Shown: piece after piece, positions 1 through 64,000 of the stretch
How positions within the stretch are numbered: the stretch's first letter is position 1
Layout of the letters: each line of letters opens with the position of its first letter
DNA from: Paecilomyces variotii
Taxonomy: Eukaryota
Strand: one strand, 5' to 3'
Assembly: GCA_004022145.1 (NCBI GenBank)
Contig: RCNU01000005.1
Length of the DNA stretch: 64,000 nt
Notes under the pieces: model-generated
What the model was told of the DNA's origin: nothing
Database searches by the model: none
The model's input: only the letters and a program-made list of their open reading frames with translations
Translations under genes and position numbers: made by a program

Positions 1-1783
1 CTGTTCTCCTGCCAAGCTTCTAGAAGGCTTGACTTGACGCTTCGTATCATCATTACTCTTACTCGTCTCATCCTCTGAAACGCAACAACAGCAACTGCGG
101 GCCCATCATCAAAAGAAAAAAGTCGGATCTCGAGCCTCAGTAATATGGACTACTCTCCCAGGCCATTTTGACCGTCACCGCAATTCCCGTCCTTGGCCGC
201 AATAGCTGCCATTCTCAGATAACTATCTTGAGACCTGACAGGTATTGAGTACTATCAAGAACAGAGCTTGGCTGTCGAGAGGCTCGCTTACTGAAACAAC
301 TAATATAGGGAGCACTGCTGCATACAGAACTGTTTAACCATGTGAGCTTGCCGAGCGTACCTGGTTACCTGGTACGAGTGACACTTTCTTCATTATCGGC
401 GGTTTTCGGGCCTCGCTACAAGATCCCTAACGGGACATTGCCGATTGACACGCCAAGAGTTGCCACCATATTGCGGAGGTTATTACATACTCAAATGCAT
501 GTTATTACTTAATGATCCAACTACTGATTAGGTCAAGCTTTCAGCATCAACTAACTATTCATACTTGAGCCGTTTCTGACCCTCAGATCGCCTCTATATA
601 TCTCCACAATAATTCAGACGGGCGACAGAAAGAACATACGTGTCGAATCCATACCTTTCACCACGGCGCGCGTTGCCCTTAGCAGGACACCTCGATGTGG
701 TTAGTCGCTTCGATATATGTGTAGCAATCGGGAATGATGCTTTATGCGTCTGTGCAGTACAGGTTACAAGCCATCAGTATTACACAGGTTCATTATTATT
801 GGTAGGGGTGCACGCCCGGCCTGAAACAACCTCGGCCTTCAACTACGGAGTACTCCGTACCTCAGGCGCCCAATTCTCCCGTTTCCAAGCTCGAAGGGCG
901 CTTAATGACAGTCGATGAGACATCCCCTGGCAACCTTGGAAGTTCATGATCCACAGCTTCTAGAAGCGGCAGAACGTTCGGCAAACTCCGTAACTTCTCG
1001 TATAGTTACGTGGAACCCGTCAAATAATACTCCGGTCTCGGGCGAGGCGAAAAAAGCGAGGGCATTGCTCCGTGCTGGTACATATCGCCACCATGGAAAT
1101 GGGAGATAATGAGGGGCCACGGAAAAAGAAAAAGGTTCGTACCCCCATAATTCGCACTAGTGGGATGATGGGACGGGACCCCGAGCCGCTAGAAGAACCG
1201 TAGAAGGTGGAAGATGGATTTCTCTGGCCTTGGGAACGGGCCAGGCGTGACAGGGCGGCAGCGACATTCATCTGCTGTTTTTTCACTGTGGTATATTGGA
1301 AATTCCTGCTTCCCGGGTCTGGTTACCGATTACGACAAACGCCATAAGTTGCAGATGCAACGAAATACGGAATGCGCCTACAAACTGAATCCACCTCAAA
1401 GCAGTGTTCATCTGGTTAGGACGCCCGCAAAGCGACAAATCTGTTTCAGTTCGACGACGTTCAGCTTCAACTAGCATCATAACATGATTACCGTGTGTGA
1501 GACAGTAGTAAGCTACCATACAGGCGCATCTTTAGGTATGGAGGATAGCGTCAGGGACACGTGTCATGGACAAGATCGAGTTCCTTAATCCAAGGTCGAA
1601 GCTAAAGCGTCCGGTTTTATTTGACCTGAGAAAGCACAGGCAAATGGTGCGGAACAGGGATCAATAATCATATTGAACCATAAGATGATCGGTGAAGGGA
1701 TTTCCCTTGCAGCGTGGATCATAGCCAACGATCCTTCACCTGCAATGTTGGACTAGCAGTAACGGTCAACGGCGTGTCTCAAC

Positions 1784-1840
1784 GGCTTTTTATGAGAAGT
1801 TAACGGTTCTATATGCGCCGTTAACTGTTCATAAAAAGCC
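1784..1840. repeat. Inverted repeat, 23-bp arms (21/23 paired), 11-nt loop
   Basis: GGCTTTTTATGAGAAGTTAACGG ... CCGTTAACTGTTCATAAAAAGCC. Confidence 0.9.
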
Positions 1841-4059
1841 TTGTGAACCTCGATGAGATGTTCGGAAACAATTAGCGACGAGGTGGTGCGACTGCGCCTA
1901 TGGAGCATATCTTCAACTAAATGCTGCTCGCAGCTTTCCTCTCGAGAGCACAGGCGATCGGATTGTCGCTCTCTTTCGAGGTTTTGCTGAAACAGCTCCC
2001 CGACGACAAAGGGGTCCTTTGTTCATGCACTGCAATGGACATATCTCTTTGATCTTCAGCTGGTCGAGATCCTCTTCCATCCGAGCTTGCTTTTTGAGCG
2101 TCATCTCTGCCAAGGGTGAAGTGAGCCTGCGGAGAAGTATTGTCACAACGGAATCGATGCCAAAGACAAGCGTTATCTCTGCATCTTCCTCGACGATTAG
2201 TAGCGTACCAGCGTAAAGGTCCGTCCGTACTCAATAATCATCTCATCTCATCGTCTCGCTTTTTCTTACTTACACGCGAGGTAGGTGAATGATCGTCGCA
2301 ACGAGTGCGGATCCAGTGTTTCCAGAAGAAGTAACACACCCGGCTGACCTGCTGGTTATGGTAAAGCGAGTCTCTGTTTCAGAGAGGGCATAGATAGTGG
2401 TCAGTTGACTTTGTGTTCCATCGTTCTAACCTGTGCTAGTTACTAGTAAATACTAAGAGCATGCTAGCCAGCCTGGCCTAAGGCCGATGGCGCGTGCTGG
2501 TTCTCCAGATCATCTCTCGGAGTCTCGGTAGTCGGTACTGGATGCGAAACGGCTGAATATTCCGCACTGCTGAGGTGATAACGCTGCTTCAACACGCTTT
2601 AACGTACTATGGAGGTCATCAATTAACCTCCGAGTTCCTTCCAGATCTATCACATCGTGTTGGATTCGACAAGCTCACTACTGCAGATGTTCGCTTGGCC
2701 ATAATTGAAGCCAGAGATTCCAGGGTTGTTCTACAGTATTCGGTTCTGTCGGTTCACCCCCGGGTAACGCAGATCCGGTAGTTTCCTTCTATTTCCTAAC
2801 GTGCGACTGATTCTATACATGTGGATCGTGGCCTATCTCTAATTCTCTGACCGGCATACTGCAGATCCCTCGAAGATGATAAATGATTCTACGTGTCAAG
2901 TGGTTTTTTGACTCCTTATGGAATTTGACCTGAGTTATCCACCGGCAAATAAAGATCGAAGTCCCCTAGTCGTATGACGATTTGTGCGGCAGAATGCGGA
3001 GACAGTTAGTTGCAAAGATCTTCAATTCGAGACCCTGTCGCGGAGTTGCAGATCAGCACTCCTCCGGTCCACGCTTCTTTTCCTTAGATTCTCTGCATGT
3101 CTTCGGTTATTTCGCCGGTAAGTCTGACCATGGACCGATTCATTCGCCATTTCTCTGCTCGTCGAAACCCCTTCCGCCAGGATCCCCGGCTGGGTTTGTC
3201 ACGAATGCAAGTGTGTGCAACTGCATACTGCTGTCACCGGTTCTTTCTGCCTCACTTGATTTCTCCGGGCCTTCCAGCATATTGGACCCTGATTTGCTGT
3301 TCCAAAGCAACTGCTTCGAGGGTCTCGCCGTTGATGCCACCCTGCTCCGTTGTAATCGATGGCACCCATGCAAAAAGTGGTTTCTATCTTGAACGCAATA
3401 GATTATTATCTGAAAGAAGTCACCACTTTCTACTCACTTCAACAAACCTGCATCGAGATCCCGTCACTGGATCCACGTAATAGAAGACTCAACCGAAACC
3501 TCTACCCCCTTTCGATGTCCAGGTTATAGTATCCATCCTCAAGATCGGTAAGCTGAATCCTAGGCAGACGCATAGCTCAATATCCAATCTACAAGGGGAC
3601 CAGAAATCGAAATCCAGCCCCCAAATCCCGAGTGAAATGCACTACTAGAGTACTTGGGATCTCATGCATGACTAAAGCAGTAAGGTTCTTCAAGGTCCAC
3701 AGAGTATTATTATTATTATTCCGTAGACCCTTCTGACGCCCCTGTCGGGGTTCGCAAAGTCGTCAAGAAAACCCATAATAATCAGTAGCAGATAGATAAA
3801 TAGAGTTTCTTTCCTAGTTAATTTTGTGACATCTCGAATCAAGCTTCCCCCTTCCCCCTCACATCATAGATGAGATCGACGCGTGAGCTATCTATTCTCA
3901 GTTCTGGCGCTATTGACTTTCGCATTCTCCGGATGTAGTCCCCGTTGCATGTGGCTTCTTCTCCCCGCAAGCAAGGAGGCGGGCGGAGTTTTCCCCAGGG
4001 AGGGATTCTTATTACGTATGTAGTGGCTTAATACGGGTCCGCAGAAGAAACAAAAGAAA

Positions 4060-5290
4060 AAAAATTTTTTTTTTCTCTTATTGGAATAGGTACACTAGAC
4101 TCAATTATGAGTTTTCTTCTACAGGACATTGCTGTTATTATTATTATTCGGCTAGAATGCGTACGTTATATCCTCTTTTTCGAGGAATTAAATTAATTGT
4201 TCTTGAGGACGGAGACTACTGTATTTTACGTAATATAGTTATAGAACGAGCACGACATAGAGAGAGTATATATAGATATACTACGTCTTTGTAAGTATGA
4301 AACTCAATTCGTAGATTATATGGAACATTATACTGTATAATTAGGAGAGAATAATGCTTCATTATTACTAGTCTAGTAGTAACTTGTAAGGAAACACAGA
4401 AAGCGACATACTCTCTAGCTTACCTGTTATTACTACTGTAACTAGCTAATCTATTATTCTGTGAAATTCATTCCTAAAAGATTTATATAGTGCAACTGAG
4501 TAGAGTAGAACTCTGAAAAGAAAAAAAAAGCGATTAGTTTATATCTCGTGTAAACCATGCCCTAAAACTATTACCTCTCTGTTTAGCGTGGATTCGCGCA
4601 ATTTATATATAGTGTTTAATGTATATATATTTCTCTTTTATTGAGGAGATTTACTTTATACTAGAAGAAAAAATATTTATAATAGCATAAATTGGTTCAA
4701 GAGTCCTTTCTATAGCTAATAGTTCTTTAAATTATTATCCTCTGCGTGTCATTGTGAGTATATGGTCCTTGATAACATTGGGAATCCTGACGGATATAGA
4801 TTTAATATTATCTTTTAGGTTTTATCTGAAGATAAATATCATTGCTCTCTTGCGTATTAGATATGTATAATGTACTATAGTATGGGCACATGGTTAACGA
4901 AGCGATACTCTGTCTGTAAAGTCCAATTTGAGCTTTGCTTGTTTGTTCAGTCCTGGCCTGTTCATAGAAGGGATAGTCAGAAAGCGCCACCCTAGGGTAT
5001 TAAAAGCAATACTCTAGGCACAGTAGAGGTATTTCCCGGAGGATTGGTCAATGGGAATATATTAGACAGAGAATTGTCAGGGAGGTATTTTTCAAAGTTT
5101 GTCTTGCCCTTATTCGTGGATCGTTGCGAAGTAGTATTATTATGTAGTGAGATTTAATTAGAAAACGGTAACAGTCATGCGGAAAGTCAAACCCGTGTAA
5201 TTTTGAACGTATTATTTCCTGAAACTGGATCTTTATATCAGACGTCTCTGTCTCTCGCTGCATAATCGGCCTCTATAGGACTGTATCTAT
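4060..5290. other. AT-rich, TpA-rich non-coding tract
   Basis: Visibly lower GC than flanks, frequent TATA/TAG/CTA, no credible ORF. Confidence 0.6.
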
Positions 5291-6151
5291 TCCGTTCTAA
5301 TCTAAGGCGGTAGGATCAGAAGCGTAACGGCGTTTTCTTTTTGTTTTCATTGAACCGGGTCCGAGGGGCAATGCTCCCGGTAAGGGTCGTGAAAATGCCC
5401 AGGAGATGTTGAATATGTGTAGGGTATTGTCTCTGAGCGCAACGGACTCGTATAGACAATGAATGCTGAAGGTGGAAGAAAAGATGATTTCGAAGTTGAA
5501 GTCGATCGGTAGATGAGGAACGAAGAACATTTGAGGTATGAGACGATTGTACATGATGCGAATTGCAATAGGAAACAAGAAAATACGAGGTGAGAGGAGA
5601 CGGGGGAACTTTTAAACTGCATTAAACAAAATGGGGATAATTGATGAAGAAGAAGAAAACGAGAATGTTTGTCCTGTGTTGAGAAGAAGAGAAAAAAAAA
5701 AGATATCTAACTCCGATGCCCCTGGTTCCCATGGTTTTTCTTTTGCGAGACCAACTCCATGCCTTTTTGTTGAAAATCATCCCGGATTTGATGTTGAATG
5801 AACTAATCCTCACTTCGCTCCCATGTGGTATCAAGTTGTGCTCGCAGAAAAGTAAATTTATGTTGAATCTGGTTCTCTTTTTTGTCTTCTCATGTTAAAA
5901 AGTTGAGGACATGCCATGGTTGAAATGTAGGCCGAGAGAATGAAGAAAAAAGAGTCCATGCTTTGAAAGCGTAAAAAGGAAGTAAATCGTTGAGATCTTC
6001 GTTTCGTAACGCCGTAACCTTCCGAGTTACCTCGAGTGTCATTAATGTTGAATTTTTGGTCGTGATATTAAGAGTTCGTTAGTTGAAAAACGTGTCGGCG
6101 ACCAGAGCGCCGGTTGAATGGCGCTGCTTTGAATGTAATGTAGTGCTGTAA

Positions 6152-8114
6152 TTAGTTGCTCGCCTTAGGCTCTTCTGCCTTTGCCCCGTCCGCCTGAGCA
6201 TCAGCCGGGATGTCATCAGACGGCGGTACTTCAGTTTCAATGTCCTTGACGGACAGTCCGTTGAAGATGTCGAAGATATCATGGGTCTTGTGGAAGTCAT
6301 TGTTCACTAGTAGCGTGCATGTTAACGATCAGGTCGACATGGCAAAGGCTGACGTGGTTCACTTACCGATGTTGACAATGTACCAGTTGTCCATGATGCT
6401 CTGGATGAGTTTCCTGCTGGGACTCGATGGCTGGTGGCACTTGGCCCAATCTTCTCCAAGGCGATAAGCTTCGTCCTTCCAAGCCAAGAAGCTGATAGTC
6501 TCAACGATGGTCGGTTGAATGACCTCCTTCGAGGCAAAGATACCCCAAGTCACTGCGTTCGGGCTATCACTGGTGTTGGACCTCAGTTCGCCCCTCTTGC
6601 TAATACAATAGTATGTGAGGTCCTCATTCTTCTCTATACGCTCAATCACCTCGTCAATCAATCCCGGTGGGACAAGGAGCTCGAGGTACGCCTTCTGGTA
6701 GACATAGCCATTCTTGGGGCCCCAGCCATAGATTGGGTGGGAAGACTTGGCGCCGTTGACTGCAGGCTGAGAATTGATCGTCAAGAAACCACGTCTGTTC
6801 AGATCGATCAGGTCCGACTTGATGACGTCGGCCTCGGCTGTGATAGGAGCCTCACTCCATGGAAGCCTGTCGAGGTTTCCTTCGATGTAGCGAATGAAAG
6901 TCTCAGAAACGTCTTTGAGAGACTTGGGCTCCCCCCAGAGTTTGATATTCTGCTCGTTGGTACCCTTCAACCCGATACCGTAGGTATCCAGTTCACCAAA
7001 GGCAGGTGATCTGGAGTCGGTCCATCGGCCGTTTGGATACTCGTCCCATTCCTGGGTGCGGACAACATAAGAAGAATTCCTGTTTCTCCAGAAGATTGGA
7101 CGGACATCTTCTCCACGGCGACGAAGGCCCAGTGACTGGCGCCATGGAAGAGGCTTGTGTAGCGGTGTCTCTTCGGACGGAGTCAGCTTCAGCTCCTCTA
7201 GGATCATTCGAGTCGCCTGTGCAAGGTTCATGGTGTAGCTGTTCTCTATTAGCAAATACGGACCTCTCCGTCCTTTAAGCACACACTTACAAGTGCAAAT
7301 GGTAGATCCCGGAAGCCACGAGCTTCCGACACATATCCGCGACCAATTTCGTTCCTATCTCCCTCACAGCGGCATCATCGTTCTTGACAGGTTCCAAGGC
7401 TTCGAGCCACTCGGGCGGGATCCGACTCTTCGTCCAGTTTGACCGTCTGATGAATGCGGCATATGTCTGGATAGGCATGATACCCGGGATGATAGGAACA
7501 GTGATACCCTTCGCACGGCACTTTTCAACCCAATTTAGAAAATGGTCAACATCATAGAACATCTGTGTGATGATGAAGCTGCTTCCTGCATCCACCTTTT
7601 CCTTCAGGTGGTCGATCAGCAGATCCACATCGCGGTTGTCGTCGCATCCTTCTGGGTATCCGCCGACACCAATATCGAAATGGTTTCCATACTTGTCCCG
7701 AATGTACTTCACCAGGTCTTTGGCATATCGGAAGCCTCCATCCGCAGCCTCCCAGGTCTCCTTCTCTCGAGGCGGGTCGCCTCGAAGCGCCAGAATATTC
7801 GTGCAACCAGCCCTATAAGCGGCCTGCAGTGCAGCATCGATCTTCTCGCGCGGCATATCAGTGCAGGTCAGATGCATGCAGGTCTCCAAGCCATAGATGG
7901 ACTGCGCTACATTGACCATCTCACACGTCAAGTCTGATAGCCTGCCACCAGCACCCCAGGTGATATCAATGAACGCAGGACCCCACGAGTGCATGCGGTC
8001 CATCCTGTCGTAGAGATTCTGCACACCTTGCGCCGTCTTCGGAGGGAAGAATTCGAAAGAAATGCCGGGCCTGCCAGAGGCCTTTTCTTCGGCGAGCTTG
8101 TCCTTGATATGCAT
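6152..8114 (-). CDS. MET13: Methylenetetrahydrofolate reductase (MTHFR, Met13/MetF type), 3 exons
   Basis: N-terminal SFEFFPPKT, ITWGAGG, HLTCT, LALRGDPP, TQMFYD motifs and C-terminal regulatory domain (RPIFW, WDEYPNGRW, TINSQP, NAVTWG). Intron 7290-7239 joins HF|YTMN, intron 6366-6307 joins NI|VNND; stop TAA at 6154-6152. Confidence 0.96.
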
Positions 8115-8133
8115 TTTGTCTTATTTCGGCACG

Positions 8134-8524
8134 CTGTGAGACAACCATCCTGTCAGCTCTTCTATCCAAGCTTTGCACTTCCGACCACCAGATATTCCAC
8201 TGCTGCAAGCAGCCCTGCATCAAGGCGATACGTACAGAGAACTCGTCGCTTGCTTGATTCCGACTCGGCCTCTCTTTCAATGTCCCTCACAACTCCGCGG
8301 GCGTTGCAAATTATCTTCTGTACGGGGTCTCAACTAAAATATCGTCTCCGACCTCGGAGGTCTGCCAATTCCTGCAGTATGAACTGTAGGTAGAACCCGT
8401 GTTCTTCCCCTGGAGATACAGGCCAGAAGACAAAAACTAGAAGAACGATAGAAAGATGAAAAGATCGACAAAGGGCTTGTTGAAGCGCCGGTGAGTTTGT
8501 GTTCAGCCCCTCACGCCAGCTTAC
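8134..8524 (-). promoter_or_regulatory. Probable 391-nt 5'UTR intron of MTHFR containing two upstream AUGs
   Basis: Minus-strand donor GTAAGC at 8524, branch GCTGAC at 8158-8153, acceptor CTCACAG ending 8134, 19 nt before the ATG; CT-rich tract upstream at about 8645-8710. Confidence 0.6.
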
Positions 8525-9394
8525 TGCGGTCTGCGGTGGCAGAGTTTCCGGAAGATCTGACCGTCGGCGTGGCGTTTCTAATTGTAAATCGTCACCGCCA
8601 GTGTAGCAGGAGGCGCAAGGCAACAAAAAAGCAGCAGCTCTACCAAAGGAAGAGGATGAGGAGGAAAGAGGACAAAGAGAAAGGGGAGGAGAAGTACCGT
8701 GGGGGAGAATGAATGTCGCAATGCCATTTCTTTTTGGTCTAAGCTTCTCCGACCCGCGAGCATCTCCGCCGCTGCCCCTCATGCAAAAGTCTGTCTTTGT
8801 TTTCTTCCTCTGAGAGAGAGTCTGGTCAAAATAATCCCACTTAATGTGCTCTAACTTATATTTCTATCTCAATTGATATCTGACACTTTGTCTGAATCTA
8901 CTTGCCTGCCACTCTTTTGGAATTCATAAATAACGTCATTTGATATGCCTTGGTTAGCAATCTCTATATATTATTCCAGTGAAGACTTCATCAGAATTGG
9001 ATCTGGAAAGTGTACCATATATTCTTGTCCATGTCAGATCAGGGGAGACCAAATAGGGCATTCGCTTTCTGGTCCAGAGGGTTATGATACATGTGTATAT
9101 AGGAGACACTTTGTTCTTCAGGCGAGTTGTGCATCTAACAGGCCAGTCCATATTTTATAGTCTACAAACAGAAAGAGGAAGCTGAACATCTAAATAATGC
9201 CTCTTCAGAGGCAGCAGAATCCTGTTTCTAATAATGGTTACGTGTATCTAAAGCAATCGCTGCTAGCGTAAGAATATTGAACTTGGAGTTAGGGGAATAC
9301 CCAGGCCGTTGTGGAGTTACCACAACATATAAACAGGCAATCCTGTTATGACAATGTGCGCCGACAATGCAATGGAACCCTCTCATAACCTTCA

Positions 9395-12295
9395 TCAAAT
9401 GAACAAAGCTTTGCCAACCTTCCCAAATACCCACCCAAAGGGTTTCGCAACCCATACAACCCAACTTCCCAGAAAGACCATGTAGCCGGCAGCACGGCCT
9501 AATACCATAACCACGAAACCCAGGACAAAGAAGTACAGACCTGCCTGACCCATATCCCGCATCAACAGTGCGATTTCTTCATTGGTCGACTTCGGCCACG
9601 AGCCCGTACGCTTGTAGACGATGATCCCGTTCGAGACTCGTTTTGCAACATGGAAACAATGCCCTGCCATCTCGAAAATCCTCTCAGCAATGATGCTGGC
9701 ATGCTGAGATATGTGATGACGGCGGCAGAAGTCGTATAACTGCGTGACAGACAACACACAAATATCGAATAATAACGAGAAACTAAGGAAATTGATTGCG
9801 CCACTCGATGCATCAGCATCACTCTTGCCTTCATTGCGCTTCACTAGCGCAGTGTCTTGCTCACGATTATCACTCTTAGATGCAGGTACTTGCTGACCAT
9901 CGAGTTCCGCAATCTCGGCCGTTTTAGGTGTTCGCGCTCGAGTGACACTTTTCGGTCTTCCCTCTAGAACGGGCGAGGGAGGTGCGGTCAAATCTTGAAA
10001 GCGCGGAGTAGGCGCAGGCCCAGGAATATCCTCGAACATCAGTGGATAATTAATATTCTGAATGGGATTATGGTTGTCCGTAATACATCTCCTGCACAGG
10101 CAAAATTTGTGATCACCGCGGGCGCCGCCGATATCTTGTTCGGAGGTCATCATCCTGGACATACGGATGTACCCAGGCATAATGGAAAAGCTTTCGCGAC
10201 TTTGAGGGCTGATTCGTCTGTTCCTGACACCGGACATGCCTCCTGCCTGAACGTTCCCTGGTGGCAGCATGAAGAACGTTTCTGACCTTGGTAGCATTTG
10301 CATCTGCTGCTGCCATTTGGACTGGGAATTCGAAGGATGGGACCTCGTCCTCGGGACGTGTACGGTGTCGTCTGCCTTCGGGGTTTGAGTGCGTTGCATG
10401 CTTTTTCCGCCTAAATCTGGACAAGTAGTACTTGTGGGTATGGTACTGGATGTCAGAGTGCGTGTGATAGTGGGTGTGATAATGAACACATCGTCGTCGT
10501 TCTGATTCTCTTTGCCCAACGTGTCCGGCTTCTCTGGTTTCTCCTTTGGGAGTGGTGGCAGACTCTTGTTTTTCAGACTGTTCGGCATGGGTTTGTTGAG
10601 CCCTGATTGCCTGGGAGGGCTGGACAGAGGCTGCTTCGAGCATTGGGTTGGCTTCATATTCCGAGAACGCAGTGGCTTCTCGTCGTGTAGGATAGCCTTT
10701 TCGTCTGCCGACCGCCTCTGTTGCTTCATGCCCGATTCCCTTTTCCCGCCAGATCTCCTTTTTGTCTCCGGAGATGGGGGCATGGTTGGATACGGCGAAT
10801 CGTTCGAAGTAGGGAACATCAATATTTCGTCTGGGTTCTTTGTCTTGTTCATCTCCTGACAACCTAAAAAAGTCTCCCCGCCGGCTCTGAGATGTCTCTC
10901 TCGCTGGTCCATTCGAGGAGACTCATCGTCAATAGGACTTACACGATCTCTGCCGACATCATCCGCATCATAGTACTGGCGGGGCCCCAGCGGAGGGGAC
11001 ACGGGGGACCGAGTATAAGTCTCTGCAGATACAGTTCGTACTGGTTTCCGTTGAACCGTTACGCTCGGTTGCTTTTCTAGTCTCTGAGCGGGAGCACCCC
11101 TTCGTTCAGGAGTCACTGCACGCGGACTTGGGAGAGTTTCTGGATCTAACATTTTTCCGCCTTCCAGACGCACTCTTTCGATGCTTTTCTGGTATTCCTC
11201 AATCTGCTTCGTAGTCATAGTTGGCGGATTTGGTTCTCTTGCTGAAGGCATGTTGACGATGAATCTGTCTTCCCAGTTGTTCGAGGCGGTTCTCATCGGT
11301 TCTATAGGCGACACCAAGTTATGAGAGGACGAGGCGCTATCCTTATTCACGACAACACTCTGACCAGCAGGAGGTGTGTCCCCTGGTGTAGACTGGTCGA
11401 TATCCAGACTTATCCATTCGTCTCCTTTCATCCTCCATTTTTTCTTCTTGCTATGAGGCTTGCTCTTCTCGTCCTGGGAGCTGTCTGTGGCCACACTGGG
11501 GCTAATTATTCCAGTTCTAGGATTAGCCCCTCTGCCCAGAAGCTTGTCTTCGTTCGTACTCGTCGCATGGGACTTATTTCTGTGTCTCTCCGTTTCATGC
11601 CGCATAAGCCTCGTAGATGAGCTCAAGTTGTGGAGTGTGCCATGCCTATCATGATTCATTTGACCAGATATCCCGTCAGTACACACCTCTGCCTGCCGCG
11701 CTCTCGGATACGTATCACGGGCATCCGCGATGGCTCTAAGCCTTGCCTCTGTCACACCCGTACCAGAGCTAGCACGAGAATCTCTTTGTCTTTGCCTCTG
11801 TATGATGCTGTCTGGTCGTGGTAATCTTCCATTTTCGAATCGCTCGACAGTAGTGGACATGGGATGTATGTGTTCGCTAAATCGTAGTATGGTCTCTGGG
11901 GCGCTGACCGAACGGCTGGATGCTGCAGGCATATGATCTTCGAAAGTAACCGACTTTTTGTGTTGTCTACCGTTCGTCCTCGGTACCTTGACGTTGCTCC
12001 GCCGCTTCGTCTGGTTATCGTGGGCATGGTAAGAAGACAAAGGTCTATCCGCTGGCAGTTCGACTCGGCCCTCCATCTCCAACCCCCGCCGACCACGGGA
12101 ATTATTGACAGTTAGGACTCTGTCAGGGGACGGTTGGATCGTATTGGCCCATCCCGATGGTGTGTACGTCGGTTTCAATCTTCTTTGTCCGTACTCGTTG
12201 CTTGTATCGGTCCTCTGAAGATAGATCACTTGGAAAGATGATAGAGAGCTGCTGTCAAAAGGTGGTGGGCAAGCAACAGGCAAAAAAGGAGCCAT
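9395..12295 (-). CDS. Hypothetical protein, largely low-complexity (P/S/R-rich) with C-terminal hydrophobic helices
   Basis: Uninterrupted ORF of about 966 codons from the first ATG (MAPFL); hydrophobic C-terminus (GLYFFVLGFVVMVLG, MVFLGSWVVWV). Function not recognisable; start uncertain. Confidence 0.75.
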   Translation of the reverse strand: MAPFLPVACPPPFDSSSLSSFQVIYLQRTDTSNEYGQRRLKPTYTPSGWANTIQPSPDRVLTVNNSRGRRGLEMEGRVELPADRPLSSYHAHDNQTKRRSNVKVPRTNGRQHKKSVTFEDHMPAASSRSVSAPETILRFSEHIHPMSTTVERFENGRLPRPDSIIQRQRQRDSRASSGTGVTEARLRAIADARDTYPRARQAEVCTDGISGQMNHDRHGTLHNLSSSTRLMRHETERHRNKSHATSTNEDKLLGRGANPRTGIISPSVATDSSQDEKSKPHSKKKKWRMKGDEWISLDIDQSTPGDTPPAGQSVVVNKDSASSSHNLVSPIEPMRTASNNWEDRFIVNMPSAREPNPPTMTTKQIEEYQKSIERVRLEGGKMLDPETLPSPRAVTPERRGAPAQRLEKQPSVTVQRKPVRTVSAETYTRSPVSPPLGPRQYYDADDVGRDRVSPIDDESPRMDQRERHLRAGGETFLGCQEMNKTKNPDEILMFPTSNDSPYPTMPPSPETKRRSGGKRESGMKQQRRSADEKAILHDEKPLRSRNMKPTQCSKQPLSSPPRQSGLNKPMPNSLKNKSLPPLPKEKPEKPDTLGKENQNDDDVFIITPTITRTLTSSTIPTSTTCPDLGGKSMQRTQTPKADDTVHVPRTRSHPSNSQSKWQQQMQMLPRSETFFMLPPGNVQAGGMSGVRNRRISPQSRESFSIMPGYIRMSRMMTSEQDIGGARGDHKFCLCRRCITDNHNPIQNINYPLMFEDIPGPAPTPRFQDLTAPPSPVLEGRPKSVTRARTPKTAEIAELDGQQVPASKSDNREQDTALVKRNEGKSDADASSGAINFLSFSLLFDICVLSVTQLYDFCRRHHISQHASIIAERIFEMAGHCFHVAKRVSNGIIVYKRTGSWPKSTNEEIALLMRDMGQAGLYFFVLGFVVMVLGRAAGYMVFLGSWVVWVAKPFGWVFGKVGKALFI

Positions 12296-12970
12296 ATCGA
12301 TATCCTGTTTGTTCTTTCCGCGAATCAAGGGATTAAGAATATGGAATGGTATGTTATGTGGGGGTATTATCGTTCAATGGAATGTGCCCGCGTGCACGCA
12401 GCGAATGGAATGCTTGCATATTCAGTGGCTGGGATCCGAGACCATCAAGATGCACTGTAATCGATATCATCATAGTGGTTATTGTTTCTTGCATTGATCG
12501 GATTCGGCAGCGACGGCTGGTCACTTGTAGTGAGATCACTAGAAAGGCAACCGTGACCTGCGAGGCGGATGGCACAAGTATAGAGACCCTACATTCTCCC
12601 GGGAATGGGAAGACAGACTTGCTGAGTCTTAGGCTTTATTGGACCAGGCAAGAGCAGTTGAGATCATTGTGTGAGAGTATGGCACGAGGTAGTTCCGGAG
12701 TGGTCAATTGAGATAATACAAAGTCTCGAAGAGAAAGCTTCCTATCCTAGTGATCTCTTTGTCCATCGCTGATCTTCAGCGACAGGGAGATCGAGAACAA
12801 ATTGACTATGACCGGAAGTGCATATGAATGTCGTTGTTTTATACAATTGCACTGTATTAAATTGATCTAACCGCAATCACCACAACCGACAATGTTCGTG
12901 GCAAGGTCGAACTTTGTCTGACTGCCCGGTAGATTATAGTTGATATGATATAATGCAGGCGACGGATGCA

Positions 12971-14392
12971 TCAGAACCTTCCGCTCTCGCGGCGAGGACT
13001 ATCGGGATTCGACGACAGATGGCCCCATCTCTGCACGGCTGCAGCCGTGCTCACCCCTGCAGGAACGCTACTTCTCTTAAGAGGACTAGACTGTCTTTTC
13101 ACGGGGCTTAGGCCTGTGGGGTCAATACCACTTGGTTGACTTCGACGGTCGAGATATGTCGAGCTGGGCTTTCTTAGTGGGGAATTGGCATGAGAATACA
13201 CGCCTAAGCTACCACCATCACCGGAGCCTGTTGACGGTCTGAATTGAGGCTGTCGAATTATACTTGCAGACTTGAAAGGTGAGGCGTCCCGTAGATGGCT
13301 AGGCGTCTGTAGCGATGAGTGCTGAAGGGATACCGAAGACGAAACGCTCGGCGTAGCAGGCGACTGTCGTCGTGCGGGGGTTCTAGAAATGCCCTCTGGA
13401 TCAACATGCCGGACATAATTCGGATTAGGGCTTGTTGTAAAGCCACGGCGAATGACATGTGTCGGGGTGAAGACGTCGACTTTGTTGTACTTGTCATCGG
13501 AACCTGAATCGGCGGGATGTCCAGAAAATTGAGTGCCCACATCCCTCATGAGTGGTTGGATCCGAGGATGCACAAATTTGGCATCATATTCGTTCAACAC
13601 TTCCTTGTGAACGAGCGCGGAGTCCTTCGCTTGCTGAGAGAAGAATCCCGAAAGCAGGGACATCTGAATAGACAGCAGGATCACCAAGAATATCGTCGTA
13701 ACTATCGTAACGCTCGGCCGGGGGTCTGAAGGCAGAGTTGGTAGGAAGAGCCAGTAGATAAGCACATGGCCTGGACTGAACAGGCAGAATAGTCGGAGTG
13801 CCAGCGGCGAAGGGTCCCAAACTGCGATCTCCCAGACATCGCGCTGGGGATCCGGATGCGCCCTCGATTCCGCGCTACCTGCAGAGAGTACATTCGACAG
13901 GAAGCGTAACGGAGTAGGAGAGGCGGGAGATGAGTCGACTCGAACACGGTGGGCGGAGGGCGTGGATGGGACCTTGTCGATGGACGCTTCGAACATGCGG
14001 TAACGACGTTTGCGCCAGAAAGTGTAGAACGCATTAACTGCGGATATAAGCGCCAGAAAATGCACAATAAATGAAGCCTGTAGTTAAACTCCCAGTTAGC
14101 ACCAGATACCCTTGGCCGTGAAGCTCTTACAACGTACAACCCAGGTCAACCATGAAACTCCACCATCATCTCCGAATATGTCATCTTCTGCTCTGCTCTT
14201 TCGAGCACTATTGGCGCGAGCGACCAGGAATATGAAATTAAGCCCGGCCCCAATTGGCAGAGCCCATTCCTTCTCCCACTGCTCCCAATCACTAGAGTCG
14301 ATCTCCTCCGACAGCCAGAGAAGGAAGTCCAACGGGTTCAGGTAGGCCTTGACGCGCTCCGCGAGCGGCTGACGACGCACGAGCCGGGGCAT
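12971..14392 (-). CDS. NUR1: Nuclear rim protein Nur1/Mug154 family, 2 exons
   Basis: MPRLVRR..LNPLDFLLWLSEE start, YRMFE, WEIAVWDP, LFCLFSPGH, VHKEVLNEYDAKFVHPR motifs; intron GTACGT 14137 to CAG about 14076 joins the two ORF-track segments. Confidence 0.88.
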
Positions 14393-14761
14393 GGTGTTCG
14401 GATTGCAAGGGAGCGACGTACCCGAGCTGATAAAGCTCAGCCGGGTCTTCCTATGAAGATATCATGGAGGTGTTGTGCCGTAGCGGTTGTGAAAAAAGCG
14501 ACCGTTGTAAACAACAATAAAAATGAATGAATGAAGCTTCCCCGACGTCAAAGTGGACGCTGACATAAGCAGGGCGGGATGACGCCGAGATAGGCTGAGC
14601 TCTCGACGAGCGTCTCGACTGTCGGCCATTGATTTCCTGGCCTTGGTTCTGTTTCGATCCTGGGCTTTGTGGTTGCACGGAGGAGGAGGCGATATCTGTC
14701 CGCTCTCTATTGCTTTTGATTTACTTCTTGTTCCTCTGGATTCCGTTTCAGTCCAAACACC

Positions 14762-15430
14762 ATGGCCGCTCCGCCCACCGCATACAAGGTGATATCGCAC
14801 CTGGCCTTATTCCGCACTAGGGAAACTGATGTCGTCGATGTTGACAGGACCGGCAATTCCTTGCGGTGATTGGAGATGAAGAGTATGGACTCAATTGTCA
14901 CCCGTTCATGTATCCTGCTTGACAGTTCGCTGACTATCTCTCCCCGCTCTAGCTCAGTGACCGGACTGTTGCTTGCTGGCGTTGGTGTGAGTACAGTACC
15001 GCCTTTGGATTATCTGGCCCTATAGCATGGCTACTTGGTACTTCATCTAAGTGATTCGACTGCTGACCGCTCCCTCGATTGTCTAGCATGTTACCGATCC
15101 CCCAGACTCGCAGCGCAACTTCCTTGTGGTCGACTCCAAGACCGAGACCTCCACCATCGAGAAGGCATTCCAGAACTTCACACAAGAGAGGAAGGACATC
15201 GGAGTTCTGTTGATCAACCAGCATGTGCGTGCCTATCCTGTGGTCGACACTTTTGTGCCACATGAGGCTCACAGCTAACATACAAACAGATTGCGGAACG
15301 TATCCGCAACAGCGTGGATTCATTTACTGAAGCTTTCCCGGCCGTCCTGGAGATTCCAAGCAAGGATCACCCGTATGACCCAGAGAAGGACAGTGTTCTG
15401 AGACGCGTGCGGAGACTGTTTGGAGAGTAA
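14762..15430 (+). CDS. VMA7: V-type ATPase subunit F, 5 short exons (not in ORF track)
   Basis: Manual splicing gives [48 protein letters not shown]...[16 protein letters not shown]...[31 protein letters not shown], matching the subunit F signature. Confidence 0.95.
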
Positions 15431-16221
15431 TGATGGGGAAACGAAAGCGAAACGAAGCGAGGCCCAATTTTCTTGGCTACATGGATTCCTGATGACCTAC
15501 GCGGGCCGTCTCACCAAGTGTAAATGCATCTTTAGGGTGTGATGTCGTTGTTGGCATCTTTTGTCAGTTGTTTGGCTTACGATGTATTGCAAAGATGAAG
15601 AATAATTAGTGCTTCTGGGAGAAGATACCCAATACAAGAAATCAACAGCATATATTACAAGTGGCATGACTGCAAGATGCATATGGTGATTGGGTAGCTC
15701 CGGTTAACGCAATAGAATGAAGGCCTATCTCACATGATTGCTTAACAGGTTGAAAGGGCTACAGCACTGTGGACATTGGTGCAACTACATGTAGATACCA
15801 TTGAACCAGATAACCAAAAGTTGCTTTGAACTGCTCTCCAGTTGCATCGTTCGATAACGACAATGCGGAGCAGGTGTAAAGTAGGAAGGTAGAGGCGTAG
15901 TTAAAGTTTCGCGCTATCTCACTAGTGGAGAGACAGTATGTTGGAATATTGAAATCGATCATCACGTCCGATGTATGACTGGGTAGGAAGGACTACAAAG
16001 GTCGAGATATGTGGTTTCTAGACCCATAGAAACAATCAGTAGTTTGTCCGAGTTATATAAAAACCAAATCCTGCCACCTACTGACCTCATTTCCTTTTCT
16101 ACATGACTCCATCCTATCCTCTACATGTGAGAGTAGCAGCCTTTCACTAGTCCAACAAACCGCATACACATCCATCATTTGCACGTTATATACACCATTT
16201 CATAAACGCAGGAATTTTGAC

Positions 16222-17670
16222 ATGGCACCCTCGCAAGTGACCACCGACTCCACGATTCTGATAATCGGCGCCGGAACATGGGGCTGCTCAACCGCCCTCC
16301 ACCTAGCCAGGCGGGGTTACAAACGTATCACGGTCCTGGATCCCTATCCAGTCCCCTCGCCCATCGCCGCAGGAAATGATATAAACAAAATCTCCGAACA
16401 CAGCGGAGCAGAAGGTACGTATATTATTATATGGTAGCTATCCACATCGACAATGGAATTGTTAGTAGGTACCTACCTACTTAAACTGATTCGAAAATAT
16501 ACAACAGATTGGCCCGACCCAGATAAGGATCCTCAGGGCTATGCAGACCATGTATGCAGAGAAAATGCCATCATGGCATGGAAGAATGATCCTGTCTTCA
16601 AGCCATATTACCATGAAACGGGATTCATCGTTGCCGCTCACACGCCTTCGACAATTGAACATGTGAAGAAACACGAACTATACCCGTCTGAGTCCGCGTT
16701 TGAGAAACTCGAGACGGCCGAGGACTTCCGTAAGACTATGCCTGAAGGTGTTCTCACGGGCTCTTTTCCCGGCTGGAAAGGATGGTGGAAGAAAGACGGT
16801 GCTGGCTGGGTTCATGCTAGGAAAGCTCTGGTCTCTGCCTACGAAGAGGCCAAGCGTCTTGGTGTCAATTTTATCACTGGCTCACCGCAGGGAAATGTCA
16901 TTGGTCTCAAATATGAGAATGGAGATGTCATCGGTGCAGAGACGGCGGATAGCCAAGTCCACAGGGCGAATCATACCATCCTCGCCGCGGGAGCAGCGAG
17001 TGATCGACTCTTAGATTTCAAAAAGCAGCTCCGACCAACAGCCTGGACATTGTCACATATCCGGATGAGTCCCCAGGAAGCTAAACTGTACCGAAATCTT
17101 CCTGTCTTATTCAATGTCGCCAAGGGCTTCTTCATGGAGCCCGATGAGGACAAGCACGAACTTAAGATCTGTGACGAACATCCCGGCTACTGCAACTGGG
17201 TCGCTGACCCGAACCATCCAGGCGAGAAGATCAGTCTCCCTTTTGCGAAACACCAAATTCCCCTAGAGGCAGAAGCTCGCGCGAGGGATTTTCTTCGTGA
17301 CACGATGCCGCATCTTGCAGAGCGTCCTTTCGCATTTGCCCGCATTTGCTGGGACGCAGACACGCCAGATCGCTGCTACCTGATTGACAGACATCCCGAC
17401 CATCCTTCGCTTCTACTTGCTTGTGGAGCTTCTGGTCATGGTTTCATGCAGATGCCTGCAATAGGGGGATTTGTCGCAGACGCATTGGAGGGAAAGCTAC
17501 ACAGGACGATTCAATATGCGTATAGATGGCGGCCGGAGACAGCGGTAAACAGAGACTGGAAAGATACTCAGGACCGGTATGGCGGGCCGAATAGAATGAT
17601 GGATTTTCAGGATATTGGAGACAATGAGTGGACTACGATATATGGGCACACAGAGCGTACGTCCATGTGA
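16222..17670 (+). CDS. Fructosyl-amino acid oxidase (amadoriase; FAD-dependent, sarcosine oxidase family), 2 exons
   Basis: GAGTWGCSTALHLARRG FAD motif, AAGNDINKI, KICDEHPGY, RICWDADTPD, SGHGF, WRPETA; intron 16415-16507. Confidence 0.92.
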
Positions 17671-19058
17671 TCTGTCATGTCATCCGTTTGCAGCAGAATC
17701 TTTGATATCCTAGTTATATATAGGATAGAACCTAGTAGATCACTAGGATCTAGATTCTTGGTCACCATGCTATAGGAAATAAATATAGATTCAAACCCAT
17801 CCCCAGAACTAGAAACAAGTCAAGCAGCCTAGATATATCAGCTAGATGTCTCAAATAATACTATGCTTCCGTGCATTGGAATTCGACACGATACCAGAGG
17901 CTTCGAAGCTGTGAGTCCTTTATGTAATGATTACCAGTCCAAATGAAACGAAGCCATTTACCGAGTCCCTAAACGATTCTAAGGAAAGCTTATACGTGTA
18001 TAAATAACAAGAGACTGCTCCATCAATCTAATACATAGCAAGGTATACATAAAACCACCCCAGATACTACCTAGTAATCGCTCCAGCAACTACGACTGCC
18101 ACGGCCGGACTATGGGACTACAGACTACCTACTGCAGAACCAGTAATGGATCCTCTAAATCATTCAGAGATCGAATCGAGTAGTAAGATGATTGTATCCT
18201 AATTCTCGCAGACGGGTAGAAGGCTACTACATGTTCATCTGTATTCGATTGTGTGATATTAGTATGGCTCTTATATATATATCGATATCTTATATCTTAT
18301 CGATTGCCTTTCGCTGCAAGGACAGGAAACTGAACGATCTTCCCATCCTAAGTCATATAGCTTATGCCATAAACAACATAAACAACATAAATGGGTCTTG
18401 GTAAGAAGCAGATCTATCGTTTATACGGGTAATAGCTCCCGTAATTTACAGTAAATGTGTCGATGTATGGAATATATGTCTATTCCAATTTGCGGAAGTG
18501 ACACTTCCCGAACAGACAATAAAAAAGCCAATACGAGTGACTAGCCAGTTCATTTAGTTTAAGTCTCTAACATATTGTGCCTTGGCAAGCTGTTGATGAT
18601 GATGTACTAGTAATACATGCCCTGAAATGACCGGAGTGACATGTGGAGAATTTACGCAAATGGTAAATATATACTTAGTTGCCAAGCCAGATATCATAGT
18701 AGTCATGCAGATAAACTGTACATCAATCAGAAAATGACTACACATAAATAGACAGAGACATAGTGAGGGACGGATTTGTCCAGTTGGAGGTAATAATAAC
18801 TATTAGGCCGCAGTAGCTTTACACGAGGAGACCAACGTGCGAGAAACCCAGACTCCACAGAAAGATGCGTTACGCATGAGAATAGGTATCATCATTTGAG
18901 GCCGAATATGTCGAAGACGATGATACGTCACAACACGGCCGCTTTAAGACGAGGATGAAGCAATCTGGAAGGACTAAGAGCTCAAAATTATCCATATCGC
19001 AAGGTATACAAGCGTAACGAAAACACAGATAAGACGTCCATCATGTCAATTTCCGGCT

Positions 19059-19742
19059 CTATCGGTTGAAAACGATATCGTTGGCTTCGAGGCAGGTGAT
19101 CTTTCGCTTGTCGTCGGTGTAGACATCAGCCAGCACAGAGTACTTGCCCTATAAACCCCATAAATGTTAGAACCCAACTCGATATACATTTCAGTCGATG
19201 CTCGTCCATGCGATAACGTACCGGAGGGATCTCCTTGGGCAGTTGAACATCCTTTGTGAAAGTCATTTCGCCCTTCTCCAGAGGACAGTGCAGGTCGACA
19301 TTTTCGATCTGCTCACAGAGGTCTGCTTCCTGGTTGATCAAGCGGATCAAGCCATACTTGACCTGCAGGAGAACCTTGGAGCCCTGCTCGACCTTCTCGC
19401 GGAAGGTACCCTTGGCGACGATGGTGAGGTTCTGACCACTATAGTCCCAAAGTATCAGTAAGCTGCCACAAGAACACTCATGGAGTGCTATTGGTGTGAA
19501 AGACGTCGATATACGTTCAGGGAGACATACGGCTGGGGAGGGTTCGGAGAGAGGTCCACGGAGTCGATCTGCAGGATGTTGTTGCTGGGATCGGAGCAGT
19601 AGGTCAGCGGGTTGTCTCCGTCGACAGGGAAGTCCTTGTTGTTCGTCGCTATCGGCGACTGGTCGAAGAAGGACAGCGACCGAGCAAAGGTCGAAAGAGG
19701 AGTAACAAGCAGAAGGGCGGCGGTTGCTGATAAGAGCTTCAT
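19059..19742 (-). CDS. NPC2: Phosphatidylglycerol/phosphatidylinositol transfer protein (ML/NPC2 domain), 3 exons
   Basis: Signal peptide MKLLSATAALLLV; GDNPLTYC, VDLSPNPP|GQNLTI, VKYGLIRLINQEADLC, CPLEKG, LPKEIPP|GKYSVLADV, ITCL; stop TAG at 19061-19059. Confidence 0.92.
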
Positions 19743-22700
19743 GATTGCGGTTCTCCTCCAGCAGGACTGATATAATATAATATAATATGATAATAGCAAC
19801 CGTTCAAGGAGAAAGATGATTCCCCCGAGATCAGCAAGATACCAACAAGAGCCCCAAACTGATGTCTGGCGCAGCGATAAACGACGAAGGAGAAGCGGTG
19901 TCGTGATGGCGATGGCTGGGGAGGGCGATGACGATACTACCGACGACCACGTGATAGATCACACGGGCAGCGAAGATCGGCCTGGCAAGTCAACAATCAT
20001 AATCAACAAGCTTGATGCGCGCATTGTTTCAGTTCATATTCACAGCCAGGCTCTGTGAAGAGACTGTTGCCTGCTCATCAATAAACTATCAGCATTACCT
20101 TCTCTGCGATGCTTTCAATCCTCCCATTGTGGACTAATATCATTATTGTCCGGACAGCTGCTCTGCTCTTCTGACCTGGAGATCGATGACGCTGGCCCCA
20201 CCCGTTTCTCTCCACACTACAATCCGACATACTGTAAGTGTACAGTATCTCGATGACCAGCTTCAAACAGCTTGCCAGGGATAATACCTCCCCCTTCAAC
20301 TCTAGACAGATCGGTAATGCCTGCATAATACAGACTGCAGATGTCGAATCGCTTCTCCTGATCAGCAAGCAGCTGCTCTACGCTCAGATCAGATCATGCA
20401 CCACTATCAGCAATCACGTTCATGATGAAACACTAATCCAAGATACATACAGGCATCCACTAGCAGAGGTATTTTAAATTAGATGAGAGAAACCAGGTAA
20501 AAAAAACATCAAAAAGCAAATCTGATTAGATAAAACCCGAGTACAGTATACACATCCCAGGGACTTCAGACCCCAGTCACCATTTGGGAGATTTGTCTGA
20601 TATTATTCTCTCTAGTATTATTGCATGGGACTAGTGGTCTGTTTTTGCCTCGATTACAATGCAACACTGTTAGCTCTTGTACTTCTGTCCGGAACCTGTG
20701 ATGTTCCAGCCCCATATTATTATTCTTTCCGCTGTTTTCCCTGCTCGGATACCCACACTAGATACCTATGGTTTTGGTCTGCACGACTCCTCTTTTTTCT
20801 TTTTCTTCGATCCCTTAACACGGAGAGAGATACCGAGATCAGATGGTTCTTCTGTGTAGATATGCCTGATCCTTGTTTAAAACAAAAGTGGTAATCATCA
20901 AACAAAATCGTCCAGTGTGGAAGTTCTCGCTTCTGACCACACACTTTTCGAACTCCAATATCTTGAAAAAAAAAAAAAAAATAATATGCAAATCAGAATA
21001 GTTACTACCTACTTCGACACCCGAATGAATAACGAGAACAAAGTTAATCTGACTCGGAACGTTAACCGTAATAAGATAATCGTTCCTTTTCACTTCCGTA
21101 GACATTATTACCAATGAAGAACTTGCCCCCCCCTCCCCCTCCGCCCCAATTTACCCTGAGGGGGAGGGGTTCCTCTCTGAGATCTTAGAATAAGAGAGAG
21201 AGTCCCTCATGTTTCATTATTGAAAAAGATTGCTGCATACCCCACATGAAGTCTCGGTCCGCATCAGTACTCCGTATGGTACTCTATCCACGGAGCCGCA
21301 CAAAAAGACCACTCAAAAAGTGTCCGATATTCTGAATAGTTGATCCGAACAGCAAGATCATGTCGATCTCGACAGTAAATGACATCACCTTCGTCATCTT
21401 CAGCCTTTCTTTTTTCTCCATTAGCCCGATACGGCTTGCAATAATACCCTAGGGCACCTACGCGTTATTGCCGTTTTTTTCCTTTTTTTTTTTTTTTCTC
21501 TCTTTTCCTTTTCTATGGCGCGCTGCATCGCCAGACCCGACGGAGCGTAAAGTTAGGTGTCCCACCGACCTGCTGCAATCGGCTCGGGCCGTCCCATCTG
21601 TGTCCCAGACGGAAATTATAATAGTCAGTACCAGGGTAGATAGGATAGGATATATGTTATGCAGGGTACCCCAGGTCACATGGACGTGATACGAACAATG
21701 ATAATACTCTACTACAGGATGGACTGCTATCCCAGATTGACGGTCATGTTCCTGTTTGGTTTCTGGTCCTTTTTCCGCCTCCAATCTAGCGGAAACTCGT
21801 TTTATCAGATCCTCAAACAAGAAGACTGGGAAAAAGCATTCAGAGTTTTCCTTCCCCGCCCTGATCAGATATAGATGGTACATGTCACACCACAGCCGAT
21901 AGGGATGCTCACCTGGTCCATTAGCCGAGGGGGTTTTTTTCCGCAGTGGGACCGTACGAGCTATACGCTGGGAGTAAATCTCCGTTAGAGACTACTATCA
22001 TCGGAGCTGCTTGTGATCACGCCCCGGTGTCTGGGCCATATTGATTATGAATGGATGCACGAAAAAAAGATACGTCTACTTGGTTTCCCCTCAGGAAATG
22101 AACACACGAGCAATATCAAGAATATGCACGAGGAATCAGTTAGCTGCTTTCCAACCTGCCATAGTGATCTTACCTTTTATCCGGTTTCATCGCGCGTGCC
22201 GAAGGAAAAGGGAAAGAGAAAGAGAAAAGTTAGCACAGACATGAAGTGGTTACTAAAAGCGAGGAGCTAGACTCTCGTCAAGTCTACTGCCATCTCCACC
22301 ATGGTTTGGATAGCGGTCTGAGCTCGAGCTCTGTGGGCGCCATCTTCAGTAATGATAATTACCAACACCTTAGGTGCCAGATTGACTTCGGTGCCGATGC
22401 TATGTAGTTGAATCATCTAAGCCCGAACAAAGGAATATCTCCGTTGCATGCTTGTTGGTGAAGAGGATATGCTATGAATGCCAATCATAATATGAGGTCT
22501 CCAACCTTGTACCTACCGGGATGAGGCTAAACTAATATCCATAATTCCGCTATTTAATATTATTAGCGATCGGAGAATACCGTGGAGGAATAGTCATATA
22601 GAAAGCAATGGAAAAGAAATAGGCCAGTCTCTTGGCATCATGCGCAAATGTACTCCGTACGTGAAGACTGCACAGCCGATCTTGAGGTAAATAAGTTAGC

Positions 22701-24510
22701 CAGAAACTCAAGGTACCGAGGAAGAAGACAGATGGACGACAGATGGAGCAAGACATATAGTCGTTATGCGGAAATCATATTGATAGGTTAAGGGTGGAGA
22801 GCGGCACGGAGTTCGTCGGCCAAGGCTAAGATCACTCACCGAAGAGGGAACGAACCACTGCGGGAATCCGTTGAGGACTCCATATTATTTCGTTCTTTGG
22901 GATTTCATCCCAGGAAAGCTGCAATGGGACGTTTGAGGAAATTCAATGCGTGATAAAATATCCCCTATCATTGGCCGACTATGACACGTAAGATTTAGAG
23001 AAAACCGGCTTCATGGGAAATAATGGACCTCATATTCCTCTGCCAACGAATGATAATAATGGTTAGCATAATATAACACCGGCTAGTGTGCGCTGTCTTG
23101 GGGCGGATGCGAACTATCATTTGGCTGCCGGCACCGCTGCTCGAGTGGGAATGTCGTACTGACCTACCCACCTAGGGTAACTATGCGTGGAGGCGCCCCC
23201 TGTCAGAAGATATCAGATCACACCTTATAGAGCCTGTCGAATCAAAGAGAAGGAAAATTCCTCGCCGGGGCTTAGCCGGACTCGCATGAGTCGATTAGGT
23301 TGATCCCTCGGTAGTAAAACCGTGCGACTGGGTCAGCTCCCTCTCTGGCAAAAACGGCCACAACTCCGGGTGCTCCTTTACTCAACACCTTCACTCCTGC
23401 GCATGTACGCGGGTCAGAGTCAACTTCCATTCCCCTCTTTCTTTGTTGGACACTTTGCGAAGTAGATTGCATTGACCCTTTTCCTGCGCCACGGACGCAA
23501 GCCGAACATTCGATCTTCGTCTGGTTCGGGCCCACAGAGCCTCCCGTCAACAATAGGGAGTTGAGTTGACTACTGTATGTGGCGCGCGCCCCTAAATGAC
23601 GGCTAAGGCGGACCCCTCCCACTTTGGATCCCGATCTTGTTGACCGTTGATGCCCCGAGTGAACGGCTCCCTGAGGAGGCTGAACCACGGTGCTGGGTTT
23701 GGGCAAGAAAAGGATGGGCCTTTGGCTGTCCCCGCGGCTCCTTATGTTATCGTGACGGAGAAGCGACCCGACAGTTCGGATGCGATGGAATCGGTCTTTC
23801 GCGTTACTTACATGCATGTGCTCCGTCCTTACGTGCGTCGCGACTCGCGACGTGCTGGGATTCTTGAAGTGAAGGCGGGCACTATTAATTGGCGCCCCAT
23901 ACAGACGGGAATAGACAACGATAAACAGAGTCGAAGCACCCAGTGTAGGAAACATGCAAATGACGCGAAAAATTCATGTTAGTTCGAGCATGGGAATTTA
24001 GAATACATTGCACAATTGCGCTGTAGCAATGCGTTGTATGTTCCAAGAAATTGCGGCGCAATCCACTCGGCGTTCCTAGAGTCCTGTCTCGTTCGCTCTT
24101 CTGTTTGGTGTTCTCAAACATCGGCCGTAATAGTAAGGGCTGGTTCTCCTTCTCTGGCAGGGAAAGTATAAAAGCGGACATTGATGGTTCTGTGTAAGCA
24201 ATGCTCGATCTCCACGCAGCTGTAGAGCTTAGCCCACAGTATTGAACCGCAGGGTGTCGAAATCTAACTTGCCATATCAGCATGAGCGTCTTGCAAGGTA
24301 TATCGAAATGAGACTGGCAGGAAAAAGGAGGAGCGGTGAGTCTATAGACTCTAAAACAGGCTGAACTTTGGACGAAGCAGCGGCGGAGTAGATGCGCTCG
24401 GATCCATGGTCCCAAGTCCGAAATACGTACAAGAGGTATATCTAAGCTCCCCACCAAAGCAGAGGCATGAGTGCTGTTAGGTGTTCTTTGCCCTCTGCCT
24501 CTGCGAAATA

Positions 24511-27064
24511 ATGCCTAGGTAAGACAACAGGCGATGGCCGGCCCGACTCCGTGTCATTGGGATGGAATGGAAAACGGCGAGAACTCGGGTTTTACTCCAT
24601 ACCTGGCCAAGGTTTTTTGGTGACTCTCATCCCTCACACTCGATAATTTAGCCCTCCCATTCAAAGTGGAGCAATGTTCGGCATGCAGATCTCCACGAGG
24701 CTCCTGCGCCCGCTTCGGGCCTTTTTGAGACAGGTCCTTAATGGGCATGGTTCACCAGGCGTGGGCCCATGAAATAGAAGAAGGAATCTCCTTGCTCGAC
24801 AGGTTAGAGGCTGCCTTCTGATCATCAATCCCACTCGACGCATTTATTCCTGTAGGCAACGAGACATCGTGTGACTGTTGTCTGCCGTTGTTGTTAGGTT
24901 GATTAGTGTGGTTTGAGAACTGATATATGCCAGTCCAGTGCTCAATATTACAGCCACGATTAGCCTCTGCGGTAGGAAGGCCGACCCCTCCCTTCGCTGC
25001 TGGGATGGCTTGTTGGAAGAGTAGTATTATGGATGGATGGAACGCTCCTCCGGGGCGCCCGACTGGCCGGTTCACAGCTAGATTCTTCGCGTTCGAGAAA
25101 GATGACCGACGTGCGCAGACGGGCCGTAACGGCTATATCTAGCTGCATGCATTGTCCAGCCTGGGTCCGTTGAGTTCTTTGCCAGTGGCCCGCACCATTC
25201 TTTCGAGACGGGACAAGACCTCGCCATCGTGGCACGGGAGTCGACGGGGTGGATTTGTCGCTCCTACTGTGCACCTCACATGATCCCGTAGTCAAGAACT
25301 AATGGGACTGAATACCTAGAAGACCTATCTCTGCCCGATAGTGTTGCTTGCGTTGTGGCAGTCCCATGCAGGCGGTGTCAGTTGTTGCGATTCCGAACGG
25401 ATGTACTGCGTGCCCTTCCACAGTCCCATCTCACCCATACATATTGAGTACTTGAACCGATTCACTGGGAATTAAAAACACCGTGACGATATACTTATCC
25501 TTATTAAATTCCCCTTTTGGCAAACCCTTGGAGAAATCCTGCAGGGATACTCTTAAATATGACGTACCAAAATCACTCCAGGACCCCTGCCTGCATCTTC
25601 TGGGGAAGCGCTGACGATCTTCTCTCTCTTCCAGAGACCCGGAAGCCGGAACTGTAGAACTCGACACTTCTTACCTCGAGACAGTCACCGTTGAAGGACG
25701 AGACTTCCAGCAATATTCGATCAATAATCGGATCTATTTCGGGCCAGTTGACGATGTGTGTGGATGACTAAAGGCTATCATATTATGCTTCGCTGACCAT
25801 CTCATTTCAGGATGAAGCAGAGCGTCTGGAGCTTCAACATCGAGTTTTTAACAGAGTATTCGATGACCGCTTGATCTTTCCACCCATCCGCAGGCCAACA
25901 AGGATCCTCGATTGCGGTTATGGAGCTGGCGCTTGGGCTGTGGAAGTCGCTGAACAGTATCCGAACTGCGAGGTGAGCACAGATGAGTGGGCTGTAGCTG
26001 CCCTTCAACGACTAACACTATAGATGACGAAGGTGATAGGTGTAGACGTCTCACCTCATATGAAACCTGACGAAACCCCAGAGAATTTATGGCTGCAGGT
26101 GAGTTTTTCTCTGGACTTCTCTTTCTCCCCCTGCTCTCCGGCCAAAGGGGGATGTGTGATCTGCCTTATTGGAACCAGGAGACCCCTTTCCAACCAACTG
26201 TGCCTACAAAGTAAAAAGTAGTTTCGAAGGAGGAACATGATTATTCCGCCTCAAGAGGTTGGAGGGACGGGACCTGGACGAACTGACGTGAATGAACAGG
26301 TTGACGACTTGAACCGCCGCTTCACTTTTTCCTCCGGTAGTTTTGATCTGGTCCAGTCCAGGCTCGTTGCTTCAGGAATAAATCGTTCTCGATGGCCCAC
26401 ATACATTCGTGATATCGTGCGGTGAGCCCCTCCCAGACCGTCGGTATCTCATACTTTGGATAGTCACAGTATGATCTTGGGGGATGTACCTTGCTGATTT
26501 GCGGTATAAACACAGGGTACTCAGACGCGGCGGATGGGTGCAAATGGTTGAGATATACTTCAACGTGCAATCTGACAACGGTTCACTCACCGAACGACAC
26601 GCTTTGAGCCAGTGGAGCGCAAAGTATAGAGCCTCTTTAGAAGATCTTAAGGATCTCCGCGTCGGTACAAGGCTAGGCAGCCTTCTTACTGCCGCAGGAT
26701 TGGTGGATGTCGAGACGAAAATGATCCAGTTGCCATTATCTGGATGGCCCAGTGGTTGGTCCATAATGAATAAACACCATCAAGCGTAATAGCCCTGACA
26801 GAAGCCAGATCCGAGAATGCGGGAGATCGGTACGAGCAACCAAGAAAACGTCCACAGACTCCTTTCGGCAATGGCGATATATCCGTTTACGCAGAGGTTG
26901 CATATGCCACGAGCAGAATTCGAAGTGTTGGTCGCCCAGGCCCGTCAGGAAGCGAACAACCGGTCCTTGAAGGCCTACTTTCCCCTGTGAGTAGCTGATG
27001 TCCCCAATCTGTATATGGACGAGGCTGACAGAATAGCTATGTCACCATCGGTCGAAAACCGTAG
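24511..27064 (+). CDS. LaeA-like class I SAM-dependent methyltransferase (possibly LlmG-like), about 8 exons
   Basis: Spliced exons give RIYFGPVDD|DEAERLELQH...ILDCGYGAGAWA...|VIGVDVSP...WLQ|VDDLN...FDLVQSRLV...|VLRRGGWVQMVE...LPLSGWP...|YVTIGRKP*. Exon at 25635 has an in-frame TGA just upstream (25612), so it needs an upstream exon; ATG CCT AG|GTAAGA at 24511-24518 fits the phase (MPRDPEAG). Start exon is inferred. Confidence 0.85.
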
Positions 27065-29521
27065 AGGAAAGGCCGGGGTCGTCGAAAGCCCTCATCGACG
27101 GCAACCTTGACGGAACTCGCTCCAGCTGTGCAGTGTAGCTCGCTGCTTTGATTTCCGATATTTTTTTCATGAGCATTGCATTCTGAACCTGCCTAGCATA
27201 TGGTTGCGCGATAGACTTGAGTCATAGTGAATTAATATTCTTTGATGCTGGACCAGATGGTCATTTCCTGGGACCACTACCCACCCTACCTTAGAGGCGC
27301 TTCTCCAGGTTGCGGGTACGCGACGCTGCTGCTCCATACCTGGTTATGTCGATACGGTTCAGTATCTTTTGGCTTCATCGGGTTATATGGCGGCATTCGA
27401 CAGTTACTGTGATGAATGTGCCGATAGAAAGGCTTGGGGGTTGCTGCACTTGTGCCAGGCGGAAAGCACGGTCAGGTGCAGCAGGGCGACCGGGAGAATA
27501 AAGAGGACGAAATGCAATCAGTCAGACCCACGTCGGTAGGTTCTTGGAATGGCACATTTGCTCCCGGACCGAAGGCTAATATGACTTGCTGTGTAAGCTC
27601 ATCAGTATTTAGCTGACTACTGGCTGATTCCGTAACAGCCAGAAGGTCTTGGTGATGTTGCCAATTGCGCTTTTCCGGTACCATTCAGGTGCACAAGGCC
27701 TAAACGATGTGCCATGGAAAATAACACCCCAAGTCTCCCTACAGGTGGACTGCTGTCTCGATGTTTCACCGTTGGCCTGGACACTATTGATAGTCGGGCT
27801 GGAGTGTTCGGATGGGGAATGACCAACCACAGTCATATACGCATACAACATCCCTTCAGGCTCGCAGATGTCCTGCCGGCCAGATGTAGCAGATGTTGAT
27901 GGCATAATGAAAGAAGACAGGAATCGAGAGGGAAATACGAGATATTGCTGGACTGGCATAGCCAAGGATCTGTCGTGCACCAGCCCAGATAAGTAAGCTC
28001 TTGATCTGGAGCATTTGCCTTCGCCCTAAACGTGGGACGCGCGCAGTCCATGTACGGCCATGTGGGGATGTTTCTGTGCCGTACTCTGCCTTGGAGGTGA
28101 GTGATTCTGACGACCTCAAAAGACCTCTTCGTCATGTCCACGGCTTTGTTGTGGCCTAGACAGCCATCAACTCTTGGTCCTGGGACGCTTATGTGATGGA
28201 CAAGATGCATCTCTGCTTTCGAGAGTGAGGGAGGGAAGGCCAAGATCCCGAAGACGAGACGGGTCGAAACAGGGAGGAAATAGTGGGAAGCCATGCCAAA
28301 CGGACAGTTCTACCAGCTAATAAAGAATAGGCTTGATGCCCTGGAGAGGGAGAATCCGATTCCATTATTGTCCTGTTTGCTGGAGGCCCAGAGGCCCAAA
28401 CGCCCATTGCTCTATCGCCCATCATTCCGCCCTTAACCCCTATGGCTCAATGGATGCCCAGCGGAAACGGGATCGTGGCAGGGGCCTCTCAGCGAACATC
28501 ATTCCGATCTTAACTCTGAAAAATGTAGCGTTGCTGGGCTATTATTATTGTCCTGACGGGACTGCTTTGAACAAGTAATCGTTACTGAGCACGCTTACAT
28601 CTGTCACCTTGCGTTTCCTTTTGCTCTATCTATTTCCTGCCCTCAGATTGCCCGAAGACCCCGGATCTTATGTACAGGTGGTCATTGCGGGCCCTCGCTA
28701 CGTTGATATTCGATCATTGCTCTACCATTACTCCCTGATCCTGTACGAGTTTCTCCGCAATTGGAACCGTCAAGCCAATGAAGCTGCTGTCATTCTAGCT
28801 CCAAGCTTCATAATAAAAGCAAGCGGCGCTTGTCAGGCTTTCGCGGAAGCGGGCGCACTGGCACCGTCTCGCCCCACGCATGCCTGAGCATCTCAAGGTG
28901 TCCAACCCGAAACCAGCGCTCTCCTTCGGGCAGTATAGCGTCCAGTTGGGAGCTGAGCTGACGCGGGGATGGTACTGTCTGGTCTGTCTCCTCATCCGCA
29001 GGCGATATGCAGGGAGAGACTATGTCTGACCATATTTCAATCGTCGACAGCTGCACCCAGCATGAACACATGGCCACTGACTGTCGATGGTAACGGGCTC
29101 CAAAAGCATGGTCAAGAGAAGGCTTGACGGGAGGAATTACTCCGTAGACAGCTGAGCCTTGTTCTATTGGAGTGACGAGTAGATCAAGGATCAAGCTAGG
29201 GCTACCAGGCGCCGGCGGCCCAGGAACGCGGCGCCTCCTGAGATCGAGCACGCTAGATCCCTGTAGGCAGCAGATATAGTAAGACAACGGGCATGCGCAT
29301 CCGATCGTCTTCTTAGATATGCCTGGACATTTGTAATTAAGCATCGACGGCCGAGACCGCGAGGGCGCTTGGGCGCTTATGTGGAGCCTTGTCACCTGAG
29401 GCCCCCAATCGCCCGATCGGGCAATGCCGCTTCGGGGCGGGGAAAAAAAGTTTCGGTAGAGACAGCGCAAGATCTGATCTTTTGCTCAGCATCAACAACA
29501 ACACCAACCCCTCTGTCCAAG

Positions 29522-30735
<1,214 letters not shown>

Positions 30736-31719
30736 TTTTCTTCGATAATTTTCCTCGGCTGAAACTTTTTGTGGATTCATCTGTCCCTATATGGCGCCTG
30801 CATGGGTTGGAGTTCTTCTGTCTTGATTCTCTTTCGTGCTCCTGTACTGCATTAAAATTCTCTTTTTTCTCATGTCTCGAATATGTTGTCTACCCTATGC
30901 AGTAGTGATACCATCAATCTCACTTACCATCGCACCTGTCTCATATCAGGAGGGTCTTTGTTCTCTAACATCATCCTTACCGGCCTTAGCAGCCTTACTA
31001 GCCCTAGCGGACGCCTCTAGCATGGATGTTCCTAAGCCAAATCATTCATTGAGTACATCTAAACATGGCTGTTCACTGCCTACATGGTCTTTGCGATGCC
31101 ATGGCTCTGCCGCTGATAAGTCCGTACTCTCAACCTCGCTAGGATTTTTAGCGGGCAGGATCGATCCCGCTGAAACGCGCGAAGCCATCGGGTTGAGCGC
31201 TGATGTCTATCACTTAACTGCCCCTAGATCAACCCCAGTCTTGATATCGGAACTGTGTTGAGCCTGGGCCGTCCTCTTCTGTGCTACGATGGCCACCGCC
31301 CGGGGCATAAGGACACTTTCGTCTTTCGCCGGCACTATCTCTGGCGCTATCTCTCCCGCCGTCAAAGCTTTGAATGGTTAAACAATCCTGTATGGACTGC
31401 CTTAGCGGCCAGGTCCGCCACAAGGAGGCGATTACACGACCGCTGATTCGACGTACACTCGAGCTCTTCAACAGTTTAAACTTCTACGAAGATGCTGATA
31501 AGGAGCGGCGCCCTCGTGGGACTTATCGCTACTCGAGGAAGGTAAAAATCTCCCGGACTCGCCTGCGGGGTACGCGTACTACCGGGGGGTCTGAGAGTCG
31601 CGAAAAATCCCAGAAAAAAAAAATAATAATAAATCAATTGAAAAGGAAACTCCATTGCCCGTGTTGTGGTCTCTTTTCAAGATTTCTGGGCCGATTTGTG
31701 AAGCAGTTAATTCTTGAAT

Positions 31720-33608
31720 ATGTCGACCAATCTGGGGGAGATCGGTGTCTCCGATCCTGCACGGCTCGATAAGGACAAGGGAGAAGAGAGCGTAACGCAG
31801 AATGCCGTCTTCGACAACGACCTCGAGCAGCCGGTCGCTCCGGATCAGTTCGATGATAGTTATCGAACGTCCAAGTGGGAGATCTGGGCATATTATACGT
31901 GCGTTGTTTGCGGTTGCACAGAGGATGAAGACTAAATAAAGGGTGATAGTTACTACATTGGCAACAATGGTCTGACATTGTTCAGTAAGCACTACTATCT
32001 CTATAATACTCTTGGATTGGTGTCCTAACTGATCAGATTTCGCGCCAACTGCTTTCCAGAACCTGCTTTACCAAGCTGCAGGAGACTCCGGCATGCTCCC
32101 TTTTGCCGGCAAGCTCCGTACGATCGACAGTATTGTTCTTTTGAGCAACGGTATCTCGTTTGCCATTCAGATCGCCGTCTTTCTCGTCCTTGGGAGTTTC
32201 GCGGATTTCGGAACCTGGCGGTCTAACATTCTCATCGTTCTCTCCCTCATTGCTTACGCCATCGGTTTTGGCTGGTTGGGAGTCCACACGGAGGAAAAGT
32301 GGCTCATAGGAACTGGACTATATATTGTGGGCTTGATCGCTTATCAGACGACTTTGACCTTCTGGACGGCAGCATTCCCTGGTCTGGCCCGCAATACAGC
32401 GGAGCTGAAATCTAAAGCAGAGGATTATATGGCCGGGGTCATCTCACGAGATGAATATGACCACGCTGATACGATGAAACGTAGTCAGTTGGCAAACATG
32501 GCATTTTACATCCAGTCCATTGGAGAGATTGTCATTCTCGCCATCATAGTTGGAATCATGTTCGGCCTGAATGTCAATGCCAGTGAAGCTAACAATAACT
32601 GGGGTTTGAGCGTGCTTATCGCTTTTGCAAGCGGTGTCTGGCTCCTTCTCTCGATTCCTTGGTTTATTCTCGAGAAAAGGAGGCCAGGGCAGGATCCCAG
32701 AGGCAATATCATATTGGCGGGCCTAAAGCAGTTATCCTATGCTTTGTCGCAGGTGTGGAAACTCAAACAAAGTCTGCTGTATTTGATTGGTATGTATTCG
32801 AACAAGATGCCCATTTTCTGGCAAAACTAAAATTAAAACCAGGCTACTTTCTTCTGGGTGACTCCCTGAACACAACAGTAACAGTTATTGGAACGCTCCA
32901 GAATAGCATTGTTTCATATAATACCCTACAGCTAACGTATCTCTTGATCGTTGGTATTGCGGCGCAGGTAGGAGCAGTTCCTGTAAGGATCATGGCTAGA
33001 GTTCTACTAATCAGCAATAGGCAGCCGGTATTTACGCTTTTTGGTTCGTCCAGCGTCGATATAACCTTGGAACCAAGACCATGTTTAATGTCGTTGCATT
33101 CTCCATCATCCTTCTCGATGGTTGGGGAATGATCGGCATCTGGACGCAGCGCTTTGGATTCCATCACGTGTGGGAAGTTTGGGTTCGTAAACGATCAATT
33201 CCTGTTATATACGTCTCCAAATCGCTTCTAACATTATTTCCCCAGCTCTACCAAGCTTTCTACGGCCTCTTCGTCTGCCCATGGTACAGTTATTCTCAGA
33301 TCATGATCTCTGAGGTGACTCCTCGCGGCTACGAGTTCCTCTTCTTCTCCCTATTCAGCATCATTGGAAAAACCTCATCTTTCATCGGACCCATCGTATC
33401 TAGCGCCATCATCGATGCTACACCATCTGGAAACGCATCTACACCATTCTATTTTCTGTTCGCACTTAGCGTTTGTAGTTTCATCATGCTAGTGTTCTGT
33501 GTCGACTTGAAAAAGAGTCGGAAAGAGCAGGAAGCTTTTTTGAGAGAGAAGATGGAGAGATTGGCGCAGAGTTCTGACGAGTCTGTATCGGGACTAGAGC
33601 AGAAATAG
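31720..33608 (+). CDS. ATG22: Atg22-family vacuolar amino acid efflux MFS transporter, about 6 exons
   Basis: WEIWAYY, GNNGL, NFAPTAFQNLL, GSFADFG, ISEVTPRGYEFLFFSLFSIIGKTSSFIGP; many hydrophobic segments; canonical short introns link the ORF-track pieces. Confidence 0.88.
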
Positions 33609-34883
33609 ACGATGGAGGGAGCTGGGATATGAAGTTTTGATACCCACTGATAGATAGAGGAGCGTGATGATCTTTAGATGGGGAGGAATTATGAATCTAC
33701 GTAACAGTTCCATAAGTGTCTTTCAATACCGTCTGAAATCCCACGTCCAAAATCAATAAGTGGATCAGCTCAATGGTCTAATCATTAAGAAGACATAAGT
33801 AGTCCAATACATATAACAAAACTTTCCACTCTTCCTCAGTTGAGGATATTGCAACGTAGAGAATGCCTGCATATATCTTCCTTCGTCTAGCGTTTAGTCT
33901 TTCATAATATGTAGAAGTGTATATTATCCAGGATAGATTACCTGGGACCCCATCTAGATCCAACTTACTAGCGGAAAAGGAAATCTTGGGCTATACGACA
34001 CCTTGAGCAGTAATGCGTTTTAATGCGTGTAGATGTCTCTATGCCCAATGTGCAGAGATAGAAGGTATGACAATGCGTATTCAGCTACTCGAGTGAAAAT
34101 ACTTGATACCCGTAGTTTATCAGTTAAAGCCGAGTGATAGGGAGCTCACGTGCCTCCGAGAATACATCAACAAACGCTCTATCACATTTATTGGATGGAT
34201 ATTACGCAGCACCTGAGGCACTCTTTCTAGATCCTAGTTCTGATGAGGCAGGGTTCGCTGTGCCGCATACCTGCCTGGACGTATGATTCGATTGTCATCA
34301 GATGCGCCGCAACCGCCCTCTACATCGTGGAAGGGGTTGTAGATGTTGACGGGCTTATCCGGCGAGTACACCATGGACACGTGTGCCGGGCGCTTTGCAG
34401 AGGGCTCGTTTGAGATATCGTGATCATGCACCCTCACGAATAGGGCATCAGTTTGCGTCGTCGAATAATAAGATTAAGGAATCTCCACTCTAATCCCATT
34501 CGTACCAGTGACCAAGCTGATCTTCTAACAGGAGGGGACATATCAAGAGACGTTCAGTCACAAATATGAGAAGGATGTGACGTGCCACTAAAATTCAAAA
34601 ATCGATAATACATAACAGTCTTTTGCAGTAATATGATATACAAATTGTAATTGGAGAAGAGCTAGAATGTCGGTATTGAGAGAGATCTTTGACTAGAACT
34701 ACGCTCCTGATCATTTACCATTCAGGTGGGACGTACTGTACGAAGGCAGCTCTAGCAAACACCAGTAGTAATTTGGACTAAAACACCAAGAGGGTGAAAT
34801 CAATCTTAACAAGTGTTGTTCTATGAAATTTCCAGCAAAGAAAACACCATCTGACAATTCAATTCCATTCAATCTCCCTTCCG

Positions 34884-35649
34884 TCATAGTTTCGGTTTAT
34901 CGCTGACCTCTTTAGCATGTGCCGCAGCCTCCTCCGCATTGCGCGCAGCGCTGCCTTCCAGGCCATAAAGAACCTTTCCGGATCCAGGAATCACCATCTC
35001 AAATGTTTCCGAAATACGGGTATATTGGAAATAGCCACAGCGAGCAATAGGCTGGGCTTTGGAAAGGTCAACAATGCCATCAGTCAACACGTCTTCCGAG
35101 ATATGGACACCAACAACAAGGCCGATGATGATGTCGACAGTACCCATCGGAGGGTTTCCAGGGAGCCTCAGGGTGCTATGATAGCGACACTCGAATCGGA
35201 TAGGCGAATCGCGCACCATAGAGCAACGTACCAGGTGCGCAGGCGCCTTGGTCAGACCTGCGCGCTCGAACTCGTCTGTTCCATAGGGAACTTGCTCCGC
35301 TGAGATGTTGACTGCTTCTCGCAGAGGGTATGTTGCCATGTTCCACACAAATTCCCCTGACGCCTCAGTATTGATCGTTGTGTCCTTGCGTACGCCCAGC
35401 TCGGTCTGGTTTGCTGAAAACATGACGTATGGAGGGTCGAATGTCAGGTTGTTGAATTGAGAGAACGGCGCGAGGTTGTCAACGCCATCTGGTGATCGTG
35501 TTGAGATCCAGCCAATCGGCCGGGGCACTACGCAGGCCTACATCCCAATATTCAGTATCAGTAAGAGGGACAGTCTATGGTAATATGATAACAACCTTAA
35601 AGGGATCCCGCGGCAGCCGATGTGGTGTTTTACCCGGTTGGTAGAACAT
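34884..35649 (-). CDS. Flavin reductase-like FMN-binding split-barrel protein with C-terminal PKL, 2 exons
   Basis: MFYQPGKTPHRLPRDPFK|ACVVPRPIGWIST, NLAPFSQFN, KDT..N.E..GEFVWN, SPIRFEC, PIARCG; ends SDKPKL*. Intron about 35595-35537 with GTTGTT donor. Confidence 0.9.
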
Positions 35650-36752
35650 GATGGCGTGCTAAATCATGTATTGAAGAAGTCCGAGGCTTTGCAGCTTAAT
35701 TTTGCCACTGAACTACAGACTTCCAACTGACGATAGAGGCAGATTAGCTAGATGTCATAACGCCTGGACGGCTCGCTCGGGGCAATTCCGCTGGCTTCTT
35801 AGCATCGATTAGCGGACAGAATAGCGCCGGCGTGCAGCTTCCCCATGTTTTCGGCCAAACCAGAGTTAGCCGGGTGGTTATCTGGTGGTTTGATAGTTAC
35901 TAAACGTGGGGTATGATAAAAGTTTATGGCCTCCTAAAGGTGAACACTCTTATTACATCGAAAGCGAGTCTAATTTATTACTCGTAGGTAGTGTTTAGTT
36001 CGTCCCGCATCTATCACTTTGTATCGTCGGTTACCCTACCGTCTGCTACAATAACTTAAGAGTCTAAATTGAGAAGCTCTAAATACCTAAGTACCGGCAG
36101 AATGGGGACGATAGAAATCACCGTCCACATAAGCTCATAGACCGAACAGGATGACATGGCTACGCAGAGGATCAAATGGGCTTGCAAGCCAAGAAAAATG
36201 GAAGATCTCGATCGGATGCGGAATTAGAAATCAATATTACAATCATTATTACCTTATTACCTTAATAACTAGTAAGTTCCAAACTGGTTACTGATCAAAA
36301 ACTGCGGCTGTGGAACCGAGGAAGAGCTTCGGTTGATCACTAACCAGGGCTTGCGTGTAACCGAGCATAATCAAGTACACCAAAATCGAGATATTTCTGG
36401 GCTAACTTGTCCTTTTATTTAGGAGGCAGGAATATCTCATGACACCAATCCATCTATCTATCCAAAACAAGTCGGAATTGGCTTGTCGTTACTGATCTTC
36501 TCGGTGCCATTTCTCCCCGAGACGCTAAAATAAACGTAGATAGACTAAGTATTCCAAACTGGAGCCTGCCGCGTGCACAGGCCAGCTTATCCGCATTCTG
36601 GTTACAATATCCATAAGATTGAGCCTCGGTTTCTTTCCTGCTCCACCCACCTGCTTAGACACTGGTGGTCATATAAGAAGTGTTCTTTCCCGAACACTTT
36701 TATTCATACCATAGATCTCAATTTGATGGGTTTCCCACAGAAGTGAAATATC
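35650..36752. promoter_or_regulatory. Divergent promoter (flavin reductase/SDR) with three CCTCGG/CCGAGG sites
   Basis: CCGAGG at 35681 and 36316, CCTCGG at 36624; this hexamer is the established FarA/FarB core. Confidence 0.55.
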
Positions 36753-37541
36753 ATGTCTTACAACACACAAAAGAAACCAGTTGTGGCCGTTGTAGGCGCC
36801 GGGCCTGGAATCGGAGAGGCCGTTGCCCGACGATTCGTGGCCGAAGGCTTCGTCGTCGCTCTCCTGGCCCGTACCGAAGACAAACTCCGGACGATGGTCG
36901 AGGGTATTGATGCCGACTATGGAAAAGGGACGGCGAGATACTATATAACTGACTTGCGAATTGAGGAGTCAGTTATTTCCAGCTTCAAGTCCATCCGTGC
37001 CGACCTGGGTGCCGTGACTGTCTTAGTGTACAATGCCGGTGCACGTCGCGTCAATGGCAGATCAATACTGGATACTACGACCGAGGAATTCGAAAACTTT
37101 ACGAAGATTAATCTGTTCGGTGCTTTCTGGTCCACCAAGTGCGTGTTACCCGACATGCTAGCCGCAGGTCAGGGAACGATTCTGTATACAGGCGCGACAG
37201 GTTCGCTGCGTGGTTCACCCGGACTAAGCAGTTTCTCTCCTGGAAAGTTCGGGTTGCGGTCTCTAGCGCAGATCGTGGCCCGCGAATACCAATCCCAGGG
37301 AATTCACGCGGCACATATCATCATTGACGGTCCAGTGGATGGAAAGTTGATTGGCGGCGTGCGGCGACGGCAATGGCAGCGAGAGGGAGAGACAGCTAAG
37401 TTGGAGGATGTTGAATCCTATCTCGCGCAACCAAAAGATCTGGCTCACATCTACTGGTTTCTGCATACTCAACCGCGAAGTGCCTGGACGCAGGAATTGG
37501 ACGTACGGGCACAGAAGGAGAGTATATACTCGAGGTTGTAA
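36753..37541 (+). CDS. Short-chain dehydrogenase/reductase, intronless, PTS1 (SRL)
   Basis: GAGPGIG cofactor motif, VYNAG, TGATGSLRG, FSPGKFGLRSLAQ, AHIIIDG, QPRSAWTQELDVR; ends ESIYSRL*. Confidence 0.93.
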   Translation: MSYNTQKKPVVAVVGAGPGIGEAVARRFVAEGFVVALLARTEDKLRTMVEGIDADYGKGTARYYITDLRIEESVISSFKSIRADLGAVTVLVYNAGARRVNGRSILDTTTEEFENFTKINLFGAFWSTKCVLPDMLAAGQGTILYTGATGSLRGSPGLSSFSPGKFGLRSLAQIVAREYQSQGIHAAHIIIDGPVDGKLIGGVRRRQWQREGETAKLEDVESYLAQPKDLAHIYWFLHTQPRSAWTQELDVRAQKESIYSRL

Positions 37542-38320
37542 AATGTCTGAGGAATAGGTCAGCCTTTGACCTCCGATTTTTTTTTTTTTTTTGAAAGCTG
37601 TGCGAATAGTCGGAACCATTGGAAGACCACGACTTTGAAGATGTAAATGGAGCCGTACAATGTCTGTTCTGTTTCATGTTTCCAATTATTGTCGTATCTA
37701 GCATTATACAGCATGCTTTATTCCTAGTCAATTAGTATTTAGAGGCGTCCTTTCCGACAAACTTTAGCGAATAATGTCCCAGCGAGCACTTGAACGTTCT
37801 AAATGCTTCAGCTCGGCCCTTCAACCAGGCCGGATATCTTGTATGAAGTCCATTCTGCCAGGTTCGGGAGATTACAGTGAATATACTTGGGGTGCAAGCT
37901 CTTTGATTCATGTCTCTAAAGCCAGCATGGTATCAAGTATGTGATGAGGAATAGTAAAACTGTAAAAGTCTACAGCCCTCGTTCTATTATATATAGCGAG
38001 AAACCACGTTTTCTCTAAAATCTGTGAAACCACCGTTACCAGATGGGTTTTTATGTACGATAAGTTATTCGCGCGGATGCTCTTGGCCCCCAAAGTCCAT
38101 TATTGTATGGTATCGGCTCCGATCCGAAGCGCTCCGAGAACACACCGTGTGACTGACCAAGTAAGCAAGCAGTACAATTCCTCAAAACCCCCAGGTTCCT
38201 CTCAAGGTACATACATACATACAACCAACCATCTCATATATGAAAGAAGGACCTTGATAGTTATCCTTGATAATCTAATCTGCAGATCCAGTAATCAATA
38301 ACTACAACATACATAATAAT

Positions 38321-39274
38321 ATGCCCTCCTCCACACTCTCCACCCTCCGTCTTCCCCGCCTCCCCGGATTTCCCAACCACTATCGCTATGGATCATCTTA
38401 CTCCACAGCACTAACCATCGCATCCGCGTCGCTGCTCACTGCAGTTGGTATCCTCTGCGCACCGGCTGCGTATCGAGACTACAAGAAATACATGTCCTAT
38501 GGACCCGGCGGTCCGCCATACAATGTCTTCGGATGGCTGGCCATCTCCCTCCTGGCACCGCTGCAGCGCGAGATGCTGGATACAGCGGTATATGACCAGG
38601 ACGTGGAAGAGTTAGGAGAAGAGAGGACATGGTTGAAAGACGAAGATTTACCACAGAGAAAGGGACCGAGACCGGAAGTTGGGACGCATGCTGCGCCGCA
38701 GAGGCAGCTTACGCAGACCCCGGAAACGGAGATTAAAGAGGTAGGTTCTAGTTCACTTATTAAGTAATTTCTTTCTATATTTTATCAATCGATATCGTTG
38801 CGCGCAAGAGGACTGACTGTCTGATGAATGCGGATATATTAGAAACTGCTCAAAACCTTCCTCGAGATTCAGTTTAACAATCAAAATATACTGAACATTG
38901 CACCGTCCAATCTGGAAAAACATACATCTGCACTCTTCATCTCCGACCTCGCGCCTCGTCCCAATCCTCTCGTTACTTCGTCCACACGGGGTGAAATCGC
39001 TCATGTCCACGGCACTGCCGAACATTCGGTCCATGTGATCCTTTCGCCTGTGGACAGCAAGAAGGTCATCGAGGCCGGATGGGGCCAGCGTCACTCGCTG
39101 TCGGGCTCTACGGTTTTTCGCAAATTATTCGGGAAGAAAAGGGCAATGTTTATCCCGAATGAGTTTCTCTTGATCTATGCACCGAGGGATGAGGAGGAGA
39201 TTAAAGTTGTGATAAATATCGTAAAGGCAGCAGTGGCGTTTGGAGCGGGAGTGTCGACTGACGAGGTAATCTGA
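38321..39274 (+). CDS. Luciferase-like (DUF5519-type) domain protein with N-terminal membrane anchor, 2 exons
   Basis: DYKKYMSYGPGGPPYNVFGW, LPQRKGPRP, PQRQLTQ, GEIAHVH..EHSVHVILSPVD...GWGQRH.LSG, LIYAPRDEEE; intron 38741-38842. Confidence 0.8.
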
Positions 39275-39646
39275 GCAGTTTGATGTGTCGGGGAGTTCTG
39301 ATTCAGGTGATGAGGTGCAGAACTGGGACGGTGTTAGTTGTCTGGGAGATATATGGATGTACTATATGGGAGGATGTAATGGGATACCCAGTGATAACGG
39401 AGGAGTTTGGCGTCGGGCAAACATATCTGATCATTTAACTTGTCCTTGTGGATGTTTAATAGTCGTGGATATAATCTCATCTCACTTGAAGCTCAATATC
39501 ATCCTCCTGTCTTTACAAGGGTTCATATCATGGATTTACAACATGTCCAGTCTGGTCTAATCGATTCATTCGCCGTTAATACATGCTAGAAAAAGAAAAT
39601 ACAGATCCGAAGTTTAGACCACGGAGTATGGAATAGACACAACAGC

Positions 39647-41245
39647 TTAATGCTCGGACACGAAAATTCCAGCCATTCCCATTCCCTGTTTTAGATAACG
39701 TCAGTGAATGCTTGGTCAAGGATGTAGCGTTGGATCGCGGAGAACTTACCGTTCCAACACACATAGATGTCACAGCAACACGCTTGTTCTGCCTTCGAAG
39801 CTCGGACAGAGCAGTGACAACCTGTCGTGCTCCTGTGCAGCCGAGGGGGTGGCCCAGGGCACTATAATGGTTCTTAGTAAATCGTCCAGCTTATTTTAAG
39901 ATCAGATGAACTCACATTGCACCACCACGGGGGTTAACCTTGCTCTCATCCAGACCGAGCTTGTCGACGCAGTACACGCCCTAAAGAACGGTTAGTTGCT
40001 GAACGACGGGAGTTGAAATATATGGCTAGACAGGCAAAAACACACCATGGAAGCGAAAGCCTCGTTGATCTCATAGATATCCACCTCGTCCTGACTCAGG
40101 TTGTACTTGCTCAGGATCTTCGGGATAGCAATGGAAGGTCCGATACCCATGATACGGGGCTCAAGACCAATGACCGTAGCACCCACAAACTTGCCAACGA
40201 TCGGCTGGCCCAGCTGCTGCGCCCGCGATCGCTTCATCAGGAGCACTGCGGCAGCGCCATCGGTGATCTGACTGGCGTTGCCACCAGTAGTGTTGCTGGG
40301 CGCCCACTGCGGGAAAGCAGCACGGATCTTGCTCAGGCCCTCGGGGGTAGTACCGTATCGGACACCATCATCACGGTTGACAACAACCTCCTTGACCTCG
40401 CCGGTCTTGGGGTCCTTGACCTTGGTTCGTACGGGCACGATTTCCTCGTCAAACCAACCAGCCTTCTGGGCGCGCTCGGCCTTCTGGAAGCTCTTGGCAG
40501 CGAAAGCATCCATCTGCTCACGGCTGATACTGAACTGACCGGCGACGTTCTCTGACGTCTGGCCCATAGGCTGCGTGTTCTGGCCAGCAAGGCGATGTGA
40601 CAGGATGGCGTCAGACATTTTCGGGGCGCCATTGTCGGGACACGTGCTCATGCTCTCAGCTCCAACAGCGATACCGACATCGATAGACCCAGCAATGATC
40701 TGGTTGGCGACATTTTGGATCGCGAGCAGACCGGACGAGCAGAATCGGTTGGATACCGAAGCGGCCGTGCTCTCGGGGAAACCTGCAGCCAGAACAGATG
40801 AGCGAGCGATGTAGGCCGCACTGGGCGACAGAACGTTTCCAACACAGACATCCTCCACCTGGTTGGGGTCAATCTTGGACTTCTCGCGAACAGTCTAGAT
40901 ACGGTCAGACGTGTGTTGCGTAGGAAACTTTTACTGAACAATAAACTCGGGTTTTGCGCACCGTCAGTAGCGAAACAAGCAGATCATCCAACGGGGTATC
41001 CTTCAAGCCCCCCTTGCGAGCCTTGGTAAGCGGTGTTCTCACGGCCAGCGTAATCACCTACTTTTCTGTTAGATCAACCCATCCAATCCGTATCTTTTTT
41101 TCAGAAGCGAGTATATTGCTAAGACGTGGTCGGGACTTACAATATCGTCGGGGTTCTGCGCAAGTATCTTCTGTCTGGCCGCAGATTCGCTAGTGCCAGA
41201 GAGCTGGTTAGCTATGGAGGACAATCTCTGCTGTGCGGACGACAT
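39647..41245 (-). CDS. Peroxisomal 3-ketoacyl-CoA thiolase with PTS2, about 6 exons
   Basis: MSSAQQRLSSIANQL (RLx5QL PTS2); NRFCSSGL active-site Cys, GNASQITDGAAA, EINEAFAS, GHPLGCTG, SMCVGT|GTGMAGIF. Confidence 0.95.
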
Positions 41246-42366
41246 TTTGAAATCTGTATGTAGCTGCCGTGATCTCAAATCCGTGTCTGCCTGCTCGACG
41301 GATAGGACTAGTAAACACAACTGCAGAAGACCGAAACTGCGGGGGCGGGGAGATCCGCTGCAAGATATATATCCTCGAGGTCGATGGCAAAAAAGAAAGA
41401 AACGGATAGATTTTAGGATGGACGGTACTTTAACTAGGGAATCCCCACAGAGCACATGTACAGATCAAAGACTTCTGTCCACCCGACTAGGAACAACCAA
41501 GCAGCCAGTCGGCTCAATAAGACCGAGATAAAACCTCAAGATGCCTAGGTAACGGGCGCTGCGGTATTAACCTGCCGAAAAGCAATGCCGTCCTAGCGAC
41601 GTTACAATACTGTCACCGCTGGTACCTCGGCTGCTCGGAGTGCGCGATCGACTGCGATTTTGAACGCTTTGGGCGATTGAGTTCGGATATCAGAGCGTTA
41701 GCTCAAGGGGCCTTTCTCCACAGCCCTCTATGTTGTGATTAAGTATGCGGCCGATAATTATCGACGATATCAAGGAAACGGGGTAGCCATAAGGACGAAG
41801 GGTAAGAGTAGAAGCCGTCCTTATGTATCTGTATCGCTCAATTTTGAACGACTTCGCGGCGTTTTGTGGAGAACAGCAAGAGGTTGATATACTCTGTGAA
41901 TAGTTATCATCTTGACACCTTCAGGATCACCAAAATGCCCCATGTGGGGCTGTATGGCGTATTACCCCAGAGCAGCCAAAACACCATAAAGAGTTAAGAG
42001 CATGGAGGAGATTCTTATAACCATTCGAAACATCGTAGTACATCAAAGTGCTGTACCGAGATCCGTCTATCACGATACATTTCAAAGTCCCTTCTTTCAA
42101 GTTTCAAGCCACGCAGCGGCAGATGAACACTCCAGCTCCCGACTGCCACTTTGTCCGCGTTTCTCAGACTGTATAACTGAATCTTCTCCCAGACTAAGCT
42201 CCGCAAGAGTGTGGAGGTCGAGTGAGCTTGGAATCTCGGATCAGTGTGTTTCGTGAACGGGAATAAGTCTATCCCGGGCTATTTAATTGATCTCTCATAT
42301 ATCCTGTTGAAGAGAAATATCAAAAATCACAGAAGAGGAGCACAATAGAGACTGAATCTGGACAAA
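41246..42366. promoter_or_regulatory. Divergent promoter (thiolase/acyl-CoA synthetase) with a CCTCGG site and paired CreA-type sites
   Basis: CCTCGG at 41625; tandem GCGGGG (SYGGRG) at 41339 and 41345. Confidence 0.55.
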
Positions 42367-44531
42367 ATGCTTCCCATCGTCGTCGGCGCCACGCCGTCGT
42401 CCGTCGCGATGACATCGGCCTTTGTCGCTGCTGCGGGTGCCTACCTCAACGCCAAGTTGGGTATCTCTACAGATCTGACAAACCTCTACCATGACCGAGA
42501 TTTTGGCAAACGGCTGGCCCAATGTGTCAAAGATCTGGGAGAGTCACAGACCGTATACGGGTTGCTACAGCGAGGTGTCGAGATTCACGGCAAAGGCGCG
42601 TCCGAGGCGCTGTGGTTCGAAGGCAAGACCTGGACATATGCTCAGTTGAAAGACCGTAAGGACACCTCAAATGCCCAGTAGTCCAAAAGATTGATTATTA
42701 TGGCCACTATAGCGACTGATTCATTTACTGACGGGTTCCAGTGGTCGACAAATTTGCTGAGGTGCTCCATGCCCGGGGTGTTCGACCGGGTGATTTCGTC
42801 GCGGTCTTCACAACGAACTCCCCGGAAATGGTTATCTGTATACAAGCACTCTCGAAACTGGGTGCAGTGGCTGCTATGATCAATACCAATCTGCGAGGTA
42901 AGCGAACCGTTGCTGCAGGATCGTGTAAATATTATACTGACCTCTTAATGACTAGACGAGACCTTCCTCCATTGCTTGAACGTCTCCAATGCCAAGTTGA
43001 TCATTGCATCGCCAGATCTGGCCCAGTTTGTTATCGGGGATCAACCGCGCATATCATTGAACATAGGATCGTTTGACGGCATCATTCCTGACACGGCAGA
43101 GCTCATCAGTCTGCAGGACCTTCAGACACAGCCGAGCACGGGTTTAAAGGCTGCGAAACGCTCTATCGTTGATCTGGCTGTTCTTATCTATACATCGGGA
43201 ACGACTGGCATGCCCAAGGCCTGCGCTGTCCCGAACATGCTGATGCTTGTCACGGCGAACCCATTAACACGAGACCTGAGCAATCCGTCCAAGTACTATC
43301 CGATGAGGATATACTCGCCATTGCCCCTTTTTCACGGCACTGCTATGTTCGCTGGAATGTGTTATTCGCTGGGTAACCTGGGGACTTTCTGCTTGCGACG
43401 CAAGTTCTCTTCTTCACAATTCTGGAAGGATGTCCATGACTCGCGCGCGACTCGAATCATGTACATTGGTGAACTGTGCCGGTACTTGCTAGCCACTCCG
43501 CCATCACCATACGACCGCAACCATTCTTGCAGGGTGGCGGCTGGCAATGGTCTACGCGGGGAGATTTGGGAGCGCTTCAAGGAGCGTTTCGGAGTGCCTG
43601 AGATCCGTGAGTTCTACCGCTCGACAGAAGGTGTCGCCAAATACGACAACATGGGGGAAGGCGCCTGGGGTGTTGGCAAGATCGGATTCTCAGGACCCAT
43701 CAGGCGTCTGGTGGAGGACGATGTCATCATCGTCAAGTATGATCCAGAGACCGAGATGCCGTATCGGGATCCGAAAACGGGATTCTGTGTCAAGGCCAAG
43801 TTGAACGAGGAAGGTGAAGCCATTGGCCGGGTCAAGAATCGCGCCCTTTTAACAGAATACTTGGGCAACAAGGAGGCGACGGAGAAGAAGTTGATTCGAA
43901 ATGTCTTCCGGAAAGGAGACCTCTTCCAGCGAAGCGGTGACCTGCTAGTCCATGAATCCTCGGGCTGGATTCGTTTCCAGGACCGCGTGGGGGATACTTT
44001 CCGCTGGAAAGGAGAGAATGTTAGCGCGGGAGAGGTCAGAGATCACATCTGTCGGCTTCCAGGAGTACATGACGCCGTCGTATATGGCGTAAGGCTTCAG
44101 AGGTAAGTATTCACTGCAGCATGATACAGGGCCAGATAGACTAACTGGAGCAGCTATGATGGCCAAGCTGGTGCTGCAGCTATCACACTGGAGAAATGGA
44201 CACCCGAGAGCGAGAGGGAATTTATATCCACTCTCTATAAGGCACTCAGGGCTAAGGGCGTGCCCACCTACGCTATACCTCGTTTTGTCCGGTTTATCGA
44301 AAAGTATGTCACCTTCCCGAAAAGAATCTGCTGTCCAGCGATACTGACAAGGCCTCAAGAGTTTCGACTGGTGTCACCTTCAAGCAAGCAAAAGGCGACC
44401 TGGCCAAGAAAGGATGGGATCCACGAAAAGACGCGGGCGGTGACTCCCTGTACTGGCTGAACGGAAGCCAATATCAACCTCTCGACGAGAGCAGCTGGAC
44501 TGGTATTGAGGCTGGTGCTGCAAAGCTGTAA
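42367..44531 (+). CDS. FATP-family very-long-chain acyl-CoA synthetase (Fat1/CefD1-like) with PTS1 (AKL), 5 exons
   Basis: AMP-binding YTSGTTGMPK, YIGELCRYL, FATP signature DRVGDTFRWKGENVS, YDGQAGAA, PTYAIPRFVR; last exon ends GIEAGAAKL* (TAA 44529-44531). Confidence 0.94.
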
Positions 44532-45658
44532 TGGGTTCCCCAGCATGTGGGTAGAACTTATAAACAGACGGGATCCAGGACGAGTTATAGCTGTAGAGTA
44601 AACGTATATGTACGAAATGCAAATGATCTAATCGCGACAAATATGTCAGGGATATCATTTTAGTCGCTTAATACCGAAGATGCGTGTTTCGTCGAGGGAA
44701 TCGGTCCTCTATGCTTGCTTTCAGCAGACTGCAAGGTTGTAATGCCTTGATAGTTGTGATAAATAGTAGAGGACAGGAAAAGCTCAACATCAACGATGGT
44801 ATTGCAGATAATATTCCAACCACACTTGGAAGTTATCGCGGTTTAAATCGATACTGGACAATGAGGGGTCGAATGTTGATGAGCCGAGGAGTGGCGTGAC
44901 GGAGAAGTTGGTCGATGTCGCTCTTGATAGATAGTCAATTACCGTCAAGCTCAGCAACGAATCAAGCAACTGAGGGTGATATCGCTCAGAATTGATATGA
45001 GATGTACTGTACCTCAAAAGTTAGAGTACCATCTAACAGCTTCACCTTCGAATGCAACCATAATGCCATTGCTATCCAGACCGTTCGAGCCTCGAAGTAA
45101 CCTACCGACCCACTGTTCACGCTATGCGCCACCCGGACTCGACCTTAGATAAAAGAGGGGAGTTCTGTATCAATTAGAAGGCTTTGACCGCGAAACTGCT
45201 AAAAAATGGCCAGAGGATCGCTGCGCCTCCTGCTTCATTCCGCAAAGCGTCCGTTCATAGTTGATCGACAGGGGAAAAACACATTCCGCGCGCCGGCGTG
45301 ACCTCCAATGAGTATGAAGTATGAGATGATTCTTGCTCGAATTACAGAACCATCCGTGTGCTAAAAGATTGCAGGTACCAGGGTCAATCAATGTTCATAA
45401 TGGCCCGGAAATGATCGCATGCAGAGCTGTGCGACCGGAGATAAAACGATGGATTTGATCCTGGTCGCCATGAGCAACCTCAATGATCTACCACCCCTTT
45501 CCATTCCAAGGACCAGCTAGACGTGACATGCCAGGATAACGCCGGCTTGCCATGATCTACTTATATCTATTATCGCCCCCGCACTTGCGGAGAGAGCTGT
45601 TGCTGAGCAGCTTCGCAGTCGCTGTGATTTTGCTCCTTTATCCACCGCCATCGTCAGT

Positions 45659-48388
45659 ATGGCGCTCCGCCATGCGTTGGTGTCATTCGTTTTCTTGACT
45701 CGCTCGTTTGCTGCAAACAACAGCGTTACTGATGATTATGACGTTCTGCAGTATGTTGATACACTGATCGGAACCACCAATGGGGGTAAATCTCTATGTA
45801 ATACATCGACCAGTGGACATATTCTAATCATTATTTCTAGGAGATGTTTTCGCTGGAGCAACACTCCCTTATGGAATGGCCAAAGCTGTAGCTGATACAA
45901 ACTCCCAGTATAACCAAGGCGGTTTCACCTATGATGGGAGTGCAATCACAGGGTTCTCAAACCTGCACGATTCTGGCACGGGAGGAAGTCCTTCTTTAGG
46001 CAATTTCGCGCTCTTCCCCTACGTCAGCTGCGAGAATGATGATGTTGATGGCTGCGTCTATCCAAAGACACGCCGTGCAACGGGCTATGTCAATGGCTCT
46101 GTGGCGGCTGTTCCGGGTTATTTTGGACTCACACTGGACTCTGGAATCGTAGTAGATATGACCGTTGCTCACCATACATCTCTCTTCCGCTTCCGCTTCC
46201 CAGAATCAGGGGACAATGCGAGCAGTCCCCTGATTCTTTTGGATTTGACCGATTTGCAAGACTCTCGACAGGACAATGCTACCATTTCTGTCGACCCGTC
46301 CACAGGGCGCATGCAGGGTAGTGGTCGTTTCCTACCCAGCTTCGGCAGCGGTACTTACGAGGCATTTTTCTGTGCTGATTTTCAGAGCTCATCTGGACTT
46401 CGCGATAACGGCATATTCGTCGACACACGCGCGAGTACTGGCGTCAAAGACTTGAAACTTTCAAGGGGAATCAATGGCTATCCATTACCGGTTCGAAAGC
46501 GCCCTTTCCTTCCGATATCTTTCCTCTGCTAACAGGCGTTTAGGGTGGAGGTTTTGTACGATTTCAGCCTTCTTCTTCTAACACGGTTCTTGCTCGTGTC
46601 GGGCTTAGCTTTATCAGCAGTGAGCAAGCCTGCTCCAATGCTGAATCTGAGATCCCCACGTTCGACTTTAACACCACATATTTCTCCGCTGTCGATGCTT
46701 GGAGACAGAAACTGAGCCCTATCAGAGTGTCGAGGAAAGGTGTCGATCGCTCAATTCTCGTCAACTTCTACAGTGGCATTTACAGAACCATGGTCAACCC
46801 ACAGGACTATACGGGTGAAAACCCGCTCTGGAAGAGTGCTGAGCCATACTTTGATTCATTCTATTGGTGAGTCTCACCCTTTGCTTCATCTAGATATATA
46901 TAACTCTCAGAAAGTTGCACTAACCTCGAACAGTCTCTGGGACTCCTTTCGGTCTCAAATTCCTTTCCTCATCCTCGTAGATCCTCATGCAGTTGCTCGT
47001 ATGATCCGATCTCTTATCGACACGCAGAGGCATCTTGGTTGGCTTCCGGATTGCCGCATGTCACTTTGTAAAGGTAAGTATTGCTCATAATACTGCCTGA
47101 ATTTCAAGTTCGTCGCTAACATTGACCAGGATTCACGCAAGGCGGCTCCAATGCCGACAACGTTCTCGGCGATGCATTTGTGAAGGGACTAACCGATGGT
47201 ATCGACTGGGAAGACGGCTACGCAGCAGTGCAAAAGGATGCTGAAGAGGAACCATACGACTGGTCCAATGAAGGACGAGGTGGTCTAGTCAGTTGGAAGA
47301 GCCTGAACTATATCCCCGAGCAAGATTTCGACTATCTTGGTTTCGGTACCATGACACGGAGTATCTCGCGGACACTAGAATACAGCTATAACGACTATGT
47401 CATTTCGCAAATCGCGCGCGGGCTCAACAAATCTGCAGATGCTGAGAAGTATGAGGCCACTTCGGGATACTGGCAGAACCTCTTCAAGCGGGATCAGAGA
47501 TCATATATCAATGGCCAGGACACCGGGTTCGAGGGCTTCTTTCAGCCCAGGTATCTTAACAAGACATGGGGTTATCAGGTACCTCCAGCCAGCCCCCCAT
47601 ATCAGAATGATCTACACTAAGGAATAAGAACTGACAAAACGATTAGGATCCAATTACATGTTCCAACATCGACACTAGTGGAAGTCCATGCTCCCTTCAG
47701 AACAACGCAGGCGAGACTTTCGAATCCAGCATCTGGGAATATCAATTGTACGAACCTCACACTTTATCCCCTCTCCACCTCAACCTAATCCACTAACAAG
47801 ATAACACCTAGTTTCGTCCCCCACGACATGGCAACTCTAATAACTCTCCTCGGCGGCCCATCCCAATTCGTCAAACGCCTCGACTACCTTCACGACAAAG
47901 GCATAACCTACATCGGCAATGAACCCGCCTTCCTAACCGTCTATCAATATCACTATGCCGGCCGACCAGCCAAATCCGCCCTCCGATCTCACTTCTACAT
48001 CCCCGCCTATTTCCAAACCACTCCAGGCGGTCTACCAGGAAACGACGACTCGGGCGCCATGGGCTCTTTCGTGGCCATGTCTATGATGGGCCTATTCCCT
48101 AATCCCGGTCAGAGCGTGTACCTTATCATACCACCATATTTCGAATCTGTCCAGATCACGTCCCCTCTCACCAATCGCACAGCCACTGTTAGGGTGAGGA
48201 ATTTTGATCCGTCTTATACAAATGTGTACATTCAGTCTGCGACGCTGAATGGGAAACCGTATACGAAGAATTGGGTAGATCATAGCTTCTTTACGGAGGG
48301 TATGGAGTTGGTGCTTACCCTGGGGAGGAACGAGAGCTCCTGGGGAACCAGGCAGGAGGATTTGCCTCCTTCGTTGTCGACGAGATGA
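45659..48388 (+). CDS. Secreted GH92 alpha-1,2-mannosidase, multi-exon
   Basis: Signal peptide; GATLPYGMAK, HDSGTGG, WDSFR, TQGGSNAD, SRTLEYSYND, GNEP, GLPGNDDSGAM motifs. Confidence 0.93.
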
Positions 48389-49186
48389 ATGGTTTACGTA
48401 TATGATAATCAGATTCCCCACCTTCTTTTGTGTATGGGTAATTTAAGAATATGCAATAATGATATTCAGAATGAGTTTAAGAGATGCCTCACACCGTAGT
48501 ACACCGTTAAGGAACTTCGTCTATAGGATTTTTGCCGAGCCAAGAATGATTTCTTATGGGTAATTGCTATTCAGCATAATCGTATCGACTGAGTTTTATA
48601 GTGACTATCTCAAATATACAGTACATAAAATTGCACATCCTGCGCATGAAGGGTATCGGTACCGAGGATAAAAAGACATGATCAACAGCTAATCTGATGA
48701 TTGAAATGAGTTCAGAGTAATGGTTTCCCAGCACGGACATTGGCTGAAGATGCGGGTTAGAAGTTGTGTTGGGAGAAGGTATCCCTTAGTTTGTGCATAC
48801 AGTTGACACTGGAGAGAGCACACCAGTAGCAGCCCCCCTAATCCTATGAAGGACGATTTGTGGGGAATCCCCACATATTTTTGCCCTGCTCGTGGTTGTA
48901 ACCGAAAAGGGGAGATTTGATGTAGGGCATCGTTGTTGGATCGTAGCGGCTAACACCACTTGCTCCTGAGTAGGACCATGGGAAGAATAGGACCCGGGCA
49001 CGGATGAAGGATAAAGACCCTTAGACCCCGTTGTGACCGAAGGCATCCCTTCTGGTCGAATTGATAATGCTTAAGTAAATGTAGGATTTAGAGGGCGTAA
49101 CTTTTCGGATGCCTGTTGTATCGTCTGCCTTGTTGTGACAAAACGGCGATGCAATAGACGCAAATCGCCACACTGAGAAAGACAGC

Positions 49187-52010
49187 TCATGGTTCCTCGC
49201 GGTAGATAGCACTTAGTGAATGAGCAAGCTTCAGCAAGACGACACTTTCAGTGGCAGCAAAGTAATTCAAACTTCACAACAGTCAGTAAAGTCACGCATC
49301 TGTAAGTCCAGAGCACAACTCACCTGTCCAGCATAATTCGAAGATGCCTGCCGAAGTGCTCTTCATATTTCTTCAGCGTGTCCTCGAGCTTAGCTAGGCG
49401 GTTTGGGTCATAGCCCTTGCCATCTGCACCAGCTCCTTTTGCCAGTGCTAGATCCGGATCGGCTGAACTCAGGCTTCGGCCTAGGGTGCCAGCGGTCCAT
49501 GACGCAAACATGGCACAGCAGACGATTAGTTTCGAATGAATCTATGCCGCATTAGCATCTATTATATGCTGGCGAGACTTGTACAGTCTTACCTTCAAGA
49601 GCTTTGCCTGCGTCAGCATGCATTCTTTGAGACAGGTGTCGAGAAAATCGACATGATCCTGCATTAGCTCGTCCACCGTACGGTTGACTTGTTTTGTCCC
49701 ATTCACAGTCACCTCGGTACCATCTTCATCTGCGCCGTTGACCCTATCCATGAGCGTCTGCCAGTTTGGTTCGACGACTTCAGCCGTCGAGAAGTACAGT
49801 AGCTGCTGTATGAAAACAAGCATCTTAGCTCGTAAAGTCCATGCCCGTCTCTTCCACAACTCAATCCGTCTATCGGATGACTTGTGTCGCCAGCCCACGA
49901 CCTTATTTGAATCTTGCCAACAGCTGACAAGTAGGGTTTCTGCATGGCGAAGCGACAAAAGATGGCGGAAAATAAGCTGGTAGCGCAGCACGGTCTTGCG
50001 GCTGATGACCAGTGATAGAGGAAAGGGGACTAAGTAGTCTAGCTCAAGAGCCTCAAATCCTAGTATGTCCTTCTCTTCCTCGGCACTCTGCGGAGCCGGT
50101 GTCTGGTATTTTTCCATTCCACCATCAGGATTATCTTGATCGATACCAGAAACGCTGACAACTTGCATAAGCCATTTTGTAAGACCAATCTTATTCATGC
50201 GGACCTTGACATCCTCCTTGAAAGGGTCCTGAGCGGCAATACTTCCAGGTTGGCGAAGGACAAGATCGAGCAGAGACTGCAATTTCCCTTCATTCACGTT
50301 CTTCGCAGGTTTGCGAAGCTCAGACGCACCGAGTTCCAGGAAGTAAGAGAAGAAATCTGAACGGTCGAGGAAGAAGTAGTGTTTCAGCGATCGGAAGCGA
50401 GTGGTAAGAGAATTCTTCGTCAGGAGTAGATTCAACAATGAAGCATTGGCGTATGTATAGGCGCTGTTGACATTTTCCAAAAACCGAGGATCATCGAATG
50501 TTTTTGGAGCATCCTTGACCGCTTTACTGACATCGACGCCACCACATTCGCGCACCACGTTCAGGTATTTTCCAGCCAAGAGGACTTTGTCTCTGACACT
50601 ATCCAATTGCGGAGGCACTTCATGCTCACGAATCGTGTAGCGCTTTTCCCAATATTCATCTGTGTAATCTTCTTCCAGTTTCTCGCGCTTGATCCATTTC
50701 TGCTCCTTTATTAGGAACTCTGCGTGAGGGTCTTTGATTACACCATGATGCAACCACTCATTCAACATGACCATATACGGTCGACTGGCTTCGCGTAGGA
50801 GGGTCTCAAGCAGTGTCTTTGTCGCAGGGTCGCCGGAGAACGTAGACAATCTCTCGGTTAAAAGGCCTAGAACGTTCCCTCCTTTGCATACCCTTTTGCT
50901 GGACATGCTTCCGGGAGCTAGCTCTCCGCCTTCTCTAAGCTGCTCCAGGATATTGTCGACATCGTCGAAGTCCGCGATTGACTCATCGAGATCCTGGTCT
51001 AGCAGTTGGTTTCGTCGCAACAGTTCCTGTCCTAATGAATATAGTTGCGCCAATGTCTGGCTAGTCGGCATAGTATGGAGATGCAGGACATGCAAGGTGA
51101 AATTTGGATTGTTCAGTAATTGGTTCTCAAGCTGTGCGACCAAAATCAGGTAGTCCTTCAGGAGCTTCCTGATCGCCGCACATAAAGCATGGCTAACAGC
51201 CCCGAACTCCGCACGGCTCAACACCTCCACAAAAGACTCGATCGAGCTGTGATGGGTCGCCATTTTTAGCATGGAGATGGTGAGATCTCTCAAACTCGGG
51301 TCCAGACCAGGAGAGATCTGAAAGGAAGGGCCGACTAGGCGATCTTTCTCGTCGGACGGGTCATAAGAGCTGTGAAAGTGTATGTACTGTCCCTCATAGC
51401 CCATAAACACGAACAGCAGATCCTCTAGGATCACTGCCTCTTGCTGGTCCAGAGAGAGTCCACGGAGAGGCACCGGTTGTAAGGTCGCTGGCACTGCTGA
51501 GAATAAAGGAGGCACGGAGACTCGACTAGCAAGAGGAGCGGAGGAGTGTGCAACGAGGGAGGCTTGAGGATTCCAGGGTACTAGAGTCACAATAATTAGC
51601 TGGTATGCCGTACGCCAGCTCCTCAATTGATATTACTCACAATCTATCTGCTCCTTTTCCTTCTTCCGCACGACCGGTGCTCCGTCCGCTGGGCTTGGCC
51701 TTTTCGCCCTCATCTTGTCTGAATCGCTGCGGTACCCCCCATTTACTGATTCTCTGACCGGGTTTCTCGACCGCACCTGCACTTTTTCCCGCGTGGTTGT
51801 TGTCATGCGCTCTGTGCGCTTCTCGCTGGTGCTGAGCTCCCGACGAAGTCCACTCTTGGGACTAGCCGTGCCTCGAGGCATCTGATCCATATTGTCCGTT
51901 TGCAATGGAGAGTATTCGCGTGAAGCCCTGTCTGCTGCGCCGGCGCGACCAGACGCTACGCGGGGTCGCGGCGCGCCCATGTAACTTGGGCGGCGCTCAT
52001 TGACGGACAT
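49187..52010 (-). CDS. SPC97: Gamma-tubulin complex component GCP2/Spc97, 4 exons
   Basis: QEAVILEDLLFVFMGYEGQYI, DEYWEKRYT, KVLLAGKYLNVVRECG, PFPLSLVISRK..RYQLIFRHLL, FLDTCLKECML; final exon LNYFAATES...EEP*. Confidence 0.94.
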
Positions 52011-52391
52011 TGCCCGGGAGGTTGTGGTTGAGTAAGAAAGAATTGGTAGTTATGGGAGTCATGAAGAAAAAGCAAAAGCAGCGATCCGCAAGCAGACGTG
52101 CAATGTTGTAAGCGTCGACACGTCGGGCAGATATACTTGAGATGGCGGCGAGAAGGCGGAGTTGTGTATCGCGCTCCTTCGGGCTAGCGTCCTCTCCGCC
52201 CAGGCACGCTGGTTTGCGTAGGCGACAAGCAAGCCGGGAGCTTCGTCCATGAGCTTCGTTCAGCTGTCTGACCAACTTCACCCTCAACTCCCCCGCATCC
52301 ACGACATCATAACCTCTTCCTCATCACCGCCTTATATCTCTCCTCTTCTTCTCCGACTGTTTCAGTTCTCTTCATTTCCATATAGCCCGTC

Positions 52392-53418
52392 ATGTTCATC
52401 GCGCGATCGGAATATGGTAAGCTTTCCGTTGACTCTCCCCCTCCGATACAGTCATCTAACAGCTCTCTGCAGACCGAGGAATCAAGTATGGATACCTAGA
52501 GCCGACATGAGTTTGTTCGGATTTTGTTCTAACTGTGACGCAACAGCACCTTCTCGCCAGAAGGTCGTTTATTCCAGGTCGAATACTCCCTTGAGGCTAT
52601 CAAGCTCGGTTCCACCGCAATCGGAGTACGTCGCATACTAGCTCTTTCCCACGACATTAGCGACCAGTGATTCTGGGATAGTGTCGTCTACGATGGCTGT
52701 ATGCTGGATAATCTGACATTCACCAGGTAGCAACATCCGAAGGTGTGATTCTCGGCGTCGAGAAGCGTGTCACGTCCACTCTCCTTGAGACTTCCTCGGT
52801 GGAGAAAATCGTCGAGATCGACCAGCACATCGGCTGTGCAATGTCTGGTCTGCAGGCCGATGCCCGATCCCTCGTCGAGCATGCTCGCGTCGAGTCCCAG
52901 AACCACGCTTTCAACTACGCGGAGCCGCTCCGTGTTGAGAGCTGCACCCAGGCAATCTGTGACCTGGCCCTACGATTCGGAGAAGGAGCAGACGGCGAAG
53001 AGAGCGTTATGAGCAGACCGTTCGGTGTTGCACTTTTAATTGCTGGATATGATGAGGACGGCCCTCAGCTGTACGTGTCGCACCTCTCTGACCGAACCTC
53101 ATGGTTGGACAGACGCTGACGTCAATTGATAAATTCTGCAGATATCACGCCGAACCCTCCGGTACTTTCTACAGATACGACGCTAAGGCTATCGGATCCG
53201 GCAGCGAAGGTGCCCAGGCAGAACTGCAGAACGAGTACCATCGGTCTCTGACGCTGGCCGAAGCAGAGACATTAGTGCTGAAAACGCTCAAGCAGGTGAT
53301 GGAGGAGAAACTCGATGCGAAGAACGTGCAGCTCGCAAGCGTGACGAAGGAGAAGGGTTTCCGGATCTACGATGAGGAGGAGATGGGACGGGCCGTGGCG
53401 TCCTTGGGTAGTAATTAA
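52392..53418 (+). CDS. PUP2: 20S proteasome subunit alpha5, 5 exons including a 13-nt microexon (52473-52485)
   Basis: [64 protein letters not shown]. Confidence 0.97.
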
Positions 53419-53600
53419 TGACTGGGTTCTAAGAAGTCTCTTCTCGGAAAGGCTTGGACCTATGACCGCACGAGCTGGATGCTCTTTATGTCAGGAAAAT
53501 AGAAAAAGAACGCATTTACTACAAAGTCTGTCATGATGCTGCTTTTTTGAATAGATGATATCTAGTCTACAATGGGTATCGTGGTCTAATCCCAATATAT

Positions 53601-55175
53601 CTACCTGGTTTTGTACACACAAGGTTTGAGAACCTTTGCTTCCTCCTCCGGTGTCTTCGAATTATCTGCTGGCAACTTGGTGATCCACTTCCTTCCAGGA
53701 GGTCCAGCGGCTGGCGCAGAGGAGGCATGCTTGCCCCTCGTAGGCACTCCCTGCTTCACGAACTCCATCTTGACAAACATCTTGTTCGACTTGTCAACTG
53801 ATTCCTGCTTCAAGACAAAACCTCGGGAACGGAAGACTTCGACAAAGCCAGAGACGTCAGTCTCATCGTTGTTGGAAGCTGTCTCCTGGGCATCTTCAGC
53901 GTAGATATCCGCATCGTCATCGACGTCGGAACCAGCATCATCCTGGCCTTTCCTTTTCTGTTTCTTCTGCTGAGTCTTGCTGAGCGGTTTCTTGGCGCCG
54001 ATTTGGGATTTCTTCTTGGTCACCTTGCCGAAACGGCTCTTGACTTCACTAATCCAGCATTCGCCCTTGCCATCGCTGCGGAGAACCCGCCAGGCTTCTT
54101 CGACGAAGGACACCCAGTTTGTGCCCATTAAACTCAGACAGAAAATGGCCACGTCGACAGTTCCATCTTCGAGCGGAAGGTTGGAGATATCAGCCTTGGT
54201 GACGAGAGGGTCCGGGGTATGAAGGTCGTAGCTGAGGAGCTTAAGGTTCAGCTTTTTGGCAGAGGGCGTCAGCGAACGAGCGAGCTGCGCATCGCCACAG
54301 CCCAAGTCGGCAATTGTACAAATACCATTAGGCCTTCGTGGAAGTGGGACAGGACTGTTGCTGTTTCCGTTGGCCTTCTGCTGTTTCTTCTGGCTCGGAT
54401 GTACTGCACCGCGAGTCCGAATGGCTTTGATGTAACCATCCACAGGATTGGACGGCCACGATTCCTTGACCTGACGAGAAAAGCCAGCGTGGTATTCCTC
54501 AAAGAGTTCCGGGTTCGCAGTGAAGAGATCAAGGGCCTCGGTCGAGGGCGTAGTATAGAGGGTCTGGTTCAGATGGCGGAAACGGGCAGATAGGAGCTTC
54601 TGTCGCATCGCTTGTTGCAGAGGCGTCAGTTTTGCTGTCGTCGTTGGCGGTGCCGCAGGGAGTGGCTCAACTGGCGCGGAGGTGCCATTTGTTTGGTCGT
54701 TGACGGAATCATCAGTGGGTTTAGAATCCTTATTCTTCTTGCGTCGCTTGTTCTTCTTCTGGGAATTTTCCTGGCTGTCTGCATTGGCCTCTGTTTGCTT
54801 CTCCTGCGCTGCTTCTTGCCGGTCGACTTGCTTGGAGCCATTCACTCTGGGCTGTCCAACTGGTATAGCATTCATGCCCGTCCCTGTATCCCCATCGGCT
54901 CCTCCAGACTTCTTTTCCTTCTTCTTATCCTTTCTTGTGTTGCCCTTCGCAGCGTTTCCCTCGATGTGTCGTCGGAACATCAGCTCCAGATTCGCCTTGG
55001 TAACATTGTCGTCAGGTCCATCTCCACGCTTTCTCTTCTTGGGCTTTTGGTCTGGCGTTCCAGCGCCATTTCCTGGCTTTCCCGCATTTTGTTGTCGCAG
55101 CACAGACTTCGAGCCAGCCTCTGTCTGCTGCTTGAGGGCTGATGTCGGCACTGACCAGCCCGGGACGGCAAACAT
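53601..55175 (-). CDS. RRP8: 25S rRNA adenine-N1 methyltransferase Rrp8
   Basis: MFAVPGW start, ARFRHLNQTLYT, YHAGFSRQV.ESWPSNPVD, IADLGCGDA, FCLSLMGTNW, SEVKSRF, LKPCVYK. Confidence 0.95.
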   Translation of the reverse strand: MFAVPGWSVPTSALKQQTEAGSKSVLRQQNAGKPGNGAGTPDQKPKKRKRGDGPDDNVTKANLELMFRRHIEGNAAKGNTRKDKKKEKKSGGADGDTGTGMNAIPVGQPRVNGSKQVDRQEAAQEKQTEANADSQENSQKKNKRRKKNKDSKPTDDSVNDQTNGTSAPVEPLPAAPPTTTAKLTPLQQAMRQKLLSARFRHLNQTLYTTPSTEALDLFTANPELFEEYHAGFSRQVKESWPSNPVDGYIKAIRTRGAVHPSQKKQQKANGNSNSPVPLPRRPNGICTIADLGCGDAQLARSLTPSAKKLNLKLLSYDLHTPDPLVTKADISNLPLEDGTVDVAIFCLSLMGTNWVSFVEEAWRVLRSDGKGECWISEVKSRFGKVTKKKSQIGAKKPLSKTQQKKQKRKGQDDAGSDVDDDADIYAEDAQETASNNDETDVSGFVEVFRSRGFVLKQESVDKSNKMFVKMEFVKQGVPTRGKHASSAPAAGPPGRKWITKLPADNSKTPEEEAKVLKPCVYKTR

Positions 55176-56618
55176 TTTGGGATGAGTTCCGCGGGATATC
55201 TAAAATTATAGGAACTCCAGGAGATAGATTCAGAAATGGCAGACGAATTGAATATCAATGATGCCAGAGCTCAAGCGTGAATTCATCCGCTCTGCCTCAC
55301 AGCTCGATGAAATTTGCGATCTTCGAAAGCGCAAAAAGTTTAGGTTTGGCAGGCCCCGCCGGCTTGGCGCCGCTTAACTCCGGGCGGCCTTGGGGTTTGG
55401 GGCTCGGCCAGTCACGGGAGGTGGCCAGTTCCGCTTTCTGAGTCGTTATTTTTGTTCGTTGTGGACTGGATATCACTATGATTTAGATCTGACAGCCCCC
55501 AACGTACCAGCTATTATTCAGTTCAAGCGACTAGGAGACACCGAGCCTCAACAGACTAGTGAGTGAGCGCGAAGCTGAGGGATTCCAATATTGTCACGCT
55601 CACCATGGGAGAGCCCGCAAGACGGCTGATATAGCGAACGCATAGCACAGACTCCAGAGTACAATACGCAGAGCAGTTACTCTGCCCATAACTCAGTCCC
55701 ATTAAGCTACTCTTGAGCTATGGCGCATTTGCGGCCTGGAGAATTAATCATCCGATGCCAACCTTTCCCGTGGCACCCGCCAAATACATCCATGAGCATT
55801 ATGTTTGGTCCTCCAAGCTGACCCATTCTGTTTGGCTTCATTCGGTTCCACGGCTATCAGTTGTCCCCGCCTTCGCGGAGACGCCGTTCGTCCAAACCGG
55901 CCTGTTGATGGACGGGTGATAGATCGCAACCCTATGGTGCAAAGGTGTCCCAGCGTTTCGATAGCCATTCCCCGAGATTTGGCATCCTTTTTAACGGTGT
56001 TCGGGAGTTTGCCTGCGCTGCAGAAGAACGAATCTTGATCCTGGGTGTCATCAACCCTCTCCAATTGGTACATTCGAATGGCCCCCTAGCTATAGAGGTG
56101 CCAACCTATCAGAAAAGTAGAGCCGCCTTGAGCACGCGGGTGGCGGATGTGGGATCGGGATGAGACCCTTTCGAACTGCTCCTTGCATCTTACTCTGTGC
56201 GGCTGTGGCACAACATGGACAATCGCCCCGTTGATGTGCGTGCGGAATTTCTTGGGCGATCATTGCTTAGATTCAGCCTTTTTTTGACAGCTGGTGGACT
56301 CAACGTCAGCCATATGGTTGGGGTTGGGCAAGAATTCCATCCGAGCGCACCAGAACAGCCCAGTGTGATCACAGCCCTACCTCTGTGAGACGGTCCCTCA
56401 TCATCTTTCCCTTGATCGAATCGGCTCTCTGCTTCTCCTTTGTCAGTTTGATCCCGGCAGTGTTGTTTCTGGCTCCTCCGCGGCCGAGCAGCTGTCGAGG
56501 CCCATGTGGGTCGTGATCTCCCAGATAAGCTTCTACGCACCTTAAATAAATAATAACAGCTGCGGTGGTCGCTCACCACTCGTTCTCTGTGCCCGCGATG
56601 GCATTGATCTGTGACGAG

Positions 56619-59600
56619 ATGGCGGATAAAGAGGAAGAGACAAAGGGCTCTTTGGAGAGCCATCCTTCCCCCGAGGAGTCGAAGCCAAATCCAGACTCGT
56701 CTGAATCCCACGATGCCGTCCCAAAGAACGTACCTGCTCCCCGCGGTCCTAAAAAGCGCACCAAGACAGGCTGTCTGAGTACGTCCCCCACCACGACTAA
56801 TTACCGTGACAGGAAACCAGTTGACTCCATGAATAGCGTGTCGCAAGCGGCGCATCAAGTGTGGTGAAGAGAAGCCAATATGCAACAATTGCGTCAAATC
56901 GAAGAGGGAATGCGAAGGCTACGCACAGCGCGTCATCTTCAAGCATCCCTTGGGTCCTTTCGGAGCATTTCAGACAGGACCTCTGGGAAGCCACCTGCAT
57001 CAGCCTCCGATGGGCTTGCCTCTGTACAGTAATTATAATGCGCAGTATGCTCAATCTCTGCCTGGAGGGTCGCAGCACCCTTTGCTAGCTCCGCGCCCGG
57101 TATATCTCCCACCGACCGGGGCTGCTGGACTGATCAATGCTGGAACAATGCCTCAGTTACCTGACGGACAGGCAGCGAATGCGGTGCCATTGTATTATCC
57201 AACAGCAGTTCCCACAGGACAGACTCAGGGATTCGCACAGCCGCAAAACTTCGTTGCGCCGCAGCCAATACCTACCGCCACTGAACTGACTGGCACGGTA
57301 GGGGAAAATGGTAGATATCAAGATGCATTCGTCGCGCCGTCTTCATATCAACCATTTCTCAATCAACAGCAGCCTTGTCAGATCCCTGTATCTGGGACAC
57401 CTCAACTAAATGCTCTTAACCAAGGTGATATGTCGCAGCACTTCGGACAGAGCTATCTACTAGGCGCAACGAATTGGGGTCCTATACCCGACTCTCGCGT
57501 GTCACAGATCCAACCAGCAGTCAGTTCCGGTGAGCAGATAGTTATCGACCATTCTCCAGAAATACCCCTGCACCCCAAACAACCCTCGCCGTTGCAGATA
57601 CTATCCCCATCTTCTGGTTATGAAAGCGACGACTATTATGATGTCGATTCCGATGAAGAAATGTCTGAGCAGACGCAAATCGAGAGTTTCAATCAATTGA
57701 ATCTGATAATGGCGTCCGCTCGTCATGATGAACGTCTAAGATCCTTCACAACACATCTGAACGAGCCAAATGTGTTAGCTTCCTATCGTCCATCGATGGG
57801 ATCAACACCTCTCAATAACCCAAAGACCGCACGGATCTTCATGCATTTCATTCATTCAACAGGGCCGTCCATCTCCATCTGGGAAAGACACCCGACGAAT
57901 GCCTCAATCAGGCTGGGGGCGGTGATTCCGCCCGCTCACCAGGGCTTGTGGACGTATACCTTACCACTCAAAGCTTTGGAGCATCCTGCATTACTGCAGG
58001 CTATTCTTGCCATCAGTAGCTTGCATATTGCGAAGCTCCAGGATGCACCCCCTACAGTCTCAATGAAACATTATCACTACGCACTAAAGAAAGTGGGAAC
58101 TGCGGTCGGTCTTCCTCTACGACGGAAACAGATTGCTACATTGGCAGCTACACTTCTGCTTGGCTTCTACGAAGTCACAGCAGCTGAACACCACAAGTGG
58201 AACAGCCATGTCGCAGGTTCCTCACAGCTCATCAGGGAGATCGATTTTGCAGGGTTGACTCGGGACCTGCGGGCTCACCGGCGCAGGGTGCGAGCACAGC
58301 AGGAGCGGATGGCTCAGATGGAAAGCTGGCCTTGGTATGACCAATTTAGCGGAGGGGCGACGGAGGATGATCCGTTTTGCGAAAAAGAAAGCGAGGTGGA
58401 TGAGAACCTGGTCGGCTCCTTAATGGGTCGAGTAATTAACTATGATCAATTTGGACGAATCGAAGGTGAAAGCGAGGCAGCGTCCCCGAAGAAGAAGCAT
58501 TTCACGAAAAAGGACATCGAGAATTACAGGATCCAAAGCGACCTCTACTGGTGGTACACCAAGCAAGACCTTTTCCACAGCTTGATTAGTGGAAACCGTC
58601 TCTTGTGAGTTTTGCCCAAATCGTAGGTTCGAGCTCCGCTAACTGACGCCGCAGCACCTCTTACGACCAGTGGGGACAGTGCCCACCCCGTGCCGGTATT
58701 GGAAGGTTAGACGCTGTATACGGGTCTATGGATCATTTGATTCTTCTCCTTGGTCGCTTGGCCGACTTTGCTTACAGAGATCGTAAAAGGAAGATCAGGT
58801 CACTGGCAACTACTGGCGGCGAGTGGAGGCCAAACTCGGAATTTTTCAAGTTCATGGCACGCTTCGCACCTAGAGGTCGCCAGCCTCATGGAGGAGCCAA
58901 TGTGATGGCGCCTGGTGATGCTGCCAGTAGCTTTCCTCCCCAGGGACCCCCAGTTGTCATGCCTCCTCAGCCATCTGACCGGCAGAATCGGCTTCGAGAA
59001 GACCCGCCAATGTATGGCATGGTGCCGCAACGCGGTCCAGTCCGCCTTCCCTCAGCATTCATAGCTACGGGGCGAGGCTCGGGCGTCATATCTGATGATA
59101 CAGAGGATACCAACCTGGCGGAAACGCCCTACAAGGATGCGGAGGCTGAGTGGGAAGATATGGTAGCTGCTTTCGATCTGTTTGCTAGGTCCCTCGGCCC
59201 TGAGTATATGCCTTTGTCACCGGACATTGCTGCTCCTATTTCGACCCCGTTTGGGCCAGCATTGCAATACCGCACCCACACAATAGCCGTACTCTGGGCT
59301 TATTATTATCTTGGGCGAATTCTATTGAATCGACTGCATTCATCCATGCCACCGGCCACGATGGTTGCTGCTGGTGTGGCAGCATCGACTACAGTCGAGT
59401 CTGCCCAGACGATCGGAAAGATAATGGCTGGTATCTACCATCCGCAACAATACAATTTTGAAGCAGGCAGCCTCAACCCGACAATAGGTGGTGCCCTCAC
59501 AGAAGTCACAGTACCAATGTTCTTTGCGGGTGTGCAGTATCAGGATGCTGCTCAACGAGGCTGGACCGTCTCGAAGCTCACTGAGATCTCTCGTTTGACA

Positions 59601-59964
59601 GGTTGGCAGACATCATTCTCGATAGCAGTCGGATGCGAGTCTGCCTGGGTGGCCGCTGGTAAAAAGGGCAGAGGTCCTCCGTACGAGTATACTACAAAAA
59701 AAGATCTCAACGAGCCGGTGAGTCTTCTAATTCATATCTACGCACTTGTCGGCGTCTATCTTCGATGCGTGTATGCTTACAGTCGTACAGGAAATTAACG
59801 TGCACAATACGGTCTCAAACATAGCACGAAGGCAGACTCCACCGCATGGCAATACAGAATTGCGATTTACCACACCCTCTACTCGGGAGCGACTTCACTT
59901 CGCCCAGGGTCTCCTAGGGTTGGAAGAAGACATTCTCACGCTTGAAATAGAAGACCGAATATAA
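56619..59964 (+). CDS. Zn(II)2Cys6 transcription factor with fungal-specific C-terminal domain, 4 exons
   Basis: KKRTKTGCL|TCRKRRIKCGEEKPICNNCVKSKRECEGY binuclear cluster split by an intron (about 56779-56836); HPALLQAILAISSLHIAK. Alternative in-frame ATG at 56598. Confidence 0.92.
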
Positions 59965-60551
59965 CCTCATCTCCAAAAAGTTGAAGGGGTTGCATTCTTC
60001 TCGAACCGTTGGAGCGTCTAAGGAAAACCTAGAGTCCTGTCAGCATACCGTTGGACTTGACGCCACGATTGAGAGGTGACTGATCTAGTCGCGTATTTTT
60101 ATACAGCATCCCCTGGAAGAACGAAGCATGTCCCGGAACCCACAATATTCATTCGATCTTGCCTTCTGTGCTACAGATAGCCTCGACTAGCACGGCTGAT
60201 AATGCCATTTACAACAAACCCAAAGGAACAGAACGCAAAATATGCGAAGCATAGGGAAACCGCAGTGAGCGCAATCAGGATACACCTCGAAACTTATAGG
60301 CATGAGTCTATGCATACGAATACGGAGTCGTCAGGGAAGAGATTTTGGACGGAGTCATGGTGGAAATTTGATGCACATAGACCTGGCATTATATACCCAT
60401 GGGTTTCCTACGTTGTCATCGATTTGCATATCATCCACATCAAATCCATCATGGCATGGCAAAAACGCCAAAAGAAAAAAGAAAGATACCATATTAGCCA
60501 AATAGCATACATAAGCCCCTAGCAAAAGAAGCTCTATCACTGAAACGTGCG

Positions 60552-62600
60552 TTAAGACCGCACAATCTCTGTGATCAACTTGGCCGCCGCAACAGTCTCT
60601 TCATCATGCCAATGCTTTCCCGTTAATTGCACCGCGATCGGTGCACCCGCGTACTTCTCAGGACTATACTTCTTCCACTCGCGCTCATCAGTCTCGCTCC
60701 TAGGTTTATACGCCTCATCAACCTTATCAACCGTCGGGTCCTGCATCAAACCCGTCGGAAAGACAACACAGGGCTGGTCCAGAATGTTCCAGATAGACGT
60801 GTATCCCCAATACTCCGGCTCGCCCAGCGCACCTGCAACTCCGACATAAGTTGGGCTGAGGATGAAGTCCACCCCGCGCTCTTTCATGAGTGCGTGATAG
60901 TCAGCACGGTACTTTTCGCGCTTTACATTCCAGTCCCAGTTCTCGTTCACGGAGATAGGGTGTGGTTTGCTGTAGTTGAAGGCCCATTCTGTGAGAGGGA
61001 GGAGAGGTTCGCCAGATTCAGCGATAACGCCACGCTGGAATCCTGCAGCGTCGGGGAAGTAGAGGGTTGACTGGGTTTTATGTCATTAGTTCCTAATTCG
61101 AGTATGAAGAGAGCGGATATTGATAAGAAACAGGGATAGGTAGGTAACCGTACAATAATTTCCCAACCATGATCATGTTTGAAAGGCTCCCAGTCAACGA
61201 CTTTGATACCTGCAGCTTCAAGTTTCTCTTTGACAAATTGTAATCCACGCGTAATTGGAGGATGGGGATGAACAATTCTATAAGCAAAGTTCCATCACAT
61301 ATCAGCAAACATGGCCAAATTTGTCTAATAACAAGCGAAATCAACAAAACTCACCCATCATCCCACATAATCGCAACAGTGATATCCTTCTTCGGCTCCA
61401 CCTTCTTCCACGGCATAGCTACCAGACTAGTCTCAATATCCCACGGCTCCTGATCAAGGACCGCTTTCTGGAACAAATCCAGATCCTCCACAGACTGCGC
61501 GGCAAGTGGGCCAACAACGCAACGAATAGACTCCTGTCCATCTCCAGCGAGGATGATTCCATTATACGGATTTCGCAATGCGGTAGGTCGCAGACCGTAT
61601 GCGCCATTGAATGCTGCAGGGGCACGGATGGAGCCTCCAATATCGGTACCGATGCCGAGAGGTGCGCACTTGAAGCCCATGGAGGCTCCTTCGCCGCCGG
61701 ATGAACCCCCTGGAGAAAGTTTCCTGTTGTAGGGGTTGAGGGTCATTCCGGTTATGTTGTTGTTGCAGTCCAGGTGCTTTTGTTTTACCAATTTGTTAGT
61801 ATCTTTGTCTCTGGTATATGTGCGATTGATTGGGAAATAGTCATGCGTACCATTAGTGATTGCGGCTGGTTCGTCCGGACGTGGAATACAGCACCGGCAT
61901 TCTTGAGAAGTTGAACGAGAAGCGCATCTTCGGGTGCTATGTTTTTGATCCTGGGAATATACGTTAGTGGACAGATGTATTACTCTTGTCAAGGCTGTGT
62001 ATGCAGAACTTACCATGCAACATATCCGGTATGGCAAATACGACCCTTGTGCCCAATGTGCTCCTTGACACTGATGGGGACTCCGTGCTTTATTTAATTA
62101 GTTCTATGTACAGTCCATAGTAACTTTTCTCCAGGAAGCTCATAGTTAACTCACCAAAGGCCCAACTAACTTTCCCGTCTTCTTAAAATGTTCATCAAGC
62201 TCCTTAGCCCGCGCAATGGCATCATCCGCCATGAATTCGGTCGCAAAATTCAACTATGTAATCGACAACAATACATATTAGCCTCTTCTGGGTATAAACA
62301 GATAGAAAGACATAAACTCACAAGCTGATGACCAATGGTAGCTCTCTTCAAGAACGCCACCACGACCTCTTCTGCAGTGAGTTCACCCTTGCTCATAGCC
62401 GCTACCAGCGCTGTTGCAGACATCTCCGTTATTGAAAGTTCCTTGTCCGTTAGCAGGCCACTCTTGCGAGGGAAGTCGATGACATTAAGCTCCTCCGCTG
62501 GAGGCAGCTTGTCCTCTGGGACCATCCATTGTTTAGGGACAGAGTTGGCAAGGATCTCCTTGCATTTGTTGGCTTCTTCTTCCCAGGGTTGAACTGCCAT
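60552..62600 (-). CDS. Amidase-signature family enzyme (AmdS/GmdA-like), multi-exon
   Basis: GGSSGGEG and GIGTDIGGSIRAPA signature, HGVPISVK, YTSIWNILDQP, PIAVQL. Confidence 0.93.
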
Positions 62601-62749
62601 CGTGTATAGAGGTTCAATGATGATATTATATACGGTACAACAGTTTCACGTCAGACTCTCCAGGGAGGAAATGATTTCTAGCGGTCATATGTGTATGTAC
62701 ATACTACACGAGGTACGGGTCTAGGTATATATATATATATATATAACAT

Positions 62750-63115
62750 ATGCGATAGAAACCGCGACCCGCCCGATAGGGACTCTCAAGAAGCAAGCAA
62801 GACGCGCGATAGATAACTTCTCGTCCCAAATCATCGGGCGATCTTTACCTCGTTGTATAAAAGATAGCAGCATGCGGAGTTATCTTATCTCTCGACTTGG
62901 CCGTTCATGGTAGGGGAATCCGATAACCTTGGAAGTTGGTCGGTTAACAGGCAAGAATCTTGATAAGCTCTGCGGGGTCAAGGGAAAGAATTCTGCAACA
63001 AGAATAATAATACGTATCTTATGCGGGGAAATTCCCATAATCGACAGTCAGGAGACTTGAAGACGATTGATTGCTTGAACTAACGATGCGTTCATTCCAA
63101 CCCCTCATCCTATCT
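62750..63115. promoter_or_regulatory. GATA-site cluster (AreA-type nitrogen regulation) upstream of the amidase
   Basis: About ten GATA/TATC cores in 365 bp, including tandem GATAGATAA (62808) and TTATCTTATCT (62880); (TA)n tract at 62726-62744. Confidence 0.65.
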
Positions 63116-64000
63116 TCGCGGAGACGGGCTTGGCGGCGATGCATGGTCCATCGTGCATACTTTGTAGATTCAACATCTACTTGTCGACCTTGGGGTTGCA
63201 GGTAGTTCTATGCCATGAGAGATGATTGTTTTTGCACCAAATGAAATTTCGTCATTTCAAATCGAAGATCGATAATAAATGGTTCGGTGCCCCAGAACCT
63301 ACGGTACTTATGGTTCGGCTTGCCGCGCCCGTATGTTGCTTTCCTCAATATAGCGCTTCACAATTGTACCGAAGGCTGATAAGCCCCAGAACATCTTGAA
63401 AAGTTACATTTAAGAACCCTATGGGAAAATATTAGCATAAAGAATTGTTGAAAAGCGTTGGAAGTTGATTATATGATAGAGAGAAACTGCTCACGAGTGA
63501 ATAATCGTTGACTGATTTTCCTATTTACTAAGTACCAAGGTCCTCTTGGTAGCATACTAGTAGTCGAAGCGGCAGGGACCTGGAAAAGAAGGTGTAGAAT
63601 GAGACGATAGGTTACTACCCAGTATCAGAGAATCATCAGAGAATGGTTCTGAACAACCAACTCGCAATGTGGGCTCTGAAAGTTGTGGTTCCAATTGACG
63701 GACCACAACCTTAACTTTAATTACTATTTGTTACCGTGAGTGCGCCTGGATGCGATTTCGTTCAATATCCCAACGCCCCTGTAGCTTCAAAAGCTCGTCA
63801 GTATGGGAGCCTTGCTATGCTTTTTACGCTGCATATCTATCTGCGGGAACCACGAAGGCTTGCATCTTGTCTCCGCCTGTTGCCTCGAGTACCTATGTTC
63901 CAGGTCATTAACGCAGTTGGTCCTACTGAGCCGATAATCCACAAGGTTAATTTTCTATCGAGCAAGGATCTGAGCGGTGTGGCAGTCTACGAGTCATTCT

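Follow-up and report, generated by a model that had tools for sequence, protein, structure and literature searches.

Five consecutive genes in the 64,000-nt window that we analyzed from Paecilomyces variotii (the whole stretch of DNA, contig RCNU01000005.1) were proposed in an earlier note to form a peroxisomal, CoA-dependent catabolic cluster, which raises the question of whether they make up one conserved pathway or merely lie side by side. Our gene models reproduced all five genes between 34884 and 44531, arranged as described in two divergent pairs around a luciferase-like gene and carrying the end signals that had been reported for them (Table 1). The flavin reductase intron is of the GT..AG type, its frame stays open after splicing and its N-terminus (MFYQPGK..DPFK) agrees with those of homologs; all the thiolase introns are also GT..AG, with a single terminal stop in the spliced model. 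Pfam matches were clear for the flavin reductase (PF01613, E 8.6e-18), the SDR (PF00106, E 4.7e-35) and the thiolase (Thiolase_N, 5.5e-57, plus Thiolase_C). In P. variotii, the proteins that match the SDR, the PF17648 protein and the synthetase bear consecutive locus tags (DTO207G8_315 and _318; DTO169E5_7379 and _7380; DTO271D3_2722 and _2723); the exact SDR sequence is present in a P. variotii protein cluster, and exon 2 of the PF17648 gene is matched at 100% identity by P0013, a P. variotii protein of 283 aa.

Table 1. Features of the locus, in window coordinates.
Feature	Position	Strand	Details
Flavin reductase-like gene (PF01613)	34884..35649	-	exons 35649-35596, 35537-34884; 235 aa; ends -PKL
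Flavin reductase/SDR divergent promoter	35650..36752	.	1103 nt; CCTCGG (FarA-type) at 35681, 36316, 36624
Peroxisomal SDR	36753..37541	+	single exon; 262 aa; PF00106 + PF13561; ends -SRL
Fungal-luciferase-family (PF17648) membrane protein	38321..39274	+	exons 38321-38740, 38843-39274; 283 aa
Peroxisomal 3-ketoacyl-CoA thiolase, katA ortholog	39647..41245	-	six exons; 421 aa; PTS2 RLSSIANQL, residues 7-15
katA/hcsA divergent promoter	41246..42366	.	1121 nt; one CCTCGG (FarA-type) box, 41625-41630
FATP-type acyl-CoA synthetase, hcsA/fatB ortholog (hydroxycinnamate-CoA synthase)	42367..44531	+	five exons, 42367-42655, 42742-42897, 42956-44102, 44154-44303, 44360-44531; AMP-binding domain; 637 aa; ends -AKL

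PTS1-like ends ([SAC][KRH][LM] or PKL) were found in four of the 909 stop-to-stop ORFs of at least 40 aa in the whole window. Three of the four belong to the flavin reductase, the SDR and the synthetase and the fourth to a putative 57-aa ORF (3356-3526); such ends are concentrated in this region. A Pfam scan of the 82 other ORFs of at least 110 aa bore out the reported absence of a hydratase and an acyl-CoA oxidase from the window; Pfam also detected no HpaB-type or LLM-type oxygenase, and no hispidin synthase or H3H gene, in it.

The right-hand pair has a published counterpart. In Aspergillus niger, katA and hcsA, together with the unlinked foxA, serve to degrade ferulic, caffeic and p-coumaric acids by a peroxisomal, CoA-dependent beta-oxidative route, and the two genes are adjacent in 37 of 50 Eurotiomycetes, P. 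variotii included (Lubbers et al., 2021; PMC8140964). Table S4 of that paper marks the HcsA (69.7% identity) and KatA (75.3% identity) homologs of P. variotii CBS 101075 as neighbors, and likewise those of Byssochlamys spectabilis No. 5. The synthetase of the window is identical in 628 of its 637 residues to a P. variotii protein (P0300) whose identity to A. niger An02g03330 is 70% across 612 aa, which agrees with the 69.7% of Table S4 and supports HcsA orthology. The next locus tag, An02g03320, is annotated as acetyl-CoA C-acyltransferase, and the matching identity values and this adjacency are the basis on which An02g03330 would correspond to NRRL3_05989. The 75% match of the synthetase in A. 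wentii, ASPWEDRAFT_44259, is the HcsA homolog of that species in Table S4 (PMC8140964).

The A. niger genes hcsA (NRRL3_05989) and katA (NRRL3_05990) form a divergent pair as here, KatA carries the PTS2 RLTSIANQL, one residue apart from ours, HcsA is a FATP-family protein with an AKL end, and the hydratase/dehydrogenase is unlinked to the pair, as it is here (PMC8140964). We found no essential difference between the two pairs; hydroxycinnamate induction and deletion phenotypes come from A. niger only (PMC8140964). The best solved relatives of the thiolase are all peroxisomal (human 2iik, 1.1e-73; Arabidopsis KAT2; yeast Pot1), and the synthetase ends in AKL, AKI or ARL in 84 of 86 full-length homologs. 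A. nidulans FatB (AN5877) is an orthologous FATP-type synthetase that likewise carries a PTS1 at its C-terminus; it has been reported as peroxisomal, its deletion has no fatty-acid phenotype and its substrate was left undefined by Reiser et al. (2010), as cited in PMC8140964. Judged by their sequences, the thiolase and the synthetase are thus orthologs of A. niger KatA and HcsA, and the core of the region is already known as a published peroxisomal hydroxycinnamate-degrading pair. The earlier expectation of a peroxisomal route in which an unusual acid, for instance an aromatic one, is activated and cleaved with the help of unlinked genes is supported for this pair.

The wider proposal was that all five genes constitute one co-regulated peroxisomal pathway for an unusual acid, in which activation falls to the synthetase, dehydrogenation to the SDR, cleavage to the thiolase, and oxygenation to the flavin reductase with the luciferase-like protein. 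In its favor, the genes are tightly packed, most of the PTS1-like ends of the window are among them, and both divergent promoters carry CCTCGG boxes. The box between katA and hcsA, some 380 nt from the ATG of the thiolase and some 740 nt from that of the synthetase, in both cases upstream, is placed much like the putative FarA sites of A. niger (-400 for katA, -871 for hcsA; PMC8140964). With three boxes in the flavin reductase/SDR promoter, Far regulation could cover every gene but that of the PF17648 protein. The whole window holds 34 CCTCGG sites against 31 expected, and about 0.5 sites are expected per 1.1 kb, so what stands out is the local density alone.

The SDR box arrangement is conserved. 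CCTCGG or CCGAGG occurs within 600 nt upstream of the SDR orthologs in 35 of 37 loci (51 sites observed, 13.1 expected), at distances from -65 to -579, and two boxes here, at -124 and -432 from the SDR start codon, fit this range; the SDR is probably under Far regulation. The enzyme is single-copy and Pezizomycotina-wide, with 76-84% identity to its homologs, and its PTS1 proved to be conserved, as the earlier note had suggested checking: 120 of 121 homologs end in [ST][KR][LMI], 90 of them in SKL. It thus appears to be an ordinary single-copy ortholog of a widespread PTS1-bearing enzyme. Across 57 metagenomic fungal loci, none of the thiolase, the FATP-type synthetase, the flavin reductase or the PF17648 gene was found near the SDR ortholog; since katA/hcsA is probably missing altogether from the classes behind many of these loci, their bearing on Eurotiomycetes is small. 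The direct check of SDR-hcsA linkage in Eurotiales covered two species and showed the genes to be unlinked in both, with locus tags 001463 and 006092 in A. brasiliensis and on different contigs in A. candidus. In the published pathway, moreover, it is the multifunctional FoxA, not an SDR, that carries out the dehydrogenase step (PMC8140964), which argues against the role given to this gene in a five-gene route.

A 4CL-like ligase ending in ARL, SKL or AKL lies within 3 kb downstream of the SDR in 19 of 40 loci. That the SDR has an acyl-CoA ligase as its partner in other species speaks for a five-gene pathway, and it also invites a narrower reading, a three-part module of SDR, KatA and HcsA in Paecilomyces with the flavin reductase and PF17648 genes as bystanders. 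Here the SDR would, for example, reduce or oxidize a carbonyl in the side chain of an aromatic acyl-CoA, having swapped its usual 4CL-like partner for a FATP-type ligase in the Paecilomyces lineage. The conserved PTS1 and Far-type boxes are in keeping with it, as are the distance of less than 5 kb between SDR and hcsA and the absence of any remnant of a 4CL-like ligase from the window. However, the SDR and hcsA have two genes between them, the 4CL-like ligase may sit elsewhere in the P. variotii genome, and the best solved relative of the SDR (3h7a) is an uncharacterized bacterial SDR. We consider such a module improbable. The presence of the SDR beside acyl-CoA ligases in two arrangements, 4CL-like elsewhere and HcsA here, makes a role in CoA-ester metabolism likelier and counts against a mere juxtaposition.

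The flavin reductase and the luciferase-like gene fit a common oxygenation step poorly. The best solved relatives of the reductase are NTA-monooxygenase component B (3bpk, 3.8e-26) and 2-nitrobenzoate nitroreductase (4z85), and PF01613 is also the family of the reductase component in bacterial two-component flavin monooxygenases. In those systems the oxygenase belongs to PF00296, whereas the candidate partner here falls in the fungal luciferase family PF17648 (E 5.8e-21, 74.9 bits, cut-off 23.7), and we rejected a bacterial flavin-dependent luciferase-like monooxygenase. The PF17648 family is not one of flavin-dependent oxygenases. Its only characterized member and founder, nnLuz of Neonothopanus nambi, adds O2 to a caffeic-acid-derived pyrone, and the account of it, in its available text, does not name flavin (Kotlobay et al., 2018; PMC6294908). 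The likeness to nnLuz lies in the Pfam family and size (267 aa, against 283 aa here). Its substrate, 3-hydroxyhispidin, is made from caffeic acid (PMC6294908), and the gene here adjoins hydroxycinnamate catabolic genes; but ascomycete PF17648 homologs come from non-luminous fungi, and no hispidin synthase or H3H gene was detected in the window. The N-terminal anchor claimed for this protein shows up as a hydrophobic segment (residues 29-47, Kyte-Doolittle 1.88) and as a helix at 25-59 in the AlphaFold model (pLDDT 87). A sequence search returned no solved relative and fold matches were weak, the best being DUF419 2a1v (Z 7.6). No PTS was found in its sequence, and with a membrane anchor and a non-flavin family, a matrix reductase is not its obvious partner. 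The reductase's -PKL is not conserved: it is confined to its own protein cluster, and none of 150 representatives has a strict PTS1.

Linkage of the left-hand genes to the pair elsewhere gave a divided picture, the SDR being unlinked in the two Eurotiales checked and the PF17648 gene lying 4-11 genes from the hcsA ortholog, on the same contig, in six other Eurotiales (Penicillium fimorum, P. concentricum, P. robsamsonii, P. desertorum, P. mononematosum and Aspergillus coremiiformis). This proximity, a further point for a five-gene pathway, predates Paecilomyces and could be functional; still, the placement of the PF17648 gene, like that of the flavin reductase, is little evidence of a function shared with the neighbors. 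The main text of PMC8140964 contains neither "flavin" nor "short-chain dehydrogenase", and its available parts do not mention an SDR, a flavin reductase or a PF17648 gene beside the pair. Taking these data together, we regard one five-gene pathway as unlikely. The region is probably a lineage-specific juxtaposition, built around the katA-hcsA pair of Eurotiomycetes as it occurs in Paecilomyces, with no conserved five-gene pathway, and the three left genes look like neighbors of katA/hcsA and not members of one route.

The orthology of the pair, the synteny, the domains, the gene models and the conservation of the targeting motifs come straight from the data above. For P. variotii, in which conversion of p-coumaric acid to p-hydroxybenzoic acid has been reported (PMC4569624), we infer substrates, localization and regulation as follows. 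From a common promoter with a FarA-type CCTCGG box, katA and hcsA would both be expressed; inside the peroxisome, HcsA would turn ferulic, caffeic and p-coumaric acids into CoA esters, FoxA, which is multifunctional and unlinked, would hydrate and oxidize the side chain, and KatA would then cleave off acetyl-CoA, leaving hydroxybenzoyl-CoA. The most likely role of the SDR would be a peroxisomal one, on an acyl-CoA or carbonyl substrate of some kind, apart from the hydroxycinnamate route.

The gene models and Pfam domains bear out the five consecutive genes proposed in the earlier note, with the positions, strands and end signals given there, and all the modeled introns of the five are of the GT..AG type. 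The window is a segment of a fungal chromosome with spliced genes, in which the five are flanked by housekeeping genes, among them those for MTHFR, KRR1, Atg22, a GH92 glycosidase, a gamma-tubulin complex protein and a proteasome subunit. The exact sequence of the SDR is present in a cluster of 12 proteins, one of them from P. lecythidis and the others from P. variotii, and the P. variotii matches of the PF17648 protein and of the synthetase carry locus tags that form a consecutive series with the SDR tag (DTO169E5_7379/_7380; DTO207G8_315/_318; DTO271D3_2722/_2723). One cluster member, GAD93876.1 (strain No. 5, 563 aa), joins the SDR to the PF17648 protein across positions 36753-39274 of the window, splicing out the -SRL end and the stop codon of the SDR; the other 11 members are 262 aa long, and the fusion is probably an annotation artifact.

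Gene models of the five-gene region (window positions, listed in the direction of transcription)
Gene	Position	Strand	Product
Flavin reductase-like, PF01613	exons 35649-35596, 35537-34884	-	235 aa, C-terminal -PKL
SDR	36753-37541, single exon	+	262 aa, C-terminal -SRL
PF17648 ("Luciferase domain")	exons 38321-38740, 38843-39274	+	283 aa, no PTS
Thiolase	41245-39647, six exons	-	421 aa, RLSSIANQL at residues 7-15
FATP-type acyl-CoA synthetase	42367-44531, five exons	+	637 aa, C-terminal -AKL

Among all stop-to-stop open reading frames of at least 40 aa in the whole window, 4 of 909 end in a strict PTS1, defined as [SAC][KRH][LM], or in PKL, and three of the four lie inside the five-gene region. 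The fourth is an open reading frame of 57 aa at 3356-3526 (+), which ends in -SRL, has no family match and is a candidate gene only. Elsewhere in the window, positions 4001-6000 have a low G+C content (0.363, against about 0.48-0.53 elsewhere) and open reading frames with no family match; a two-part genome is mentioned for P. variotii in PMC6300479. A 992-aa open frame at 9398-12373 (-) has no Pfam match either, and a Zn2Cys6 transcription factor (Zn_clus and Fungal_trans_2) is encoded at 56833-58605 (+), about 12 kb to the right of the synthetase, with housekeeping genes standing in between.

On the evidence of homology and gene order, the thiolase and the synthetase are the P. variotii version of the hcsA/katA pair for hydroxycinnamate beta-oxidation, a module that has already been published. 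In Aspergillus niger, hcsA (NRRL3_05989) has as its neighbor katA (NRRL3_05990), which codes for a 3-ketoacyl-CoA thiolase (Lubbers et al., 2021, PMC8140964). According to that report, caffeic, ferulic and p-coumaric acid strongly induce both genes, deletion mutants show that both are involved in hydroxycinnamic acid degradation, and FoxA, which is unlinked, provides the hydratase and dehydrogenase steps; the induction by hydroxycinnamates and the requirement of hcsA for growth are established there for A. niger only. Of 50 Eurotiomycetes, 37 have the two genes side by side, P. variotii included, and Table S4 of the same report records HcsA and KatA homologs as neighbors both in P. variotii CBS 101075 (69.7 and 75.3%, respectively) and in Byssochlamys spectabilis No. 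5 (68.7 and 77%).

The synthetase matches PF00501 (AMP-binding) on three of its exons, and its best named homologs are annotated as [quoted passage not shown] in Aspergillus and Penicillium (66-76% identity). Our model shares 628 of its 637 residues with the P. variotii synthetase P0300. Over 612 aa, P0300 has 70% identity with A. niger An02g03330, in agreement with the 69.7% published for the P. variotii homolog; the gene with the adjoining tag, An02g03320, encodes an acetyl-CoA C-acyltransferase (PMC4981222). The A. wentii protein that matches the window's synthetase at 75%, 44259, is the one named as the HcsA homolog in Table S4 (PMC8140964). Judged by these identity values and the A. wentii best match, and with An02g03330 inferred by us to be NRRL3_05989, the synthetase is the ortholog of HcsA of A. 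niger and not of either of the two paralogs there. The -AKL end, a PTS1, is retained as AKL, AKI or ARL in 84 of 86 full-length homologs, and the A. nidulans ortholog, FatB, is reported to be peroxisomal, as cited in PMC8140964.

The thiolase carries the domains PF00108 (E 5.5e-57) and PF02803, and the solved structures nearest to it (2iik, 2c7y, 2wu9 and 1afw), which come from human, Arabidopsis and yeast, are all peroxisomal 3-ketoacyl-CoA thiolases. Visible in its translation are NRFCSSGL and GHPLGCTGAR, which we take to be the thiolase catalytic signatures. Its proposed PTS2, located in the spliced model, fits the rule R-x5-[HQ]-L as used in PMC8140964, where the corresponding signal of A. 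niger KatA is RLTSIANQL. The two genes are divergent, with start codons 1121 nt apart. Their shared promoter contains one CCTCGG, a FarA-type box, whose distance to the ATG is about 380 nt on the thiolase side and about 740 nt on the synthetase side; in A. niger, putative FarA sites of this sequence are located upstream of katA (-400) and hcsA (-871) (Arentshorst et al., 2022, PMC10512302). Across the whole window the box shows no overall enrichment (34 sites vs. 31 expected). P. variotii is reported to convert p-coumaric acid into p-hydroxybenzoic acid (PMC4569624), which is the product that the hydroxycinnamate route predicts. For the right-hand pair, the earlier proposal that an aromatic acid is activated and cleaved in the peroxisome by a route that also needs unlinked genes was essentially correct.

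The same proposal supplied an oxygenation step through the flavin reductase and the "luciferase-like" protein, and this part rests on a mix-up of families. The protein matches PF17648 only (74.9 bits vs. a cut-off of 23.7), so it is not a bacterial luciferase-like flavin monooxygenase (PF00296), and its neighbors in the atlas are PF17648 clusters without exception. Family membership therefore offers no ground for pairing it with the flavin reductase. None of the window's other 82 open reading frames of at least 110 aa matches PF00296, and no oxygenase component of the luciferase-like or HpaB type was found among them. The founder of PF17648, nnLuz, is described as a protein of 267 aa with an N-terminal transmembrane helix, found in the microsomal fraction, whose reaction is the addition of O2 to the caffeic-acid derivative 3-hydroxyhispidin (PMC6294908). 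The window's protein shares with it the family, the approximate size (283 vs. 267 aa) and an N-terminal hydrophobic stretch (residues 29-47), and is by sequence a member of the family, not a demonstrated luciferase. In a Pfam scan of the window we found no polyketide synthase or hydroxylase, that is, no clustering of the hisps/h3h kind. A sequence search of the PDB with this protein found nothing, and Foldseek returned no PDB match at E 0.001 or better for its predicted model (pLDDT 87). A wide VIA-align search gave only weak matches, led by the DUF419 structure 2a1v (Z 7.6, rmsd 3.2, 116 residues aligned), with YjbR next (Z 5.6) and folds of the frataxin-like kind at about Z 5; since these scores lie in the range that VIA-align calls common, we draw no function from them. 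A targeted literature search found no published description of the function of PF17648 proteins in ascomycetes.

The flavin reductase is a genuine PF01613 protein, whose two-exon model fits the conserved N-terminus of its homologs and whose nearest solved relatives are component B of NTA-monooxygenase and a nitroreductase. The closest homologs, at 64% identity or less, are on short contigs that show no gene context. Its -PKL end is not conserved: it is restricted to the protein's own P. variotii cluster, and a strict PTS1 is present in 0 of 150 family representatives, many of them fragments, so that some true ends are unseen, so peroxisomal targeting of this enzyme is weakly supported.

The -SRL end of the SDR, by contrast with -PKL, is a conserved PTS1. 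The protein is 76-84% identical to 262-aa proteins of Leotiomycetes, Dothideomycetes, Sordariomycetes and Eurotiomycetes, and 106 of 121 homologs have a strict PTS1 (SKL 90, SKM 9, SRL 7); with TKL (5), SKI (4), SRI (3) and TRL (2) added, a PTS1-like end is present in 120 of 121, so the SDR is very probably a peroxisomal matrix enzyme. The nearest solved relative is an uncharacterized bacterial SDR. The gene appears to be an ordinary single copy. P. lecythidis has, in addition to the ortholog of the window's SDR (Plec18167_001144), a second copy (P0064, Plec18167_003764; 81% identity), the only one found in the homologs listed, which forms a cluster of one without any P. variotii protein.

To see which genes accompany the SDR elsewhere, we sampled 57 fungal loci encoding its ortholog on metagenome contigs, with flanks of at least 2 kb upstream in 23 and downstream in 27, and downstream flanks of at least 5 kb in 12 and at least 7.5 kb in 10. 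None of the 57 has a flavin reductase, PF17648 or thiolase gene within reach (E 1e-5 or better) or a FATP-type synthetase near the SDR, although many probably come from classes without katA/hcsA and are less telling for linkage. Two synthetase matches of 25% identity (L026, L027) are not FATP-type and belong instead to a 4-coumarate-CoA-ligase-like (4CL-like) gene. In both comparable Eurotiales the SDR and hcsA are unlinked: in A. brasiliensis they are loci 001463 and 006092, and in A. candidus they are on separate contigs. We regard it as improbable that the SDR, KatA and HcsA make up a three-part module.

The conserved partner of the SDR elsewhere is a different ligase. Among the 40 metagenome loci with at least 1 kb of flank after the SDR, 19 carry a 4CL-like gene within 3 kb downstream (L005, L017, L018, L021, L022, L028, L034, L035, L040, L044, L047, L052 and others), usually convergent and 100-450 nt away; its product ends in ARL, SKL or AKL and has plant 4CL2 enzymes as its nearest solved relatives (E 3e-65). 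The window holds no remnant of this ligase, as tblastn matched only the shared AMP-binding motif within the FATP gene. In one locus, L011, a second SDR fragment and then a bacterial-type luciferase-like monooxygenase (PF00296, E 6e-48; L011:12643-14172) follow the SDR ortholog, the latter 1.9 kb downstream. The SDR and the PTS1-bearing 4CL-like ligase, for which a targeted literature search found no published description as a pair, could be an uncharacterized two-gene peroxisomal module, possibly of specialist interest. Upstream of the SDR, CCTCGG or CCGAGG is present within 600 nt in 35 of 37 metagenome loci, with 51 sites vs. 13.1 expected (Poisson ~2e-15, a figure that overstates independence because the loci share ancestry and include near-duplicates) and a density of 2.30 per kb vs. 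0.59 per kb in the rest of these loci, about fourfold. The window's SDR promoter has such boxes at -124 (36624-36629) and -432 (36316-36321). This enrichment suggests that the SDR belongs to a fatty-acid/peroxisome regulon across Pezizomycotina. The SDR is of interest in its own right as a genuine peroxisomal enzyme, with a different ligase as its conserved partner elsewhere. It is unlikely that all five genes form one full pathway, as the earlier note had proposed; the extension of the pair to five genes finds no support as a conserved unit, and the linkage of the SDR to katA/hcsA that such a unit implies does not recur in the other genomes compared.

Finally, we compared the location of PF17648 genes with that of hcsA. 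Beyond Paecilomyces, even the nearest homologs of the PF17648 protein reach only about 50% identity. Accession numbers and locus tags place the PF17648 gene on the same contig as the hcsA ortholog in six species. The distance is 4 genes in A. coremiiformis, 7 genes in Penicillium fimorum, Penicillium concentricum and Penicillium robsamsonii, and 11 genes in Penicillium desertorum and Penicillium mononematosum. In Penicillium flavigenum and A. cavernicola, by contrast, separate contigs carry the two genes, and the PF17648 gene directly adjoins the pair only in Paecilomyces. This proximity is an old neighborhood relation, which may reflect either functional linkage or ordinary conserved synteny. 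It is conceivable, though we give it little credence, that in Paecilomyces the katA-hcsA pair has grown into a larger peroxisome-associated aromatic-acid island by two recruits. One would be the Pezizomycotina-wide, Far-box-bearing PTS1 SDR, elsewhere the partner of a PTS1 4CL-like ligase, and the other a membrane protein of the fungal luciferase family. The only characterized member of that family oxygenates a caffeic-acid-derived pyrone. On this reading, ascomycete PF17648 proteins, whose genes have stayed only a few genes away from hcsA in Eurotiales, would be oxygenases that need no cofactor and use a metabolite derived from hydroxycinnamate. We consider it likely, instead, that the five genes are a juxtaposition of a known pair and its neighbors and not one conserved unit. 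As the core pathway has already been published, the main value of these results is the correct annotation of the locus as the hcsA/katA pair, in a fungus that is in use for the conversion of ferulic and p-coumaric acid. Beyond this, the recurrence of PF17648 genes near hcsA in Eurotiales may hint at the ancestral function of the family.
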